Assembly: GCA_000708835.1 (NCBI GenBank)
Contig: DF237155.1
Location: 1 to 64,000 of the forward strand
DNA: 64,000 nucleotides
Source of the DNA: Klebsormidium nitens
Lineage: Eukaryota > Plantae > Klebsormidiophyceae
Direction of reading: 5' to 3'
A program made the translations under genes and the position numbers. How positions within the stretch are numbered: the stretch's first letter is position 1; the number at the start of each line of letters is the position of its first letter. The notes under the pieces were generated by a model, which worked only from the letters and a program-made list of their open reading frames with translations, did not search any database and had not been told where the DNA came from. Positions 1 through 64,000 of this stretch are shown in pieces.

Positions 1-365
1 CTTCAATCGACCTCTTAAGTCCTGATTGATTGCACACCTTTTCATAGCTTCCACCTGTATTTGCTCAACAATTGACGTACCTCCTCTGCAGTCCGCTCAC
101 TAGACGCCGACGACTTCCCCCCCATCGAAACCCTCGCGACTGCAAAAACCTCGCTGCCGACAGCGTGTTGGAGAGTTGAGGCAGGGTTGGCATCGAGGGT
201 TACAGAGGTGAGAGGTGCCGACTGGGCAGATACGTGTCTGCGAGGAAGGTGCTTCTGTTGGACTGTGCCCCCTTATCACGTTAGATTGTGGCATCCACTG
301 CGCCTGTACCTGTCAAACCTTGCCAACACGCAATATTCTACTCAATTGTTGTTTCCCTTCTTCAG

Positions 366-814
366 ACGATCAACTACCTGAAAGGGACGTTGCCTACCGA
401 ACTCGACTTGTACCCTGGGAATGTGGAGTTGCTACAAAGCTACTCAACTGATGTTATTCAGGTAAAGTAGCCTCCCCATGGGCGTCTATGCACGTCCACT
501 TGTGAATGGGGACGAGACAGTAGTGATTCTGTTACCTCTTATCTCATGTTGGTGTGATGGGTTCCTGAGAGCAGAGGTTTCGATGTTTGTTGGTTGCTGT
601 TCGTCCAACTGCGAGCAGAGCCTTCAGCTGACGTTGTTTCTTGAATCGGCAGATGTACAAGTCGTTTGCCATCTCTAGTCCGGGCAACACGGCTGACAGT
701 GAGCTCATAGCAGCGAAAGTTGAGCGGAGTTTGGGATCTGATTCGTCAAAAGTTGCGAGTGAAGACAAAGAGTTGCTCATGCTTGTTGTGAACGCCCTCA
801 ATTGTCTTCTGTAG
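366..814 (+). CDS. 3' end of an unknown multi-exon gene (hypothetical protein; the start lies upstream or outside the window)
   Basis: Two phase-0-compatible exons: 366..461 (ttcag|ACG...CAG|gtaaag; TINYLKGTLPTELDLYPGNVELLQSYSTDVIQ) and 653..814 (ggcag|ATG...TAG; MYKSFAISSPGNTADSELIAAKVERSLGSDSSKVASEDKELLMLVVNALNCLL*). No family recognised. Confidence 0.4.
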
Positions 815-1926
815 CCACTTGCTTTTACTGTTACATTCAGCAATCGAGGACCGTCCAAAGTTGTCCTGGTTATAGTGTTCAGGTAAATATTTGTTACTTG
901 TGTTTGTGAGCTGAAAGACGTCGCAGCCAAGACCGTCAGCTGTCATGCACTGTGCATTGCCCCTGAAAGCCTCGTTGGGATTTGTGCATGCCAATATTTG
1001 GTTCCAGGCAAAACTACAGTTTCGCTCATGTGCGACGGCGTGAATACGTTGACAAACTTTATAACAAAGCATTTACAAATCAGTCCTTCATACCGGCTTG
1101 TTTGTGAGTCATCCACCTAGAGATGTGGATTGTAGATCCCGTTCAATGCGGATGCGGTCCAAGGCATGTGCAATCATAGCGAGGTTTGAAAACCGGTCGC
1201 CACATGAGCTTTGCTATATTTTCTGTACGTTATGGTATAGCCCCGTTTGCACGCTCAAGTGTCCGATTCCGTTTGCCACGACTGTGGAACTTACCGCCAC
1301 AAGGGGCGTGAGTGTCACATTTGATACTCTGCCAGCGAATCTACGTATCATACAGTGCTTGCGGCCATGCAGAATGCAATGACTCCAACATGTGTCAACA
1401 GCTGTGTAGCGGAGCGAGGTTTGCTGTACAAGGACGGTCTAACCAGAGCAAAAGCCGCGATCACAGTGTTCGCGCACGTACTAGCTAGTGGGCCAGCGCA
1501 CGCAGACATTAGAAAGTCATTGTTGCGAAGAGTGGTGTGAACCTCAGCACGGCAGCTCAAGAGGCCGATAGCCTAGCCACGTTGGCCATGCGCATCTTCA
1601 ATCCAAGAAGCACCTGTCACTTGTAGAGACTGGACAACGATCTTGTGTTTGCGTGCTTGAAGCAAGATATATTGCTGCTTATAGGTCTGCATCTTACATG
1701 GCTGCGTACAAGATCCTACTTCAAACGTTTTTATCCCTGCCTGCTTTGTACGTGACTCTGTGAAGTTGGCAACTGCCTTAGCGGGCTCATAAAGGATTTA
1801 ATTGATCCCTTCATCGTCAAGATTCCTTCCTGCACGGAAGCGATTCAGATTCTGACTCAGAAAGTTTGCAAGATCGCGTGCAAGGAACGCTGCACTGCCG
1901 AATGATCGCATTGATAAGGCCACTTG

Positions 1927-4900
1927 CTAATGGATTGGAGGAAGGCACGAATGCCTGATCGAGCGCTCCTTTTCAGGATACCTCATTGGAAACGAATCAT
2001 TCCAAGCAAAACCGAGGTACTCAAGTAAAAGGGCACTGTCAGAAGCATCGGCTTCAGGAAAGCCCTGATTTAGAAGAGAGAGTCGTCCTGAGTGTCCATG
2101 TTTTGGGTTCTTAAGGGTACTGAAAGTCACATCCAGACGATTGGTGGAACAAATGAGAATCACATCGTAGAACCCACTCACTGCAACGTGCTCTCCTGCA
2201 GAGTGGATCTAGTGCGGAGATCATAATCCCCACCCTCACCGGCAATCAGGAAGTGGCCGGTCAGGACCAGTGCGCAGGGCCAGCCCGAGTCCGCGAGCTG
2301 CCGCCCGAGCGTGCCCGCACCGTCGCCGTCTGCCGCTGTCAGATGACGAAGGCACGGCAGGTGGCGCCGCGCCGCAAGCACGTAGTGCCGCCCCAGTCGG
2401 TCCGCCGCAACCTGCAGCAGAGCGGACACCAAAATGAGCGGAGTACAGTATGGAAGTAAAGAACAGTGGGTCCAACAAGTCAGTGAAAGGCTCAAGCATT
2501 GTCACGTCAGGAGTGCTTAAGCGGAGCGAGAATTACATGTCTTGTGTCTAACCAAACTGAGATCCTCATCGTGAGCTGCGACCGATTGTGTGCTTACATC
2601 TTGAACGAGCTCCGGCCCACCCACCAGCCAGTATGCCTGCAAAGTCGAACCTTTCAGTCAGGAGCACGAGGGCGTAACAAGGGAGCGCAATTCACCATTC
2701 CATTCGTTCCAATAAGCAAGCAGTCTGAGAAGAAGTCGCAAGTCGGCACAAATGCGAGGCCAGTTACACATTGTCTTGTAAGCTTAGCGTCTCCGTTTTC
2801 ATGAAAAAGCGGACCGGCAGCCATGCAGCTGCCACAGTGCAGAATTGGCACAGTCAGACAAAATGCAAGCTAGTGACCTGGCTATCCACGTCCTGAACCG
2901 GAACAGCTAGCCACCGCGGCCGCACGGCGCTCCCTTCCCCGAGCGCCTGTTCGCGCAACCGGCGAAATGCGGCAGGCTGCGCCCACGCAGCATACGCCCC
3001 TGGGCTCGGCTGCGCGAAAGGATCCATCAGTACTACCAAGTCCGTCAAAGCGGCGTCCAGAGCCACCTCCAGCAACAGCCCCGCCGGACACCCTGTGACG
3101 TCTTTAGGCGTCCGAAGCCAGTTGGACTGCCCCCTCCCAAACGTCTGTTCCCAGTCGAAGTCGTCAATCCCGGCGCCCGGGGGAGTGCTCGTCAGCAATG
3201 ACACGTCCAGTCGGGCCCTTCCCCCGGCCTCTGCCTCCCGGAACAAGTGCCGGAGCGCCGCCAGCTGACCGCTCTTATTAGAAGGCCCCAGGCAGAAGCC
3301 CAGGGACATCACGCCGGGCCACGCGCGCAGCAGCCGCCGCAGGAGCCCCAGCTGGGCCGCCGTCGCGTACGTCACCAGGGTGACGTCATGCGAGTGACGT
3401 GGCAGCCGGCTCCGGAAGTACCCGGTTTTGAACCAGTACTGTGCCCCCGGGGAGCCCTCCGAAGGCTGCTGCATGCAGGCCCGGGGCGGGGCGGGGACCC
3501 GGAAGTCGAGCAGGGCGGCCAACCTGCGGACAACGCTCCCTTCCTCCCGATCCTCCCCTAGTGATTGCATTCCGCCTTCCGCAGCTCTCCGCCATGTGTC
3601 AAAGCGAGCGACCGCCAGCTGGCTGCCAGCTTCGTCCTCGGGCCGCGAGAGCGCGGCAAGCTGTCCGAAGCCGACGTAGTGCACGTCCGCAGGGCCGCTC
3701 TGCGCGATGGACCGACTGAAGGTGGACCACCGGTTGCCCACCAACACCTCGGCGTTCTGGCACACCAGGCGGTCTAAGATAACCGGGGGCAGCCAGCCCG
3801 GCAGCCCGGTGGTTTCCCCCGGGAGCGCTTCGAGGTCGAGCCAGTCGAAGGCGTCGCCGAAGTGCAGGGCGAGCAGGTCCCGGTCGCCCTCGTTCGTTGC
3901 AATGTACAGGCGCTGACCCGGGGGCACCAGTGACGTGGCGTTCAGGAGGGCTGCCAGGTCGGCGAGGCGCGGGTAGCAGTTGCGGTAGGTGAAGGACGCG
4001 AAGAAGGGGATGCCGTAGGGGCCCCCCGGGTCGAGGCGGCGCTGGTCGCGGATCATGGCGCAGTAGCCCGCAAAGTCGCCGCGGCGCAGGTGCAGGCAGG
4101 TGAAGGGGGCCAGGCGGCGCACCGAGGCAGCGACCTAGAGAAATTGAGAAGGTTGCAAAAGCCGAAAAACAAGAGGGATTTCTTCGGGGACAAAGAAAGA
4201 TTGATTGACAATCGACGATCGACTTTGCCATCAGAAACTGACTGAATCGACCAACTGACATCTCAGCGTTGCCAAGCCGTTCCAACACTTCGTTCCCGGA
4301 CAGGCAATGAGCACGTTTCTGCGCAACAAGAGGCACTTCAGTCAGGGTGCTAGCCTCCATAATCATACGATCCAATCGAAACAGGTGCAAGGCCCGTGTT
4401 CCTGACCAGGAGTTACGAAGCAGTATCCATCGGTCGAAAAGTGACCAGGAACCAGTTTCAACAATCTGCTCCCCCCCTCACCTGCTCCACCACCTCGTCC
4501 CTGAACGGCCGGTGCACCCACGCCTGCAGCTGTCGGCGCACGGCATCATAGCGCCGCCCCTCGCCACTGCCGTCCTCGCCTTTCGCTTCCTGCCGCCACG
4601 CAGTGGCGAGAAAGCCGATGTCAAGGGCCAGCACGCGGTGCGCGGAGCAGCCCCCCAGTAGCAGCAGCATGGCGTGCCGGAACATTGCGACTGTCGGTAG
4701 CTCGACCTGCTGCGTCGCGTGACTCAGGAGCCTGTTCGCAGTGAGCCACGCATCGTCCTTCTCGCGCCCGCCGAACCGGTTGGACCAGTCGAAGCGGATC
4801 AGGCTGCGCAGGGGCCGCCCTTTCATCACGCTTTTCATGAAGTCTTTGTGCCGAATCGCCCGTACTTTTTCCCCCTTGTCGACGAGCCCACCCGACTTCT

Positions 4901-6965
4901 CCCCCTGTGCTTGACGTTCTGCTAAAGACGACTGTCGTTCTTGTACGGGAAAGAGCTTTCCAACGTCGAGCAGGCTCTCGACGTCAATGAAGGTTCCGTC
5001 TTTCTGCCGCAAGGGGGCTAAGACCAGCGTCCGGTTGAGAACGGTGGCCAGGGCTGCCATGTCGGCATATGCCAGCAGCTGGTTGCTGAGACCAAACTGG
5101 GGCGAGAAGAACAGAAACCGCTCTTCTTCTGAAGACACCCCTCCCTTGGCCCGCTTCCCTTCCACCCCTTGTGACTCCCGGTGCCCTGCTTGTGTCCAGT
5201 GGTCCAGTATGCACTGACTTGCCCCAGGGTATCCATACAGAGTTTGAGCCAGGGCCTGCCGGGCTGGGTCCCCCGACTGCAGGAGTGGGCGCATGGCCCA
5301 GCCAATTCCGCTGTAGAGCAGGCGCCCGGGGGAGAGCACCAGACGCAGGGAGGCGTCAAAGATGGGCAGCGCCGCAAAGGGAGGCAAGCCGGGCGGCCGC
5401 CCCGAAATCTGCTGACAAGTGCAGAGAGAGTGAGTCACGCCCCAGGATAACGCATCCAATGGCAGGACCACAAAGGACGTAGTTGACCCAAGGCATCGGA
5501 ACCAGGTTGAAAAGTCCATGTGAATGGCTTTTGCTCCCTTAACCTGGACCCTCAAATGCTCCGTGTAGATGTTGTTGCTCACATGCTCGGAGGTCTGGCT
5601 TGCCCTTCAACATCGACATAGTTCGTGTTTCTTGGGCCGGTGATTAGAAGATGACCCATAGCAAGCTTTCTGTATCCGTAATAGGTCCTGGCTGAGTGCT
5701 TACCTGCAACTGCCATTCCCCCTCCTGCAGAGGTGGGTGCAGCGCAAGCATGCCCCGCGCACACATCATCTCAGCTAGGTGGCGCCGCCAGCGCTGGCCC
5801 CCCGTTGGGCTGCCCGGGGCAGGGGGGAACTCAGAGTCCGGAATGATCTGCCAATGGCGGTGATACTCCTGAAACTGGCGCCAAGGGCCAGGGAAGAACG
5901 CACACCCTTCAAAGCAGGGGGCTTGAGCCAAGAAAGGCCCTGGAGGCGGAGCTGAGCCACTGGGGAAGGAGTCCTGCCATGGAATACACCCGCAGCTTGA
6001 GGTCAGAGATAATAGGAATGTTGCCAGGTGCTGATTGCCTCTGGAGGCTTCTTCTAGCTGGAAAAGACTTCCTGTCTACACACTTGCTCCAAAGCTGGAA
6101 TTTGGAAGGGGCCAGCACTGCAAGTAGCTCAAGCGTTCTTCAGCAAGAGAGGTCCAGTTTTGGTGTTGAATGCGCAATCAAGAGGTCCACCACTCACTCT
6201 GCGCAAAGCAGGCCCCAAGTACAGCCCTGCCAGGGCCTGGCCATCAGTGATGGCAGGCCCATATGCCCGCGTTGCTTGCAGCAGCCACAACACATCCCGC
6301 TTCTCAAAGATAACCGCTTCTGTCAGATACAGTGCCACCTCATCGTCCCGGCTGGCAGGCCACGAGAAAGGCAGGGAGTCGACCGCGTCGAATGTGGAGT
6401 CCCTCGCGACCACTTGCAAACTCCCTAAGGGCCATTCTAATTGTCGAGCGAAGCGCTCCAAATCGTTTGGCGACGCTGCAGAAGAATTGTCCACTTCTGT
6501 GCTTCCTAGATCCAAAATGATGCAGAGTGGAGCTCCAAGCACCACGCTCTCGAATGAGGCTCTCAGGGCTGCAAAACTGCTCTTTGCCCCCTCAAGCGTG
6601 TGCCATGAGACAAAGAGGTGCAATGCTGTTTGCGGCGAGGATTCAAGCAATGTGTGCCTCAACCCAGCTGTTTTCAGCTCAACAAAGCTGTCAGCCTGCT
6701 TCCTCCGGTCCCAAATGGCACCAGCAGTCTGAAATTTGGGCAAAGGGATGAAAAGTGCAGAGAACCCCAGAGCTATGATCACCAACAAAGCCCACCACCA
6801 GCATCGGAAGCGCGCCGTCCCTCTTCGATGGGCTTTCAGAGGCCTGCCATATACCTTGCTTCCCTGCATTGATCTCCGCGTTGCCAATGAGGTGGCAAGG
6901 GCGACAGCCAAATCCCCATTGCAAGTTGCATCAATTGGATTTGACGTGGGTGACCATATTGCCAT
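1927..6965 (-). CDS. Type II membrane multidomain glycosyltransferase: N-terminal GT-A-like domain + O-fucosyltransferase (POFUT/O-FucT-like) domain + C-terminal LARGE/GT49-like domain
   Basis: ATG at 6965 and a TM segment WWWALLVIIALGFSALFIP. Exons are about 6965..6198, 5973..5704, ~5594..4482 (possibly with an internal intron), 4134..2878, 2411..2240, plus an uncertain last exon near 2100..1927. O-FucT motifs: GLSNQ...A-LA-VLNRTLVL, CLHLRRGDF, LYIATNE, ILDRLVCQNAEVLVGNRWSTFS. GT49-like segment: DVTLVTY...LLRAWPGVMSLGFCL. The 3' end is uncertain. Confidence 0.75.
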
Positions 6966-7049
6966 TATTGGTGGTTGAGCCTCCAAAAGCATAGAGAGAC
7001 GATGAGTATAGGTTATAAACTATTTTAGCGCATCTCGTTACATCCAGTT

Positions 7050-7121
7050 GTCGATGTAGTATAATGGTCAGTATCACCGCCTGTCACGCGGTAGATCCGG
7101 GTTCGATCCCCGGCATCGGCG
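7050..7121 (+). tRNA. trnD-GUC: tRNA-Asp (anticodon GUC), intronless
   Basis: GTCGATGTAGTATAATGGTCAGTATCACCGCCTGTCACGCGGTAGATCCGGGTTCGATCCCCGGCATCGGCG folds to a full cloverleaf: acceptor GTCGATG/CATCGGC, anticodon stem ACCGC/GCGGT, T arm CCGGG-TTCGATC-CCCGG. It closely resembles plant cytosolic tRNA-Asp. There is an upstream TATAAA at 7014-7019 and a downstream T-run near 7157-7165. Confidence 0.97.
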
Positions 7122-7995
7122 ATGGAGGTGTCAAGCCCTCACCCAAAGCTGAAGATTTCTTTTTGTTCTGCTCCCATTTAGGAGCAGCCCTGTCTGTGCA
7201 AGTTGAGCCTCAATTATCACCTACTTTTGATAGCATGTGCTTCGGACCAACCTGAGTCCTTTGTATCTGTGATATATGTAGCTTTAATGCAATCGCGAGG
7301 AAGATGTTTCCATCTTCAGAATCAAAGCCTTGGATGTTCACAGATGTTGTTTAACGTGCAACTACATGAATCAATCGGACTGGCAAGAGTGCACACAACG
7401 AAAGATTCATGCGTGCACACACCGGGATTAAAAGTCAAGTACGAGTGATACCTGAAGCAATACTTCTGCATGCATTGGAACCGTATCTAGACAAATACAC
7501 CATCATAGCACTACTAGCTAGCCACCTCGTGTGCTTGCATTTGAAGGCCCAGTTGCCGGGTTTCAGCTTGACTATGGCAAATCAGATGAACAGTTTGGCA
7601 ACCTGATAATAAGAAGCATGAGCTAGTTTGTGGCCAGACGATTGCAAAGCCCTAGACTGCTCCATGTGCGTATTCAGTGTGGTAAATTCGCGGTCAATTC
7701 TGTGGTCAATTGGCCTCTTGTTGTTAAAACCAACCAAATGATTGAAGATCTGGTTGGCCGAACGTAAAATACCTTCGCCTACATGCGGATTTGCCCAGGA
7801 TAAGAACCAACTCGAAGACCAACTCGGGTTCCCTTTACAGTCCAATTTCGATCTATCAACATGTGTTACGTGATACCAGCAAATGCTCTAGCGCATGGTC
7901 TTCGTTGCTCTGCTAATACTCAATTCCTCAGAAGCATGTGAGTAACTTTGATGAGCTTGCTAGGTCATACGACAGCTTTTCTATCTAACTTTTGG

Positions 7996-10900
7996 TTAAG
8001 CTAAAGCTTCTTCGATGATCTCTTTAACCTCCAATGTGTGTATGTCGAAGGCCCCTGTTGCTGCCGAGGCGGAGGGTGATCGGCCAATGTACCGAACTTC
8101 ACGGCCAACACTGCTTTTTGACTGCTCCAAATGGTGCCCGCTTTGGGGTTCGGGCAATAGGTCCCGCAAGGCCGTCGCTATTCGTGGCTGGACGTACGTC
8201 CATGCACCACGATTCTTTGGCTCCTCCTGAGAAATCATAGGAAAGGGGATGAAAAGATATGAGAAGAAGCAACTCGACCAAGGGCGACCGCAGGTGAGCT
8301 CCAAGTGTGTGGGGCGCTTGGATCGAGCAAGAATTGGTGCAGCGCTTCATCTTCGATTGCTGGACATCCAATATTTCAGGGACCCGCCCAGCGACGCCGC
8401 TCACTTACGAATCTTCTCTATTCCTGCAAGGAGCCCCTCAACCGAAGTTGGTGACACATGCAAAACAAATCAATGCAGATTGACTCACTTGAACCCAACA
8501 CAACTCGGCGTTCGGATATTGGCTGATCCGCTTGGCCACCCGATCGAAGGGGAAGGGCGCAATCTGCTCCAACCGCAGCAGCGCCACGTCTTTGACGCCG
8601 CGCCCCCGCCGAGCGTGCGCCAGAAGGTAGTACACCTGGGAGGGCGGAAACGGCAGAATTTTTGAGCGGCTTCGAAGCAAGGATGGAGGTTCAAAGCCGA
8701 TGCGAAAGCTGGGGCACTCGATAGGTAAGCAAACAGACTATCTGCAAAAGCTGTAACGCCAGAAAACTCACAGCGGCCTCCGTCGAAGGAGGAGCGCTGC
8801 TTTTCGAGCAGAGTCATCAGAGCCACTTGGTTAAGAGTCCACGTCATTCAAAAACGGCTGTGGGGATCCGATCGTGCCAGTGTGGCAGGTTCGTCGAGTT
8901 TAACACAGTTCTTTAACGACTTTAACAGAGTTCTAAGCGGACTAATTGTTGGCGCGATCGAGTCTAAGATGACTACATTCCGATGTGATGGGGACCTCAT
9001 AGTGTGCGAATAACACGAGCATGTATGCCCGCAAGACTCTGCGAGGCCGTTCGTTGATCAGCGCGCCCACCTTGCCGCTGCACAGAATGACCCTTCTGAC
9101 TTTCTCTTTCGGCATGAAGTCGGGGGCCAGGCCCACGTTGTCCGCTGTGTCGCCGTCCGCAATCAGCCGCCTGCACGTGCCACGTCATCGGGATCACACT
9201 TTCGGGATGTGACCAGAGCAAGCTGCTTCGTAGAGAAAGCGTCTGAGAGCATGCCCCTTGCTAAGTAGTACTGCCGGGTCTCTCCTAAATCTGCGCTCGC
9301 ACTAGTGAACCCAACGGAAACCAAGGGCTGAACATGATAGTGCCTGGACGGCCGCACCTGAAGTAGGCCCCTGTCGCCATGTCCGCGAGACTGGAGGTGC
9401 AGGCCCGGTGGTGGAGCAGGTACTGCAAATCGGTAGACGGGCATCAGCGGGCTGGCGCGACTGAGCATTGACTGTCCGATTCTGTCATTGATTATGCAGC
9501 CCGCAGCAAAGTAACAGGAGAGTCCTCTGGTGCTGCTCAGCGCAGGGCACGAAACGGCGGTGAAAGATGAAGAAGGCCTGCACTCACCTTCGGAGCCATG
9601 CATATGAGCGGTTTCGAAAAATACCGGTTCACCTGCAAAGCAAACGTCTGCTTCAACGATGCGCGATACTACAGTGAGGTGCCCCCTAAAGCCAGGATGC
9701 CGATACTAAATAAGCAGCCCCCTGAACGGCTACACCGAAATACACATCACTGAAGAACCCAAGAACAATGGACTCAATCCTACGGCTTACTTTACGTTCG
9801 GAGCCGTTCACGGGAGGACCTCAATCAGGTCTGCACAGGAGTCATGCTCTCAAACGGATCGGCAGAGCCCAATTGACTTCGCCTCGGGGACTCTCCACGC
9901 AGGGTGGGACTCACCTGGCGCCGCAGCGCATGGAAGATCTGGGAGGGGGTGCTGGCGTTTATAACACACCTGAAAAGAAAATTAACCTCTTTCAGGATTA
10001 GCAAGACTTCTTCGCATTGCCGCAGGTTGCGAAACTGTCCGGCGGCTTGATGATCCGAAGCAGCGCAGTCCTGTGCAGAAGCACGAGGGATTTGGAGCAG
10101 GTATCGCTGCAGTTCGAGAAGGCGGCTCCTCGGAAAAGATTAAAGGTCACAATCGCAAAGGCTCACAAGTTATGATCCTTCTCCGCGTTTCGTCGCAGCC
10201 ACTGCGCCATGACCAGGTTCCAGTCGTCTCTGCAGGGAGGCGAAGAGTGGCCCGTCAGAACGTAAGGGCCCTCCGGATCCTCGACAGCGTCAGACACTTA
10301 GCTTCGTAGAAAAATGTCGCACCAAATTGCTGCAGAAAACGGCAGGGACGTCGCATACAGGACATGTTCCCGGCTCTCGTCAGCTGCTACTGGTGAAAGT
10401 TGCGAGTAAGAAACCAAACAAGCTGCGCCTCACTTGTGCAGTCGGTTGGCCTTTGGGATGTCCAGCTCCTGCATCAGCACCTCCGCCTTCTCGCTGGTCA
10501 CGCCCCGGAACTTCCGCATGAACGCCAGCAGGTCCGCCTGCGTCACGTACCCCCGCCCGCCTGCACCCATGCCCCCAACCCTAAGATTCGCTGGCCCTGC
10601 TTGCCAGGTAACACGCATCTTCATCCTTTTAGGCACAGCGAAAGAGGATACGCGATAGACTTACTACAGCCCAAGGTTGCTTGTTCTTTGCGAAGGGCAT
10701 CCAATTCAGAACAACTGTACCCACTTGTGTCCGCGGCTGCAAAACCAGCTTCCATCTCTGCGCGGTGCGCGGGCCCGAGCCCCGGGAGGTGGTCGGGGTC
10801 GTCGTTGGCCAGCTGCAGGAAGCGCTCCAGGTACCCGCTACTGTGGTCGGGGCCCTGCACCGGGGTCCCAAGCCACGTGAAGCTTTGCAACCAGCGAACC

Positions 10901-13900
10901 AGTTCTCTCCCAGCTCGGGCCCTTGACCTCGCACCCAAGATGGTGTTTTCGACGGACTGTGCGATAGTTCCCCCGAGGGCAGAGGGTATGGTTTTCGTCG
11001 ATTGCGGTGAATTCCACCTTATGAAGTGCAGACTGGCCGAGCAACATCTTGGGTGCGAATTGTAGGTGCCCGAGGCAGGGACTTGAGCAATACGGCAGAG
11101 TGGCTACTTTGGCAGTGAAAACCTAGCAGCTCAGTCCGGAAACTCCGACCACTATGCTCTTTGGCGTGCTGCACTGACCTGGCCGTCGAAGCCGTGCGGC
11201 AGCAGCAGGACGAGGCCGGTGGGCGTGGCCCACTTCTCCTCGCCGCTCGTGATGAACGTGTCGATGATCAGCTGCGCGTTGTTGGAGAAGTCGCCGAACT
11301 GAAAGGAACAAACAAGCGGCGTCGAGAAACACTGCGATCATCCGTTCGACTCCTGACTGACCGTCCGACATTTCGAAGAAGGCGGAGGACAAAAAGTAGC
11401 TAAAGACTGCTGAGAGAAGTCCAGGCAGGAGCGAACGGTGACCGAGGCACGCCACAAATCCTATGGAGGCGCCCGAACGGAGTCCGGCAGAAGGCAAAAC
11501 AGCGTGACAGGTTTTGCAGAAGTGCGGCGGTCCCTTTGCTTGTGCGTGCTGACCTGCGCCTCCCAGAGCACGAGCGCGCTCTCGTTCTCGAGCGAGAAGC
11601 CGTACTCGAAGCCCAGGACCGCTGCCTCCGACAGGCTCGAGTTGCACACCTTGAACAGCTCCTGCTGCCCCGGGGCGATGTGGTTCAGCGGTACGTACCT
11701 GCGCATACACAGTTTAAAGTCGTTAACGAATTTCGCTCGCCCCCTCGACGCTAACCTTGGACATTTTAAGTTCTCGGTTATGAGCTGCCCTTTAAAAGAC
11801 CTGTGCGGCAATAACCATTGGAAAGAGATTGTTGTAACCTCTTCATTTTCATCGTGACCGACCTACTGTAGTCATCGGCTTTGGTTGCCCTTTTGATAAT
11901 CCAATCAATGGCTCTCACCTCTTGGCGGTGGTTTGGTCGTAGAGCACGGCGTGCCGCTGGTTGAACGTGCCCCGCTCGCAGTCCTGCCCGCTGAGGCGCA
12001 CGTGGTGCGCCGGGTTGGTGGCCGCCGTCTGGCCCAGCGCCGCGTTGGGGTGCACCAGCAGCGACCCGAACGCCAGCGCCTCCGCCGTCGCCCAGTCCAC
12101 GCCGCGCTCGCTCTCCACCATGCGCCGACGGGCAGCCAGCAGCCGGGCCACCTGCGGGCCGGGACAACGAGGTGGAAGTCTGCCCTCTGAGGCCGGGGGA
12201 GGGATCGCTTGAGTGGTTTCATGCGAAAGGCATAGAGCGAGAAGCAGAGACGGAAAGGGAGGGCGGCTTACGTCGGGGTGAAGGTCGAAGTCGGGAGGTG
12301 GTTCGCTGATGGCAAGCCCCTGCAGGAAGGCACCGATAGGATCGTCAAGTAATGCCCGCACCGCACCGCACCGCAAGTGAGAGGAGCGCGGGCTTCGAGC
12401 TTCGCAATGGCCTAGCTTGGCTAAACAGCACGTTGTGACAAAACAGATATCGTTACCCTCGTTCCTTGGCCCCAGACGTCTCGTGGAAAAGCTTCCAGTA
12501 TTGCCCGATAACAGGCCGACTCTGATGCAAGCTCTTGCCGTCTGCTGCGACTAACCACTTGCTTGAGCGTCTCGAGGGGCAGCCCGGTGGGCACGACGCT
12601 GCGGGACTCGCCAGCCCCCCCCAGCGCGTCGCCCTGCCAGTTGCTGGCCAGCCACTCCTGGGGCGCAGGGATGTACGCGGCCGCCGCGGCGTACTCGGAC
12701 TCGAATGCGCTTGTGAACTCGGCCGTCCAGGCATCCACCACCTGGGAAAAGCACGGGGGGAACACATCAGCTGAGCTCTGATAACAGAAAGGTACAAGTT
12801 GGACCTACACAGAGCTTGCGGTCGAATCAGTGTTTGCCGCTCTCTACCGCACCCAACATGTCCTAACCCGGTCCCAGCACCAAACTTGTGTGGACACTGT
12901 GGAAAGCTTTGGATGCAAGCGTTTCCAAAAAAGGATTCCTTGATGCTATCAAAGACGCTTGTATGCGCAAGAGGGCGGCGATCCAGCAGTCCTCTGCGAG
13001 CAGGCCGCCTTACCTCCTGCGTGACCCACTTCTCGGCAAGTGCGCGCTGCAGGTACAGCTGGTACGTACTGGGGTGGCTAGCAATGATCTTGGACGTCAG
13101 GGGCTGCGTCACGCGGGGGTCGTCCTGTGCTGGCAGAGCAAGAGGGTGAGGCCATTGAAGTTCCAACTTACATCGCAGTTCAAAGCAACTCGAGAGAAGA
13201 TTGCAAGCACATAGGTTAGTGTAGGTGAGTTGTTGGAAGACGATGAGAGTCCCTTGCCTGCTCATTGTGGCCGTGCCGGCGGTAGCAGACGAGGTCCACC
13301 ACCACGTCTCGCTTGAAGCGCTGCACGAAACAGACACGCGCGTCAGCTGCCGCCGGAATCAGAGCGAGGTTGACGGCAGTCCGGAAATGTTTCGCTCTGT
13401 TGCTCTACGCCCGTGCGGCACGAGATCTGGGGCGTCAACCATTCCAGGAGTCTGCAGAAGAATGAGCACGGGCCCACCTGGCGCCAGTCGACTGCCAGCT
13501 GGCACACGCGCACCACGGCCTCCGGATCGTCCCCGTTGACGTGGAAGATGGGCGCACCCACACCCTGCACGCGGAAAGCGGACTTTGTCTGAGGTTTCAT
13601 GAGACACGCAAAGGTTTCGCGAAGAACTACTCGACGACAAGACAGGACGACCAGAAGCTTCCGTGCGAGCAAGCAGGATTGGAAGAAGCGATAAGGCCAG
13701 GTACCTTGGCGACGTCGCTGGGGTGCGGCGAGGAGCGCGCGAGCTTGGGGTCGGTGGTGAAGCCGATCTGGTTGTTGAGGATCACATGGATGGTGCCGCC
13801 CGTCGTGTACTCGGGCAGGTCCGACAGCTGGCACACGGGCAAACGGGTTAATGTGGAGGTTTGGAAAGAAGATGGGGCATTCAACGGTGCCACCTTGTGC

Positions 13901-16900
13901 GCATAGACGAAAGTAAGCTTTGGATACGAAGGAAACGAATGTGAAATTGTTCCATTTTGATAGGACCTGACGAACAGCGTTGCACTCTTCGAAGAAGGTC
14001 TTGCAACTACGATACAATCAAATACTTGACTTAGCCGGCTCACCTGCATCACTTCGACCGGCAGGCCCAAGCCGCAGAACGCCGCATCACCGTGGAGAAG
14101 GAGGCCCTGCACAGACCGTCCAGAACGAACTCTCAGTTGGCGAATCGATGGCTTTTCTCAGGCCGTTCGAGGGCCGGAAGACGGCCTTGTACTGACGGCA
14201 CGGACAGAAAAGCACTCTCAAGGCCACTTCGTCCACATATGTCAGCAAGCAATGTAGAAAACCACGGTCGTGAACGCTTCTGTATGTCAAATGCACTCTA
14301 CGCAAGAATCCGCGACACCGACTCCAAGTCTGACGTCCAGGAGACGGCGTGCGGCGTGCTCACCAGGACCTTTTCTTGCTTGACGTCGTTTTTGAAGAAC
14401 TGCTTGGCCTTGGTCTTGCCCACCACCACCGCGTCCACCGCCTCCAGGTGGCTCGGGTTGGGCGACAGCGACACCGCAATCTGCAGCAACAAAAACGGAG
14501 GAAAGGTTTGAATCAGTACTGACTTTTCAAGCACCACGTTGCTGGGTCATCGAGACAGATGTACCAGAATACGCCTTCGTTTGACACGGCTAACAAAACG
14601 TCGGCTCGCGGTCAACCCTCGACATCTGAAAAGAGTCTGCAAGCGGCTGACCCCCACCTTCTTTCCCCCAAACTCGAGCTCCCCGCGCGTGCCGAGGTGG
14701 TACTTGACGTCCCCCACCTGCAGATACTTTGCGCGGCCGCCCATGAACTCGGAGATCATGGCGCCCAGCGGCTTGCGCAGAAAGTGGTGCAGCACGTTCA
14801 GCCGGCCCCTGCACGCACCCACCAGGCTCAGCGAGGCGCACCCGCTCGTGTCGGCAGTCTGCGAAGGCTGTACTGATGAGATCTGGAGAACTGTAGATTC
14901 AGTCGTGTCATACTGACGGCAACACTTTGTCAGCAGGTTTGAGAGCAAACAAGATGTGAAAGGAAGTGAGGGGTGTGTAGAAAGCGAGCGGCCTGACCTG
15001 TGCGCCATTCCCAGCTCGATGTTTTCAACCCCCGACTGGGCTGCCCGCTGCAATTATAAGGACTGGGTTACTCGCTGAATCTTTCCAGAGATCGAGAAGT
15101 CACGTTCAGCTGCATCTGACAAGACGTGTTGCGATGTAACGGGAGTTGAACGCCCACGAAATGCTCAAAAACGATACAATTTCGCAGCCCAGTGCAACCA
15201 TAGCTTCTCACGACCTTTCGAAGGAAAGCGGTCGCGTAACTGACCTCTGCCAGGGCAAACAGCCCCGCCATCAGGCTCTCGCATCCTTCAATGCCAAACC
15301 GCTTGGCGCTGGGGAACTTCGTGGCGAAAAAGCGCTCCAGCTGATCTGGACAGTCAGACAGGAGAACGGGTTGTGTCGCCAGCTCAGAGACGTTTTGACG
15401 CATTGAACACGATAATAATCTTGGAGAAGCATGGAGTAGCCTTGTCTTCTCATGGGGTACCATGAGGAAGTGCGTTATTGTCGACAGGGGCACAACAACG
15501 AGGACCAGGTTGAGGACCAGGTCGCCAAGCGATGTACAAAGCTGGTTTCAAACACCCAATGAGTTGCGAAAATCGATGAGTAATTCCTACTTGTTAGCCC
15601 CAATGGTTCGAACAACTGAAACTTCGACTCATCATACTGACTTCTAACACGACAGTGATGTTGAAAACAAGTTTCACTAATCACCTGTGTAGAGTAGGCG
15701 GCGCAGGATGAGGCGCTTCTCGGAGGGGCTGAAGAAAGACCGGTTAACGGGCCGCTCGACCATGGATCGCACCCACTCCTTCTGTTCCTTGGTGTTCACG
15801 TGCTCGTACTCGACCGTCAACGTCCCACAGTAACTACATGACGCCAATATTTCGAATTCGCTGAATCCAAGAAGCTATCATCACAAGTAGCCTTCAAACG
15901 AGAGGGCTACGTCTTTCGAATGAGTGGTGGGGCGGACAAACATGATTACAGTCTTTACACTGAGAAGTTCACTGGCCCGAGTCGCGGTCGTACCTGGCCC
16001 TCATAAGCGCCACGATCTCTGGGACCGTCCAGAAGAGCTGCGCGGCCTTGGCGATCCTGAGCTGATCACCCAGAAAGTATCTGCACACAGTGGGCAGCCA
16101 CATGAGCGAAGTGACTTTACGAGAAGCGGACTTCCGCCTTCCTTCACAGATTTTGCAATTGTCCGAGGTTAGGTTAACATGTTCTGTTGACAGAATCCAC
16201 CCTCCTCGAGATGCAACAGTCTAGGAGAACGTCACAGTCGTTATAAGAAAACTTAGGACTTTCAGCCAGGTACGGTCCACTTTCGAAAGACGAAGGGCCA
16301 CTCGAAGCCCTTTTTAGAAGACAGCTTATAATGGATTGGCTGCCACCAGTGTTCTGCGCACCTCGTGCGAAGGTCCACTCCTTTCAGTCCCACTGCGGAG
16401 AGGTCCAGCCGGGGGTAGTTCTTCATCAGCCGGTGCAGATCCTCAGCGTTGACTGGCTTGCCAATGTTGGCATCGCCATCGCCCTCCGTCAGCGGGCCAA
16501 GAGTGCGGCCCAGGGGGTCTGGACACCAGCTAAAAAGGTCCTCACCAAGAGCTTTCCAGCCAAACAGCTTTCCAGCAAGATTGTCCAGCCAGGTTTTTCC
16601 AATCCATAAAGTTTTTGATTGGTGGAGTCAGCAGAGTCATGGCATTTCAAGAAAGGCGAAGAGGGGGCAAAGCAAAATATTACAACAAGTGAGCTCCTGG
16701 AATGCTTTGCAAATGGCATTTGAGTGTCCGGAATTTATGTAACAAGATATGGAGTGATAGGAAGAAGTGGGATGGATGACATGAGGACATTATACAGCAG
16801 AAAGTTCTGATTGCTGTGGCCGATGTGGGGCCCAGCTTCCCCAAGCTCCCACTATGCTTTATTGCACTGATGCAGCTCAGCGAGGTGGTGGTGTGCCCTC

Positions 16901-17454
16901 ACCAAGCGTCGCTGCAAAGTGCCCCCTGCTACGGAACGCACGAATCAGCGTCACCAGCTTCAGCGTCTGTGAGATGTGCCTGATGTCCTGGGGGGGCTGT
17001 GGCCCTGCTTGTGCTTCACCAGGCACCCCATGCGTGCTGCTTGCACCACCTTTGGCAGGATGCGCCTGAGAAGTGCTTCTGTGAAACCGCCGGCCGTGCA
17101 ATTTCCAAATACTCTGCAGGACACCCTGGGTGCCAATTCTTGGGACCGACATTGTGGAGCTACGGCAATTCACTAACACAAAGATGGTACCCAACCCATA
17201 CAGCTTGCGGCATCATATCAAATGCACTGTCTGCTGGAAATTGGAGCAGCTCATTTGGTAGGAAGTTGCATCAGTGAAGCACCAAACCCTCGGAAAGTCA
17301 TTGCGCTCAGCAATACTAGGATGGTCTGCATTTGATGAGGAGAACCTAATGCCAATGCTAGTAATGCGGGCGCCCCACCAAAAGTACTAATAGAACCCCT
17401 TGCGGCTTGCCTCTGCCACTGGCAGTGGCGCTGCGCCAAACTGCGCCCAGCATT
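7996..17454 (-). CDS. OGDH: 2-oxoglutarate dehydrogenase E1 component (ThDP-dependent), over 20 exons, with an EF-hand-pair insertion; 5' end uncertain
   Basis: Exons give the following in order: [74 protein letters not shown]...[151 protein letters not shown]. Stop at 7996. The start codon is unresolved (about 17450-17700). Confidence 0.95.
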
Positions 17455-17923
17455 GAAGGTAGGTAGAAGAGGGTTATTAGCTCGGGGTTAGAGTTAGCCT
17501 TGGTAGTCAAGTAAACCGCGCCGATGAAGCGGGAGTGCACAGAAGCACGCCACGTGCTGTCGAGTCGCTCCGCCGATCGCACGGCTGGGAGCATTCCATC
17601 TGGCAACGTTGTGCATTCACACAGAGGCCATCCATGGCTGCCATGGCAGCTTCCTGTGCACAGCTCATGCAGCTCAGGGTATGGCGCCAGCACCATCACC
17701 TGATTGATTTCGAAGAAAGGGCATAGCTAGCTAGGTATCTGTGACGAGCAAGGTGTGGGCAGCTCAGGCCCAGGGTCTGATCGATCTGCCTTCCACAATT
17801 GCCTCACGCGACAAAGTGTCTTACCCCACACAGATTGGATCACTCGCCACGCCGACGCAGGTCTGCATTGAATTTGATTTTCTGGAGGTCTTGTGACCAT
17901 CCGGCCACAGATTGCACCTAACG

Positions 17924-20900
17924 ATGTTGGCGAGTGTGGCGCAGCGAGGAGGCTCGCTTGCGCATCCTTTTCTAGACAGATCCCAAGAAAGACCCGCTTC
18001 TTCTTGTCAATCAGATCACCCTGTCCTTGGCTCGATCAGCTCCTGTAAAGGTCTCAAAACCCGGACTCGGAAGGAGAGGATCTTCAAAAATGAGAAAAAG
18101 CAGCAAGGGCCTCGGAGGCCCAGTCTGGCAAGGTCAGTGCAGCCATTGACCTCAACAATATGGGGTGACTGTGAGCTCCCCTTCTCGAGTCTCCTCCTGA
18201 TGGTCATCTCAGCAGCTTCTCAGATAAGCGCTGTGCGGGGTGTTGCCAATGCGGAATGGTGTGCTCCCAGTCTCTATGTGTCCACCAGGCAGCATCTCAA
18301 CTCCTCAGTAGCGAATCCCGCCTGGATGTGCCCCCTGGAATGGAAGCAGACAACCGGGCAGAGATTACCGGCCCGGTAAGATGCAGATCTAGTGCGCACA
18401 GATGTTGGGAACTGGGGCTTTGAGACCAGGGGAATCAGTGGACGGGCGATGATGTACAATCACAAAAGTGACAGCAGCTTAATCTCTCGGGTGAACTCAC
18501 AAGATCCTTCCGTAGAGTATGTCTCAGAGTCCTTCACATTATGGCGGGCTTAATGCAATGTGTAACACACTGATTACTTTGGTCGAAGCTCAATCATGTC
18601 TTACGGTCGCAGCCTTAGCACTGGCTTTTGGAAAGAAAAAGGAACAAAGAGCAGAGTTTGATTTTCTCAGAAGTTTCAACCTGTCTCCTAGAAAATCCTA
18701 GGATTCTTAATCTGTCCATAAAACCTGCTCTTTAAACACCGCCAGACTTTTTGGGTTCTCAGCCCTTAATTCCATCCCCATACTTCGGCCAACTGAACCA
18801 TATTGGTCTTGGATCCTATTATGGTTTCATACATTTTGCCACTGGTTGCAGGACGATTGCCACCACTTGTGCCGCCAGCACTGTAAACCCCAGCACTACA
18901 GATGATCGACCTGAGGCTTTTGGGATAGGAAATATCATCCTTGGTAAGAGTTACGCCCTTCAGGTGTTGCTGACTTAATGGTAGCTGGCTTTCTGGAAGA
19001 TTGACAATGCGCTGAGGTCATGTAGGATCGCGTGAGGATTATTGCGATGACTCCTGTGATATCCTTATTCTGACAAGATTTGTTGTGTCTTGCCATGCAA
19101 ACATTCTGTCAGCAGAATATTCATTGACCAGCTGATTAGATTTCTAATATGTCTCGGTTTTCCATCACAGGCATCGATATTGGGGGCACCAGGTACGCCG
19201 CATCCTCATGTTCGATTTGTGTGCACCTGTCCCAACGTTCGCTTGACAGCTTGAAGCTGAGAAGTAGTCAGCATTCCTGACATCTGAGACTCACTGGTTG
19301 CTCATCATCATTTCCTCCATTGTATATGCAGAGTCATTTCGGAAATAGAGCCTCAGATGCTGAACAGAAACACTGTACCCTGAACGCCTTACTACATAAC
19401 TTTTGTGCCTCACTGTGTGTTCTCTTCCCGCCTGTCTTGCCCAGTGTAAAGGGGGCCCCTGTCGACACCCGCACGGGCACGTTGATGAGAGAGCGTCATC
19501 GCATCTGTACGCCACAGCCAGCCACCCCAGAAGCAGTGGCGGCAGTTGTCAAGGAAATGACAGACCACTTCGACGTGAGTCCGGCCCAGCTGCCTAAGAT
19601 CCTCATGAGCTCGGTAATCTTTTGCATGTACAGCCCGTGAGAACTCGGGCAGCTCGAAGATGCTGCAAAGTTCGAAGAACGAGAAGATTGGTTTTGCTTG
19701 AGGCTCATAAGCTCGATACTTCGAAGTTGTACTCGACTTTTTACTATTCTTGCCACCTTTTGCAGTGGGCAGGCCGCCCTGTAGGCATCGGCTTTCCAGC
19801 GGCGATCCGGGACGGACAAGCACTGACAGCCGCAAACTGTGAGTCTCGTTTAGTTTGTGACAACCGTCAAATCCGCTCCCAGGTCCCACGTAAACAGTGA
19901 CTCGAGTGGAAACATGTATACACCGTCTTTTGTTTGGAGAAAGCACCTCGATTCTCATGACAAACAAAGTTGGCAGAACAAGCGTCGAGACGTTGCTTCG
20001 AGGGTGGCTCTACTTCGACCGCCGCCAAATGCCCGGAATACTGTGACGAATCGCATTTTAAGGGTCGGTCGCCCTGCTTACATCGCTTCACTTGTCGTGG
20101 TCTGCAGTAGATAAGCGGTGGATTGGGGTCGACACGTTGGAGCTGTTCCAGAATGCGACGAACTGCTCGAACCTGGTAGTTGTGAACGATGCGGACGCGG
20201 CCGGTTACGCCGAGATGGGGTTCGGGACGGGCAAGGGCGAGCGGGGTGCAGTGCTCATGATTACGTTCGGTACGGGGGTGGGGACAGCGCTCTTCATCGA
20301 AGAAGTCCTGGTGAGCTATTAGGAGTCGCGGACTCTTTAGAACGATGCCTTTTTCTCGAGATTCAAGCGGCTCAAAAGTTTCTTACAAAGAATCTTGGCC
20401 GCAATCCTCTGCTCCTCGCACTGCAGTGAAAGTCGAGAGGGTCTTTCGCGCTTGGCCTTACTATTGGGACGTCGTTCGAACCTTGGTGCGCAGACTCACC
20501 TACCTGCAGCTCGGCGCCAAACCAAGTGGAAAACCTTCGGAAGCATTATCGTTGTTTTTGGAATTGGCGTCGCTCGTTTCCTTCGAGGCAGAGACAAATT
20601 GCGGTCGCAGAAAGTTCTCAGAAAGTTCTTTTTTGTAATCTTCTTTTTCAAGATCTGACGGTCGTCACAAGCGGTCCTGACATTGCAGGTGCCTTGTCAC
20701 TTCGCTTTCGGTCGAAAGAGACGCAGTTGGGCTGGTTCGAAAAGAACCTTCGCACGATCTGATTGTCGCTTGCTTCCGGAGCAGGTCCCAAACCTGGAGC
20801 TGGGCCACATCGAGATCGACGGGGAGGACGCTGAGCCGTCGACGGCGGGCGTGGTTGTCGAGCGGCTGGGGCTGACGTGGCAGCAGTGGGCAGACCGCGT

Positions 20901-21559
20901 GACACGCTATCTGACGGTTATGGAGAGATTGCTATGGCCCAACCTGATCATCGTGGGCGGCGGGGTTAGCGAGGCGGCGGATCAGGTGGGCGGTCGATGT
21001 ATGCCCTTGCACGGTTCAGAAGAGAAGCTGCAATTTCTCTTGTAAAGAAGACTTGAGGAACTGCGTAAAGATCCCGCATTTTCAACCTGTACTTGTGATT
21101 CATGTCGTGGCCCGTTCATTTGAAATGGCGGAAATACTGTCAAAGAGTCCATTGCAGTCTCGAAGCCAAGAGCAGGGCGCTCGCGGCCCGTTGCGTGTCT
21201 CCTATTGAAATGGCGCGGTCATCTAGAAATGGCGGGAGTAGTGCCAGCGAATGCATCGCAGTGATGAAGCTAAGAGCCTGTCGCTCGCGTTTTGGTGCGT
21301 GTCCCATTGAAATGGTCGTGCCTTGCTTTTGAATATCTGTCCGACTCGCGTCCGACCTTGTTGAGGAGCTCTTACATCAAATGCGATCTGCCCAGCCACT
21401 TAACATATCAAACCGCTGAAGGTCCTCTTGTCCTTGCAGTGGCTGCCTTTGGTTAAACTGCCGGGGAAAACGCAGATCAGGGTCGCCACCATGCGGAACG
21501 ACGCCGGGATCGTGGGTGCAGCTCTTGCATGTTTAGCAAAAGCTGCTTTGGATTACAAG
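17924..21559 (+). CDS. ppgK: Polyphosphate glucokinase (PpgK-like, ROK family) with spliceosomal introns and a long N-terminal extension; final exon not resolved
   Basis: The spliced chain reads NIILG|IDIGGTS|[43 protein letters not shown]|[17 protein letters not shown]...TAAN|DKRWIG...[18 protein letters not shown]...[12 protein letters not shown]|[17 protein letters not shown]...[13 protein letters not shown]...[12 protein letters not shown]|WLPLVKLPG...[11 protein letters not shown]. Core exons lie at about 18852-18943, 19171-19193, 19445-19574, 19768-19840, 20108-20310, 20784-20985 and 21448-21559. Confidence 0.9.
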
Positions 21560-22687
21560 GTGTGCGTTACGGTGGATGAGTTGACTGACGCCTGACCAGA
21601 AGCAGAACATACGCTGTCACGCAATCCCAATTGCCTTCAGAGTAATCGGTGCCGCTGTGCTTCGAGCTTCATAATTGCTGGCTCTCACAATCCTTCTTAT
21701 GTCAGATAGTCTTATGTCACACTCCATGCTTCACAATCCACTTAAGTCGGATCAGTAGCGCCTGTGGAACGGTTCAAGAGCATATGACAGTTGAGGCGAC
21801 AAGCCCTTATCTATGCAAAGAGTTACAATAGATGCTACTGTCAAGTATAATTGTCAGGTTTCTGCGGAGAGGCGCACGGCATGATGCATATGTCATAAAC
21901 AGGTATTTACGGTCCTGGCAGTGTCGTTTCGAATACTTCCTTAGTCATGTGGAATTGAATGAACTGAACTCGCATTGTAGATGACTGATGCTACGCAAAA
22001 GTTAACATGTGGTCATGGCACGCCTCCATGCCACGTATGCATCTTCATGCAATGTGCATGTGCAACTTGAAGCAACAGATCCGGCCCTGATACACGATCT
22101 CATAGGAGTCGGACGACAACATGCAGCAGCTTGGATACACTCAGAGGCTCGGCGGCAAGCTCGTTAACCGACTGCAGCTGCCACGCTTCAGAGACGGGTG
22201 GTTCTTGTAAGCGATCGTTTTTCTCTCTCAAGTACGTTATGAAGCGAACGGCCAGGCAACGTAAGAAGGTGCCACTGTACTCATTCGTAGGAAGGAAGCT
22301 GTAAGGTGTCATCAAGGCATGGTCTGGTAAAATCCTAGGCGGCCTATACTTTGCTATAGGCACTTTGGCAACAACATTGCACTACCCGCTACCTTCCTAG
22401 AAAAAATCATGTGATCTCAATGTGGCGATTGCTCAGAGTAGTCGCATGAGATGTTCCTCACTGGCTACCCGGCAAAAAAGAATGATGAACGGCTCTAACT
22501 TCGGGTCTAAGGTGCAGCGTGGCACCCCTCGGGCGTGAACGTACTCTAGTACGACTAGACTCTTCCTGCTATGCACGTGCCGATTGATGTGTGAAAGTCG
22601 TTTCAGCCGAATCAGAAGCTCGTCTAATAACCGCAATCCTACCCGCCCCAACGGGCAGTGGAGGGATAGTGTAGCAACCGCTGTGGG

Positions 22688-25600
22688 TCATCCATCCAGC
22701 CTCAGCTCAAAGCCCGCGAGGCCCACCTTCTGCAGGTGCTTGAAGTGCGACTTCAAGCCTTCCCAGAACTGCAGGCAGAGAACGTTCGAGCATTATGCAC
22801 CCGTGCATGCGCCAAACACCGTCAGAAAGTGTGCACCGTTCACATACATTCCCGAAGAGCGGCTCAACTGCGACTGAACTGGTTTGCTCCGGCCGCGCAG
22901 ATGGTGAGAGAAGGCGGACAATACTCACTGTTGGGAAGCAGTGGTAGGGGACGTCAAACTCCGTGCATGTCTGCCGCACAATGGGTGCAATGGCCGGGTA
23001 GTAAAAGTGGCAGAAGCCGGGGAACAAGTGGTGCTCGACCTGTACAAGGAAAGCCAGCGAACAATCAGCCCCCAGAAATGAAAATGCGGCATGCGAGCTG
23101 CCAAGCAGATTACTGTTGTACATCATGTGAGTTGGGTCGACGAACGTCGACTCCGGTCGGGAGGCTCTTGCAAGGGCCACCCATGCGCAGTGCCTGATGG
23201 AATCCCGTATGGAACCCAGTCACTAAGACGTGGCAGAAAGCACTGGTGGCCCAACAATGCGGTGCTCGACGACAAGTCACGACGCATCGTCTTTTCTCCT
23301 AGCAAGGCCCCTAGGTCACCCCTAACTTCTGCCACACCACCCCCTGGCCCCGGGCCCTCACCTGGTAGCTCAGGCCCCCGCTGAAGTGCAGCCAGAAGAA
23401 GGACCCCGGGCAGAAGTCTGCGGTGGTGGCCACCTGCGCCTTGGCCCAGTCGAACTCCACCCGGTTGTGGCCGTCCGCCGTCGGCTTGGCCTGCGGGTAG
23501 TCCACCTCGTCCACCAGGTGCGCCACTTGGAACAGCAGCGCCAGCGTCCACCCAGTGATCAACTGCACACGACGGCACAAGGTCAAATCGCAGCCGGGAA
23601 CGGGAAGGAGTGGGCCAAAATAAAAGGATTGATGGGTGATGTCGCAAATGGCAATCAAAGAGCGCGGCAGGGCCCGACAAATCCCTCTTAGTAGGAACTG
23701 CGAATCAAGACTGGATTCATTACCACGGAAGTCAGGTATTCGGCAAGGATTCGAAGATACGAGCACGCTGTAGCGGATCGGGGTCCTGGCTCAACCTTGG
23801 CAGTTCGAGATTTGCAGCCCTGTACCCGGAGTCAGAGGACGCACCTGCGACAGGACGTAGAGGAGCGCGATCTTCCAGCCGGGGTGTGGGCTGTAGACTG
23901 CGGGGAGAACCAGCATGTAGAGGAAGTAGAATGCTTTGGTGCCCCAGAAACAAGCGGACTCCAGGGGCGTCATGCGAGCAACGCGCACCCTGCGCGTAAA
24001 CACAAAATCACGTCAGGCAAAGTGGCTGACGCATGAATCCGTAATCTGGGTCGATGCCACCATTCTTCTCGAACGGTTCGAAGTATTGAAGAAGAGCATG
24101 GAAGGATGACTACGGCACTCAGAATGCAGCTTCGAAGCCACCCTCGAAACTGAGTCACGAGGCCATGATTCCACAAAACATGATCCCGTGGAAAGCAGTG
24201 GCGTGAACGCAGCTTACGTGCCAATGTGGCCGTCGAAGAAGGCCTTGAAGTCGTCCAGGAAGACGCTCTTGAGGGCGAGCAGGCCGTACAGAACGCCCAG
24301 GTACAAATGCTGCAGGAGCGACACGGAAAAAATATATATGATGTGGGGGAAGCAACTCTGGGGCGTCATCAAAGGCTCACTCCTCCACTCGCAAGGCAGA
24401 TCTTGTTGACGTTTGAATATGGCTCTCAAATGGATGAAAGCCGGACAGTCCTTGAAACGAGCACGTTGACAATCGACTGAGCATCTCGAACCCTTAAGCG
24501 AATGGCAGTCAACCTGGCAGTATATTAAACTGTGCGGAACAAGCACAGAGACAAAGACAGATGAGTAATCCGAGAGAGCGATACATGTAAAGCTCTCAAA
24601 GCAGATGCGAAAACAAAACAGGTGGTTGCACCTACTTGGTACTTGTGATAGCTCTGCCCGGGCTGCGCGTTAGAACACCGCCGGACATCCGGATCGTCCA
24701 CTCCTGAAAACACAGCGGAATCGGTGAATGTTGGGCGGAAGAAGGGAAACGATCGAAAGGAAACCGGCGACGTGCACAGGGGACAATATTTGAAAGCGGA
24801 CACAACAGTGATACCCAGAACCAACACTGTTTGAGTAAAGTTCGTCAGTTCAACAAGCCTTCGACCAGGGCTCCCAAGAGCGGAAAAGCAAAGCACGAAA
24901 ACGAGCTTACGCATGTCCGGGTCGTAATTGTCGATGTTGGTGTATGCATGGTGCCCGACCACGTGCTGCTGTCTCCACATGAAACTGCAGAAAGAAAGGC
25001 CGGGGCAGACTCTGTCAGTAGCATGCACTCTGCTTGAGGATGGGGTACTTCAGAGACGCGGATTGCTATCCGAAGCAAAGGTTCTGGAACCTGAGTCAGG
25101 TAAGATCGGGTGATCCCTTTCAAGATCGACTAAATCAAGCAACGTCGACCCCATCCTGTTGCCACTCTACACGTCTCTTTTTAAGCTGAACTCCGATGAC
25201 AAAGATCGCAATTCGCTTGGTCCTGTGGGTCAAAGCTACGAGGTCTAGTTGCGACCTCGAAAAACCCTCGTCAAAGCGAAACTGAATCGACAAGCTGGAG
25301 AACAACCTAGGTTCGACATTTCAAAAGCCAGGGGCAAGAGGCTAATCACGCAGACGTTGCAGATGGTTACTCGCGTCGCCCTTGATAGGCAATGGTAACC
25401 GGAAATGATGGGCCTGGAAGTGGACACTCGAACATAGCTCCCACAGAAAGAGTAGGGTACTTGCAAAAATAAACCTCCATCCCAGTCATCCCATACCTGC
25501 TGGCGCCCACAAGGTCCAGAGTAAGGCTCATCACGTAGCCAAGCCCCAGAGATTCGGTGTAAGCTCCTGCAGGAGAAGAAGTTGACCGTAAGCCACGCTT

Positions 25601-27607
25601 CCCAAGGTGAAAAGGCCAAATCTCATCGCAGGCGCCCCACTTGGAACTTTCACGACGTTCTTTGACAGCTTCACAGCCGAAGAAGTGCCTGGCCTCACGG
25701 AGCTCTCCGTGAGTTCGTCTATTGTTTAGACACTGATTAAGAGCTGAGCAAAACTCTGACTCCATCATGCATTTCAACGTTTCTTCTCCTCAAACTTCCA
25801 AAGAAAGAATTTATCCCAGCTAGATGACAAAATCATCGAACGCTTGCTTACGTGCTCTTTGAGATCCAGACGTTCAGAAGCTCTGTGGGTCTAAGGAAGT
25901 GACTCAGCCCAGCTGGAAGAACAGCCGGTGTAGAAACTTCTGGAAATTTATATCCGTCCAGGCGTCAATTTCTGGACCTGAGGGCGCAGATTGTGCAAGT
26001 AAAAGTGCTCTCTTCCTTTGTCAGGGTCTAACTTACCATGATTAGCGTCGTGCATGATGGACATGCCAAACTGCGCTGCGAAGGAGCCCATGAGCACTGC
26101 CGCCACCAGGTTGAGCCCCATAGTGGTGAAGCCAAAGAAGGTGGCATAGAAGGACGCCACAAACCCAGCAAGCAGGAGGACTGATTTGATGATCATCCCT
26201 GGATGGTACCTGGGGTTGATCTGCAGGCCAAAGAAAAGAGTATGCTGTGTCGGAAACCTGTGCGGAGAGTACTGCCTTGCATCGGCGCAAGGTGGCTCCT
26301 TTAGGAGAAGAAATTACTCTGGGGCACATGTTGGAGGAAGTTTGCAGTTGATAGGAGACTTGTGTAAGGACTCCACCTTTCAATGAAGTCCATGCATGCT
26401 CTACTGATTCCATAATGGCCAGCTAGAAAGCTGCTTTTGAGCAGAGAACTCACGTTGTTGCTCTTGAAGTAGGCCTCCACCCGCTGTTTGAGGGTGGTGT
26501 AGAAGCCAGAGTCCGACTGGTCATCACAAAACTCCAAGTACTGGGCCCACTCAGAGTCTGGCACTTTGCTGGCGGGGCGCTCTAGCCTACCAATGCAGAA
26601 CTTGTCCAGCATCTTCCTGCATGAGTGAGGAAATTACTTGTTAGGTTGTACCTTGACAAAGCTCATTCGCATTGGCCAGCAGCAGGATCTCAAAAGAGGA
26701 GCTTCACTGGAGCGAACGTCTAAGCAGCAAACACCCCAGCTGAACAGTATCCATTCAGTGACAATCAACAAACAGATACTGTTCCTGGTCAACAACGACA
26801 ACCAACCAATTCACAGAAAGGGCACAAAATTGTTCGCTTTTCAGCAGACCAGGAGAGTGTCCCTTGCACCAGTGTATCCAGCGCACCTGACATAGAGGGG
26901 ATGATATGAGTCGAACAACTGAGTGCAATCGCGGCCAGCCTTCACAAAAATCATGCTGCCGCCAGGATGCTTGGAGACCCTGCAGCACAAGAAACATATC
27001 GCAAGCTCAGACAACAATTTGGAGCTAAAAGAGGTTGGTGCCTCATCAGCACCCACGAATCCACTCTGGGCTGATAGTCTGCTGAGGATCTGCTGTCCCT
27101 GGGTTGATGAAAGTTGCAATCCTGCTAACAATGTTGAAAAACCCTTGCAAGGTGCATCGCCGGCAGCAGTTTTGATAAGTGTGCCTGCCACAGATGTATG
27201 AGCCCAATATCCTGGATCGACCATTCTATGCGTGCCGCATCAAGTCTGGTTGGCAAACGCAGCAACTCTTGCTGGGACGAACAAAAGCTGCAGCATGCAA
27301 AGCCAGTTTAAACCAGTGGGGTGAAATCTGCATAACGGATTCTTATTTGTACTGCCAAGATAGATTGCAAATACCCAAGATCAAGCTGCTGGCAACGATA
27401 TCCAGCTCACCATGTGGAGACATCGTACACTTTACCGCGTATTATCAGCCAGCAATCGTCTGGCTTGTCATGCCCAGCAATCTCTTGCAAAGAATACTGC
27501 TTCTGCACATTGTCAGCCTGCTTGACTTTCCTCCTGCTTGCCAATCCAGCTTGCCGGCTTTCCTCCGCGGCCAATTCATCCTTGAAACGTTCAGCATCAG
27601 GGGCCAT
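22688..27607 (-). CDS. Cytochrome b5-fused front-end fatty-acid desaturase, delta-5 type
   Basis: N-terminal b5 domain ([13 protein letters not shown]...HPGG at about 26958-26969) and three His boxes: HDANH (~26040), QQHVVGHH (~24960) and QVEHHLFP (~23030). Last exon [26 protein letters not shown] with stop at 22688. The box patterns resemble Marchantia/Physcomitrella/Mortierella-type delta-5 desaturases. Confidence 0.92.
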
Positions 27608-28338
27608 GCTTCAAGGTAGACTGGCTTTGATCTGGTCCTGAACTTACTATATCCTGCAGCTATGATGAATGACAGCTCCAACAACTGTCAGAAAACCCAA
27701 CCAGCGCCTGCTTCGATTGACGGTCCCTTTACGATCCAGATCCCAATGTCGTCCCAATCCTTGCCAATAGCTGGCACCAAAAGAGAGCGTCCCCTACTTA
27801 AATTAACTTAGCCTAAGCCTGTGAGGGCAGCTCCTGCCTTAGAAGATTGTAATCAGAAAGCTCCTGGAAGACCTGATCACAGAAGAGGACACGATCAGGA
27901 ACCATCAACAATGACAACAGACAACTGCTTGAGCAGCAGCAAATTGCAATGCCAACGACAACGTAGCGATCCCGTAGCGTCCGAGCTGCCGCACCTCGTG
28001 ACAGTGTAAGATTAACTTTGGTGCACCGTTTGCATGAGATACCCAACTCATCATGCTCACTGGCACATTATACGAAGTGGCCGGTCTTGACTACCGGTAG
28101 TCGAAAGAAGAAGCACAAAATACTTCTTCTACGACACAGGACTGCACAGGACTTGGAAACCGGGGGCTCTGTACATAAGTAGCACTCGTGAATATCTGGG
28201 TACTTGGGTGCTTTCGCCAAATGATTTGGTGCGCAAAGCCGCGCAGCCTGCCAGTGCAAAGCTCAAGAGCACGGCGTCCACTGCCAACAGATCTGGAAAC
28301 CCTCGATTCACAAAGGCGCCTTTGTGTATCCCGTAGTC

Positions 28339-31300
28339 ATGGCTTCCCCTTGGGTTTTTGGCTTGCTCGTGTTGGCCTTTGCTTCCTGCTCTTTGGTGCA
28401 GGCTGATGGAGATGCGGTGGTCCTTACACCTGACAATTTCGACGACAATGTCGGCGGCAGTCAAGCGGCTCTGGTCGAGTTCTATGCTCCGTGGTGTGGT
28501 GAGTCTCATTTCCGCGACATCGATTGCTGTCAACCTAACATGGACACGATTAACCACTTACTTGCAGCTTTGCAATTGCTGATTCTTTGCAAGCGGACCT
28601 TACTTTCTTTTGGTGGATAGTAAGTAGGGAAGACATGGATGCACTTGCATGATGGATACCATGCATAATTGAGGCCGTCACATCAAGCAGGACTACCTGC
28701 ATCTTCATGTGGCAGGCATTGGGATGGGACATGCATTGATTGTGACACTTCAGGAGGACATGCAAACAATTGTACAGGATTGCCCTTGCAAAAGGTACAT
28801 GTTGGAGCTGTCAGCACTTGTCCACACATGTTGGTGATACTGATGATGTGAAGAGCAATTACTTGTGCACTTTCCAGATAAGTATTGCTCAATGTTGCTA
28901 CAGGCCATTGTAAGAAGCTTGCGCCGGAGTGGGAGGTCCTCGGCTCTGCCTTCAAGAAGATTCCTTCTGTCGTGATAGGCAAGGTAGGCCTTCCTTATGT
29001 CCATATCTCTCGTGCCTGCTTTACATCATCTTAGATACAAGTACATGTCAAAGGGGTGTCAATTTCCAAAGGGGTCGCTGGCGCCTTCAGTCATCTGCTG
29101 GAAACCCCTAGTGCTCTCTCGATCCTTGCAGTTGCCCAGTAATGAGACATGTATCTCTTTCTCTAGGTTGACTGTGACGAGCACAAGGACCTGTGCGGGA
29201 AGTTTGGAGTGTCTGGGTTTCCTACAATCAAGTACTTTCCGAAGAACTCTCAGCAGCCGGAAGAGTGAGTTGCCATCAGGGAGCAGGTGCTTTTCGAAAT
29301 GCTGGGTTTGTCTGGACTCAGTTCTGGAGGTCACTGAGTATCTCTTTTTGGCAATAGGCGTGAACCAGGAAGGAAATGCCAAGAGCCAGCGCCTTCTTTG
29401 CCCTTGAGTTCACATGGTTAGAATTTTCTTTATCTTGCGAAGATTAGTTGTGAAGCTAATCATCTATCAAAGTTGAGGAGCTATGGTCATCACGAACGTG
29501 GTTTTTGTAATGCTGGTTGTCTGCAATCGCGAACTTCTGAAAGTTTGGCTTGATACCTCTTTGTCTGTATCTTGACCGCTCTAAGCAGGAGGTAGGGATC
29601 AAGCGCATAGCCTCATGCGTTTCCTTTATCTTGGGCAGCTATTCTGGGGGGCGGACAGCTGACGACCTCATCACGTTTGTGAACCAGAAAGCAGGTGAGA
29701 TAACATGGATGCTTAGCAAGACCTTGTGTCTCATAGGGTGTAATGCATGGCCTTTCTCATTGTGCCTGGTGCTTGTGGGGTGCTACCTTTTCTAGTAGAA
29801 GAACGTCTGCGAGCTGAAGGTTTTGTCGATGAAAAAGCTGGAGGGTTGCTTCATGCAGGAACAAAGGCGAAGGTCAAGAAGGAACCATCTTACGTGACAA
29901 TCCTGGACAAGAGCAGCTTCGAGAAGATTGTGTTGGATCCTTCGAAGAATGTTCTTGTGGAATTCTACGCTCCATGGTGAGGCCAGTACAGTGCAGTGCA
30001 TGTTATCAATAATTGGTATGTGGATCTATGCATTAAAATGAGGCCGGGCTGAATCTGAGGGGGTGCTTCGACAGGGTGAGTTGGTGTTGACGACTTTGCA
30101 GCTTTTGAGGTTAGGCATTCCTTAGGAGAACATCGCTGGTCATTCTGTTCGTGTCTGCCCGGAAACATATTAATCATTGGCCGTAAAAGAAGTGTTTGCT
30201 AATCAAAGGAACGTTTATTGCCATGGTCACTGTTAGTTCTTCCTGAACCCTCTGAGACTGAGAACCGCACCTGTCCTTGTCCTTGTTCACGTTTTTGATA
30301 GTCTAAGCCATTGCCGTAATCCAGCAGGAAGAAAAGCAGCTTATACTTTGCTACCATCTCACAGGTGCGGTCACTGCAAGTCTCTGGCTCCAACGTATGA
30401 GCAGCTCGCCAAGGTGTATGCGGGAGAGCCCAACGTCGTGATTGCCAACCTGGACGCAGACAACGCTGACCATAAGGATTTGGCCTCAAAGTACGTAACC
30501 ACTCACTGTCTGGCTGTCTGTCTCATAGGATGCATTTGGAAACCTCAAGAGATATGATCTGCTTTGCTCCTGCTCTTTCGTGCTCGTATTGAATGTTTTC
30601 CAGACTTCATGAATATCACCACTGCTCACCAGGACTGTGCTTCTGCTTTTGAGGTTCTGATCGAAGGCTTGATGACTTGTCATTTCTTGCTTGACGCTCA
30701 GGTACGGCGTGTCTGGCTTCCCCACCTTGATGTGGTTCTCTGCGGATGACAAGGAACCTGTTCGTTACGAGAGCGGCAGGGATCTGGCCTCGTTCGTCTC
30801 CTACATTAATGAGAAGGCAGGGACCCACAGAACCGAGTCTGGCGGGTTGACAGACGAGGTGAGGTCTTATTGCCCATAACCCTGTCATAAGGAGGGCCTT
30901 ATGTGCGCAGGCTTCGTACGGTTTCGAGTTCAAAGCGCCAGTAAAGAGAAGCAAGGCTACTCTTCTGACGTGAGATGTTCACTGCTCCGTGTTTGGCTGC
31001 GACATAAGCATCTTTCTTGGCAGTTGCCTGCGTGTGACTGACCCTCTGTGGTCTTTGCTAAATCTGCTGTGCATGATTGGTTGTGCAGGCGGGCGTTGTT
31101 GAGTCTCTGACAGAGACGGTGAAAGACTTTCTGGCGGCTGGATCAGACACGAGGCAGGACATCTACGACAAGGCGGTAGAGGCAGTCAAGACGCTGACTA
31201 GCACCCAAGTACCGTAAGCGCCCCGCCTTTTGCCATCCGACGTTTTGCTGAACCTCTCGGCAATTTCATCCGTTCGATTGATTTTGTTCGTGGCTCCCCA

Positions 31301-32261
31301 AATTGCTTGCACGGAAATAACTTGCTCGAAAGCATACAAGCTGCCGAATGCGTTTTTTGACGTCCGTTCTGTCCTTACTTCCTCTTTTGGGTCCTGCATA
31401 TCCAGTCTAATCTTCCACAGCGAAGTACGTCATCGTTGACCCGATGTATTCTCCTCCTTGTTTGATAAAGTGTGTGTGCACGTGCAGCTATGGGCAGACG
31501 TACTTGAAGATCATGAAGAGCATTCTCGACAAGGGCTCTGAGTACGTCACTAAGGAGTCAGGCAGGCTGGAGCGTCTGCTCAAGGTAAGCCATCGTCATG
31601 GTGTGGTTCTCCGACCAGCCGAGCTGAGCGGTTCACCAAAACTGTCCGACCCATTCGCTATTCCATTCTGACGTTAAAGTGGACTGAATATCGTTAAAGA
31701 CCAGTCAGGTCGTAGAAGGTGTCTGGAGACTTAGTAATGCTCTCGTTATGCTGCAAGTTGCTCTAATACGGGATTGGAAAGGCCTTTTTGAGTCGTCAGA
31801 CCGCAGGTTGCCAACTCGGGTTTCGGGGGGGTGCATGGCAGGACAAGGAATGGGGGATGTACTAGTGCAGCAATCCTCGTACTTCCGAAAAGATTGACTG
31901 TTGTAGGCTGTAGAGTGTGATTGCGCTCTTTGTAGTCTTGCAAGAGCAGGAAAGGACGGCCAGGAGCAGGAAAGGACGGACATCAAAATAATAGTTACCA
32001 TGTTGAGAAGCGGTTGCAGTCGGACGTGTTACCGAATTTGATTCGGTTGGGGCAATTGTATGCGACTCCCTTGCAATGAATATTCTTAAGAGTGAATTGT
32101 CAATGCAATCAGTGTCGATCCGTTGTTAGTCATTTTGGGTTCGCTTTTCACCATTCTACTGGATGTTGATTTCGTGCGCCTCTTGCTTGCAGACGACGCT
32201 GAGCCCGCAGAAGGAGACCGAGTTCTCCATTAGGAAGAACATCCTGAGGCTGTTCAACTGA
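28339..32261 (+). CDS. PDIL2-1: Protein disulfide isomerase, a-a'-D (ERp29c) type (PDIL2-1/ERp38-like)
   Basis: Signal peptide [22 protein letters not shown], then two thioredoxin domains each with FYAPWCGHCK (split by introns). C-terminal ERp29-like helical domain [31 protein letters not shown]...RKNILRLFN*. Stop at 32259-32261. Confidence 0.95.
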
Positions 32262-33179
32262 TAGAAAGGCAATCGGCGAGATGGGTCGTAAAGTCAAGTA
32301 GACAGTCGGAGCAGGAAGCAGTGGAGGTTGCAGGGTTAGGCAGTGGCATGCCAGACGGTGTTCTCACTTCTGAATATCGCGGTTTCGCCAGCGTGGCAGG
32401 ATTGACGAAAAGTTTCATTTGCTCCACACTCTTTGTTCTTGGTGTATGATCTGGCAGTGGGATACAACATGCACTCAGGAAGTATCCCGAAAGTTGTGAA
32501 GTTTCTCAATACGAGCTGCCACTACATGCACCATAAGCTGGGACCAATCCGGGCTTTTCTTTGGGGGGAGCATGCTGACAGCCACTGGATAGCCGAATTT
32601 GTGATGATGTTTTGCAGGACGCGCATTTCGTATCTACTTTGATATACTGTAACATACCCCGCTAACTGCAAGGGAATTGGAGCCGCCAGCTGCAAACTTG
32701 ACATTTGTCAGCATGAAGAGCCAGCTACATATGCCATTCATTGAAGTCGCGACGCCGCGAGTTGGCTGCAAGCAGCTATGTCCTGCATGTGTCTTTAGTT
32801 GCTAATTTAACTGCAGCTAGCTCAATCTCAATGCTGCCGCTCCGAGCACTCACGAGTCATGATGCTGTAGAGAATCTTGTGTGGACCTTAATCAAATGAT
32901 TGCTTTTACGCGCAAATGCTAATATAGAAATGCCACTTGTGCATGCTCGAAATGGTAATGCCATATTTTGCGCATGTACCAAAATCGTGGCCGGTGCACC
33001 AGACGGGATTTTGGGCGACAATTCTAGCTTGACTGCAACATGCATGCCTGCCTGCCCGCCTGTCAAACCAGTATCAGGCAAAATGCATACGTGCCAAAGC
33101 GACAAACATTTTAGATTGCTTCCTAAGCTTATACCTAGACAGATGTAGATTTCGTAATGTACAAGGTTGACTCGTCTAT

Positions 33180-34755
33180 TCAAAACACCACAGCTATGCT
33201 CTTTGCCTCCGTTAGAAGCTCGTTGTAATCCGTCTTGAATTGAGTGGCTTCATCTTCGGGCACATCCTCTTTTGGTGGCTTCGGCAGGATAAGCATGCAA
33301 CTCGTGGGGCGCTTCGTGAGCCCTGCGGTGCCAAGGTCCTGCAAGCACAGCACAGATCAAAACTTCTGTTGCTGTCTGTAAGTGCACAAGTGCTACAAGA
33401 TACAAAAACGATGACCCGAAAAACTGCAGGGGCAAATCTTCTTATTAAGTAGGGTAGGCTGGTTTTGTCAGCAGTGCCAACGCTGTTGTGCCTGGACTTG
33501 CAGCGTTAAGGCCTCAACCTCTAGCTTGCAAGGGTTTTTTCTCCTCGACTCAGTCTTGCTTGACAAGAGGGCTGTGTCGAACCATCGTTTGTCGAAGGCT
33601 TTGTACAGAGAATAGATCTGCAGCCGCGACCCAATATTTGTTGCTGATCACTTCAGGCAGATTGCCTTGATGGAACAAGAAGTGATTACATTGCATTGTC
33701 AAGCAAAAGCGCTTTGCGGTAAATCAAGAGAGCGAACCGTTCTGCCTCACCTCTTTTGATGGAACATAGTAGTATGGAACATCTTGTTCCTCACACAGGA
33801 TCGGAACGTGGCTGATAACATCGATGGGCGAAATGTCGCCCGCTATCAGTACCAACCTGGTGCACAAAACGAAAATGTGATTCTTAAAAACAACGATGTT
33901 GTAGGCATCTGCCTCAAGTAGCCGGTGGGACTCTCTATTAACACTTGGATCTGCAAACGACCTTCAACCTTACATATAATGTGCAATCGAGTGCCGTGCA
34001 ATATGCACTGCTCAACGAGGCCCACTCTTTGACAGCCAGTGCAATTGTGTCCAGTGCAGATTGATGGCGCTTACTGGCTTGGAAATATAAAGAGAGACCT
34101 CGGCAGCTTTTTGATTCAAAAAGAAAATCCTTGCAGATACTGCTTGCTGCTTCGGCCAAAAGATGGGCTTCTCCACCACTTGGCTTCTGAATGGCACTCA
34201 CCCCTTGGTTCCCTTCCGCAATGCTTTTACAACCTCTTTAACGCCTCGCTTCAACTGCTTATGTTTGGCAGCTGCAGCAGATAAGAGCATGTCAGCCCAG
34301 CTGCCCTAGGAAACAAGAAAGGGGCTGCGACTGAAAGGGCATCAACTGTATTTACAGTCCGATAGCATATTGTTTCCAAGCCAGATGTCTGAATCGATCT
34401 GCCCCACAGCCGCCAATCTGCATTGCTGCCAAGCATGCACTCGTCACACAAGCCTTTCCATAATGGTGGTAAAAGAGGTGATGGGTCTGCAAGCAAACCC
34501 TAATTCTAACGGTAATGGTTCCATCAACAAGCACAAAGACCCATGTGGTTCCTGGTGTTCCAGCTTGACCATCTTTTGCTTTAAATGACCAGCATTGTGG
34601 TTATACACTTGGCTGAGGTGCATAAAGGCCTCACCTTTCTTTACTAGCTTGAGCGACTTCTTGCTCAGCTTTTTACCCGCCAGAGGCTTCGCTATTGGTG
34701 CTAAGCCCACCTTCCGCTTCTCCTTTTTCACCTCCTTCTCATCATCACTGCCCAT
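33180..34755 (-). CDS. NHP2: H/ACA snoRNP subunit NHP2 (L7Ae family), 4 exons
   Basis: MGSDDEKEVKKEKRKVGLAPIAKPLAGKKLSKKSLKLVKK|AAKHKQLKRGVKEVVKALRKGTKG|LVLIAGDISPIDVISHVPILCEEQDVPYYYVPSKE|DLGTAGLTKRPTSCMLILPKP...AVVF*. Confidence 0.95.
34495..34503 (+). promoter_or_regulatory. Possible telo-box (AAACCCTAA) in intron 1 of NHP2
   Basis: Exact AAACCCTAA match. Telo-boxes are known from the 5' regions of plant ribosome-biogenesis genes. A single 9-mer could also occur by chance. Confidence 0.3.
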
Positions 34756-35399
34756 CGCGCACCACCACCAAAAACCTCCTTCAGTAAGCTCCTCTCCTTT
34801 CTCAGCAATGCAGAACACTGCCCAACCTAGACGTGTGGACTTGGGGTGACCGCCGCTCCAATGCTCCTGGGGTCTTGAGGTCACAGAAATGTTCCGTGTT
34901 CACAAGCCCGAATTTTAACTCACAGTGCACACATGCTCTCATTTCAAGGAAGAGTTGAAAAGCTGGCCCGATCGATATGTGGCACTGCGTCAGTAGCAGA
35001 GATCTGAGATCTGGGATTCTGTTTGCCCACGCTTCTTTGCTGCGTCGATAGTCCGCACCGGGCGCCGGAGAGGGTGGTGCTTCGATTCCGATTCCATTGA
35101 GCGCCTAGTTCTGCAATCGGGCTTCTAAAACTCCACTGTCCAGACAGAAAGAGGAAGTCGATAGGCTCCGCTAGTGCACGACCAGCAACCAGCTCAGGCT
35201 GCTTCCATTTGGGCTCCCACAATGGCCGCATGACAACACCCTCGCAACATTCATTTGACGCTCCATATCAGTGGTGGTTTAGAAGTCTTGCAGAAGAACA
35301 ACACATAGCCCTCGATCCACCTCGATCTCGGGGCTGGACCAATGCGGGGCTCTTAAGCGACATATTTGAGGTTTTCAGAGAGTGTCCGCTTTTCTTACA

Positions 35400-38300
35400 A
35401 TGGACCTACGCGCAGCACTCTTTCTGCTGGCAGTGATCCCCATTTTGACGGTGAAGGCTTATAGTGGTAATGGTACCAACTTCTGCAAGGCAGCGGGGTT
35501 CGCTGAGGCGGACTGCATTGCTGACCTGGAGAGTTACGCCACACAGGCGTCGTCTAAGCACCAGCCGTACTACCACAAGTCGATGCTGCCCTATCACGCT
35601 TGGAATCACGCCTTCCAGTATGGCCACAGTGCCCGGATGTTCCTGAAGAAGTACGGGGGCGTAGATCTGAACGCGTCCCTGTTTGATGAGGCCATTGCGC
35701 TGGCGGGCTTCTTCCACGACATTGGGTATCCCATGGTCATGGGCTTCAATGGCTACAGCATGAAGCAGGTATGGATTTACTACTAAGTACTAGCTTTTAA
35801 GCTATCTGGGCTACATTCTCAGTGAGCAGGTGGGTAGGTCGCTTGACTGCATAAATTGCTGCGAGGTTCATGACGAATCCTCACGGAAGCACTTAGGTGG
35901 GAGAAAGTGACGTTTTGAGATCGTGGTCAAGCGTCAGATCTTCAATCCTTACTTTCACGGTGGGTGTCGATGTACTTGGCCTCACCTACAGGATGTATTT
36001 GATCGAAAGTGTGTGCCTCAAAAAGATGATTCTGGGTTCAGAGAATACTGTATAACATCATCTGGCTGCAAATTCTTCAAAAGGTTTCCCTTCACCTCCA
36101 AACCCTTTGTTTGTTTTGATGAGTTCGAATGATTTGAAGCCCTTTCGCCCTCGCGGCCAGAATAAAAAGTCCAAATGCACTCCGTTTGTCGGCTGGCTTG
36201 AAAAGCTTAGGCAAGTGTGGCACTTTGCTCGCCAGACTACGCCAGATTGCAAAGTGTGGCAGCTATTCAGCGTCTCGGATATCAAGCGCCGCTCTGCTTT
36301 TTCCCAGTCCTATCCATAGTGGTTCTAGTCAGGCCTTTTTCCTCTTCTGCTGATTTGCGGCTGCATGGCCACACTTTCCAAATTGTGAACTTCCACTTCT
36401 GAACAAGTCAACCCGGTTTATCGCTCTGACGGTCTCAATTTTCTCGTCAGGTGTGGGCCCCTTGTAAGACCCCCCACCCGATCCCCCGCGCCGGCCCTGG
36501 CGCCCTTGGCCGTTACGACATCTATGGGACCCACTGCATTGGGAACACCTTTGGACGCATCCCCTTATACCGAGAAGGGCACGAGTCGTACTCGCTCAAG
36601 CTGTACCTCGAGACCTTTGCGACCAACGAACCAGAACTGCCCCCCCAGTTTCTGGAACTCCGGGAACCCCGCTACATGATCCTCACTGCGCTAAACATCG
36701 CTTGCTCAAAGTGGAACGCGACGGAAGGGACGGGGGCTGAGGAGGCGCTCCTCGAGCTGAGTGCGGGGTACCCTTTGGCGGCCGATTTGGAGATCAATGT
36801 TGAGACGTGTGAGACCAGCCCGCTGAGACCAGACATGGCGCTCGGCCAGGTGAACGACAAGTGGCGGCAAATCCTGAACTGCGTGAGGGACAATCTGGAG
36901 CAGATTAATGGTTTCTCCCGAACCAGCCTGGCATGTAGTGCGGCGCGATACGCCGACTTTGCGAACGTGTTTCAGGAGGGGTTCATCTGTTACACGACAA
37001 ACCTGTGGGCTGAGTATGCCACGTATGGGGGGGCAAGAGCCAACTCGGAGCATACTGCTCCAGACCCGAGCAAGGACGGGGTTCTAGGACAGGAGCAGTA
37101 CTTCTTCTGGAACAACGAGGTGCGCTTCATCAAGGAGATCACAGGTGAGACTAGCTGACGCAGACCGCTGGTGTCCAGTAATTAGTGGGTATCTCTATTG
37201 AAACAATCTACCCATAGTCTGATTGATGAAAGATTTGGTAGACTGAGGTGTTCGCGCAAGGAAGTTCCCTCATAACCACTTCATCGGTACAACAGGTTCT
37301 GCAGGTTCTTCTTTCCACACCGAAAGCAGCACCCTCCGTTGAAATCTAGAGCCCTCAGCCCGTAGAATCGCAGAATGGCTGAGTGACGACCAAGAATTTC
37401 GCCGTCCAAATTTTGACGTCGAAAAACGAACGCTCAGGATCTTTCGTATGTACTTGGTTAGGTCCGGTTTGTCCGAACCTACTATCGGAACCTGTCCTGC
37501 CAAGGCTTCCGACCCCTGTCTAAACCCTGCAGACTGGAGTCCTATATTGAGATCGGATGGTAGCGCTGCGCTTTCTTCCAGCAAAGTTTTGCGGTCCGCC
37601 TGTCAGAACGGATGGAAGGAGAACGCGGACTGCAGTTTGCAGTCCGAGACCCCCACACCGGATGGTACTGTTCAGTTTGCGCGCGTGGGATTGATGCAAG
37701 GCTAGCTGGCCACGCGCGCGACCTAGCATGCCCATAACGTAACTCAAAGCCTGCTGCTGACCGACCAGCCCGACTTCCACCGAGCGCTCGAATGCAGTCA
37801 TTTAGCCCTGGCACCATGCTCCCAGTTGCCGAACAAACGACCCGGTGACCCGGAATGTACGGTAACCAGCTTAAATTGACTTGCGGGTGCAGGGTACCAA
37901 CCGGTGTGGGGGTCCAGAAAGGAGAACTGGAGTCCACGTTCTCCTTCCATGCGTTCTGTCAGACGGTGCTCTCGTTCTTGCCTTCCCTCAACTGCGTCCC
38001 CATTCTGCCACAGAGGAGTACGTTGTGGGCCCCGACTTCCAGCCGCTCAACGGGCGCTACACCCCGGATGACGTTGCGAGCATCAAGAAGGCGCTCGCAG
38101 ACACGGTGGTCATTCGCGACCGCGTAAACCAACTGTACGCGTCTGCGCCCAACGGCTCGTCCGTCTACCTGAGCGACATCCATGCGCTAGAGGCCATCCC
38201 GCTCTTTGAGACTAGCTGCAACTTCGTGGATTATGCATACCGGACACGGCAACTAATGGGTGAGTTGTGCTTCGTGATGTGGGTTTGTTTGTTAACTAGC

Positions 38301-38952
38301 AAGACTGGATCGAGTGATTTTGCGGGGCTCGGGCTAGTGGCATGGACATTTGTTCTGTCCAGGATCGTGTCTTTGATGGGCCCGGCGCTTGTGAACAGAG
38401 GGGCGTCTCTTCACAGGGCCCACCTCCCCGCTTTGCAGTTCTCTGTAGGAACCCAGGCTTGGATTTCGTCGCATAAACGGATACCAAATTCTTATGATTG
38501 AACGCTTCATGGTGGCTCATACTTACGTCATGCTCGGTGCGGTCTCCCCGATTGTGACATCTTCGTTTCTTCTCTCTTTGCTCCACGGCTCTTTTCCTGC
38601 AAAGCGAGTCTTGGCTCAGATACTTTCACCTTGCTTTCTGTGCTTCACGGCTTCCTGCAAACCGAGTCTCTGCTCAGACACTTCCCTCTGGCGCTTCGCT
38701 CCAGGTCTCGCCGCGTACCTCCCGATGTGGGCGGCAGCCGCGCACCTGCAGGCGCAGGACGCTCTCCAGACGAGCCCCGTGATCTGGACCCTCGTCGCGT
38801 TTGCGGTCACGATCACCGCGGGCCTGCTGATTCTGGTCGTGTATCGCTTCGCGACGACCAAGAAGGGCAAGGCGCAGGGGTTGCGAGACAAGCTGCAGGA
38901 GATGGAGATGCTCGTCAAAAAGCCGGCGCGGGAAGCCTCGCACTCGGTCTAG
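35400..38952 (+). CDS. Type I membrane protein with a luminal/extracellular HD/PDEase-like metal-dependent phosphohydrolase domain (about 518 aa, 4 exons)
   Basis: Phase-compatible exons 35400..35768, 36451..37144, 38014..38259 and 38705..38952 total 1557 nt. Signal peptide MDLRAALFLLAVIPILTVKA. HD-type motifs LPYHAWNHAF, LAGFFHDIGYP and ARYADFAN. C-terminal TM VIWTLVAFAVTITAGLLILVVY followed by a basic tail. Confidence 0.75.
37606..37956. mobile_element. MITE-like non-autonomous element, copy 1 (351 bp), in intron 2 of the HD-domain gene
   Basis: Imperfect TIRs of about 65 bp (GAACGGATGGAAGGAGAACGCGGACT...GACCCCCACACCGG..GTAC and its reverse complement at the right end). Flanked by a direct TGTCA on both sides (37601-37605, 37957-37961). 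Near-identical to 60657..61007. Confidence 0.85.
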
Positions 38953-40078
38953 AAGCGGTGTCTGGTGTTGGTAAGAGTATTGTTGTGACAGCTCGCGGGT
39001 TGGAGAACGAGTCTCCCATGAGCCAGGGGGACTTGAACGAAGCCGTTGTCCAGATGTCAGACTAAGACCGTCCATTCGCTTATTTATAACCGGTTATCAA
39101 ATGCAGGACGTATTGTGTATCATATTTACAGAAGGCAGGGGCCGCCTTCTAATTGAGTTAGGAAACGTATCAGTGTTGAAGCCAGTGCTTTGAAGAGTTT
39201 GTTTCCGTAAGCAGACAGTTCAGTGACACTCCTTGATGACAAAGCTGGCCACCCTGCGGTCTGGCCTGGGCTTATCGTCCTGAAAATCTACAGTCTGAAA
39301 GCTTCGGCACTCGTGCTCGGTATACTTCTTGCAGTACCCATTCATAAACTTTTCGTCGTCCGGCCATGTGCATAAGTCCATGTGATTTCCGGACTCATAA
39401 GAAGCCGGTTCTGAGCTGCATCAGACAATTTCAAAATCACCTTGGCATCAAATCAGGCTTCAGTGCTCGAACATATGCTGCACTACGCATGTCAGTACCA
39501 TTGCCCTGAGCATGTGGATTTCTAAAGTTTTTAATGACAAGTCATGCGGCGGCCGCGAGTCTCAGAAAAATATAGAGCTGCCGGAAAAATGATCACATGT
39601 GCCGTATATTTGTCTATAGGGCCTATCGCTCGCATATTGCTGCATGCGCACGTGGTTTACAACTGGCACACGTATACGCGCGCCGTGCATGATATCTTAG
39701 TATACAAACGGTTGCATCATGCGCTTCCAAGGACATGCCACCGTCTTTTCTGCAGCTCTAGGCGGCTGGCTTACATACGTCAGTAAGTATGTACGTTTTG
39801 CCTGGCCGGCCTGTATACGTGCCTTAGCATGTGCTGAACGAGTCTGTTGATGCATATGACAATCGTCGTTAAGCAGACCTCTTTGGCCCTGCAAACGCAT
39901 CATGCACTCCCTCCTGATCGACCTCACGACCTTTCTCTTCGTTGTGCCTTGGTCAAGGCCAGCTTCTGTGTCCAAAACCTGTGCACTTCAATCGTCCATT
40001 ATAGGTGTCAAAATATTAAGTATGCGACCGAGTCTATATAAGATACAATGAGAGGACAACACGGGGATGCCCCTGCCG

Positions 40079-43000
40079 TCATCTGAGATCGAGGACCTCC
40101 ACTCCTAGTTGCGCGTCCATCTTCACATGCCCCGCCTGTTCGTAGATTGGGCTCCCGTCGGGGGGGTTGTCGTGAGGGTGAAAACCCCGCCGTTGACAGT
40201 TCCCAACCACTTTCAAGCCCCCCGGGTCCGACAGCCTAAAAACGCCGTACTTTCGTTGACTATCTGTGGGGGCGCAAACTATGGCGATAGCCTCTGGGGA
40301 CATCACCTGTGGGCATGAAACAAGGGGCCGGTCAGAAAAACCGGCCGATGGAATAGACGCCTCATGCTCAAGCGGCGCACTCTCTGCCAACGCTTGCAAC
40401 CGACGCCTGACAGCATGACCCTCGGATGCCGTTTTGAGCTTATAAGCGGATAAAGTCGCCTGCACATACCCAAGGCGCTCGTCCTTCCAATCGAGCTGTA
40501 CCTGGCAACAGTACATGACGTCAATTGAAAGAGGTGACTTCTCGTCTAGATGCAATATCAGACACAGCAGCTAAGGCAGTACTGCATTTGGCCTCAACAG
40601 GCCCCAAAACTTCCACCCGCCCAGATTACGCCCCTGAGAAGCCCTAAAACCCGAAAAGCAGCCTCCTGGCTTGCGTTCAAAGATAAGATGCTCGCACACG
40701 AGCTGATAGAAGCGAGCTCGGCTCTGCAAAACGCAACAATCACAGACTCTTGGCGGGCATCTCTATTCAGTCGAGTCGTGCCGGCGCGTTTGCGCACCTG
40801 GTACGAGTAGTGCGTGTGCAGGTCGATGGAGGACATGAAGCAGGTCTGCGTGGGGTGCGTGTGGATCCAGCCCAGCTGGAACAGCCCGCGCGCGTCTTGC
40901 GCCTCAAAGATCTCCTCCTCGTTGATGGTGCTGCACGAGTCGCTGGTGGCCTCCTGCTTGGGCACCACCAGCGTGCTGATCGTGAACACGCCCCGCGACA
41001 GCGTGCCTGCCAACACCGCGCACGTCTCCAGGTTCTTGCGCGTGTTCGCCTGGGCCACCCTGCACAGCGGACGGCCGGCGCGTGTTAGCGGTGAGGCCCG
41101 AACTGCTCGAATGGAGAAGAGGTCTGTGCAGCAAACGGGCTCGCAATAGCGACAAACAACGACACGGCTTGCACCCATAGAGAACACAGGCATGTCACAC
41201 AACTTGCTCCTAGGAGGAGGTTGGTTTGAAGCGTGACTGGAAGTGGCTCAGAAACGGGGTAAGGATCCTTTCAAAGAACTGAAGTGGGGCCACGTCCAAA
41301 CCAAAACTTCAAGAAAGGTAGCATGCTTTCTTTCTGGAAGAACGGCAGCCTCAAACACTGTGCAAGCGTCGTAAGAAATGGCCCCTCTAAAACTAGCGCT
41401 CAGTCCGCCTCGCTCGTTCCGTCTCGAGCATTCATCCTCTGCTTTCTGCCTCTTGCAGGTTCCAGCGCGAGCCAACGCCCACATGGCGACTTCCCGTCAC
41501 GCATGGAGCAGTTGGAAACAGGCAGCCACAAAATGCTCAAGCGATGGTTAAACTTGTTCGGGTAACAGAATCCCTGCAATTGGCATACCTGAGGAACTCT
41601 TCCAGGATGCGGTGCGAAAAGTGCACCGGCTTGGGCCCCTTGAGGTCGTCAAACTCGACGGGGGGCCCGGGCCGGGGGTCGGCCACGTCGTGGGGGGACG
41701 GCTGGGGGGAGTCGACGGGCTGCGCGATCTGGAGCCGCGTGCACGGGGACGGTCTACCGGGGGGGGGCTGGGGCTGGGGGGTGAGGGGGACCTCGGGGGC
41801 CATGTCGAGGGGCTGCAGGGCAACGAGGGGGTCAGAAAGTGGTCGTAGTACGTAAACATGCCGAGTTGAAGTGGTCAGCTGAGCGTACTAAGAGGACAGG
41901 CATATTGGTAAGAGAAAGGTAACGCTCTGGTGTCCTCCTGGCACGGTCCCTGGCCTTTCTCGGCTGTCTCAATCTCAAAAGACCACTGCAAGTCCTCACA
42001 AACTGAACTCACGACGAGCAGATACTATTAGAGAAGAAGTCTTTCCTCAATCGACCGCGGCTGGCAAGGAAAGCCAGCGCGTAATCTAGGATTTAAGTGA
42101 TCAACAAAACGGGGTAGGGACCTTCAATATGGGTCATTTTCGGCTTACCAGGGCGGGCTTGGGTTGTTGCAGCTCCATAACACTCGGGGTAGAGGACCCC
42201 GAGGACGACGGCCGCTCCTCCAGGCGGAGGTTTAACAGGTCGGGGACAGTCACTGGGGACGAATCAATCGCACTGGGGTATGACACCTGCGGAAAAATCA
42301 GAAGAGGGCTAAGCGAAGGCTGACCCCGTAGCGATCTCTGATTGCATGCCAAACGTCAGGGCCAGAAGGCTAGGAGAGTCTTTTTCCAGAGTTGAAATTG
42401 AGGCTAGCAGAAATGAAGTCCTTCCTGCAGCAATTCGAACTGTTTGTGGCGATCCGTTCCGCCTCCAACGTCCATATTACAATAATGCGAACTCAAGTAC
42501 CTCTCTGGTCAAATCATGGCCGCCTTTGACCCAACTGCACAAAACCCCGTTCTTTGACCACTGCAAAAAGCTGGTGCAGAGCTACTACGACAACGTATCA
42601 ACATGCAACCTCAGAGAGGCCCTACCTTTTGTGGCAGTACTTCGTGATGCGGTCGCTGCCTCTGGGCGGGCAGCCCAAGGAAGGAGTGCCGCGAGAGCGT
42701 TTCTTCACGGGCGGGGAGGTACGAGCTGTATGACGTGGAGGTGGACATGGAAGAGTAGCTGGGGGTGAAACTAGCGTAGTTTGGTGCGTAACTGGTGGAC
42801 GTGCTGGCCGAGTAGCCGGTGTAGCTCGGGACGGTTCCCGTAAGGAGGTCCATCTGGCCGGAGGGAGGACGGGAGACGTATGCGCCAGCTGGCTGCGGAA
42901 ACAACGAGAAGAGAATGGCGGGTTAGCAATTACTTGAGTTCATTGTCCAGAGAGACCATGATAAAGTAGAAAGCCTCCCGGTGGGGGTTGGACTCGCTGC

Positions 43001-44852
43001 TACCGGACGCTAGGCAACGACAACAAGGCTTCCACCGATCGAATTCCTGGATAGCGATTTGGTGAGGGCATGTACTTACAAAACTCAACGGATACAGCCT
43101 CAGCGGTCAGATCGAGCACAGAAGCGTCGTCGACGCTGCTTTAGGAGGCCTCACTAGTCAACATATCACACTCATCACTCTACACCCGAAGTCAGTTGGC
43201 CCATGTTGCGACGCCCAACGGGCCTGGCGACTGAAAAGAGGCAATTGGCTCCTAGCGCTCCACAATGGCCCCGACAAACGGCTTCCCCGTATCAGAACTA
43301 GAAGAGAGTGGCTGGCACGTCACTCACTCGACCGTTGGGTGGGGGACTTGGAAGATAGATTGGCGGATCGTCGTCTGTTGACGAGTCCAAAGCGACAGGC
43401 GGCCAAGCATAAGGGTCTCTCCGCTCGGGCCGCTGCCCCGGCCAGCTTTTGAGGCGGCGCTCCTCATTCTTCAGCTCCTCCATCTTGCGCTTGAGGTCCG
43501 GCTTCAGGCGCTCCAGCTCAGGGAGTACCTCCTTGAGGAGAATCTGTGACACGTGAACGACAGAATGAGGTGGAAGCAACAGGCACAGGAGTCTGCGGCG
43601 GCCTTAGAAAGTTTCAACTTTGTCTTTGCATCAACTTAACTCATCGAGCACGAACGGTTGTGCTAAGAGCTGTGCTTTTCAGCAACAACTCACCTTTCTG
43701 AAGTCCACCTTCTCTTTGGAGTAGCCGGCGCTGTTGTAATCATCGTGCTTCGAAATTGTATCCGCGACCATACTGTACGAGAAAGAAGCAGGGTGTCAAT
43801 TCCCGCTGAAAGGAAGCAACCCTTTTCTTTGAGTGCCAAATGGGCTCCACAAGCAATCCGCAAACGACTAGACTGCTGCAGCAATTGAGCAATGGCCAGG
43901 TAGCTTGTCTAGATCTTTAAAGGTGGCACATGGAGATTCAACAAGACATTAGGCTGGGCAAGGCATTTGGGAGCGCAACTTACTTTGCAAAGCGCATGAG
44001 CATGACGTACAACTCTGGCAGGTTCTGCTCGTACCGATACACCGCAGCCTGCACAAGGGGGGTACGGGCAAGCCGTCCAACTTAGTGTAGTGCACCAAGT
44101 GCGGCACCTTATAACTCTAAAAATACCACGGATCAAAGTTGCCCAATGAAGTAGGTCACAAGCGTCTTGTCTCAGAGCATTTCGACTCCAGCCTGAACAT
44201 ACTTAGAAGCACAATGTCTGGTCTTTCGTCACTCTCTCCTTGCTGGCGACTCACAAAGAGACAAAGGGACATGTCTGATGCTGAATGAAGCTGGCGACGC
44301 AGAGGCCTGAAATGCAGCTTTGGGGCTTTGGAAACTAACTGTCCCGATCAGGATCCAAGAGTGGACTATCTAAGCAAGGTTGCGTCCTTCAGCAAGTCTA
44401 CAGGGGCTCGTTGGAAGGTCTAGGAAACAAATAGGCAGTACGTCCTGCGAGTTTTCACCTTTTGAAAGCAACTGCAAGACTTTCCTCCGAACGGCTTACA
44501 GTGGCGACATGTGGTTCAACACGTGACCACAATGATCATTCTTCCTATATCCAAATCCATCAGCGGACTGCCGACGCCACTGGTTTTGTCCAATTGTCAC
44601 CACTTTCAGAAGCTAAAATACTTCCAGGTGGGGACAGTCCTCAACATTTCTCATTTGAACAAAGTTCAATCTGAAGCCCAACCTGCACCACTTTCATGGT
44701 ACTTCAGGAACAAAGTAACCCCTCACCTGCTTGAGCAGACCGTTTGCGGTCCGGTAGTAAAACTTCAAGGGCAGCCTCTGGTTCAAAAAAATGGGCCTGT
44801 CCGACTCCTGGAGGGCCTTGGCATACTCCTGCCATCGGGGCCCGCCCCCCAT
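40079..44852 (-). CDS. AMSH: AMSH-like K63 deubiquitinase (USP8-dimer/MIT-like N-terminus + JAMM/MPN+ domain)
   Basis: First exon MGGGPRWQEYAKAL...LPLKFYYRTANGLLKQ, then MVADTISKHDDY and LKEVLPELERLKP. JAMM exon NTRKNLETCAVLAG...PKQEATSDSC...LGWIHTHPTQTCFMSSIDLHTHYSYQ. Last exon EAIAIVCAPTD...YGVFRLSDPGG...GFHPH...VLDLR* with stop at 40079. Confidence 0.93.
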
Positions 44853-45917
44853 CTTGGCAGCAATCTTCTGTAACCCTAATTGCGCAATTGAAGCTGCAAC
44901 GTCCCAGCTAGCAGGGTGTCAACTGGGCTCTGATGGAGATAGTCAGGAACAATCACCACTGACTGTAGAAGGTGTCAATTGCAGCGCGCAGGTGGCGAGC
45001 ACCTCGCGAGCACTTCTTCGAAGGGCAGTCTCTCCACAACCGAGGCATTTGACTTGATCAAGGTGGAAACAAACCCCTGCTGAGAGATGGCTGATCTAGG
45101 AACTGTTCGAAAGTCTGGTTGCAGGAGAAAGAACCCAAGAGGCCCTTCACGTCTAGACGCCAAGAGCGCCACAGCTACCCCTAGCTGCACCACGTACTGA
45201 CTTTGCAAAGTTTCCTCCCACCATGTGTACATACGGTTCAGACTGTATCATTATTTACAGTACCTTTGTTACACATCTGGCATGCAGTGTTCCCTGTTCG
45301 TTACCCCCTTCCCAGGAGGTGATCATGCTCGAAGTACCGGTGATCAGCCGGTTCTCGTGGTAATCCCCACCAGGCCATCGACCGACTGGGCAGTGGGACT
45401 GCGCTTTTCTGACCGGTTGAAAATTACCGACGGCACCATGCAGTCCCCGGTCTATTATCGCGCTAGCTCTTTAATATTCGAAAGCAATTTCTGGCGTAGT
45501 AGGGGGCTTCATCTTCAGGCAGCGAAGCGCTCCCTCGGCTGCTCCCAGTTGGCCGCTTGCAAGCAATGGCGCAGATAAGTTGATCTGAGGACAGCATGCT
45601 GCTGCATTGGGCAGCAATGTAAAAGGAAAGCACACTGAGTTTCCTGGGCCATGGTTGATGGGTCCATAAAAGCACACCATTGCACGAGGCAGTGTCACTA
45701 GCATGGACGCTCAGAGCATGGACGCTTAGAAGACGCGACATAAATAAGAGTCCTCACCAACAGTCGCTGAGGAGCTGAGGAGTCTAGAGAACTCAACTTC
45801 TTCAAGCTCCTTGCCCTAAATCATTGAATACCAAGGATAATTGCAAGCGTGACCACTTAGGAGCGGGTCAATCAGCAAGTGGTCAGCTGCCTGGTGGCTT
45901 GAGATTGCGAGTGAACC

Positions 45918-48900
45918 ATGCCGCGCTATGCGCAGCTGGTCATTGGACCTGCTGGAAGTGGCAAGGTGAAAGTTCGAAGGCTGCACTTTTGCGACATTCA
46001 TGGTGGCATGCTTGTGGCATGAATGATCTTTAGTAGTGATCTCTTTAGGAAAGTGGTGGTATTCTGTAAGTGGTGGTATGCTGAAGTGGTGGTATGCTTA
46101 GTGGTGGTATAAGTGGCCCAAAAACCAACTCTCTAAACTGTGCCACCACATGCTTAGATAGATAACAAAGAGACAGTGCGAGCCAGAGCATGTAAGACTC
46201 AGACAGGTCAGGACCCAGATCGGGTTCCGCGTGTTTGAAGAGGGTCCTGGGGCGTTGCAAGGCTGCAGGAGGTGACTTCGCAGCATCAATCCAGTTTCTT
46301 CACTTAATTGTGGTTCTTTGGCGATTCAAAGGAAGGCTATGGCAACAACTGATTGTTGGAAGGTACTTTGGAGCCAAAGGGGTCCTCTATTATTGTCACC
46401 GCTCCTCAGTTGGTATCACTCTCCGCCTTTTTCTGCAGTTCAAGGTGACTGATGCTGAACGTATGACACCCACTTTTCAAGACAGTTCCTCACAAGCGCC
46501 ATCATCTCTCATGCCACACGTTTTCTCAAGTTTCTGAGTCCCATCTGTGCAGTCCACCTACTGCACCAACGTGCACCAACACTGCCAAAGTGTTGGCAGG
46601 GAGGTGTCTATCATCAACTTGGACCCAGCTGCTGAGCATTTTGACTACCCAGTGGCGGTCGGTGAGTCTTTCGAACCGGCTCCGCTCTTTGTCTTGGAAT
46701 GCTGTCGTGCTTGTATGGCCAATCCTTCTGAGGGAAACCTCCATTTTCCGGCAGATGCATAAGTGGCTCTGGAGATGTATTTCCCGACAAGGCTCAGTGA
46801 TTGCTTGACGACCACCATTTTGATATTGGGAGGACTGAGGATCCTTCTGAGAGACGCCTACAGGCAGTCAGACTCTTAGTGCTCGGTCAAGGCATCAAGC
46901 GTGTCGTGACCCGTCATTTTTCACAACCTTTGGGTACTTAAGATCTGTGAGCATCCTCCATGTTTCCTGAGGGGTGTTTTTTCTTTCCTTTACACCTGTG
47001 CATAGATTTGTTGCAGAGTTGAATACCAACGCCAGGGACAGAAGCAACGTTTTGCTTACTGTTGACATCACTTTACGTTTTCGAGTAAGACCTTCCGAGA
47101 CTCGAGCTTGGTTTTGGTGCTGGCGCAGACATCCGTGAGCTCATCTCGCTGGAGGACGTGATGGAGGAGCTGCAGCTGGGCCCCAACGGGGGGCTCGTCC
47201 ACTGCATGGAGTACCTGGAGGAAAACCTGGAGGTCTGGCTCGCCGACGAGCTCCAAAACTTTGCAGAAGACGACTACATCGTGAGTTCCGCAGCATTCTG
47301 GGTTGATTGAAGCTATGCTTTTTCGCCTGACTGGTTCGAACTAGTGGGACTACTTGCAGAGTGTGGATGTGTGGTTGCGCGTTTGCTTCCCTGGACGTTG
47401 TATCCGTACTCACCAAGGTCCAACAGCTCTAAATTCCGGCTTGAACATGTTGCAACTGTGAAGGTTTTGAAGTTCGGCGCGCAGGGCAGTCTTTGACCCT
47501 CAGTGTTTGGCATCAACGCCTTGCACATACGAGATGCGTTCAAAAGTACTTTTATGGTGCTAGACACTCCTCACCTCTAGGCTAGCTTTCTCGCTCCTAG
47601 TGACAGGTGGAAACGGCGCCTCACTTTTTTCCGAACAGTTCTGCCTTTTAGAAAACTGTCAAGTAAAACGACGTGCCACTCACTTGCTCGTAATCGTTCT
47701 AGTTTCTCGCTATTGAAGCGACGAGAAAGGAATTAACTTTTCCTTCCGCTTTAGGTAAGGCAGCATGGCTTACGCTCAACTGTCCGTCGTGCGAGTCGAG
47801 AAAACTCACAGCCTTGCACCTTTTATATCACATGCCGTGCTCTGCGTCCTGCTGCAGATCTTTGACTGCCCCGGCCAGATTGAGCTCTACTCGCACGTGC
47901 CCGTGCTGCGCACCTTCGTGGACCAGCTGAAGCAGTGGGACTTCCGGATATGCGTCGTCTACCTTATGGACTCGCAGGTGGGCGCATTTAAGCGGGCTTG
48001 TGCGACTGCGAGAAGAAAGAAACAAAAATGGGGGCTCGGAGATCTTCTTGGTCTCCCTCGAGAGAGACTTCTTTCAAGAATATCAAGGTTTCGTCGGATG
48101 CCTTGTTTGCGAATTTTGAAGTATCAGTGAACTCGCAACCCACATATCGTCGAGTAGGGTAATTTATGAGGAACCGAACGATGTTTCTGGAGTTGTTTGA
48201 CCCATGATGAAAGGAGCTTGTTACTTTGTCTAGAGGCCCCAACGTCATTTTGATCTGAGAAAGCTCTGAACCGAGTAGTTCGTTTATCCGGTGGAAAGCA
48301 CGAGCATACGAAGGAACTGTTATGGACCAAGAGATGCGCAATTTTCTGGCACCCCTCGGCGTTACGGGTTTTACTATCGGAATCTCCGCCTGCATTCTCC
48401 TCTCCTCCGTTGCAACCGGAGGAGCCCTGCACTCCCTCCTGGATCAAGCGGCCGCTCAGGCTCGCCCCTTTTCCTCACCGCAAGCGCTTTTTGATCTCGC
48501 TTGCTTAAAGCCGACCACATCGCCCTTCTCTTTCCGTCCTTGACGGAAGTCTCACCCCTTCTCTTCCCCCCCAGTTTGCTGCTGACGTGCCCAAGTACAT
48601 CAGCGGCTGCCTGGCGTCGCTCTCGGCGATGGTGCAACTAGAGGTGGCGCACGTGAACGTGCTGAGCAAGGTGGACCTGCTGCCGGACCGGCGCGAGCTG
48701 GACAGGTTCCTGGACCCGGACGTCCGCCTCCTGCTCGCGGACCTCAACCGCGACATGCCGCCCCAGTTCAGCAAGCTTAACACGGCCATCGCCGGCCTGG
48801 TAAGTACTGCGTTGGAAGAGCTGCTGCCGTAAGCCGGAATTACAAGCGGCAGCTCATGATCACGGAGTTGAAGATCAAGTGCATTGAGTGCTGAGGAACG

Positions 48901-49301
48901 AGCACTGGGGCTAGGTTGAATCCAAACCGGTTACATGCAAGATTGAAAAAGTTGCTGACGGTGGACCACCCGTTGGGTTAGAGATCGACACAGGGAAAAG
49001 TGTTTTCTCTGTTTATGCTTCCTTTGCAGAAGTTATCTCAGACTGTCTTTGGATTGGGAATGGTCTGGATGAAGAGCTTCAGATAGTATCAAAAAGAGCT
49101 GCCAAATCCCGAATTGTCCGTGTATCATGCGCGCAGCTCGACGACTGGAGCATGGTCAACTTCTTACCCCTCGACATCGCGGACGAAGAGAGCATCCAGT
49201 ACGTGCTGTCGCATATAGACAACTCGATCCAATACGGTGAGGACGCCGACGTGCGGATAAGGGATCACGAGCCAGGAGACGATGATGACGCTCCCGATTG
49301 A
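45918..49301 (+). CDS. GPN3: GPN-loop GTPase 3 (RNA polymerase assembly/import factor)
   Basis: [16 protein letters not shown]|STYC...NLDPAAE|[30 protein letters not shown]|[12 protein letters not shown]|...NVLSKVDLL|[14 protein letters not shown]...[12 protein letters not shown]...* with TGA at 49299-49301. Confidence 0.95.
46052..46116. repeat. Short minisatellite (about 4 copies of AGTGGTGGTAT plus a variable spacer) in GPN3 intron 1
   Basis: agtggtggtattctgta agtggtggtatgctga agtggtggtatgctt agtggtggtata agtgg. Confidence 0.8.
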
Positions 49302-50652
49302 CCATGTCCCGAAATCGGAGCCTATTCTTTTAGTAACACAAACTGGACGAAACATCTGTCCTATTGTGCGATACCCTGGAGATGCATGGATTGGATGATC
49401 ATGGGATGCACGTGTACAATCTGTGGGCATGATCCACAACCTTAGATTTGCATGCACGGGCCTGCTTAAACCCGATCATATCTTTAATACTATATCTTAA
49501 CGAAGCGGTGTACAGTGATTTTTGTTGCTTGCTATGTGCATCACATCGATCAAAGTGGCGCATACGCATGCTATTTGCATGCATTTGCGGATCCCTCTAA
49601 GCCGGTGGATATCGATGCTGTGGCTGCGCTGCGTGCGGGGATCGGTCCATGGCGCGCGTGAGACAGGCCGCCGGTCAAACAGTCTCAAGTCGCAATCTAT
49701 ATAGTCGGATCGAGGCCGTCACTTAGTTTTCGGTAGCTATGCTGCACTCCTTGCGTGCATGCAAACTTAGGAAATTAGAACAACGCAGTTATGCATGCAG
49801 CGATACAACCGTGACGCGGCCTGCAGGCCGCATTCGAACATGATTCAGAAAATACGAAACATGGAAGGCGGTATCCGCGCCGGCGCCGGTACGTCGCTCA
49901 TGCGTGCACCTTTGACGCACGTGTCGGTTTTGTGGATTTTGTCAAACTGAAAGCAGTATGCCAATCGTATAACTCTGGGTGACACACGGGCCCGGGGGGC
50001 CACCTGATCCTTTGAGATCATGATTGCGCGAAGCTCCTTGTAAAGTACACTGTATACACGCGTTACTTGATCAGCAGCAAGGACCACGAAGGCAGATCTC
50101 TTCTCGCTACATCAACTCTACAGGTAAGACCTCTACAAACAGCTCGAAGTTCTGAAATATTGCTCAGGGTCGCTCAGTCTATCGGCAGGCTTGCTCAATT
50201 CGATGCTATACTTTCTCTGAATTGTACACCTGCACACGCTTGACCAATCGTACGCTACTTCACACCTTGCTCTGCTCGCGGTAAACCTCACCGATAGACC
50301 CTGCTCTTTTTGGAAGTCAGCCGCTATTCATGAACCACCATCTCAAAGTCGTGCGCCTCACTTCACTGGGATTGAGTTCCTGCAGGCTCCACCTCAATTC
50401 TCGCTTCTACTCTCTACAATCTTTGGCAACCGGTCTCTACATCTCAATCAGTGCCGGATAATAGTCCTAAAACACAAGATAATGTTTGGTACTTACACCG
50501 TTTCTGGCTGCTGTTGGCAAACTCCACATCCGAGCTCCCTTCATCGGACAGTCTTGGGACAATTCTCAACTTATTCCATTCAGCACATATCGCTCCACCT
50601 ATTTCCTCTCGTAAACTCTTCCTATCTAACGGCCGACCATAGCGTACATGTC

Positions 50653-53600
50653 TCAAAAGCTGCTTGGATCGTCTCGATCGTACTCGGGGTTTTCATACTG
50701 CGTCCAAAACGCAGAGCCGTCCTCGTTCCCTGCTTCTTTGAGGTGGGGCCCGCCGTCGGTCGCGCCGTCCTTGTTTCCAGGCAGCCGCTCCGCCAGTTTG
50801 AGGCGCTTCTGGTCCCTGTCTCCCGGGCAGATTGTCTTGGTCATGCGCCGCCCCTTCTGGCCGGTTGGCCCGTTGCTGACTCCGTTCGTCATGGGCGCCC
50901 GGTTGAAGACCCCGGGCCCAGGAATGTGGCAGCCGACGCCGGTGGAGAGGCGGGCGGGGGGAGAGACTTTGGGGGAGTCGGTGTGGCTGCCGCTGCGATA
51001 CGCCTGCACAGGTGCAACTCTCACGTCAGCATGCCGGACAGTCTGACCGCCAATCTCAGTTGTATGTAGAAGGGGTGTCCACGAAAACGTCCTACGCATA
51101 CCGTTGCATCAACAAACTCAAGACAAAGCGAGGAGAATCAATGATTTGACCTTTGAAAGCAGAAGCAAAATATTTAAGCCGAGAAAGACAGGCCTTCTAG
51201 CAGCTAATATCATACGAAACCCATTTTGAAGCTAAGCCTGAAATGGATGACCCGGGGCGCGCACATATGGATCCTGTAATTCGTGGCGTCAGGTCGGGAC
51301 AACGATACGTGCACATGTTATTCGCCGTGTTGAAGCTCAGAAACTGAATCGGTTGCGAAAGGGCATTCATGATGAGCACGCACACTAGAAAGAATGAAGG
51401 TCTCTCCGAAAACTTTGGATTCTGTTAGTCGACTTCTGCTTATTCTCGCTTGTTCTTGGTATATCTGGTCCCCACAGAAACGGCTCGTGAGTCAACCTTT
51501 GATAGAGCATGGAACGTAAAACAGCGCCGAGATTACGCTTGAGGGATCCAAAGCAGATTGAACGATCGCTCACATCAAGAAGGCCCGCCTGGGCCGGAAT
51601 GAGCTCCTCTTCGTCCTGGTAAGAAGAGATGTCATCGCAGCGGAAGATGGGGTCGAGGTTCAGGCCATCGATGCTCGGTCCGTGGGGGCAGGGGGAGAGC
51701 GGCGCCGGTGCGACAGCTTCCGGGAACGCCTGCGGAAATCGTTTGAAGAGAAGTCAGATAGTTTGAGTATATCGTGGTGGCCTGACGATGGTTTCTGTCG
51801 GAGAACCAGAGAACAGCAAAAGAGGCTCCAGACCGGGCACAAGTTCACAGAGTTTCGGGCTGCAACAGCACGTGAACAACGTTCAATTGACTCAGTATCA
51901 CTGACTTTCTGGATGTCTAATCAGTTGGCTGTGCCGTCTCCTAGTAGATTGGTCACTTTGATAAATGGTCTGTGAGATTGCCAAGTTGCTCGAATATAAG
52001 TCTTGCTCCCATAGTGACGAGCAGCGTCAGGTGCATCCGACTCTCCGGCCGAAAAATGCAACTCTCCGACCAAATTCACGCCCGATTGAGATGGATTTTC
52101 CGCTTGCGCTTATCTAATCTGACAAAAGACACAACATGTGACGCACCTGCTTTGCGTGCTCTCCTGGTTGCTGCTTAGACGTTGGCACAGCAGCCGCTTT
52201 TGGGGATTCGAAGTAGCGCTCAAACGCTTCCTCCCAGGCCAGTTGAGAAGCCACAGCGGAAGGGACCTCCGGCTCCGGCTTGTCGTTCCGTGGCGTCTCC
52301 TGGTCGGCCAAGCCGCTGCACGGAAAGCGGGCGGCGAGCTTCTGCTTTCCGCAATGCTAGCTTATGACAGAAGGACAAACTCAGGGTCAAGCAACGACAA
52401 GGGTAAACTTCTTAGAACATCGGTTGCGAAGATTGTGGAGCGTTGTTTATGGATGCGCCCCATGCGACTCGTTATCTGCGTCGTCCTGACAAGGGACGCT
52501 TCTCCAGGCGCGATTGCGCGGAAGCCGTCTTGGAGTGCCCCCAACAACCTTTCTCTGTGTTTCTTCAGTCACCCTTCACCGGCATCCCCGGGAAAGGTTT
52601 TCGGGACGAAGGCAACACAAGTGCTCAGTATCCGGGCGGTCCTGGGCTACCCCGCTGTGAGAGGGCCCAAAGCACAAGCTATGCTTCTCTGAAGAACCGA
52701 CACCCGACACCCAGAGTGGAGTAGTGCAGTCCGTGATCCTACCACATCTAGGTCTTATAAGCGAGCTTACTTGACTCTTCAGTGTTACCCTCTAAAGTTC
52801 TGCTGAGAAGCCTTCAACTGGACTTGCAAAAGAAACCACGCTCGATGTCAGCCAGCCCAGCTCACCTCCTGCCGTCGACCTAATGTTCCTCCTCTTCGCC
52901 CGACGCAACGCCGACGTCCTCAACTTTCTCGCCAGGCTGCAACCGTAGGATAGAGGAATGTTTCCAAGCCTTCAGATTAGCCGTTTCTCACCGCTGTTCG
53001 CAGATACAACTGGAATATGGATAGGAACATATGCAGCAGCCTCGGCAACCGGCGCTCTCTTCTTCCAGCCGCAATTCTGCTGACCTATGCTGGAGCTCTC
53101 AGAATTCAACCCACCTGAGGTGCGCCATCCTTGGGCAAATTCGAGCTTGTAGCTCCTTTTGCTGCGCGGAACGCGGGGGCGACGTTGAGCTTGAGCAGCT
53201 TCTTGGTGTCCTCGCGCCTGCTGCAAAATTCTCAGAACCTTGAGAACGTACGTTGCATGAAATAGGTTTAGGTGAGAAATACAGCTTGCCGTGACGAGTC
53301 CGATTTTCAATCAAGGGCTTCGCATTTAGTTTAAATCTTACTCCAAGACGGGTAATCATTGAAAACGTGAGTGCTTTTGAGCTTCCAGCCGAAGACCCTT
53401 TCTGCTGAACGGCCAGATGAACAGCAAGCCCACTATGTCACGACCCCCGTAGTCCAGAAGAACGTTACAGCGGCAGGCTCTAGCTAACCGCATTCCCAAC
53501 GGCGACAGATGAGAAGACAGGGACATTGGCATTTGAGGCGCAGCTGTCGACAAACGTGCAAAACTCCAAGAACCTCTGAGGAAGTTGTTCGTTGAAGTCA

Positions 53601-56600
53601 CTTACTCTTCATCCTTGCGAAGTGTGCCCTTCTCCAACTCTTCCGGAAGGTCGCTCCGAACATCAGCCTCTACTTTGTCTGGTAGATGAACCTGCAGCGT
53701 TAAATGCTTTCAGTACTGATGTTGGCTGGACGCCTCGAACGTCAAGCCAGTACTAAATCCTACTGAGAATGGTGGCGTGTTCCCGCTGTATTTACCCGTC
53801 CGACAATGTGCACACTTGGAGTGAGTTCGACGTGTCAAAAGAGAGGTGATCAAGATCCCGGAAAGAGTACTGAGCGAACGTATCCGCACGGCCAAACGAG
53901 ACAATAAACGATCATGTTCGACGCCTTGTCCCGCTTTTCTGGGCGTATGGAGACAATATCTCGGAGCAGCTGATCCCGCAGGACGTCCGAAAGTGGCAAA
54001 TTGTAGGGAATCTTGATGGCCGGCATTTCTGCTAATCCACGCTATCATCACTCACGTTCGACACAAACGGCGCCGACACAGTGGGGCGCACCTTCTTGTC
54101 GTCCGCTGCAAATGGTCCCACGTCGGATTGGCTGCCCACCGGGAAGACGCTGTCGGCACCGTCCGACGGTGCGGCGGTGGTGGAGATGAGGGCGCTGGAC
54201 AGTTCGACGTTCTTGCAGTGCTCACCGGTTTGCTGCTGGCCGTTGGGGTTGATCTGAACCAGCAGCAAAGGTGCTACTTGTGAGTGGCTAGGAATCCCTT
54301 GAACAAGATATCAACGGACAATTGTCACGCATTGACTTGATGGGGTCTCCATCGAATTAGCTGACATCGCACTTTCGAGCAAGACATTGAAAGGTGCATT
54401 CATCCGGCCTTCTTTATGCTCATACTTTGCTCGAACTCCCGAGAATGAGGGCAGGCAAGTCAACCTGTTCGACGACGATCTAGCAAAGTAACGCCGAATC
54501 ATCTTGTGTCAAAATGGGCCAGCATGTTGCTCCTCTAGCTTTGCAGAGTTACTGTGGAACCGAGGTTGTCATGATCGCCAGGGCGAACCTTGACATTAAG
54601 TCCCCCTGCAAACAGCCATTTTCTAAACCAACTGCTCAGTACAAGGCCGACGCGAGTTTCAATAAGCTGCAGCCCGCACCTGTTTCATGACTGTGGTGGT
54701 GCTGCTGATTGTGAACCCGACCTTTTTGTTGTCCAGGTTGTTGGGCGCCAGGGAAGAGGTTAAGCTGTTGACCACGGCCGGTGCATTGGGCTGGGGCTCC
54801 GTCACGTCCAGACTGCAGGAACCGGAAAAACGTTTGAGGCAGTCGGAGCCCTGGGAAAGACGATGACTTCGACTGCAACGATTAACCGCTTATTTATTGG
54901 GTTCAGATCAACGGGTATTCTTCCAAACGATTCAAGTGCGATAGAGGCACAAAGTGTTTGCCTCATTCACTCAAAATACTACACCGTGAAAGAGGCACTC
55001 CGACGATCCACCAGGTCCGACAGAAACTGGGAATCTCTCCAAGCTCGTAGAACGTCTGTCTCTCAACGGACTTTGTTACCCCGTCTCTGAACATTGAAAG
55101 AAGCGGTTCTCTTAGGCAAGACTCTAGCACGAGCGACGGCTTCGATCTTCTCATACGATGCTGGACACAGTACGGCATCACTCACGTGATCTGCTTCTCG
55201 TTCGCCGCGCCATGCTGCTGCTTCTCCACAACGTCGAGGCACACATCCGGCCGCCCGTCGCCTTTCACAACCACGTCAAGCTGCATTTCAGCCGGCGTCC
55301 GAATCAGAGGCGTCAAGGAGGCAAATCAAGCCGAAGTATGCGCACGGATTGGGAAGAGGCCGCCCAACATGAGATTCAGTTCCACCCGACAATCGAGATT
55401 ATGTGCAGACGAGAGAAGCGAAAATACAGAACAAGAAGAAAGGGGCGAGCCCGCGGTCACGATAAAGTGGTAAGGGACAGCTTGCTGTAAATGGAAACCA
55501 GTCCCAAGCGCGCACCGCTGGTGGAAGCAGACAGAATCTCCTGACCAAAAGGCAACGGCGAAGGATCTTGACTCCAAATGAGTCGCCACGTCGTCTCTTT
55601 CAAAAGTTCCAGTGTCGCCAGATGCGTTCAGGAAGTGTAGACTGCAGACTACAAGTGTAGATTTGCTGGACGAGACAATTCCGCCGATTCTCGCACACAT
55701 GATCGGCACTCCTCAGCTAGATCAGCCAAGCCTTTCCGCAATCCACCCGCTCAAAGTTATAAGCTTGTCAACAACCTTTGGAACACTTCGAGCTCACCTG
55801 CGCAGATTCTGGAAGCGCTCCATTTCCGCCAGCTGGCACGATCAGCTTCTCGTCCTCAGCGCTTCCCTCCACGTCATCGACAATCTCGCCGTCCTCTACC
55901 TCGTCCATCTCGCCCAGCGGGCCGCCAGTCTCTCCCTTCCACCGATCCCCTTTGAGGCCCGACGCCCCACTGGCCCCACAGTGCAGCCCCTTTGCGCCGG
56001 CTGCAATCGTCTTCTGGCCCAGCCCGTTCGCTTCCGGGTCGTTGAATCGGCTGAGGGGACTCGGCTTCACCGCCAGTTGTGCTCCGATTTCAGCATCCAA
56101 CTCCCTGGCACCGTGCTTCAGCGAAGCCTCTCCTCCTCGAGACCTGTCGGCGAACAATCCGAAACCGCGACCGGAAGCATCCTCAAAGTCGAGGCGTGTC
56201 ACGAGCGGAGCGGTACCTCCCAACTGTTCGTGGACCAGTGTCCGGCGCCAAGGGGTTAAGCTCCTCATGTAGGTCTCCGGGAGAGGCGCCAGGTGGGTCG
56301 GAGGGAAGGGGACTTGTTCCAGTAGCATGTTCCCAGCGTCTCCCGTGAGCATGAGGGCAGACGTACCGCGACCCGTGGCTGCGTTGGGGTACAGCAACTG
56401 AGGGGGGCGAGGGGGGAGGCCCAGAGGGAAGATGGGGCTGTTGCGGAGGGGGCTGCTGTTGAAGGGGCCCTCCCGAGGCAGTCGAGCTTCTGTAGACAGG
56501 CCGAGAGGGGCGCCCACCTGCAAGGAAAGACGGACTGTTCAGAAAGTTGCTGCGCAGTGGCAAGACTTGACGACTCCATTTGGCTGACAGTTGGCGTAAA

Positions 56601-59600
56601 GATGATCTTAAGCCAGCAAGGCAACAGAATGGGCGTTGCAACCGTGGAACCCGCGGCTGACTTCGAAATACACAAACATTTCCTTTATGTGTTCGGTCTC
56701 AAATGTATATCCTTCTGGTTTCAGAACACGAAAGGAAGCCGCACCAGGGGAACAGACTTTTTAGATCTGTCGAGCACCCGGGGCTTTTAGGTAGCTGGAG
56801 GCACCATTCACATGTTGACCTGTCTCACAGCGGCTGGAACTAGAGAAAGCCGGCTCATTGCGTGCGTCGACCTCTTGTGATCAAAAATCTCCGCTGGACC
56901 ATTCATGATTGGCCGTTCAAGGGGGCAAACTGTCTGCAAAAAGGCCTATCCAGACATGCTGGGATCTCCAGCGGCATGGTTAGAAAAGAAGGGACGGAAA
57001 GGTCGGACAATCCCAAAGACTATTTCTTCCAGGGTCGACCTACCTGGAACATGTCCGCCTGCCTCAAACCCCCGCTCGTGGCTTGGCGCGCTTGGCGGAA
57101 GTGGCCGGGGGAGGTGACGTCCTTGGCAGCCAGGCCAGCCAGAGCTCCAAGGCTCTTTCCCGTGCTGCCAGCAGACGGCACCCGATCAGCAGACAGGCCA
57201 GGAGCCGTGGACGACGGGCTGGCTACGGAGCGGCCGAGGACCTGTGACAGGAGAAAGGAGACAGTATGTCAAATGTGCGCAAGCTCAGAAATGTGACGTG
57301 TATGCCTGACGAAACCTTGTCATCTTCGGAGCAGACTGTGCGCCCTTGAAGTGTGGGCACGTGGTCAGAACAGACACCAAACCTTTTCCTGTTCTTTTGT
57401 AAAAGGTTCGGTTATGAAGCTGAAGAGTAGGCATCTGGCAAGCGCTTGCTCCGAAACGACTCTTTAAGTCACGATGCTCAAGAAGTATGAGCATCGCAGG
57501 CAACGCAAGCACTGATAAATCTACGAAGTCTTCCATCCTGCCTGAGAAAGCTGGCCTTTGGGCAACCCAAGGGAATCTCTCACACCTCTTGCCACCTGTC
57601 GTAGTACACAAAGTGGACGTCTCACCTGCTTCTTCTTCTCCAGCTCAGCGGCCTTGAACTCGTCGGTGAACCTCTTCCGGCTCAGCAGTGCTGCGACGTG
57701 CTCTGCTTGCGCCCGTCTCGCCGCCTCCCCGTCGGCCTCCTCGTCGTCTAGCAGGAGGTGCAGCTCGTGGTACTTGCGCCGCTCGTCGGCCTTGGCAGCG
57801 ATCATGCACTCCAGCGCCACCTTGGTGGGGGAGTCTGCACCCTCCTTGACCTGTGCCACGTGTTCTGTCTGGTTCTCAGGAGCGAGGTTGGCGGGGTGCT
57901 CAGCAAAGACAGCGCGTGCTGGAGAGCTTCTTCCCACCCCGCCCCTCTCCTTGCTGTGGTTGCTGTTGGTTATGTCAGGAGCATTCTCGTTAAAGTAGCG
58001 TGCCTGCAGAGTTGGATGGAAACTGATGTTGCAAGGACAGCTGTCAAACGCATGGACAAGCGAAGCGTATCTGTACGTTGTGCGCCTGGTCACAAAGAAA
58101 AGCAGCCAATAACTTTCTAGGCTACTCCCCAGACACTTCACTCTTGATACTGGCTAAAAGTTGCGCTTCAAAATCTTGAGTTGCCCTTGTGTATTCAATC
58201 GTGTTCACTCCCTACCAAAAGCCCTGTGCTATTGATTGCTTAGATCATCCCAGCGATGGGGCTGAGATGAAGGACACTAGGTTAGCCAATGAGATTCTGC
58301 ATTGAAGCCTCATAAAATGGGTGGAGAAGATGCAGGAGCTTCCGCTACAACTTGAAAGCCTCTCTGCAAAATGTTGCTAACCAATTGCTGTTGCGCATCT
58401 GCTCAAGAAGGTGCGGTTCTCGCAAGATCTGTAACATTTCCGCTTTATAGAAGTAGACCACTAAACCAAGGTGCCACCTAGTACGATTTGAGGAAACCCA
58501 GTCCCATTATGCATGCAAGCAGACAGTCTATCTGTACCTATCAAGAATGCCAGTACTGAAAAAGCACAGAATGCCTGGCCCTCTCACCTGCATGTCCCTC
58601 CTCGCACGCTTGATGGGAAGCGACGAGTCGTCATCACTACCCTCAGCTTCGTTCGCGGCAGTTGTCTCATGTGACCATGCAGGCTTGCTGCTAATCCTGC
58701 AAATACAAAGTGACCTATCAAGAACAACACAACAGAGGGCTATGACCACATTGTTCTTCTGCAGCTTCGATCACTCTAAAAGTGAAAGAGCATCAAACAG
58801 GTCCTCATTTGCCAGCTGTGCCGAGAAGAAGTCAGACGCCATATTTGATAGCAAACCCAGCCCAGCCTTTTCAGATCAAGAGCTTTGGAACGCACAAAAT
58901 ATCTTTCGAAAGGATAACCTCGATCGGCTTGCACATTCGCATTTAAAACCTTGAGTAAAACAGGCAGTGTCAGCAACCAATGTACAATGGATGAGAAAGT
59001 TTGGCACATACCCTGAGCCTCGAGATCCAGCTCCTCTCGCCGCCTCTGAGTGGCCTCTGTTGGATGGAGAGAGCCCGTTTCGGTGACTCTTCATGGCGCT
59101 GCCTGAGGAGACACTGCAGAAAGAGGATCATCTGATTAGTGCAGATTAAGGGGAAACAAAGTACCTTTCTTTGCCTTTGATTCAAGAAAACTCGTCATAT
59201 CTCTCAACTATTAAGGATACGGAGTTCTGCAACAATGCGCGCGGTTATAATTCCTTGAGCAATCAGAGAGATGGACGCTGTCATCCATCAGGGTGACGTT
59301 GGTTCTGCGACGTACCCATCCTTGTCTGCGTCGTAGTGATAGTGCTTCACAGTGAAATAGCCCCTCGCACTTTCCCCGCTGATGTTCTGAGAATGGGATG
59401 TTCTGGCCATCTCTCGACTCCTCTTCCTGTTTTCGGCGTGCTTTTTGGCGATCTGGCACCAGGAAAGAAGGAACACCAGGGGCTCAGTTCAGCTTCAGGA
59501 ATTCATAAAGCTCAGTTCAGCAAGCCTTTCACTTAGCTCAACAATGGCAAGGGGACAATTCTTTACACATTCACCAATAAGGCAATTCTGGCAGAATTCC

Positions 59601-60111
59601 ATACTTGCGCCTGAGGAATCCTGTGCCAGTACCAGACTGCACTTCACAGCAGCCACTGGACTCCACAATGCTGCTCTCTGCAGACTCAGTAGTCCTCTTT
59701 CCTGAGATTATACATTCTGACGTTTCTTTCCAGTTGGTATTGCTCAGATTTGGAACAAGGTGCAAAGTTGAGACCTCAAAGTGGCGGCTAAGGTCCAGCT
59801 GATCCGAACATAAACGGCCATCAACTCACTGCCTGCTTCTGTGCAGTCTCTGCCTCGATTGCATCCAGGATGCGGCTCGCTGCCCAATCCTCTGCCTGTG
59901 GTAAACCTCTGCCCCTCAACCCGATCAAGGCATACTTGAAGTACTCTTTGGTATTGGAGCGGGAGAACTCAAACGGCTTATCAGCGCAGAATGACTCAAG
60001 ACTGTCTATTGAGTACACGAAGTCAGGTTTCTGTAGGAGATCGTCTGCTGCCTTCTCAATCTTTGCACGCAAAATGGCCGCAGCTGCATCGTTTGCCAAT
60101 GCAGGATCCAT
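50653..60111 (-). CDS. Large multi-exon hypothetical protein (about 17 exons), mostly low-complexity/disordered, with a helical N-terminal domain
   Basis: ATG at 60111 (MDPALANDAAAAILRAKIEKAADDLL...). A phase-compatible GT-AG exon chain can be traced from 60111 to about 53600 (e.g. 60111..59830, 59452..59316, ~58007..57626, ~56520..55795) and again from about 52940 to the stop at 50653 (...ENPEYDRDDPSSF*). The junction around 52.9-53.7 kb is unresolved, so this may be two genes. Confidence 0.6.
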
Positions 60112-60225
60112 GTCAGGAAAGAACGCAGGATTGGGGCAGCATTGAGGCCGTGGAACTTTGAAGGCATCAACATCTAGCTAGGAGTTTCTGGCCCTGCATT
60201 GCGGAATTCAGAATAGGTAATCTCT

Positions 60226-60259
60226 CTAGTACGGTACTAGTACTAGTAGTACTAGCTAG
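60226..60259. repeat. Simple palindromic repeat (TACTAG/CTAG)n upstream of the orphan gene
   Basis: ctagtacggtactagtactagtagtactagctag. Confidence 0.6.
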
Positions 60260-60656
60260 ATGCTCATCAATGCAATCCATTGCAATGCAAATTCAATGCA
60301 AGGCTGCCTGAATCAGCTAGATTGCAATTCGAGTCGCTGACATCACTAGACTTGTCGACTGCATGAACCCTCTGATTCTGACGGAAACGTTTGCGCCGTC
60401 AGATGCAGCTCTTCAGCATCTAAGCCGTTGAATCAGCAGTGGCAACATCCAATTCACGTGCTGTGATTGGAATCTATGGTCACGTGTCCAGTCTGGTGTA
60501 CCATTCTCATTGGTTCTCGCTTGCCACGTGTTTATACGTGGCTAGGTGGTCGCGTGACTGTGGAACAGTCTGGCAGACTTCGACTTCAGCAGCTTCAAAA
60601 TTCAGACTCGGGGAGTCGGAATACGGTACCTATCCTATAGCCTTATTATGGTGACA

Positions 60657-61007
60657 CAACGGATGGAAGGAGAACGCGGACTGCAGTTTGCAGTCCGAGA
60701 CCCCCACACCGGTTGGTACTGTTCAGTTTGCGCGCGCAAGATTGATGCAAGGCTAGCTGGCCACGCGCGCGACCTAGCATGCCCATAACGTAACTCAAAG
60801 CCTGCTGCTGACCGACCAGCCCGACTTCCACCGAGCGCTCGAATGCAGTCATTTAGCCCTGGCACCATGCTCCCAGTTGCCGAACAAACGACCCGGTGAC
60901 CCGTAATGTACGGTAACCAGCTTAAATTGACTTGCGGGTGCAGGGTACCAACCGGTGTGGGGGTCCAGAAAGGAAAACTGGAGTCCACGTTCTCCTTCCA
61001 TGCGTTC
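60657..61007. mobile_element. MITE-like non-autonomous element, copy 2 (351 bp)
   Basis: Same length and orientation as 37606..37956, with only scattered substitutions. Flanked by a direct TGACA on both sides (60652-60656, 61008-61012). Confidence 0.85.
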
Positions 61008-61097
61008 TGACATATTCTGACTCCAGCCTACGGGTTTTTGAACAAAATTTGAAGTTCGTTTTCAAGCTCTCAGATTCTCTCTTTTGGCACCCACCAC

Positions 61098-61940
61098 AAC
61101 ATGGGCGCCCTTACTGGGTGCTCATGATTTTGGGCCTCGGCCTATGCTCTAGGGAACTGTCCCTCTGTGGGGCTCTGGGCAAGCACCTATATATGTCATG
61201 TAGGTGGTATGCTCTAAAAGGGCTTTGCCCCACTTTGAGACATTGTCTCTTCTCCGGGGCCAAAAGACCTGAAAGACTTCTGCTTTGTATGTTGCCTTCG
61301 TTTGACTGAGTTGGTTTTTGCGGATCTTCTTGGAACTCCTCTTGTTGCTTCATTGGTCCTTTGCATTTGCATTTCCGATGCTTTTCTGCTTGAGGATGTC
61401 AAGAGAGTGTTTGTTCACAAGGTTTGCAGACCTGAGGATTTTTTGCGGCGGCGCAACAGAAATTGAATTAGGGATTTTGCAAGTGCATCCAACTTCTCAC
61501 TTTCAACAACAGTCTAAACATCCAAGATTCTTATGCTCAGCGTCACCCAAGAAGAAAGAAGATCTGGTGTGTGTTGTGTTTCTTCTGACTTTCGCCAGAG
61601 TTTTTGTCTCCTCATCAACATGGGCAACCCTTGGGTGCTCATGATTTGGGCCTTCGGCCAATTGCTCTAGGGAACCGTCCCTCTTTAGGACTCTGGGCAA
61701 GCACCTATATACGTCATGTAGGTGGTATGCTCTAAAGGGGCTTTGCCCCACTTCGAGACATTGTCTCCACTGCTGAGCCAAACAACTTCTGCTTTGTATG
61801 TTGCCTCTCCTAATCTTCCCAACCTGCTTCGAGTCAATTCACGATTTGATGCTTCATTGCTCGTTTTGCATCTGCCTTTCTGATGCAGTCCTGCTCCAAA
61901 ATGTCATGTCCAAGATGTCACGAGTGTATTTGTTCACAAA
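61098..61940. repeat. Diverged tandem duplication with a unit of about 520 bp
   Basis: caacatgggc...gcaagcacctata...catgtaggtggtatgctctaaa.gggctttgccccactt.gagacattgtctc occurs at about 61098 and 61617. Similarity continues through acttctgctttgtatgttgcct, gcttcattg and tttgttcacaa in both copies. Confidence 0.8.
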
Positions 61941-62096
61941 ACCGGCATCCTGGCTGATCCTTGCGCTTAAGAAAATGAGAGCTGGTGGATGTCGGAAGAG
62001 TATCCAATTTTGTATGTTGTCTATGTTTTTCATCAATGTCTCCTGGAAGTGGTGTACACCTTGCTTTTTCCACGGCAGTCATTGTGGCCTTGTGAA

Positions 62097-62384
62097 TCGC
62101 ATCCAGTGTGCTTATCCAGGTTACAAGAGGATTAAGAATTTGTGCAAACAGTGAAGCCTCAGGCAAGACAGGCTATCGTAGCTTGGAACAAGTAGTGCTG
62201 TTAGGCAATCAAGCAAGCAAAGAGCTTCAGGCTCACAAAGTCGCATCCAGTGTGCTTATCCAGGTTACAAGAGGATTAAGAATTTGTGCAAACAGTGAAG
62301 CCTCAGGCAAGACAGGCTATCGTAGCTTGGATTAAGTAGTGCTGTTAGGCAATCAAGCAAGCAAAGAGCTTCAGGCTCACAAAG
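62097..62384. repeat. Near-perfect tandem duplication, 2 x 144 bp
   Basis: Units 62097..62240 and 62241..62384 (tcgcatccagtgtgcttatcc...ggctcacaaag) differ only at about 3 nt (gaacaag vs gattaag). Confidence 0.95.
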
Positions 62385-64000
62385 ATGCAACAATCTAAAG
62401 AAGACGGTCCCAGGTCCACGAGGATGCCCAATCGAAGAAGGTTAGGCGCCTCACTTTTGTTGCTTCGCCGAATTTTCTCTGTGTCCTCACTATGCAGGTT
62501 ACCCCGGGGTCTCCATGGTTTTGGGTCTATGCCTTTTGCTGCCACAACGGTTTGTTTCCTGTTGAGGCTCAGAGTGTGCATACCCTCATGCATTTTCTAT
62601 GCCTTGTGCTCTATTGGGGCTTTGCCAATCTACAACCTAGGTCCGAGACGAGGTTTTTGGGAACCTAGAAGAACTCTACAGGTTTTGTTAACTTGGGACA
62701 TGTCTCTTCCTTCCAACTTTGGGCACTGACGACAAGGCAAAAAATGGCAAGAGAAATAGGTGTTTGTTCAGAGGTTCACTATATCATGCCCTCGTTCGCC
62801 ATCTGCTGTTCAGATGGTTAATTGCACCACTGATCTTGCTCTTGGGTTGAGTTCCACCTTTGCTGCTTTGGTGCGAGCAGCGCCCAAATGATGCATTGGC
62901 TTGGTGGCGCCAAAGGGCAGTGTGATGGCCTTGGTTGGCAAGCAATCAAAGTGTGTCTGAATGGATCTTGTTCAATGAACTTCAGAAGTCTCCACTTTTG
63001 GTGCTTGGCTGCTTTAGATAGTCCCTTGTTCTTGCTCTTTGTCATGAAATGGTTCTTCTTGTATCGTTGCAAGCTTCCGATCATCTCTGTTTCAGAGTGA
63101 CTTGAACATGTCTCTTAAGCAGCTGCGTCCTTGTCTTGGAGCCTGGATAAGCGGGCAATTGTGTGAGTGCGAACAGAGCAGGCGGCCATCGCGAAGAAGG
63201 GAATGGGCAAAGAGGCGCTGACGGCCACGGTGCTCGGTGTAGTTTACCCTATCTTCTAACCTGCTTGCTTGATCTTTCAAACGACGAATCTCCGATGTGG
63301 AGCAGCTTTTCCACTTTGTGTGCCTGTCTCTGGGCTGAAGCCGCCGCCATTGACAAGCGAATGCAGCGTCTTATAGAAGTTTCGCCTTCTTGCAGAGTAA
63401 TTGGCGTCTTGTTCCTATAACTAATGATGGGACGACTTGCTTCCGCACCGTCTCTCATGTTCTCATTAGTCAAGCTTGAGCTTCTCTTTCTACGTTCCCG
63501 GGCTTGCGTTTCGGCCAATGCACGGATGCCCTTAGCGGAGGGGGCTTCGTTTCAAAGCGCCTGCATCCAGTTGGAGCCGCTTTGCAGAATGTAATCGAGC
63601 CCTCCATGCAGCAGGTGAGAGCACCATGTAGATTGTGTAACGTTTTCTAGACACGTGTTTGAACGGGCTTGAGCCTTGGTTGTCAACTGAACGCTCGAAA
63701 AGTACGTCTTTTTCCATTCAAATGAAACTCTGCCAGATAATTAGGCCTGGTCAATCTTAAGATCTTTGAACGGTATTCCAATGTGCTTTGGACGTGGCCC
63801 GGCTTAGAATTGTGCAGCGCAGCGCTGCAACCTCAAATGTCCGCGTTAGGACTGCTTCGTTATTACGTGCCAGCCTTACCGTGCTCACTCTTTTCTTCAT
63901 GTGTAGCAGGCAGTACATTTGCCCTCTGGCCAAAGGCTGACGGGCCCACCCTGACAAGAAGCGACTGTCGTTGCTGCCTCTTGCGCCCGTTCGTTTGTCA

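What the first reader, a model, noticed from the sequence alone, without database searches (positions are those of the whole stretch)
10170..10870. EF-hand pair inserted into the 2-oxoglutarate dehydrogenase E1 pyrimidine-binding domain
Seen in sequence: between [10 protein letters not shown] and the [12 protein letters not shown] segment, three exons add about 80 aa. The only phase-compatible splice (donor after 10725, acceptor before 10560) gives [32 protein letters not shown], a 12-residue EF loop with D1, S3, G6, V8, T9 and D12 and F at -4. It is followed by a second, degenerate loop [24 protein letters not shown]. Established: animal OGDH senses Ca2+ through an N-terminal acidic (DADLD) site rather than an EF-hand, and flowering-plant OGDH is not regarded as Ca2+-activated. 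Inference: this may be an independently evolved Ca2+-sensing TCA-cycle or 2-oxo-acid control point in an algal lineage. I cannot verify whether it has been described before.
Basis: partly seen in the sequence, partly recalled or inferred. Interest (0 to 1): 0.7.

Follow-up and report, generated by a model that had tools for sequence, protein, structure and literature searches.

The report
EF-hand pair inside an OGDH paralogue
This alga's gene for a 2-oxoglutarate dehydrogenase E1 enzyme does carry an expressed calmodulin-like EF-hand pair inside its catalytic domain, but the insert marks an old, apparently unstudied second copy of the enzyme shared with mosses, many green algae, dinoflagellates and choanoflagellates, and this alga's calcium-binding loops are off-consensus.

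Summary
The public Klebsormidium nitens protein P0036 (1067 aa) maps onto window 17152-7999, minus strand, and contains the insert.

The insert is an EF-hand pair:
- A profile of 41 homologous inserts hits calmodulin at E 1e-18.
- AlphaFold gives helix-loop-helix twice, with Z 8-10 to centrin, calmodulin and troponin C.
- Pfam EF-hand_7 scores 25 bits (E 2.5e-5), below its cut-off of 30.

- The insert is not a lineage-specific algal invention. It marks one well-supported clade of OGDH E1 paralogues found in Klebsormidium, Chara, mosses, prasinophytes and chlorophytes, dinoflagellates and choanoflagellates.
- These paralogues lack the N-terminal E2/E3-binding motif (PF16078).
- They coexist with canonical OGDH in Myrmecia, Bryopsis and Physcomitrium.
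- Only 6 of 41 members keep a consensus Ca2+ loop. K. nitens has Arg at ligand position 5 and Asp at 12, and its second loop is degenerate, so Ca2+ sensing in this alga is unproven.

UniProt auto-names several members "EF-hand domain-containing protein".

The parts
7999..17152 (-). Whole gene of about 24 exons: the EF-hand-bearing paralogue of 2-oxoglutarate dehydrogenase E1 (public protein P0036, 1067 aa, named Klebsormidium nitens OGDH E1)
   Evidence: tblastn of P0036 on the window. Pfam finds E1_dh, Transket_pyr, EF-hand_7 (sub-threshold) and OxoGdeHyase_C, but no PF16078. The best solved relative is human OGDH at 748 bits.
10725..10854 (-). Exon A (130 nt). It encodes the core helix [15 protein letters not shown], the NDDPDHLPG turn, the EF1 entering helix ([12 protein letters not shown]) and the first loop residues D789 and T790 plus one base of S791.
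   Evidence: Joints 10854/11179 and 10560/10725 in four runs. Translation. 100% amino-acid identity to a related alga with dS about 1.08 and dN 0.
10434..10560 (-). Exon B (127 nt). It encodes the rest of the EF1 loop ([10 protein letters not shown]), the EF1 exiting helix, the linker, the EF2 entering helix ([11 protein letters not shown]) and most of the EF2 loop (DIPKANRLH-).
   Evidence: Joints. Translation. This exon alone gives Pfam EF-hand_7 at E 0.007. dN/dS is 0.41 against L002.
10167..10229 (-). Exon C (63 nt). It encodes the end of the EF2 loop (K-D-D) and the EF2 exiting helix [18 protein letters not shown], which leads back into the core.
   Evidence: Joints 10229/10434 and 9969/10167. 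Translation. dN/dS is 0.016. The W, M, E and N positions are at least 90% conserved across 41 homologues.
9915..9969 (-). Exon D: the core strand and helix [18 protein letters not shown] of the Transket_pyr domain, which resumes after the insert
   Evidence: Joints. Motif comparison with canonical OGDH.
10532..10731 (-). EF1 loop, residues D789-D800 ([12 protein letters not shown]), split by the 164-nt intron 10561-10724. The coding parts are 10731-10725 and 10560-10532.
   Evidence: Coordinates follow. The loop has D1, S3, R5, G6, V8, T9 and D12. The PS00018-type pattern fails at position 5.
10223..10462 (-). EF2 loop, residues D824-D835 ([12 protein letters not shown]), split by the 204-nt intron 10230-10433. 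The coding parts are 10462-10434 and 10229-10223.
   Evidence: Coordinates follow. EF2 is degenerate in all 41 homologues.

Best explanation
The gene encodes the K. nitens member of an old, widely distributed paralogue of 2-oxoglutarate dehydrogenase E1.

Shown:
- About 81 residues (773-853 of P0036) form a calmodulin-lobe-like EF-hand pair.
- The pair is inserted in a surface loop of the pyrimidine-binding domain, right after the conserved LPHG...GQGPDHSS...ERFLQL segment. The EF2 exiting helix runs straight back into the core strand.
- The three exons are in the dominant mRNA.
- The ThDP motif and the 2-oxoglutarate pocket motifs are intact.
- The N-terminal motif that canonical E1o uses to bind E2o and E3 is missing.

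Inferred:
- The ancestral insert was a one-site Ca2+ sensor. EF1 was functional and EF2 was a non-binding partner. Pycnococcus, some dinoflagellate-like sequences and other unnamed sequences still have this arrangement.
- Streptophytes, K. nitens included, keep the loop geometry (D1, G6, hydrophobic 8, T9, D12) under purifying selection but carry Lys or Arg at ligand position 5. I therefore think the K. nitens domain most likely acts as a low-affinity or Ca2+-independent regulatory or docking module.
- Either its open/closed state is passed through the two flanking helices to the nearby active-site loop, or its hydrophobic groove holds a partner helix (E2o, E3 or the protein's own N-terminus) in place of the lost N-terminal binding motif.
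For: Expression and splicing:
- Four joints are present in contigs of four runs from four studies.
- P0036 is identical to the spliced model.
- Exon lengths are 130, 127 and 63 nt. Of the possible exon skips, only skipping of exon C alone would stay in frame, so an insert-less isoform cannot arise by exon skipping.

EF-hand identity:
- Pfam EF-hand_7 scores 25.0 bits, E 2.5e-5, on P0036:751-872. 18 of 41 homologues hit it, the best at 3.5e-8.
- The profile of the insert alone hits calmodulin at E 1e-18 over a whole lobe.
- AlphaFold models have pLDDT 75-78, with helix, loop with a beta bridge, helix, twice over.
- All of the Foldseek top 50 are calmodulin, calmodulin-like or troponin C structures.
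- VIA-align gives Z 8-9.9, rmsd 2-3 A over 70-80 residues, to centrin, CaM, TnC and S100.

Paralogue status:
- Insert-bearing rows form one side of a branch with support 100 in FastTree and IQ-TREE. The insert columns were excluded.
- PF16078 is absent in P0036, the Physcomitrium copy and the Pycnococcus copy. It is present in canonical Chromochloris and Prunus OGDH.
- Both types occur in Myrmecia bisecta, Bryopsis sp. KO-2023 and Physcomitrium patens.

E1o chemistry:
- Human OGDH scores 748 bits against 593 for DHTKD1.
- [16 protein letters not shown] and NPSHLE are identical to solved 2-oxoglutarate E1 enzymes.

Selection:
- dN/dS is 0, 0.41 and 0.016 for the three insert exons against a related alga.

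Against: - No measurement of Ca2+ binding or enzyme activity exists.
- Pfam scores are below the gathering cut-off. Foldseek E-values (2.6e-3) just miss the tool's own 1e-3 line.
- The RNA evidence is from contigs, not raw reads, so minor isoforms cannot be excluded.
- The position of the pair relative to the active site and the dimer interface was not modelled, because no coordinates were available. The coupling and docking mechanisms are therefore inference.
- Strong conservation of D1, T9 and D12 in streptophytes could equally mean that Ca2+ or Mg2+ is still bound.
- Whether K. nitens also has a canonical OGDH was not determined.
- The tree is unrooted, so 'one origin' is consistent with the data but not proven.
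Confidence: 0.7

Rival explanations
1. The K. nitens EF1 loop binds Ca2+ at physiological concentrations and directly activates this E1, giving EF-hand-based Ca2+ control of 2-oxoglutarate oxidation.
For: - The loop has the canonical 12-residue length with D1, S3, G6, V8, T9 and D12, and Phe at -4.
- The loop is strongly conserved among streptophytes, and exon A has dN = 0.
- Six clade members have fully consensus loops, for example DPDNNGWINADE in Pycnococcus and DVNGNGVLSLEE in L011. A sensor role in the family is therefore plausible.
Against: - Arg at ligand position 5 (Lys in mosses and Chara), Asp instead of Glu at 12, and only two acidic ligands.
- A related Klebsormidium-type alga has Gly at position 3 and Asn at 5. 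That splice is inferred by homology. Ligand positions therefore drift within the genus.
- EF2 cannot help.
- The PS00018-type pattern fails.
Confidence: 0.3
2. The insert is a tolerated, functionless expansion of a variable surface loop that merely retains EF-hand ancestry.
For: - This loop varies in length across the family: 23 aa in many bacterial-type sequences, about 41 in canonical eukaryotes and 106-148 here.
- Exon B evolves faster (dN/dS 0.41).
- Some members carry low-complexity expansions between EF1 and EF2 (L019, P0063).
Against: - The insert is retained across green algae, mosses, dinoflagellates and choanoflagellates.
- F, W, M, E and N positions are at least 90% conserved.
- dN/dS is 0 and 0.016 for exons A and C.
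- No in-frame way exists to skip the whole insert.
Confidence: 0.08
3. The gene is a DHTKD1-type 2-oxoadipate dehydrogenase rather than a 2-oxoglutarate enzyme.
For: Like DHTKD1, it lacks PF16078 and has GPDHSS rather than GPEHSS (the DHTKD1 motif is from memory).
Against: - DHTKD1 scores 593 bits against 748 for human OGDH.
- In the pocket segment DHTKD1 scores 49.8 bits against 64-70 for 2-oxoglutarate enzymes. The GDVKYHLG and NPSHLE motifs are identical to the latter.
Confidence: 0.07

Closest known systems
Canonical mitochondrial 2-oxoglutarate dehydrogenase E1 (human OGDH, PDB 7WGR/8I0K; plant and green-algal OGD1-type)
   Same: - The E1_dh, Transket_pyr and OxoGdeHyase_C core.
- The ThDP motif and the [16 protein letters not shown] and NPSHLE pocket motifs.
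- It is the best PDB match, at 748 bits.
   Different: - The paralogue lacks the N-terminal PF16078 motif, which forms the E2o/E3 dual-subunit-binding region (PMC8146983).
- It carries an EF-hand pair of about 81 residues, a net gain of about 68 residues over the roughly 20-residue canonical loop.
- It forms a separate clade.
- The animal Ca2+ site (DADLD) is N-terminal and is not an EF-hand (PMC9177970).
Calmodulin lobe, centrin N-domain and troponin C (EF-hand pair, Pfam PF13499)
   Same: - Two helix-loop-helix units with 12-residue loops and a short beta bridge.
- Profile E 1e-18 to calmodulin.
- Z 8-9.9 at rmsd 2-3 A.
   Different: - It is embedded in an enzyme domain rather than free-standing.
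- EF2 is degenerate in all members and EF1 is consensus in only 6 of 41.
- K. nitens has Arg at position 5 and Asp at 12.
DHTKD1 (2-oxoadipate dehydrogenase E1a)
   Same: A second E1 of the OGDH family that lacks PF16078 and coexists with OGDH.
   Different: - Lower similarity (593 bits).
- Different pocket segment.
- No EF-hand insert.
Mitochondrial proteins with built-in EF-hands: SCaMC/APC and aralar carriers, FAD-glycerol-3-phosphate dehydrogenase, plant NDB-type NAD(P)H dehydrogenases (from memory; SCaMC regulatory domain 4ZCU is among the fold hits)
   Same: A Ca2+-sensor module fused to or inserted in a mitochondrial metabolic protein.
   Different: Those sensors face the intermembrane space. 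This one sits in a presumably matrix ThDP enzyme. Its localisation was not tested.

Membership tests
EF-hand pair (Pfam PF13499 / clan EF_hand) | Two helix-loop-helix motifs packed as a four-helix lobe with a beta bridge between the loops | tested here: met
   AlphaFold models show helices at 3-16, 26-37, 41-50 and 61-80 with E-E bridges in both loops, pLDDT 77.8. Z is 8-9.9 to centrin, CaM, TnC and S100. All of the Foldseek top 50 are calmodulin, calmodulin-like or troponin C structures.
EF-hand pair (Pfam PF13499 / clan EF_hand) | Sequence-profile match to the family | tested here: inconclusive
   The single sequence scores 25.0 bits (E 2.5e-5) on the fragment and 20.7 bits on the full protein, both below the gathering score of 30. 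The family profile of 41 inserts hits calmodulin at E 1e-18, 70 bits, which I take as decisive for homology.
EF-hand pair (Pfam PF13499 / clan EF_hand) | Consensus 12-residue Ca2+-binding loop (PROSITE PS00018-type pattern, written from memory) | tested here: not met
   K. nitens EF1 ([12 protein letters not shown]) fails at position 5 (Arg). EF2 ([12 protein letters not shown]) fails at several positions. 6 of 41 clade members match in EF1 and none in EF2.
EF-hand pair (Pfam PF13499 / clan EF_hand) | Binds Ca2+ | not testable with these tools
   Needs ITC, 45Ca or Tb3+ assays on the recombinant domain.
2-oxoglutarate dehydrogenase E1 (E1o) | E1_dh + Transket_pyr + OxoGdeHyase_C architecture | tested here: met
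   161, 115.6 and 157.6 bits, all above their cut-offs.
2-oxoglutarate dehydrogenase E1 (E1o) | 2-oxoglutarate pocket motifs and ThDP-binding motif | tested here: met
   [16 protein letters not shown] and NPSHLEAV align identically to solved OdhA and KGD enzymes. GDAAF...NNQIGFTT is present in P0036.
2-oxoglutarate dehydrogenase E1 (E1o) | N-terminal 2-oxogl_dehyd_N motif (PF16078; the E2o/E3-binding region of canonical eukaryotic E1o) | tested here: not met
   No hit in P0036, P0144 or P0155. Hits of 48-52 bits in canonical P0087 and P0094. N-termini compared.
DHTKD1 / E1a | Closer to DHTKD1 than to OGDH | tested here: not met
   593 against 748 bits over the whole protein. 49.8 against 64-70 bits in the pocket segment.

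The most novel reading that the evidence does not exclude
An ancient, so far undescribed isoenzyme of 2-oxoglutarate dehydrogenase E1 uses a built-in EF-hand, not the animal DADLD site, to put 2-oxoglutarate oxidation or assembly with E2o/E3 under direct Ca2+ control. It is present in green algae, mosses, dinoflagellates and choanoflagellates and was not seen among seed-plant hits. The streptophyte version, with Lys or Arg at loop position 5, would be a derived low-affinity or cation-mimicking 'locked' form.
Probability: 0.35. Interest if true: 0.75.

Novelty: new variant of a known kind. Interest (0 to 1): 0.6.

Why it matters
How far mitochondrial Ca2+ controls the TCA cycle outside animals is unsettled. 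A plant review states that this role is 'less clear in plants' (PMC8890496).

This work defines a recognisable protein family: an OGDH E1 core with an EF-hand pair and without the N-terminal E2/E3-binding motif. The family occurs in tractable organisms, including Physcomitrium, Klebsormidium and Ostreococcus, which makes the question directly testable.

The work also corrects the picture of a lineage-specific invention. The insert is a shared, old character that has lost its consensus Ca2+ ligands many times. That pattern is a natural experiment on what an EF-hand does once it stops, or nearly stops, binding Ca2+.

Tried and rejected
1. A metagenome scan with exon B found nothing.
2. The exhaustive representative search with exon B returned only two genomic ORF fragments. 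Full-length insert-bearing proteins are probably hidden under insert-less representatives at 50% clustering, so this result is not evidence of rarity.
3. An alternative in-frame donor after 10665 was considered and rejected, because no contig uses it.
4. DHTKD1 identity was rejected.
5. I tried to learn whether K. nitens also has a canonical OGDH. The last word search listed canonical copies for Myrmecia, Bryopsis and Physcomitrium, but K. nitens did not reach the top 120. This point is unresolved.
6. Five literature searches found no paper on an EF-hand in OGDH (papers read).
7. A full-length structure prediction was not run, because the tool returns no coordinates from which to measure the distance between the insert and the active site.
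8. Exons were searched one by one by reference. The joined sequence was studied only through the public protein P0036.
Full report
**What is in the window**

Read on the minus strand, 9900-11200 holds four short exons of a 2-oxoglutarate dehydrogenase E1 gene.
- Exon A, 10854-10725, translates to GPDHSS...AAADT.
- Exon B, 10560-10434, translates to GRGYVTQAD...NRLH.
- Exon C, 10229-10167, translates to DDWNLV...KDHN.
- Exon D starts at 9969 with [13 protein letters not shown].

The split codons give Ser, Lys and Leu.

**Expression and splicing**

One run search found 18 runs holding 26-39% of the sampled words of the 5.9-kb stretch, as expected for spliced RNA. Contigs of four runs from four studies and two organism labels were laid on 8000-13900.
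- Every run shows the joints 10854/11179, 10560/10725, 10229/10434 and 9969/10167 in one contig.
- With the stated cut shifts, all introns are GT..AG. The exception is the 13124/13258 intron, which reads GC..AG.
- These are contigs, so they show the dominant form and cannot exclude rare isoforms.
- The exon lengths are 130, 127 and 63 nt. Of the possible exon skips, only loss of exon C alone would stay in frame, so skipping cannot produce an insert-less protein.
- A second in-frame donor after 10665 exists but is not used.

**How the joined sequence was handled**

- Exons were searched by reference. Exon B alone gave Pfam EF-hand_7 at E 0.007.
- The exhaustive representative search with exon B gave two ORF fragments. 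These fragments lie in OGDH genes of related algae.
- A word search on exon A revealed many OGDH fragments sharing NDDPDHLPG followed by an amphipathic helix.
- A metagenome scan with that motif returned 31 loci, several with intron-free full-length ORFs.
- Searching the insert region of one of those ORFs returned the public protein P0036, '2-oxoglutarate dehydrogenase E1 component [Klebsormidium nitens]'.
- P0036 maps at or near 100% identity over the exon cores to window 17152-7999 on the minus strand and holds exactly the spliced insert. This also confirms the organism named by other notes of this scan.

**Is it an EF-hand pair?**

Yes.
- On P0036:751-872, Pfam EF-hand_7 gives 25.0 bits, E 2.5e-5, over profile positions 6-60 of 67. 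This is below the gathering score of 30.
- 18 of 41 homologous inserts hit the same family, the best at 3.5e-8.
- A profile built from the 41 inserts alone (A4) hits calmodulin at E about 1e-18, aligning to a whole lobe.
- AlphaFold2 with these alignments gives pLDDT 75-78 and the pattern helix, loop with a beta bridge, helix, twice over.
- All of the Foldseek top 50 are calmodulin, calmodulin-like or troponin C structures, at E 2.6e-3 and upward and target TM-score up to 0.70.
- VIA-align gives Z 8-9.9 at rmsd 2-3 A over 70-80 residues to centrin, calmodulin, troponin C, S100 and the SCaMC regulatory domain.

**Is it a Ca2+ site?**

This is uncertain for this alga.
- EF1 has D1, S3, G6, V8, T9 and D12, but Arg at ligand position 5 and Asp rather than Glu at 12. 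EF2 is degenerate.
- A PS00018-type pattern, written from memory, matches EF1 in 6 of 41 members and never matches EF2. The matching members include Pycnococcus, the L011 protein and four unnamed sequences.
- Streptophyte members share D-x-[DES]-G-[KR]-G-Y-[LV]-T-x-A-D. These are K. nitens, the unnamed P0029, Physcomitrium and Ceratodon; the Chara loop (DRDGKGYLLKED) departs from this at three positions.
- A related Klebsormidium-type alga (L002) has Gly at 3 and Asn at 5, by a homology-inferred splice.
- Against L002, the insert exons have dN/dS of 0 (dS 1.08), 0.41 and 0.016. The module is therefore under purifying selection, weakest in exon B.

**What gene is this?**

- P0036 has E1_dh, Transket_pyr (broken at profile position about 135), the sub-threshold EF-hand_7 and OxoGdeHyase_C. 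It has no 2-oxogl_dehyd_N (PF16078). Canonical Chromochloris and Prunus OGDH have PF16078 and no EF-hand.
- The missing motif corresponds to the human E1o peptides proposed as the dual E2o/E3-binding region (PMC8146983).
- The best solved relatives are human OGDH at 748 bits. DHTKD1 scores 593.
- The pocket motifs [16 protein letters not shown] and NPSHLE are identical to solved 2-oxoglutarate enzymes.
- I conclude it is an E1o-type enzyme, not a 2-oxoadipate one.

**Distribution**

Insert-bearing proteins come from these groups:
- Streptophytes: K. nitens, Chara braunii, and the mosses Physcomitrium and Ceratodon.
- Other green algae: Ostreococcus tauri, Pycnococcus/Pseudoscourfieldia, a pedinophyte, Bryopsis, Caulerpa, Ostreobium, Trebouxia, Myrmecia and Scenedesmus.
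- Dinoflagellates: Symbiodinium, Effrenium and Prorocentrum.
- Choanoflagellates, four species: Salpingoeca infusionum, Hartaetosiga gracilis, H. balthica and Choanoeca flexa.

Further points:
- No seed-plant protein was among the roughly 45 insert-bearing hits, while dozens of canonical seed-plant OGDHs were listed.
- On trees built without the insert columns, the insert-bearing rows are one side of a branch with support 100. This held in FastTree with 108 rows and in IQ-TREE quick with 58 rows.
- The trees are unrooted, so a single origin is consistent with the data, not proven.
- Canonical and insert-bearing copies coexist in Myrmecia bisecta, Bryopsis sp. KO-2023 and Physcomitrium patens.
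- Whether K. nitens has a canonical copy could not be settled.

**Known or new?**

- UniProt's automatic names already call the Physcomitrium, Ceratodon, Chara, Prorocentrum and Pycnococcus proteins 'EF-hand domain-containing protein'. The domain is therefore detectable by standard profiles.
- Five full-text searches found no paper describing an EF-hand in an OGDH.
- The papers that discuss OGDH and Ca2+ concern only the animal DADLD site. A plant review states that the role of matrix Ca2+ is unclear in plants.
- The scan's own notes hold nothing on this.

**Verdict**

The EF-hand reading of the fold is right. The evolutionary reading is wrong in scope, because this is an old paralogue and not an algal novelty. 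The Ca2+-sensing claim is open, and for K. nitens itself it is less likely than not.

My best mechanistic guess, marked as inference, has two parts:
- The ancestral module was a one-site sensor.
- The streptophyte form is a conserved low-affinity or Ca2+-independent regulatory or docking module on an E1o that has lost its usual N-terminal handle for E2o and E3.

Noticed in passing
window 13124-13258 (minus strand): One intron of this gene appears to be GC..AG rather than GT..AG. The RNA joint 13123/13257 has 4 ambiguous bases, and a shift of +1 gives GCAA...ACAG.
   Followed up: partly
window 10659-10665 (minus strand): An unused in-frame alternative donor (TGTA|GTAAGT) lies 60 nt downstream of the donor that is used, with no stop codon in between. 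It would add 20 residues inside the EF1 loop. No contig uses it.
   Followed up: partly
window 8197-8517, 9606-9940, 12291-12584: Low-depth contigs (depth 4-10, against 30-76 for the spliced contig) run unspliced through introns. They may be pre-mRNA or retained introns. Contigs cannot quantify them.
   Followed up: no
P0146 versus P0144 (Physcomitrium patens isoforms X1 and X2): Isoform X1 carries 16 extra residues inside EF2, exactly where K. nitens has the exon B / exon C intron (..RIE | extra | RDW..). The intron position seems conserved, and the moss may have an alternative splice form that disrupts EF2.
   Followed up: no
P0038, P0051, P0060, P0061 in the tree: Four choanoflagellate species carry the paralogue. 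Three of them, the rows long enough to enter the tree, group with a pedinophyte and P0052 (an unnamed sequence) inside the green-algal part of the clade (support 87); the fourth, Choanoeca flexa P0060 at 820 aa, was too short to be included. The dinoflagellate sequences are also nested there. This may reflect horizontal or endosymbiotic transfer.
   Followed up: no
P0047 and P0233 (Bryopsis sp. KO-2023): The insert-bearing and canonical OGDH genes (BSKO_04329 and BSKO_04201) are both listed with a longest contig of 8,237,333 bases, so they probably lie on the same contig.
   Followed up: no
L019:5112-5654; P0063, P0057: Some members have long Ala/Gly/Ser-rich low-complexity expansions between EF1 and EF2, with HSS-to-TTP distances of 141 aa (P0057, P0063) and about 168 aa (L019).
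   Followed up: no
P0036 residues about 95-101 (window about 16480-16500, minus strand): A short acidic stretch, EGDGDAN, follows LDPLG. From memory, this is roughly the region where animal OGDH has its DADLD Ca2+ site. It is not conserved in the moss paralogue.
   Followed up: no
window 8307: Run X9 (organism label B) reads A instead of G in an intron-spanning contig. This is probably strain variation.
   Followed up: no

Follow-up and report, generated by a model that had tools for sequence, protein, structure and literature searches.

A bacterial-type polyphosphate glucokinase gene with spliceosomal introns in the streptophyte alga Klebsormidium nitens, probably acquired by ancient horizontal transfer

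The window analysed here, i.e., a stretch of 64,000 nucleotides of Klebsormidium nitens contig DF237155.1, contains on its plus strand a gene of eight exons and seven GT-AG introns at positions 17674-21811, as defined by spliced transcript contigs from four runs of four studies. The coding sequence comprises 361 codons and extends on the plus strand from the ATG at 17924 to the TGA stop codon at 21593-21595. Five of the seven junctions were read directly in spliced contigs of the four runs. The two junctions enclosing a microexon of 22 nt were deduced by counting letters in a single contig of 1552 nt (X12 record 9), in which the 112 letters between the pieces flanking the microexon fit a 22-nt exon 3. 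These contigs supply the RNA-seq support that the first-pass annotation had named as a check. Its span of 18852-21559 was incomplete: position 18852 is a splice acceptor, exon 1 with the ATG at 17924 was missed and the end of the ORF was placed 36 nt too early. A donor at 21559 was rejected, as the ORF continues to the stop codon at 21593-21595 and the transcript to about 21811-21911. Its count of at least six GT-AG introns agrees with the gene model, six introns lying inside 18852-21559 and the seventh upstream.

Exon 1 (17674..18132) holds the 5' UTR, including an upstream ORF of 8 codons at 17681, followed by the start of the coding sequence; contig X12 record 9 starts at 17674 and the splice from 18132 to 18852 is present in all four runs. 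It codes for a 69-residue N-terminal extension, which is basic, Ser/Thr-containing and poorly conserved, with 27% identity and a pN/pS of 0.75 in comparison to L002, the orthologue in a related species. Exon 2 (18852..18943), conserved in this orthologue, leads from the end of the N-terminal extension into the first kinase strand (FGIGNIIL-G). The microexon, exon 3 (19171..19192), encodes G-IDIGGT-S, the phosphate-1 motif; its peptide is identical in the orthologue and is there flanked by ag and gt as well. Exon 4 (19445..19574) encodes VKGAPVD...HFD and exon 5 (19766..19838) W.G.VGIGFPA...TAAN, with the junctions from 19574 to 19766 and from 19838 to 20108 found in contigs. Exon 6 (20108..20310) encodes NDADAAG, the connect-1 motif that includes the catalytic Asp, and GTGVGTA, the phosphate-2 motif, and exon 7 (20785..20985) the glucose motif PNLELGH, the TW..W segment with its two Trp and IVGGGVS; the junctions of both were seen in contigs. 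Finally, exon 8 (21440..21811) contains the adenosine motif NDAGIVGAA, the C-terminal tail, the stop codon and the 3' UTR. Similarity to the orthologue stops exactly at the stop codon. All exons lie on the plus strand. At the 3' end contigs are unspliced from 21437 to 21741-21911, the 3' UTR reaching 21911 in one run.

A second donor at 18375 prolongs exon 1 by an alternative extension (18133..18375, plus strand), which is part of intron 1 in the major isoform. It adds 81 in-frame codons including a moderately hydrophobic stretch, followed in the long isoform, which has 442 residues, by an Ala-x-Ala-like site. X5 contains the junction from 18375 to 18852; in X12 a loose end runs on into exon 2. 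Compared with the orthologue, the extension is 68% identical and stop-free, its gaps are whole codons and its pN/pS is 0.27. Moreover, both donors, 18132 and 18375, are conserved in the related species. A Pfam search gave no match in exon 1 or in the alternative extension. The 81-residue segment with its hydrophobic stretch might route the minor isoform to another sub-compartment.

The protein family is indicated by profile matches of the individual exons. Exons 4-8 each have as their top family match the NCBIfam equivalog model NF045942 (polyphosphate--glucose phosphotransferase) and are colinear on its positions 12-241 of 242: exon 4 on 12-54 (47.3 bits), exon 5 on 56-77 (12.5 bits), exon 6 on 79-144 (73.5 bits), exon 7 on 146-212 (72.5 bits) and exon 8 on 213-241 (20.5 bits). 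Added exon by exon, without exons 1-3, these scores amount to 226 bits, the whole-protein cut-off of the model being 250 bits. For exon 6 the 73.5 bits for the polyphosphate glucokinase (PPGK) model compare with 33.6 bits for TIGR00744, the model for ROK-type ATP-glucokinases, and a profile search with exon 7 resulted in no match to any glucokinase model. Among solved structures, 1woq is the top PDB match for exon 4 (residues 24-58), exon 6 (residues 98-159) and exon 7 (residues 164-230, E 1e-15), and matches exon 8 only weakly (E 0.41). The assignment to the PPGK family, with spliceosomal introns, made in the first-pass annotation is thus borne out by the colinear profile matches and by the closest solved relative.

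The motifs GIDIGGT-S-VK, NDADAAG, GTGVGTA, PNLELGH, TW..W, IVGGGVS and NDAGIVGAA were read directly from the plus strand, so that the whole intron-split motif series noted earlier was found again. Measured against the list of PPGK functional motifs in PMC4252912, phosphate-1 with its Lys, connect-1 with the catalytic Asp, phosphate-2, the glucose motif ExGH, the adenosine motif and the Trp pair are all present. Furthermore, of 60 alignment columns with at least 93% conservation in 75 family members, 59 show the consensus residue in the window gene, G.D..GG being contributed by the microexon. ROK proteins of the classical ATP-glucokinase/repressor type carry a Cys-rich zinc motif (CxCGxxGC) after ExGH. 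This motif is absent here, with no Cys in the residues following ELGH, yet exon 6 lies above the threshold of the Pfam ROK family PF00480 (24.1 versus 22.9 bits). Because of both, the protein is, judged from its sequence, a ROK-superfamily member of the PPGK type and not of the zinc-motif type.

The gene is under strong purifying selection. The syntenic orthologue L002, found on metagenome contigs of the related species, retains all exons and splice sites, and the summed comparison gave a pS of 0.68 and a pN of 0.052, corresponding to a dN/dS of about 0.03; the PPGK-specific exon 7 is 96% identical between the two. The neighbouring genes are expressed and syntenically conserved. It is extremely improbable that the region represents bacterial contamination, a recent unexpressed insertion or a pseudogene: nothing beyond the bacterial affinity of the protein was found to speak for it, and seven spliceosomal introns, spliced transcripts in four studies, conserved expressed neighbours and the dN/dS of 0.03 argue against it. 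Contamination, pseudogene and recent transfer were all rejected as readings. The earlier view that this is an integrated nuclear gene is supported by the introns, the spliced transcripts and the expressed, syntenic neighbours in a streptophyte alga. What was found at the locus, i.e., introns, spliced transcripts, eukaryotic neighbours and a restricted clade within bacterial diversity, is that of a horizontally acquired, domesticated nuclear gene.

In protein word searches and searches of representatives, named eukaryotic homologues came only from Klebsormidium, Mesotaenium, Closterium and Spirogloea, and no land-plant protein was among the best matches, which would fit a later loss in land plants. 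The full-length protein of the window gene was returned neither by word searches nor by an exhaustive representative search; these gave only exon-sized fragments from the relative, 96-98% identical, and the K. nitens paralogue. In a maximum likelihood tree, calculated without cyanobacterial PPGKs and without ATP-dependent ROK glucokinases, the eukaryotic sequences form two sister clades, A (support 100/99) and B (100/97), which together (98/93) are nested among bacterial proteins named polyphosphate glucokinase by their sources. In this tree, Myxococcota, Betaproteobacteria and Entotheonella-like sequences make up the sister group of both clades.

For placing the window gene, the likelihoods of each exon over fixed candidate branches were summed across exons. 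Using the exons as separate short rows in one maximum likelihood tree was discarded as too noisy; there, exons 7 and 8 fell into the eukaryotic clade, no clear position was obtained for exon 6, and exon 4, with its 43 residues, stood beside a bacterial row. An alignment with all short pieces (MAFFT A1) misplaced exons 1, 2 and 5, and alignment A3 was used. By summed likelihoods the gene was placed on the stem of clade A (likelihood weight 0.58) or beside Spirogloea (0.40), all other positions tried being at least 41 lnL units worse. On the first tree, two short exons taken alone preferred bacterial neighbours, with a margin of about 10 lnL for exon 5 and of 1.6 lnL for exon 4. Hence, the placement by sequence puts the window gene within the PPGK radiation, at the base of the eukaryotic clade A.

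The intron positions connect the two clades. Introns 4, 5, 6 and 7 have the same position and phase in the K. nitens paralogue P0284 (GCA_000708835.1, DF237009.1), a member of the same family in sister clade B that NCBI already names ppgK, and a fifth intron is one nucleotide off. In Closterium, P0158 shares introns 4, 5 and 6 with the window gene and P0039 shares introns 4, 5 and 7. An ancient acquisition is suggested because two paralogue clades with shared intron positions both occur in Klebsormidium and in Zygnematophyceae; a recent or lineage-private acquisition was rejected, as the acquisition predates the duplication into two clades. Separate transfers, from similar bacteria or from each other, to Klebsormidium and Zygnematophyceae or to the two paralogue clades are very improbable. 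They would be in line with the small difference in identity of the window gene to clade-A homologues (55-61%) and to the best bacteria (52-56%), and with the nearly equal similarity of clade B to bacteria and to clade A. Against them stand four or five phase-identical intron positions common to clades and classes, the monophyly of A and B (98/93) and a Klebsormidium-type sequence that is basal in each clade, matching the species tree.

The first-pass annotation had proposed horizontal or endosymbiotic acquisition. Of these, the horizontal route from bacteria is favoured by the nesting of the eukaryotic clade in bacterial sequences, and the endosymbiotic option is not favoured. An endosymbiotic transfer from the cyanobacterial ancestor of the plastid, instead of a later horizontal transfer, could draw on the occurrence of PPGKs in some cyanobacteria (PMC4252912) and on the probable organelle presequence of the protein. 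It is nonetheless very unlikely, with no cyanobacterium among the best 80 of 594 bacterial species genomes, with Myxococcota, Betaproteobacteria and Entotheonella-like sequences as the nearest bacteria, and with named eukaryotic homologues limited to two streptophyte algal classes. Taken together, the sequence comparisons point to horizontal transfer from bacteria in one ancient event, followed by intron gain and duplication. A single bacterial gene might have entered an early streptophyte before the split of Klebsormidiophyceae and Zygnematophyceae, might then have gained introns and an N-terminal presequence, and may after duplication have been inherited vertically.

We consider it probable that this is a functional, expressed streptophyte nuclear gene for a ROK-family PPGK (EC 2.7.1.63) with the history given above and the following mechanism. 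The enzyme would bind glucose via its ExGH and NDAD motifs and would transfer the terminal phosphate of inorganic polyphosphate, possibly also of ATP or GTP, to the glucose O6 yielding glucose 6-phosphate; polyphosphate is proposed because characterised bacterial PPGKs act in this way. The N-terminal extension of about 100 residues probably serves organelle targeting, most likely to the plastid, where glucose set free from starch would be phosphorylated by the enzyme. In both clades, members derived from transcripts have N-terminal extensions of 80-130 residues, which are Ser/Thr-rich and poor in acidic residues, and several genome-annotated homologues have short N-termini.

A smaller but real chance is given to an active sugar kinase of the ROK family that is a PPGK by descent only and either has ATP or another NTP as its sole donor or prefers a sugar other than glucose. 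Characterised PPGKs vary from strictly polyphosphate-dependent to bifunctional (PMC4252912, PMC7332688), the ATP-contacting phosphate-1, phosphate-2 and adenosine motifs are intact, and green-algal polyphosphate is mainly found in acidocalcisome-like vacuoles (PMC7332688), which is not obviously the site of this protein. Polyphosphate use is favoured over this alternative by the retention of both Trp of the W..W segment and of the phosphate-1 Lys, and by strong selection holding the PPGK-specific exon 7 at 96% identity between species. In a report by Phillips et al. [quoted passage not shown]

A bolder and rather doubtful possibility is that early streptophytes took up a bacterial polyphosphate toolkit, including the two PPGK paralogues, which would work in the plastid with polyphosphate as real donor and would have been lost in embryophytes. 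The alternative 5' splice site would then send one isoform to the stroma and the other one to a membrane or the thylakoid lumen. If so, plastid sugar metabolism in the algae related to land plants would draw phosphoryl groups from polyphosphate.

The data describe an old eukaryotic PPGK lineage in the algae closest to land plants, one that has been duplicated, contains introns, is expressed and is strongly selected. The gene is a candidate for the direct use of polyphosphate in eukaryotic carbon metabolism and an additional dated case of bacterial genes acquired before plants colonised the land. A literature search found no paper linking PPGKs to streptophyte algae. Since the enzyme type is familiar and the K. 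nitens annotation already contains a paralogue under the name ppgK, the surprise is only moderate.

Regarding known systems, the plastid-stroma hexokinases of land plants belong to another branch of actin-fold kinases, are strictly ATP-dependent and are of eukaryotic origin. As functional analogues, they are the proposed counterpart in role, i.e., glucose phosphorylation inside the plastid. The paralogue P0284 shares 57-65% identity with the window gene over the main exons and 47% over the short exon 5, and by blastn its locus matches the window over only 53 nt of homologous exon. In P0284 the microexon split is missing, an additional intron precedes IxGGGVS, and the sequence is nearer to those of bacteria. 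The Zygnematophyceae members of clade A (Mesotaenium P0008, Closterium P0158, Spirogloea P0283) are orthologue-level relatives, but only the window gene and L002 showed the alternative exon-1 extension and the introns on either side of the microexon (introns 2 and 3). The best or only solved relative of exons 4, 6, 7 and 8 is the Arthrobacter polyphosphate/ATP glucomannokinase (PDB 1WOQ), which aligns with the window protein at the phosphate-1 Lys, NDADAAG, GTGxG, PNxELGH, the W-containing segment and NxAGIVGAA. The Arthrobacter protein has about 267 residues, is intronless and has no presequence, whereas the window protein is extended at both ends, by about 100 N-terminal residues (about 180 in the long isoform) and by a tail of about 20 at the C-terminus. 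NF045942, which exons 4-8 match, covers the characterised PPGKs of Mycobacterium, Microlunatus and Anabaena (All1371). Published PPGKs were described as non-eukaryotic (PMC4252912, PMC7332688), whereas the window gene belongs to a eukaryotic, intron-bearing clade.

The window gene (transcript 17674-21811, forward strand) is a real, selected and expressed eukaryotic polyphosphate glucokinase (PPGK) of bacterial origin, with polyphosphate as its putative donor. All motifs named in the first-pass annotation lie at 18852-21595 (+), split by non-coding stretches, and its claim of a PpgK motif series interrupted by GT-AG introns was confirmed. Parts of the window are contained in 20 public runs from 10 studies, all in the form of assembled contigs that are only presumed to derive from RNA, and the contigs of four of these runs were compared with 16700-22600. 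Spliced transcripts, which the first-pass annotation had named as a check on its reading, were found in all four: contigs skip 18133-18851, 19575-19765, 19839-20107, 20311-20784 and 20986-21439, each with GT..AG ends, and a single 1552-nt contig spans 17674 to 21811. The two introns flanking a microexon of 22 nt (exon 3; 19171-19192, +), which encodes G-IDIGGT-S, are not among the directly listed contig junctions; they are supported by the 112 letters between the first two pieces of the 1552-nt contig, exactly the number the model predicts. Together, five direct junctions and this letter count define a gene of eight exons, separated by seven GT-AG introns that are 191-719 nt long.

The first in-frame ATG that is open through the end of exon 1 lies at 17924 and the stop codon is the TGA at 21593-21595, giving a coding sequence of 1086 nt and 361 codons. 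An upstream open reading frame of 8 codons (17681-17707) is present in the 5′ UTR about 240 nt ahead of the main ATG. The limits proposed earlier, 18852-21559, do not delimit the gene, as 18852 is the exon 2 acceptor and 21559 is no splice site, since contigs continue unspliced into the 3′ UTR. Introns 1 and 7 are retained in low-depth contigs, those over intron 7 in two runs suggesting intron retention or pre-mRNA. A tandem duplication of about 104 nt lies in intron 7 (21122-21315); it is degenerate, its two copies being 73% alike. The flanking genes (16903-17431 and 22181-22600) are transcribed too, their contigs measuring 3.3-3.9 kb and 2.2 kb. Across the whole window, Rfam and ARAGORN detect nothing but a tRNA-Asp (GTC) gene at 7049-7122 (+).

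For family assignment, the coding pieces were translated and profile-scanned one by one. They match NF045942 (NCBIfam, polyphosphate--glucose phosphotransferase), an equivalog model of 242 positions, in colinear order: exon 4 at positions 12-54 (47.3 bits), exon 5 at 56-77 (12.5 bits), exon 6 at 79-144 (73.5 bits), exon 7 at 146-212 (72.5 bits) and exon 8 at 213-241 (20.5 bits). The second-best model for exon 6, which Pfam assigns to ROK, is the ROK ATP-glucokinase subfamily TIGR00744 with only 33.6 bits, and exon 7 did not match any glucokinase model in the NCBIfam scan. The top solved structure for exons 4, 6 and 7 is 1WOQ, the Arthrobacter polyP/ATP-glucomannokinase, to which exon 7 aligns end to end (E 1e-15) and exon 8 weakly (E 0.41). 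An alignment of 75 full-length family members has 60 columns spanned by exons 4-8 that are at least 93% conserved. At 59 of these the window gene carries the consensus residue, and the sole departure, Gly to Glu directly before the glucose motif, occurs in its orthologue too. Four more conserved columns (G.D..GG) are encoded by the microexon. Of the PPGK motifs published in PMC4252912, the gene has the Lys of phosphate-1, NDADAAG with its catalytic Asp, phosphate-2, the glucose motif ExGH, both members of the Trp pair and the adenosine motif; a Cys-rich motif was not found after ExGH. By analogy with the family, the ExGH and NDAD motifs would hold glucose during catalysis, and the Asp would act as base.

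An exhaustive protein search with exon 7 yielded three exon-sized fragments of 96-98% identity, one of them on the JGI metagenome contigs L001 and L002 (30 and 66 kb; samples 3300060285 and 3300060284), which are syntenic with the window (16000-24000) on both flanks of the gene. The assembly of such contigs suggests that a close relative is abundant enough in these samples to assemble. The syntenic contig also preserves the neighbouring genes on either side. The DNA aligns in exons only, with about 80% identity, and the alignment stops at the stop codon; the introns are unalignable. The microexon and the other seven exons are all kept with ag/gt flanks, and exons 4-8 show 87-96% protein identity. 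Summed over exons 3, 4, 6, 7 and 8, pS is 0.68 and pN 0.052, resulting in a dN/dS of about 0.03. Exon 1 proper has 27% identity and a pN/pS of 0.75, as expected for a targeting presequence. This fast-evolving, basic N-terminus poor in acidic residues, together with Ser/Thr-rich extensions of 80-130 residues in transcript-derived homologues of both eukaryotic clades, suggests that the protein may be targeted to plastids.

A second exon-1 donor at 18375 creates a long isoform. The junction from 18375 to 18852 is seen in one run, and in another a loose end at 18376 runs on into exon-2 sequence; by contig depth, a poor measure, this isoform is minor. The donor preserves the frame and adds 81 codons, drawn from the stop-free 243 nt at the 5′ end of intron 1 (18133-18375). 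The extension shows 68% identity to the orthologue with whole-codon gaps only and a pN/pS of 0.27, and both donors are conserved, which makes translation of the long isoform very likely. The N-terminal region reaches its highest hydrophobicity within the extension, in a stretch of 17 residues (Kyte-Doolittle mean 1.68), and an Ala-x-Ala-like site follows this stretch. Pfam gives no match to the extension, and none of the other homologues compared has an equivalent of it.

Among the matches listed, named eukaryotic homologues come from four genera only, i.e., Mesotaenium endlicherianum, several Closterium strains, Spirogloea muscicola and Klebsormidium nitens; other eukaryote-like matches are transcriptome entries without species name, and the window gene's own full-length protein is absent. 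No land-plant or chlorophyte protein is among the best 120 matches, which argues against close orthologues in these groups and is not proof of absence. The K. nitens protein P0284 ("polyphosphate glucokinase ppgK" at NCBI) is 57-65% identical to the main exons (47% in the short exon 5) and thus a paralogue. Its gene (3001-8601 of locus L086, on scaffold DF237009.1) has a short annotated N-terminus that is not presequence-like; the 5′ end may be mis-annotated, as transcript-derived proteins of its clade have extensions of 99-115 residues. Certain gene models of Closterium and Spirogloea seem faulty too: Closterium P0039 has a duplicated C-terminal segment, and Spirogloea P0283 has no GIDIGG motif.

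In a 70-row tree the eukaryotic clade A has support of 100/99 and a long stem. With the P0284 group added (75 rows), clade A (100/99) and clade B (100/97) are sisters (98/93); B comprises K. nitens, which is basal, Closterium, Mesotaenium and two further entries. With an actinobacterium as root, the closest bacterial group is made up of Myxococcota, betaproteobacterial MAGs, Entotheonella and metagenome proteins. The window gene was placed by summing the likelihood differences of exons 4-8 on candidate branches of a fixed reference tree, which approximates a joined-protein analysis. The top placement is the clade A stem (likelihood weight 0.58-0.70), followed by the Spirogloea branch (0.28-0.40). 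Trying every branch of the first tree put the best position outside clade A 59 lnL units behind the top one. For the second tree, in which one in five bacterial branches was sampled, these branches, clade B and the A+B stem all lie at least 41 units behind. Taken alone, exon 5 (24 residues) favors bacterial neighbours, as does exon 4, weakly, in the first tree, which is read as retained ancestral states.

To compare introns, database gene models were mapped to genomic loci and a common alignment. Window introns 4 (after ..HFD, phase 0) and 5 (after ..TAAN, phase 1) are common to P0284 (B), Closterium P0158 (A) and Closterium P0039 (B). Intron 6 (before VPNLELGH, phase 0) is present in P0284 and P0158 and absent from P0039, and intron 7 (before WLP.., phase 0) is present in P0284 and P0039 and absent from P0158. 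P0284 intron 1 is one nucleotide off window intron 2. P0284 and both Closterium genes have an intron before I.GGGVS that is missing in the window gene, and intron 3, which makes the microexon, is confined to the window gene and the orthologue of the related species. Introns common to both paralogue clades and both algal classes indicate that they predate the duplication and the class split.

The first-pass annotation had proposed a horizontal or endosymbiotic acquisition. The bacterial origin of an integrated, expressed nuclear gene stands, but the acquisition is ancient and shared. The plastid ancestor was probably not the source: the best 80 of 594 bacterial species genomes (47-55% identity) comprise Actinomycetota, Chloroflexota, Pseudomonadota, Bacteroidota and others, and no cyanobacterium. 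The simplest account would be a single bacterial ppgK transfer into an early streptophyte, followed by intron gain and addition of a presequence, then duplication and vertical descent; a later loss in land plants would explain the lack of their proteins among the best hits. In the literature searched on PPGK in algae, streptophytes, Klebsormidium, Mesotaenium, Closterium or horizontal transfer, no description of these genes was found. According to a 2014 paper, PPGKs are known from non-eukaryotic organisms (PMC4252912), and a 2020 review on polyphosphate in cyanobacteria and algae lists them from bacteria only (PMC7332688); the ppgK label of the K. nitens paralogue is already known from public annotation.

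Follow-up and report, generated by a model that had tools for sequence, protein, structure and literature searches.

A lineage-restricted, predicted type I membrane glycoprotein of Klebsormidium nitens with a putatively HD/PDEase-derived ectodomain

The window, i.e., the whole analyzed stretch of 64,000 nucleotides from contig DF237155.1 of Klebsormidium nitens, harbours on its forward strand a real four-exon gene, the spliced model of which represents a 1557-nt ORF coding for 518 amino acids (Table 1). All three GT..AG junctions are covered by spliced transcript contigs from four runs of four studies, including the two junctions of exon 3 (37144|38014 and 38259|38705). These contigs extend unbroken from about position 35200 to 35768 and are then joined to 36451, placing exon 1 contiguous with the 5' UTR; upstream of the ATG, the ORF list contains an in-frame stop. 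The earlier note on this DNA had made its reading depend on a signal-peptide exon in the real transcript, and the transcript contigs indeed carry this exon.

Table 1. Features of the gene and its predicted product (positions refer to the window)
Feature	Position	Strand	Residues and remarks
Exon 1	35400..35768	+	1-123; carries the start codon, the signal peptide, a Cys pair near the N-terminus and the motifs H-x3-H and HD
Candidate cleavable signal peptide	35400..35459 (end at 35459)	+	1-20; ...TVKA|YSGNG, V-K-A at -3..-1
Sequon N24 (NGT)	35469..35477	+	conserved in orthologue
HD/PDEase-like segment	35589..35732	+	64-111; PYHAWNHA (64-71) ... AGFFHDIGYP (102-111); H66, H70, H106, D107
Sequon N91 (NAS)	35670..35678	+	EAS in orthologue
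Exon 2	36451..37144	+	124-354 and base 1 of codon 355; Cys-containing loop, REGHE, YADFAN
Sequon N212 (NAT)	36715..36723	+	conserved in orthologue
YADFAN	36949..36966	+	290-295; candidate for the last Asp ligand in the earlier note; conserved
Exon 3	38014..38259	+	rest of codon 355, 356-436, base 1 of codon 437
Sequon N401 (NGS)	38151..38159	+	conserved in orthologue
Exon 4	38705..38952	+	rest of codon 437, 438-518, stop; juxtamembrane helix, TM helix, cytosolic tail
Predicted transmembrane (TM) helix	38779..38844	+	462-483; Kyte-Doolittle up to 2.43 over 19 residues
Cytosolic tail, read from sequence	38845..38949	+	484-518 (35 aa)
KKGK	38860-38871	+	in cytosolic tail
EMEMLV, acidic dileucine-like	38899-38916	+	in cytosolic tail; conserved

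An orthologue with identical exon structure is encoded on metagenomic contigs (81.7 % identity; dN/dS 0.079 at dS 1.44), demonstrating that the gene is strongly conserved and under purifying selection. Identity differs between the parts of the protein, amounting to 35 % in the signal peptide, 61 % in the TM helix, 85 % in exon 3, 86 % in the ectodomain and 90 % in the H..HD segment described below. Since this comparison spans only two closely related species-level lineages, the conservation of single residues says little.

Several features of the predicted product point to insertion into the membrane via the secretory pathway: (i) an N-terminal signal peptide with a hydrophobic core (KD 1.5-1.8), conserved residues following directly upon the predicted cut, (ii) a single C-terminal hydrophobic stretch, which retains its hydrophobicity in the orthologue and is followed by R484 and TTKKGK (positive-inside), and (iii) ten cysteines, every one of them located in the ectodomain and invariant in the orthologue (10/10). 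The divergence pattern of signal peptide and TM helix is typical for such segments. Both terminal elements and the "several" cysteines are thus present as the earlier note had described them; its four sequons were likewise all found, except that NAS is not kept in the orthologue. Hydropathy, the -3/-1 rule, KKGK, the cysteines and the three conserved sequons, used as a heuristic test, all agree with a type I orientation. A type I membrane glycoprotein with its large domain facing the lumen or the outside, as already proposed, is therefore well supported by sequence features, and we regard the gene together with this predicted topology as highly probable. Within the tail, KLQEMEMLVKKP is the same letter for letter in the orthologue, and EMEMLV may represent a dileucine sorting signal.

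Library, fold and homology searches were conducted with exon-wise pieces and a spliced metatranscript contig (L003, carrying a 1-nt frameshift near position 1008), the full-length protein being analyzed by scripts only. For the segment comprising PYHAWNHA and AGFFHDIGYP, weak matches, exclusively to families of the HD clan, were obtained in Pfam (PDEase_I, HD and HDOD, E about 0.01-0.06, all below the curated thresholds), PADLOC (Cas3 HD, E 0.012) and PHROGs (phosphohydrolase, E 0.22), and these were reproduced in the orthologue. The match to Pfam HD (PF01966; E 0.015-0.04) covers residues 69-115, while that to PDEase_I is ungapped across profile positions about 1-47 (15-16 bits versus a gathering score of 24.8). 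With an own HMM built from 89 PDEs, the whole protein scored 12-13 bits (best of 2000 shuffles, 4.4), and a 48-residue sub-profile scored 20 bits on the H..H..HD segment (best of 3000 shuffles, 10.9); hhalign assigned 86 % probability over 48 columns (P 5e-6). In the alignment to PDE5, YHxWxHAF and HDxxxP are in register, YHAWNHA agrees with the YHNxxHA signature, and the 36 residues from H70 to H106 correspond to the spacing typical of class I PDEs. By language-model features, the joined N-terminal 208 aa lie closest to Npun_R2479-like clusters (score 0.94, 183/256 features), with HD-CE, PDEase_I and HD clusters as further neighbours; adding sequence increased the score from 0.88 to 0.94, and only five of the ten best named matches share family or clan with the top match.

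The sub-threshold profile matches span only about 48 residues and are dominated by the very motif that the earlier note had picked out as an HD/PDEase-type signature. All weak profile matches, drawn from four libraries, agree with that assignment, as do the language-model neighbours, and descent of the N-terminal part of the ectodomain from the HD superfamily appears likely. H66, which we take to occupy the general-acid His position of class I PDEs, as well as H70, H106 and D107, presumably at the three metal-ligand positions, are all invariant in the orthologue. The second His of the class I motif HDxxHxG is replaced by Tyr (HDIGYP) in both species, as the earlier note had observed for the present protein.

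The region following the HD motif behaves differently. Scored with PDE sub-profiles, it ranks among the shuffles, with ranks of 353-665 for the real protein and 261-284 for the orthologue out of 1112-1282 sequences scored from 3000 shuffles; this includes YADFAN, and the PDE profile comparison identified no final Asp ligand after the HD motif. Joining exons 1 and 2 did not carry the Pfam alignments beyond residue 111-115, and exon 2 has no sequence match in Pfam, NCBIfam or PDB. D292 of YADFAN is conserved, and other acidic residues (e.g., in REGHE, residues 164-168) are equally possible metal ligands. Of the claimed H...HD...D constellation, the H..H..HD part hence lies above chance, whereas YADFAN in the role of the ADxSN Asp scores like shuffles, leaving two-thirds of the claim supported. 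AlphaFold2 models of exon 2 (pLDDT 32) and of the N-terminal 208 aa (pLDDT 45) were unusable; Foldseek against PDB, the ESM Atlas shape search and the VIA-wide search with the pLDDT 45 model returned unrelated low-score matches only. Neither the models nor their fold searches were counted as evidence.

Homologues were found only within one narrow clade. The sole match of exon 2 in an exhaustive HMMER search of 1.84 billion representatives was the orthologue, and nothing outside its clade was recovered when exon 1 and the joined N-terminal 208 aa served as queries in word-indexed searches, in the metagenome locus scan, or when six peptide patterns were applied to bacterial and archaeal genomes. 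NCBIfam contributed a single irrelevant weak match (pyrD_sub2, E 0.21), PDB sequence searches gave noise-level matches only, and tblastn against plasmids and phages gave chance matches only; an Azospirillum match (H1/L004) was discarded as GC-rich, non-HD sequence. Scanning prokaryotic genomes for YHxWxHA followed by 34 residues and HD yielded 35 matches, equalling chance expectation, two of which are real PDE genes; one of these (L013) was used to build a PDE profile. A further locus (L033), situated in a MAG, contains introns and microsatellites; it resembles a piece of an animal PDE gene and was left aside. A tyrosinase-type CuB site, an S1/P1 nuclease or zinc phospholipase C, and an HExxH zincin were also considered for the motifs and rejected, as these did not fit by eye and no profile matched.

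Domains of the HD and class I PDE types nearly always reside in the cytosol, and the known extracellular nucleotide-processing enzymes of plants and algae make use of different folds (apyrases, purple acid phosphatases, NPPs, S1/P1 nucleases, RNase T2). The only described precedent found for an outward-facing HD/PDE topology is PDE4 of Dictyostelium discoideum (DdPDE4), a class I PDE that is described as bound to the membrane with its catalytic domain on the extracellular side, as highly similar to human PDE8 and as modelled with two TM segments (PMC11988041, citing Bader et al. 2006). The earlier note was fair in stating that HD enzymes typically occur in the cytosol, but given DdPDE4 the topology is rare and not without precedent. 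Both proteins would expose an HD/PDE-type domain to the cell exterior by means of a membrane anchor; DdPDE4 belongs to the genuine class I PDEs, whereas the present protein is predicted to be of type I with one C-terminal TM helix and is PDE-like at motif level only.

As to the known families, the protein shares with class I PDEs (PF00233; PDE5 and the bacterial L013:3039-4073) PYHxWxHA, the spaced HD motif and the ungapped alignment over the first 47-49 positions. It differs by the remaining about 190 profile positions, which lack detectable similarity, and by a predicted signal peptide and C-terminal TM anchor in place of the cytosolic regulatory domains. With generic HD phosphohydrolases (PF01966) it has in common H...HD with HDIG, as present in many bacterial HD enzymes, and it differs from them by large Cys-containing insertions, the predicted secretory-pathway location and a terminal Asp that is only a candidate. 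Nearest by language-model features, an embedding likeness alone, are Npun_R2479-like or "HD/PDEase domain-containing" (PF28239) and HD-CE (PF24391) proteins; with about 170-190 aa they are similar in size to the N-terminal 208-aa region, but differ from the present protein in being soluble and of bacterial origin.

A true class I 3',5'-cyclic-nucleotide PDE outside the cell, degrading extracellular cAMP or cGMP in the manner of DdPDE4, would account for the YHxWxHA signature with its identical spacing to HD, and one extracellular class I PDE is known (PMC11988041). This reading is nevertheless highly improbable, given the PDEase_I score below the gathering threshold, the lack of HDxxH and the distance of 185 aa from HD to the proposed Asp, compared with 113 aa between the HD Asp and the Asp of AADIGN in the bacterial PDE P0007/L013. 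Moreover, neither the regions of ExHH, ATD and ADxSN nor the C-terminal helices can be told apart from shuffled sequence, and no class I feature was found beyond the first 48 residues. At the other extreme, the protein may represent a secreted, lineage-specific fold that has nothing to do with HD, in which H-x3-H...HD is coincidental or forms another metal site. All database matches being sub-threshold and accompanied by unrelated ones of similar strength (BIR, E 0.27; EccA1, E 0.04; dihydroorotase, E 0.24), the absence of homologues outside one clade in the searches done and the unusable AlphaFold models would agree with this. Chance or convergence is nonetheless improbable: P is about 3-5e-6 for a single PDE comparison, corresponding by our own estimate to fewer than 0.1 such proteins per proteome (about 17,000 proteins assumed), the alignment is ungapped with PDE-typical H-to-H spacing, the profile libraries giving HD-superfamily matches were built separately from one another, and HD/PDEase clusters make up the language-model neighbourhood, with a score that increased with added sequence.

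HDOD-type degenerate domains usually lose the metal-site residues of H..HD. This bears on the possibility that the ectodomain is HD-derived and non-catalytic, i.e., a pseudoenzyme or a ligand- or metal-binding module, for example of a sorting receptor or of a wall-associated or adhesion protein, with the H..HD residues kept for binding. Of the motif elements, just the first two can be recognised and the canonical catalytic remainder is undetectable, the second His of HDxxH is lost, and such HD relatives exist, with HDOD among the equally weak matches; against this stand the four intact residues H66, H70, H106 and D107 in one of the best conserved segments of the protein. We consider this alternative unlikely.

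Our preferred interpretation is an ecto- or luminal protein confined to one lineage that derives from the HD superfamily and is probably a metal-dependent phosphohydrolase rather than a canonical class I PDE. From the features described, we infer fold, metal binding, catalysis, substrate and compartment as follows. After cleavage of the signal peptide, the ectodomain of about 440 aa, probably disulfide-bonded and N-glycosylated, would be held by one TM helix with a 35-aa tail. Its first part would descend from the HD/PDEase superfamily of metal-dependent phosphohydrolases and retain H66/H70/H106/D107, while the rest would be lineage-specific. The ectodomain would most likely bind one or two divalent metals and hydrolyze a phosphoester or a phosphodiester on the side facing away from the cytosol, be it at the cell surface, in the wall space or within the lumen of an endosome or vacuole. 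For this explanation as a whole, comprising a type I glycoprotein with an HD/PDEase-derived ectodomain and metal-dependent hydrolysis on the non-cytosolic side, we estimate a probability of roughly 55 %. Taken by itself, activity as a phosphohydrolase has somewhat less than even odds, and the ecto-phosphodiesterase or nucleotidase role put forward in the earlier note is a hypothesis. That the protein represents the first secretory-pathway HD/PDEase enzyme of the green lineage, as a taxonomically restricted metallo-phosphohydrolase with a type I membrane anchor that acts outside the cell or in the vacuolar lumen and degrades cyclic, 2',3'-cyclic or linear nucleotides there, is speculative and rather unlikely.

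This is a strongly constrained, well expressed and lineage-restricted gene, the sole recognisable part of whose product is a 48-residue catalytic signature, and structure-based annotation could well be tried out on it. If true, an outward-facing HD-type hydrolase in an alga of the green lineage would constitute a new enzyme class in extracellular nucleotide metabolism or signalling, and a second, independent export of a PDE-like domain to the cell surface after Dictyostelium PDE4. A streptophyte-type alga would then perform termination of extracellular nucleotide signals or phosphate scavenging on the basis of an otherwise cytosolic fold.

The most economical reading, to which a probability of about 0.8 is assigned, places a domain of HD/PDEase-superfamily descent at the start of the ectodomain of the 518-aa protein. 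Pfam yields sub-threshold matches only (PDEase_I, E 0.010-0.016; HDOD, 0.011-0.017; HD, 0.018-0.027), all from a single clan, on identical residues and also obtained with the orthologue. The PDEase_I alignment pairs residues 65-111 with profile positions 1-47 without gaps, with YHxWxHAF and HDxxxP in register with PDE5. In two separately built profile libraries, the segment matched only a phage "phosphohydrolase" (PHROGs, E 0.22) and only a Cas3 HD protein (PADLOC, E 0.012). Pure chance resemblance is one of the two main rival explanations. No profile alignment extends past residue ~115, even with the exons joined. A motif scan recovered a bacterial class I PDE (L013), and 89 PDEs were collected. 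Against chance stand the scores of the HMM built from these: the two real proteins reached 12.4 and 13.3 bits, whereas none of 2000 shuffles matched in composition exceeded 4.4. In hhalign, the 48 columns covering residues 64-111 aligned with a probability of 86 % (P 5e-6). With exon 1 as the sole query, the protein-language-model neighbours are HD-type clusters (0.88); joining exons 1 and 2 to a 208-aa query raises the top three to 0.94, 0.92 and 0.92 (175-183 shared features). These are Npun_R2479-like clusters, and HD-CE, PDEase_I and HD clusters come next.

The H...HD...D constellation proposed in the earlier note is supported for its H...HD part only. With a 48-residue N-terminal PDE sub-profile, the protein and its orthologue rank first and second (20 bits vs 10.9 in 3000 shuffles). 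However, with PDE sub-profiles that cover the ExHH region, the D-motif region or everything after HD (likewise 3000 shuffles), they rank 353rd-665th and 261st-284th, respectively, among 1112-1282 sequences scored; thus, the reading of YADFAN as ADxSN is without statistical support. The second His of HDxxH is absent from the protein, as had been remarked from the sequence. The protein does not belong to the class I PDE family, two of whose defining features were looked for and not found. AlphaFold2 models, computed from only two or three near-identical sequences, reached a pLDDT of 32 (exon 2) and 45 (N-terminal 208 aa); every fold search returned noise.

The PDE of L013, a locus of an uncultured-bacterium MAG, is a complete 345-aa class I (eukaryote-type) cyclic-nucleotide PDE; dozens of ~320-aa PF00233 proteins from metagenomes and MAGs (one labelled SAR324) are related to it. 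To our knowledge, class I PDEs in bacteria are seldom discussed. The motif scan also brought up a contig binned as a Nitrospirales MAG (L033), on which (CA)n- and (CACT)n-type microsatellites surround a PDE5/6/11-like exon. The exon has the look of a PDE gene fragment from animal genomic contamination of the bacterial MAG, and L033 was left out of the PDE comparisons.

Splicing of the genomic sequence yields a 1557-nt ORF. Logan contigs of four runs from four different studies were placed on 35200-39100; each run provided one ~2.1 kb contig, or pieces thereof, omitting exactly the three introns, with word depths of 23-360 in exons vs 0-50 in introns. This is how RNA behaves, and it confirms transcription and splicing according to the gene model. 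The runs bear two organism labels, with identical sequence under both. A transcript lacking the signal-peptide exon had been named as contradicting the proposed topology. Since a 5' UTR of ~190-260 nt runs directly into exon 1, and no in-frame ATG stands between the preceding stop and the one at 35400, the transcript includes this exon, and the topology withstands the check; no splice upstream of exon 1 was seen in the transcript contigs of the four runs. The transcribed leader holds three upstream ATGs; uORFs are also present in the relative's leader, but are not conserved. Low-depth transcript contigs are more frequent in intron 2 than in intron 1, and one run has a loose end at 37601. The inverted repeat in intron 2 could be a MITE-like insertion, hairpin RNA or a retained-intron signal.

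Coordinates of the gene, its surroundings and the compared loci (window positions unless a contig is named)
Feature	Coordinates	Strand	Remarks
Four-exon gene	35400-35768, 36451-37144, 38014-38259, 38705-38952	+	introns all GT..AG
Upstream-ATG region (5' UTR)	35222-35436
uORF	35222		5' UTR; 3 codons, strong context
uORF	from 35230		5' UTR; 68 codons, overlaps main ATG out of frame
uORF	35342		5' UTR; 4 codons
Motif region of mature N-terminus	35475-35540		residues 26-47
Intron 2 inverted repeat	37596-37668 / 37894-37966		73-nt arms, 82 % complementary, 225 nt between
Intron 3 direct repeat, tandem-like	38594-38634 / 38652-38692		41 nt, 80 % identical, 58-nt spacing; just upstream of exon 4 acceptor
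JAB/MPN+ (JAMM) metalloprotease-type gene	40594-41202; L001 9969-10262	- in window	opposite strand to studied gene in both
Frameshift, 1 nt	L003 ~1008		inside exon 2
Stop codon	L003 1385-1390		exon 2/3 junction
Class I PDE	L013 3039-4076
PDE5/6/11-like exon	L033 3108-4781

A search of 1.84 billion cluster representatives with exon 2 had a 256-aa metagenomic ORF (84 % identical) as its sole match. Two metagenomic contigs (L001 and L002) hold the entire orthologous gene with the same four exons, and a third (L003), representing the relative's spliced transcript with exons 1 and 2 joined, was the source for the first 229 residues. L003 deviates from the genomic contigs by a frameshift and also carries a stop codon, likely reflecting an assembly error or a variant transcript. 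The orthologue shares 81.7 % identity with the window protein (dN 0.113, dS 1.44, dN/dS 0.079); the two lineages are clearly separated, and purifying selection between them is strong. Identity is lowest in the signal peptide (35 %), followed by the TM segment (61 %), tail (71 %), ectodomain (86 %), H..HD segment (90 %) and juxtamembrane helix (96 %). All 10 cysteines as well as H66, H70, H106, D107, H167 and D292 are invariant, and three of the four sequons are kept. The JAB/MPN gene follows downstream in both species, demonstrating conserved local synteny. None of the searches made retrieved further homologues; in public data the family is thus confined to one narrow clade.

The N-terminus comprises a 13-residue hydrophobic core and V-x-A ahead of the predicted cleavage point, up to which the sequence diverges freely from the orthologue and directly after which it is conserved. 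Hydrophobicity recurs only at residues 462-483, after which R and KKGK give the positive-inside pattern. The region between the two segments contains all sequons and the invariant cysteines, which are even in number. By heuristics and conservation pattern, such a layout is classic for type I membrane glycoproteins, with the large domain predicted to be luminal or extracellular. Hydropathy, tail charge, cysteine and sequon placement and divergence pattern thereby agree with the signal peptide, single C-terminal TM and outward or luminal domain originally proposed. In the 35-aa tail, EMEMLV is fully conserved and has the form [DE]xxxL[LIV]; it may be a sorting signal that binds an adaptor, which would suggest endosomal or vacuolar traffic. 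The mature N-terminus displays an FCxxAGxxExDCxxD motif, which may form a small disulfide-stapled helical hairpin and resembles, at non-significant E-values (~0.08-0.24), both repeats of fungal Cellophane-induced protein 1 (PDB 2lht).

HD enzymes are cytosolic as a rule. We know of no described green-lineage protein in which an HD-like domain is combined with a signal peptide and a TM anchor; literature searches found none either, in line with the earlier note, in which the architecture was not recognised from any described plant protein. For an exported PDE-type domain, the sole described precedent found is Dictyostelium PDE4. According to PMC11988041, this is a bona fide class I PDE whose catalytic domain is extracellular and whose model has two TM segments.

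With respect to function, the other main rival is a non-catalytic derivative of the HD/PDEase domain, in keeping with the missing second His and the statistics of the post-HD region. The HD-derived domain would, however, keep three metal ligands and the catalytic-acid His; the sequence after it is Cys-rich and lineage-specific. That these catalytic-type residues are intact, and that their segment ranks among the best conserved in a protein under strong constraint, makes a metal-dependent phosphoesterase the leading mechanism; it is tentatively proposed, at somewhat less than even odds, that the protein may act as such an enzyme on the non-cytosolic side.
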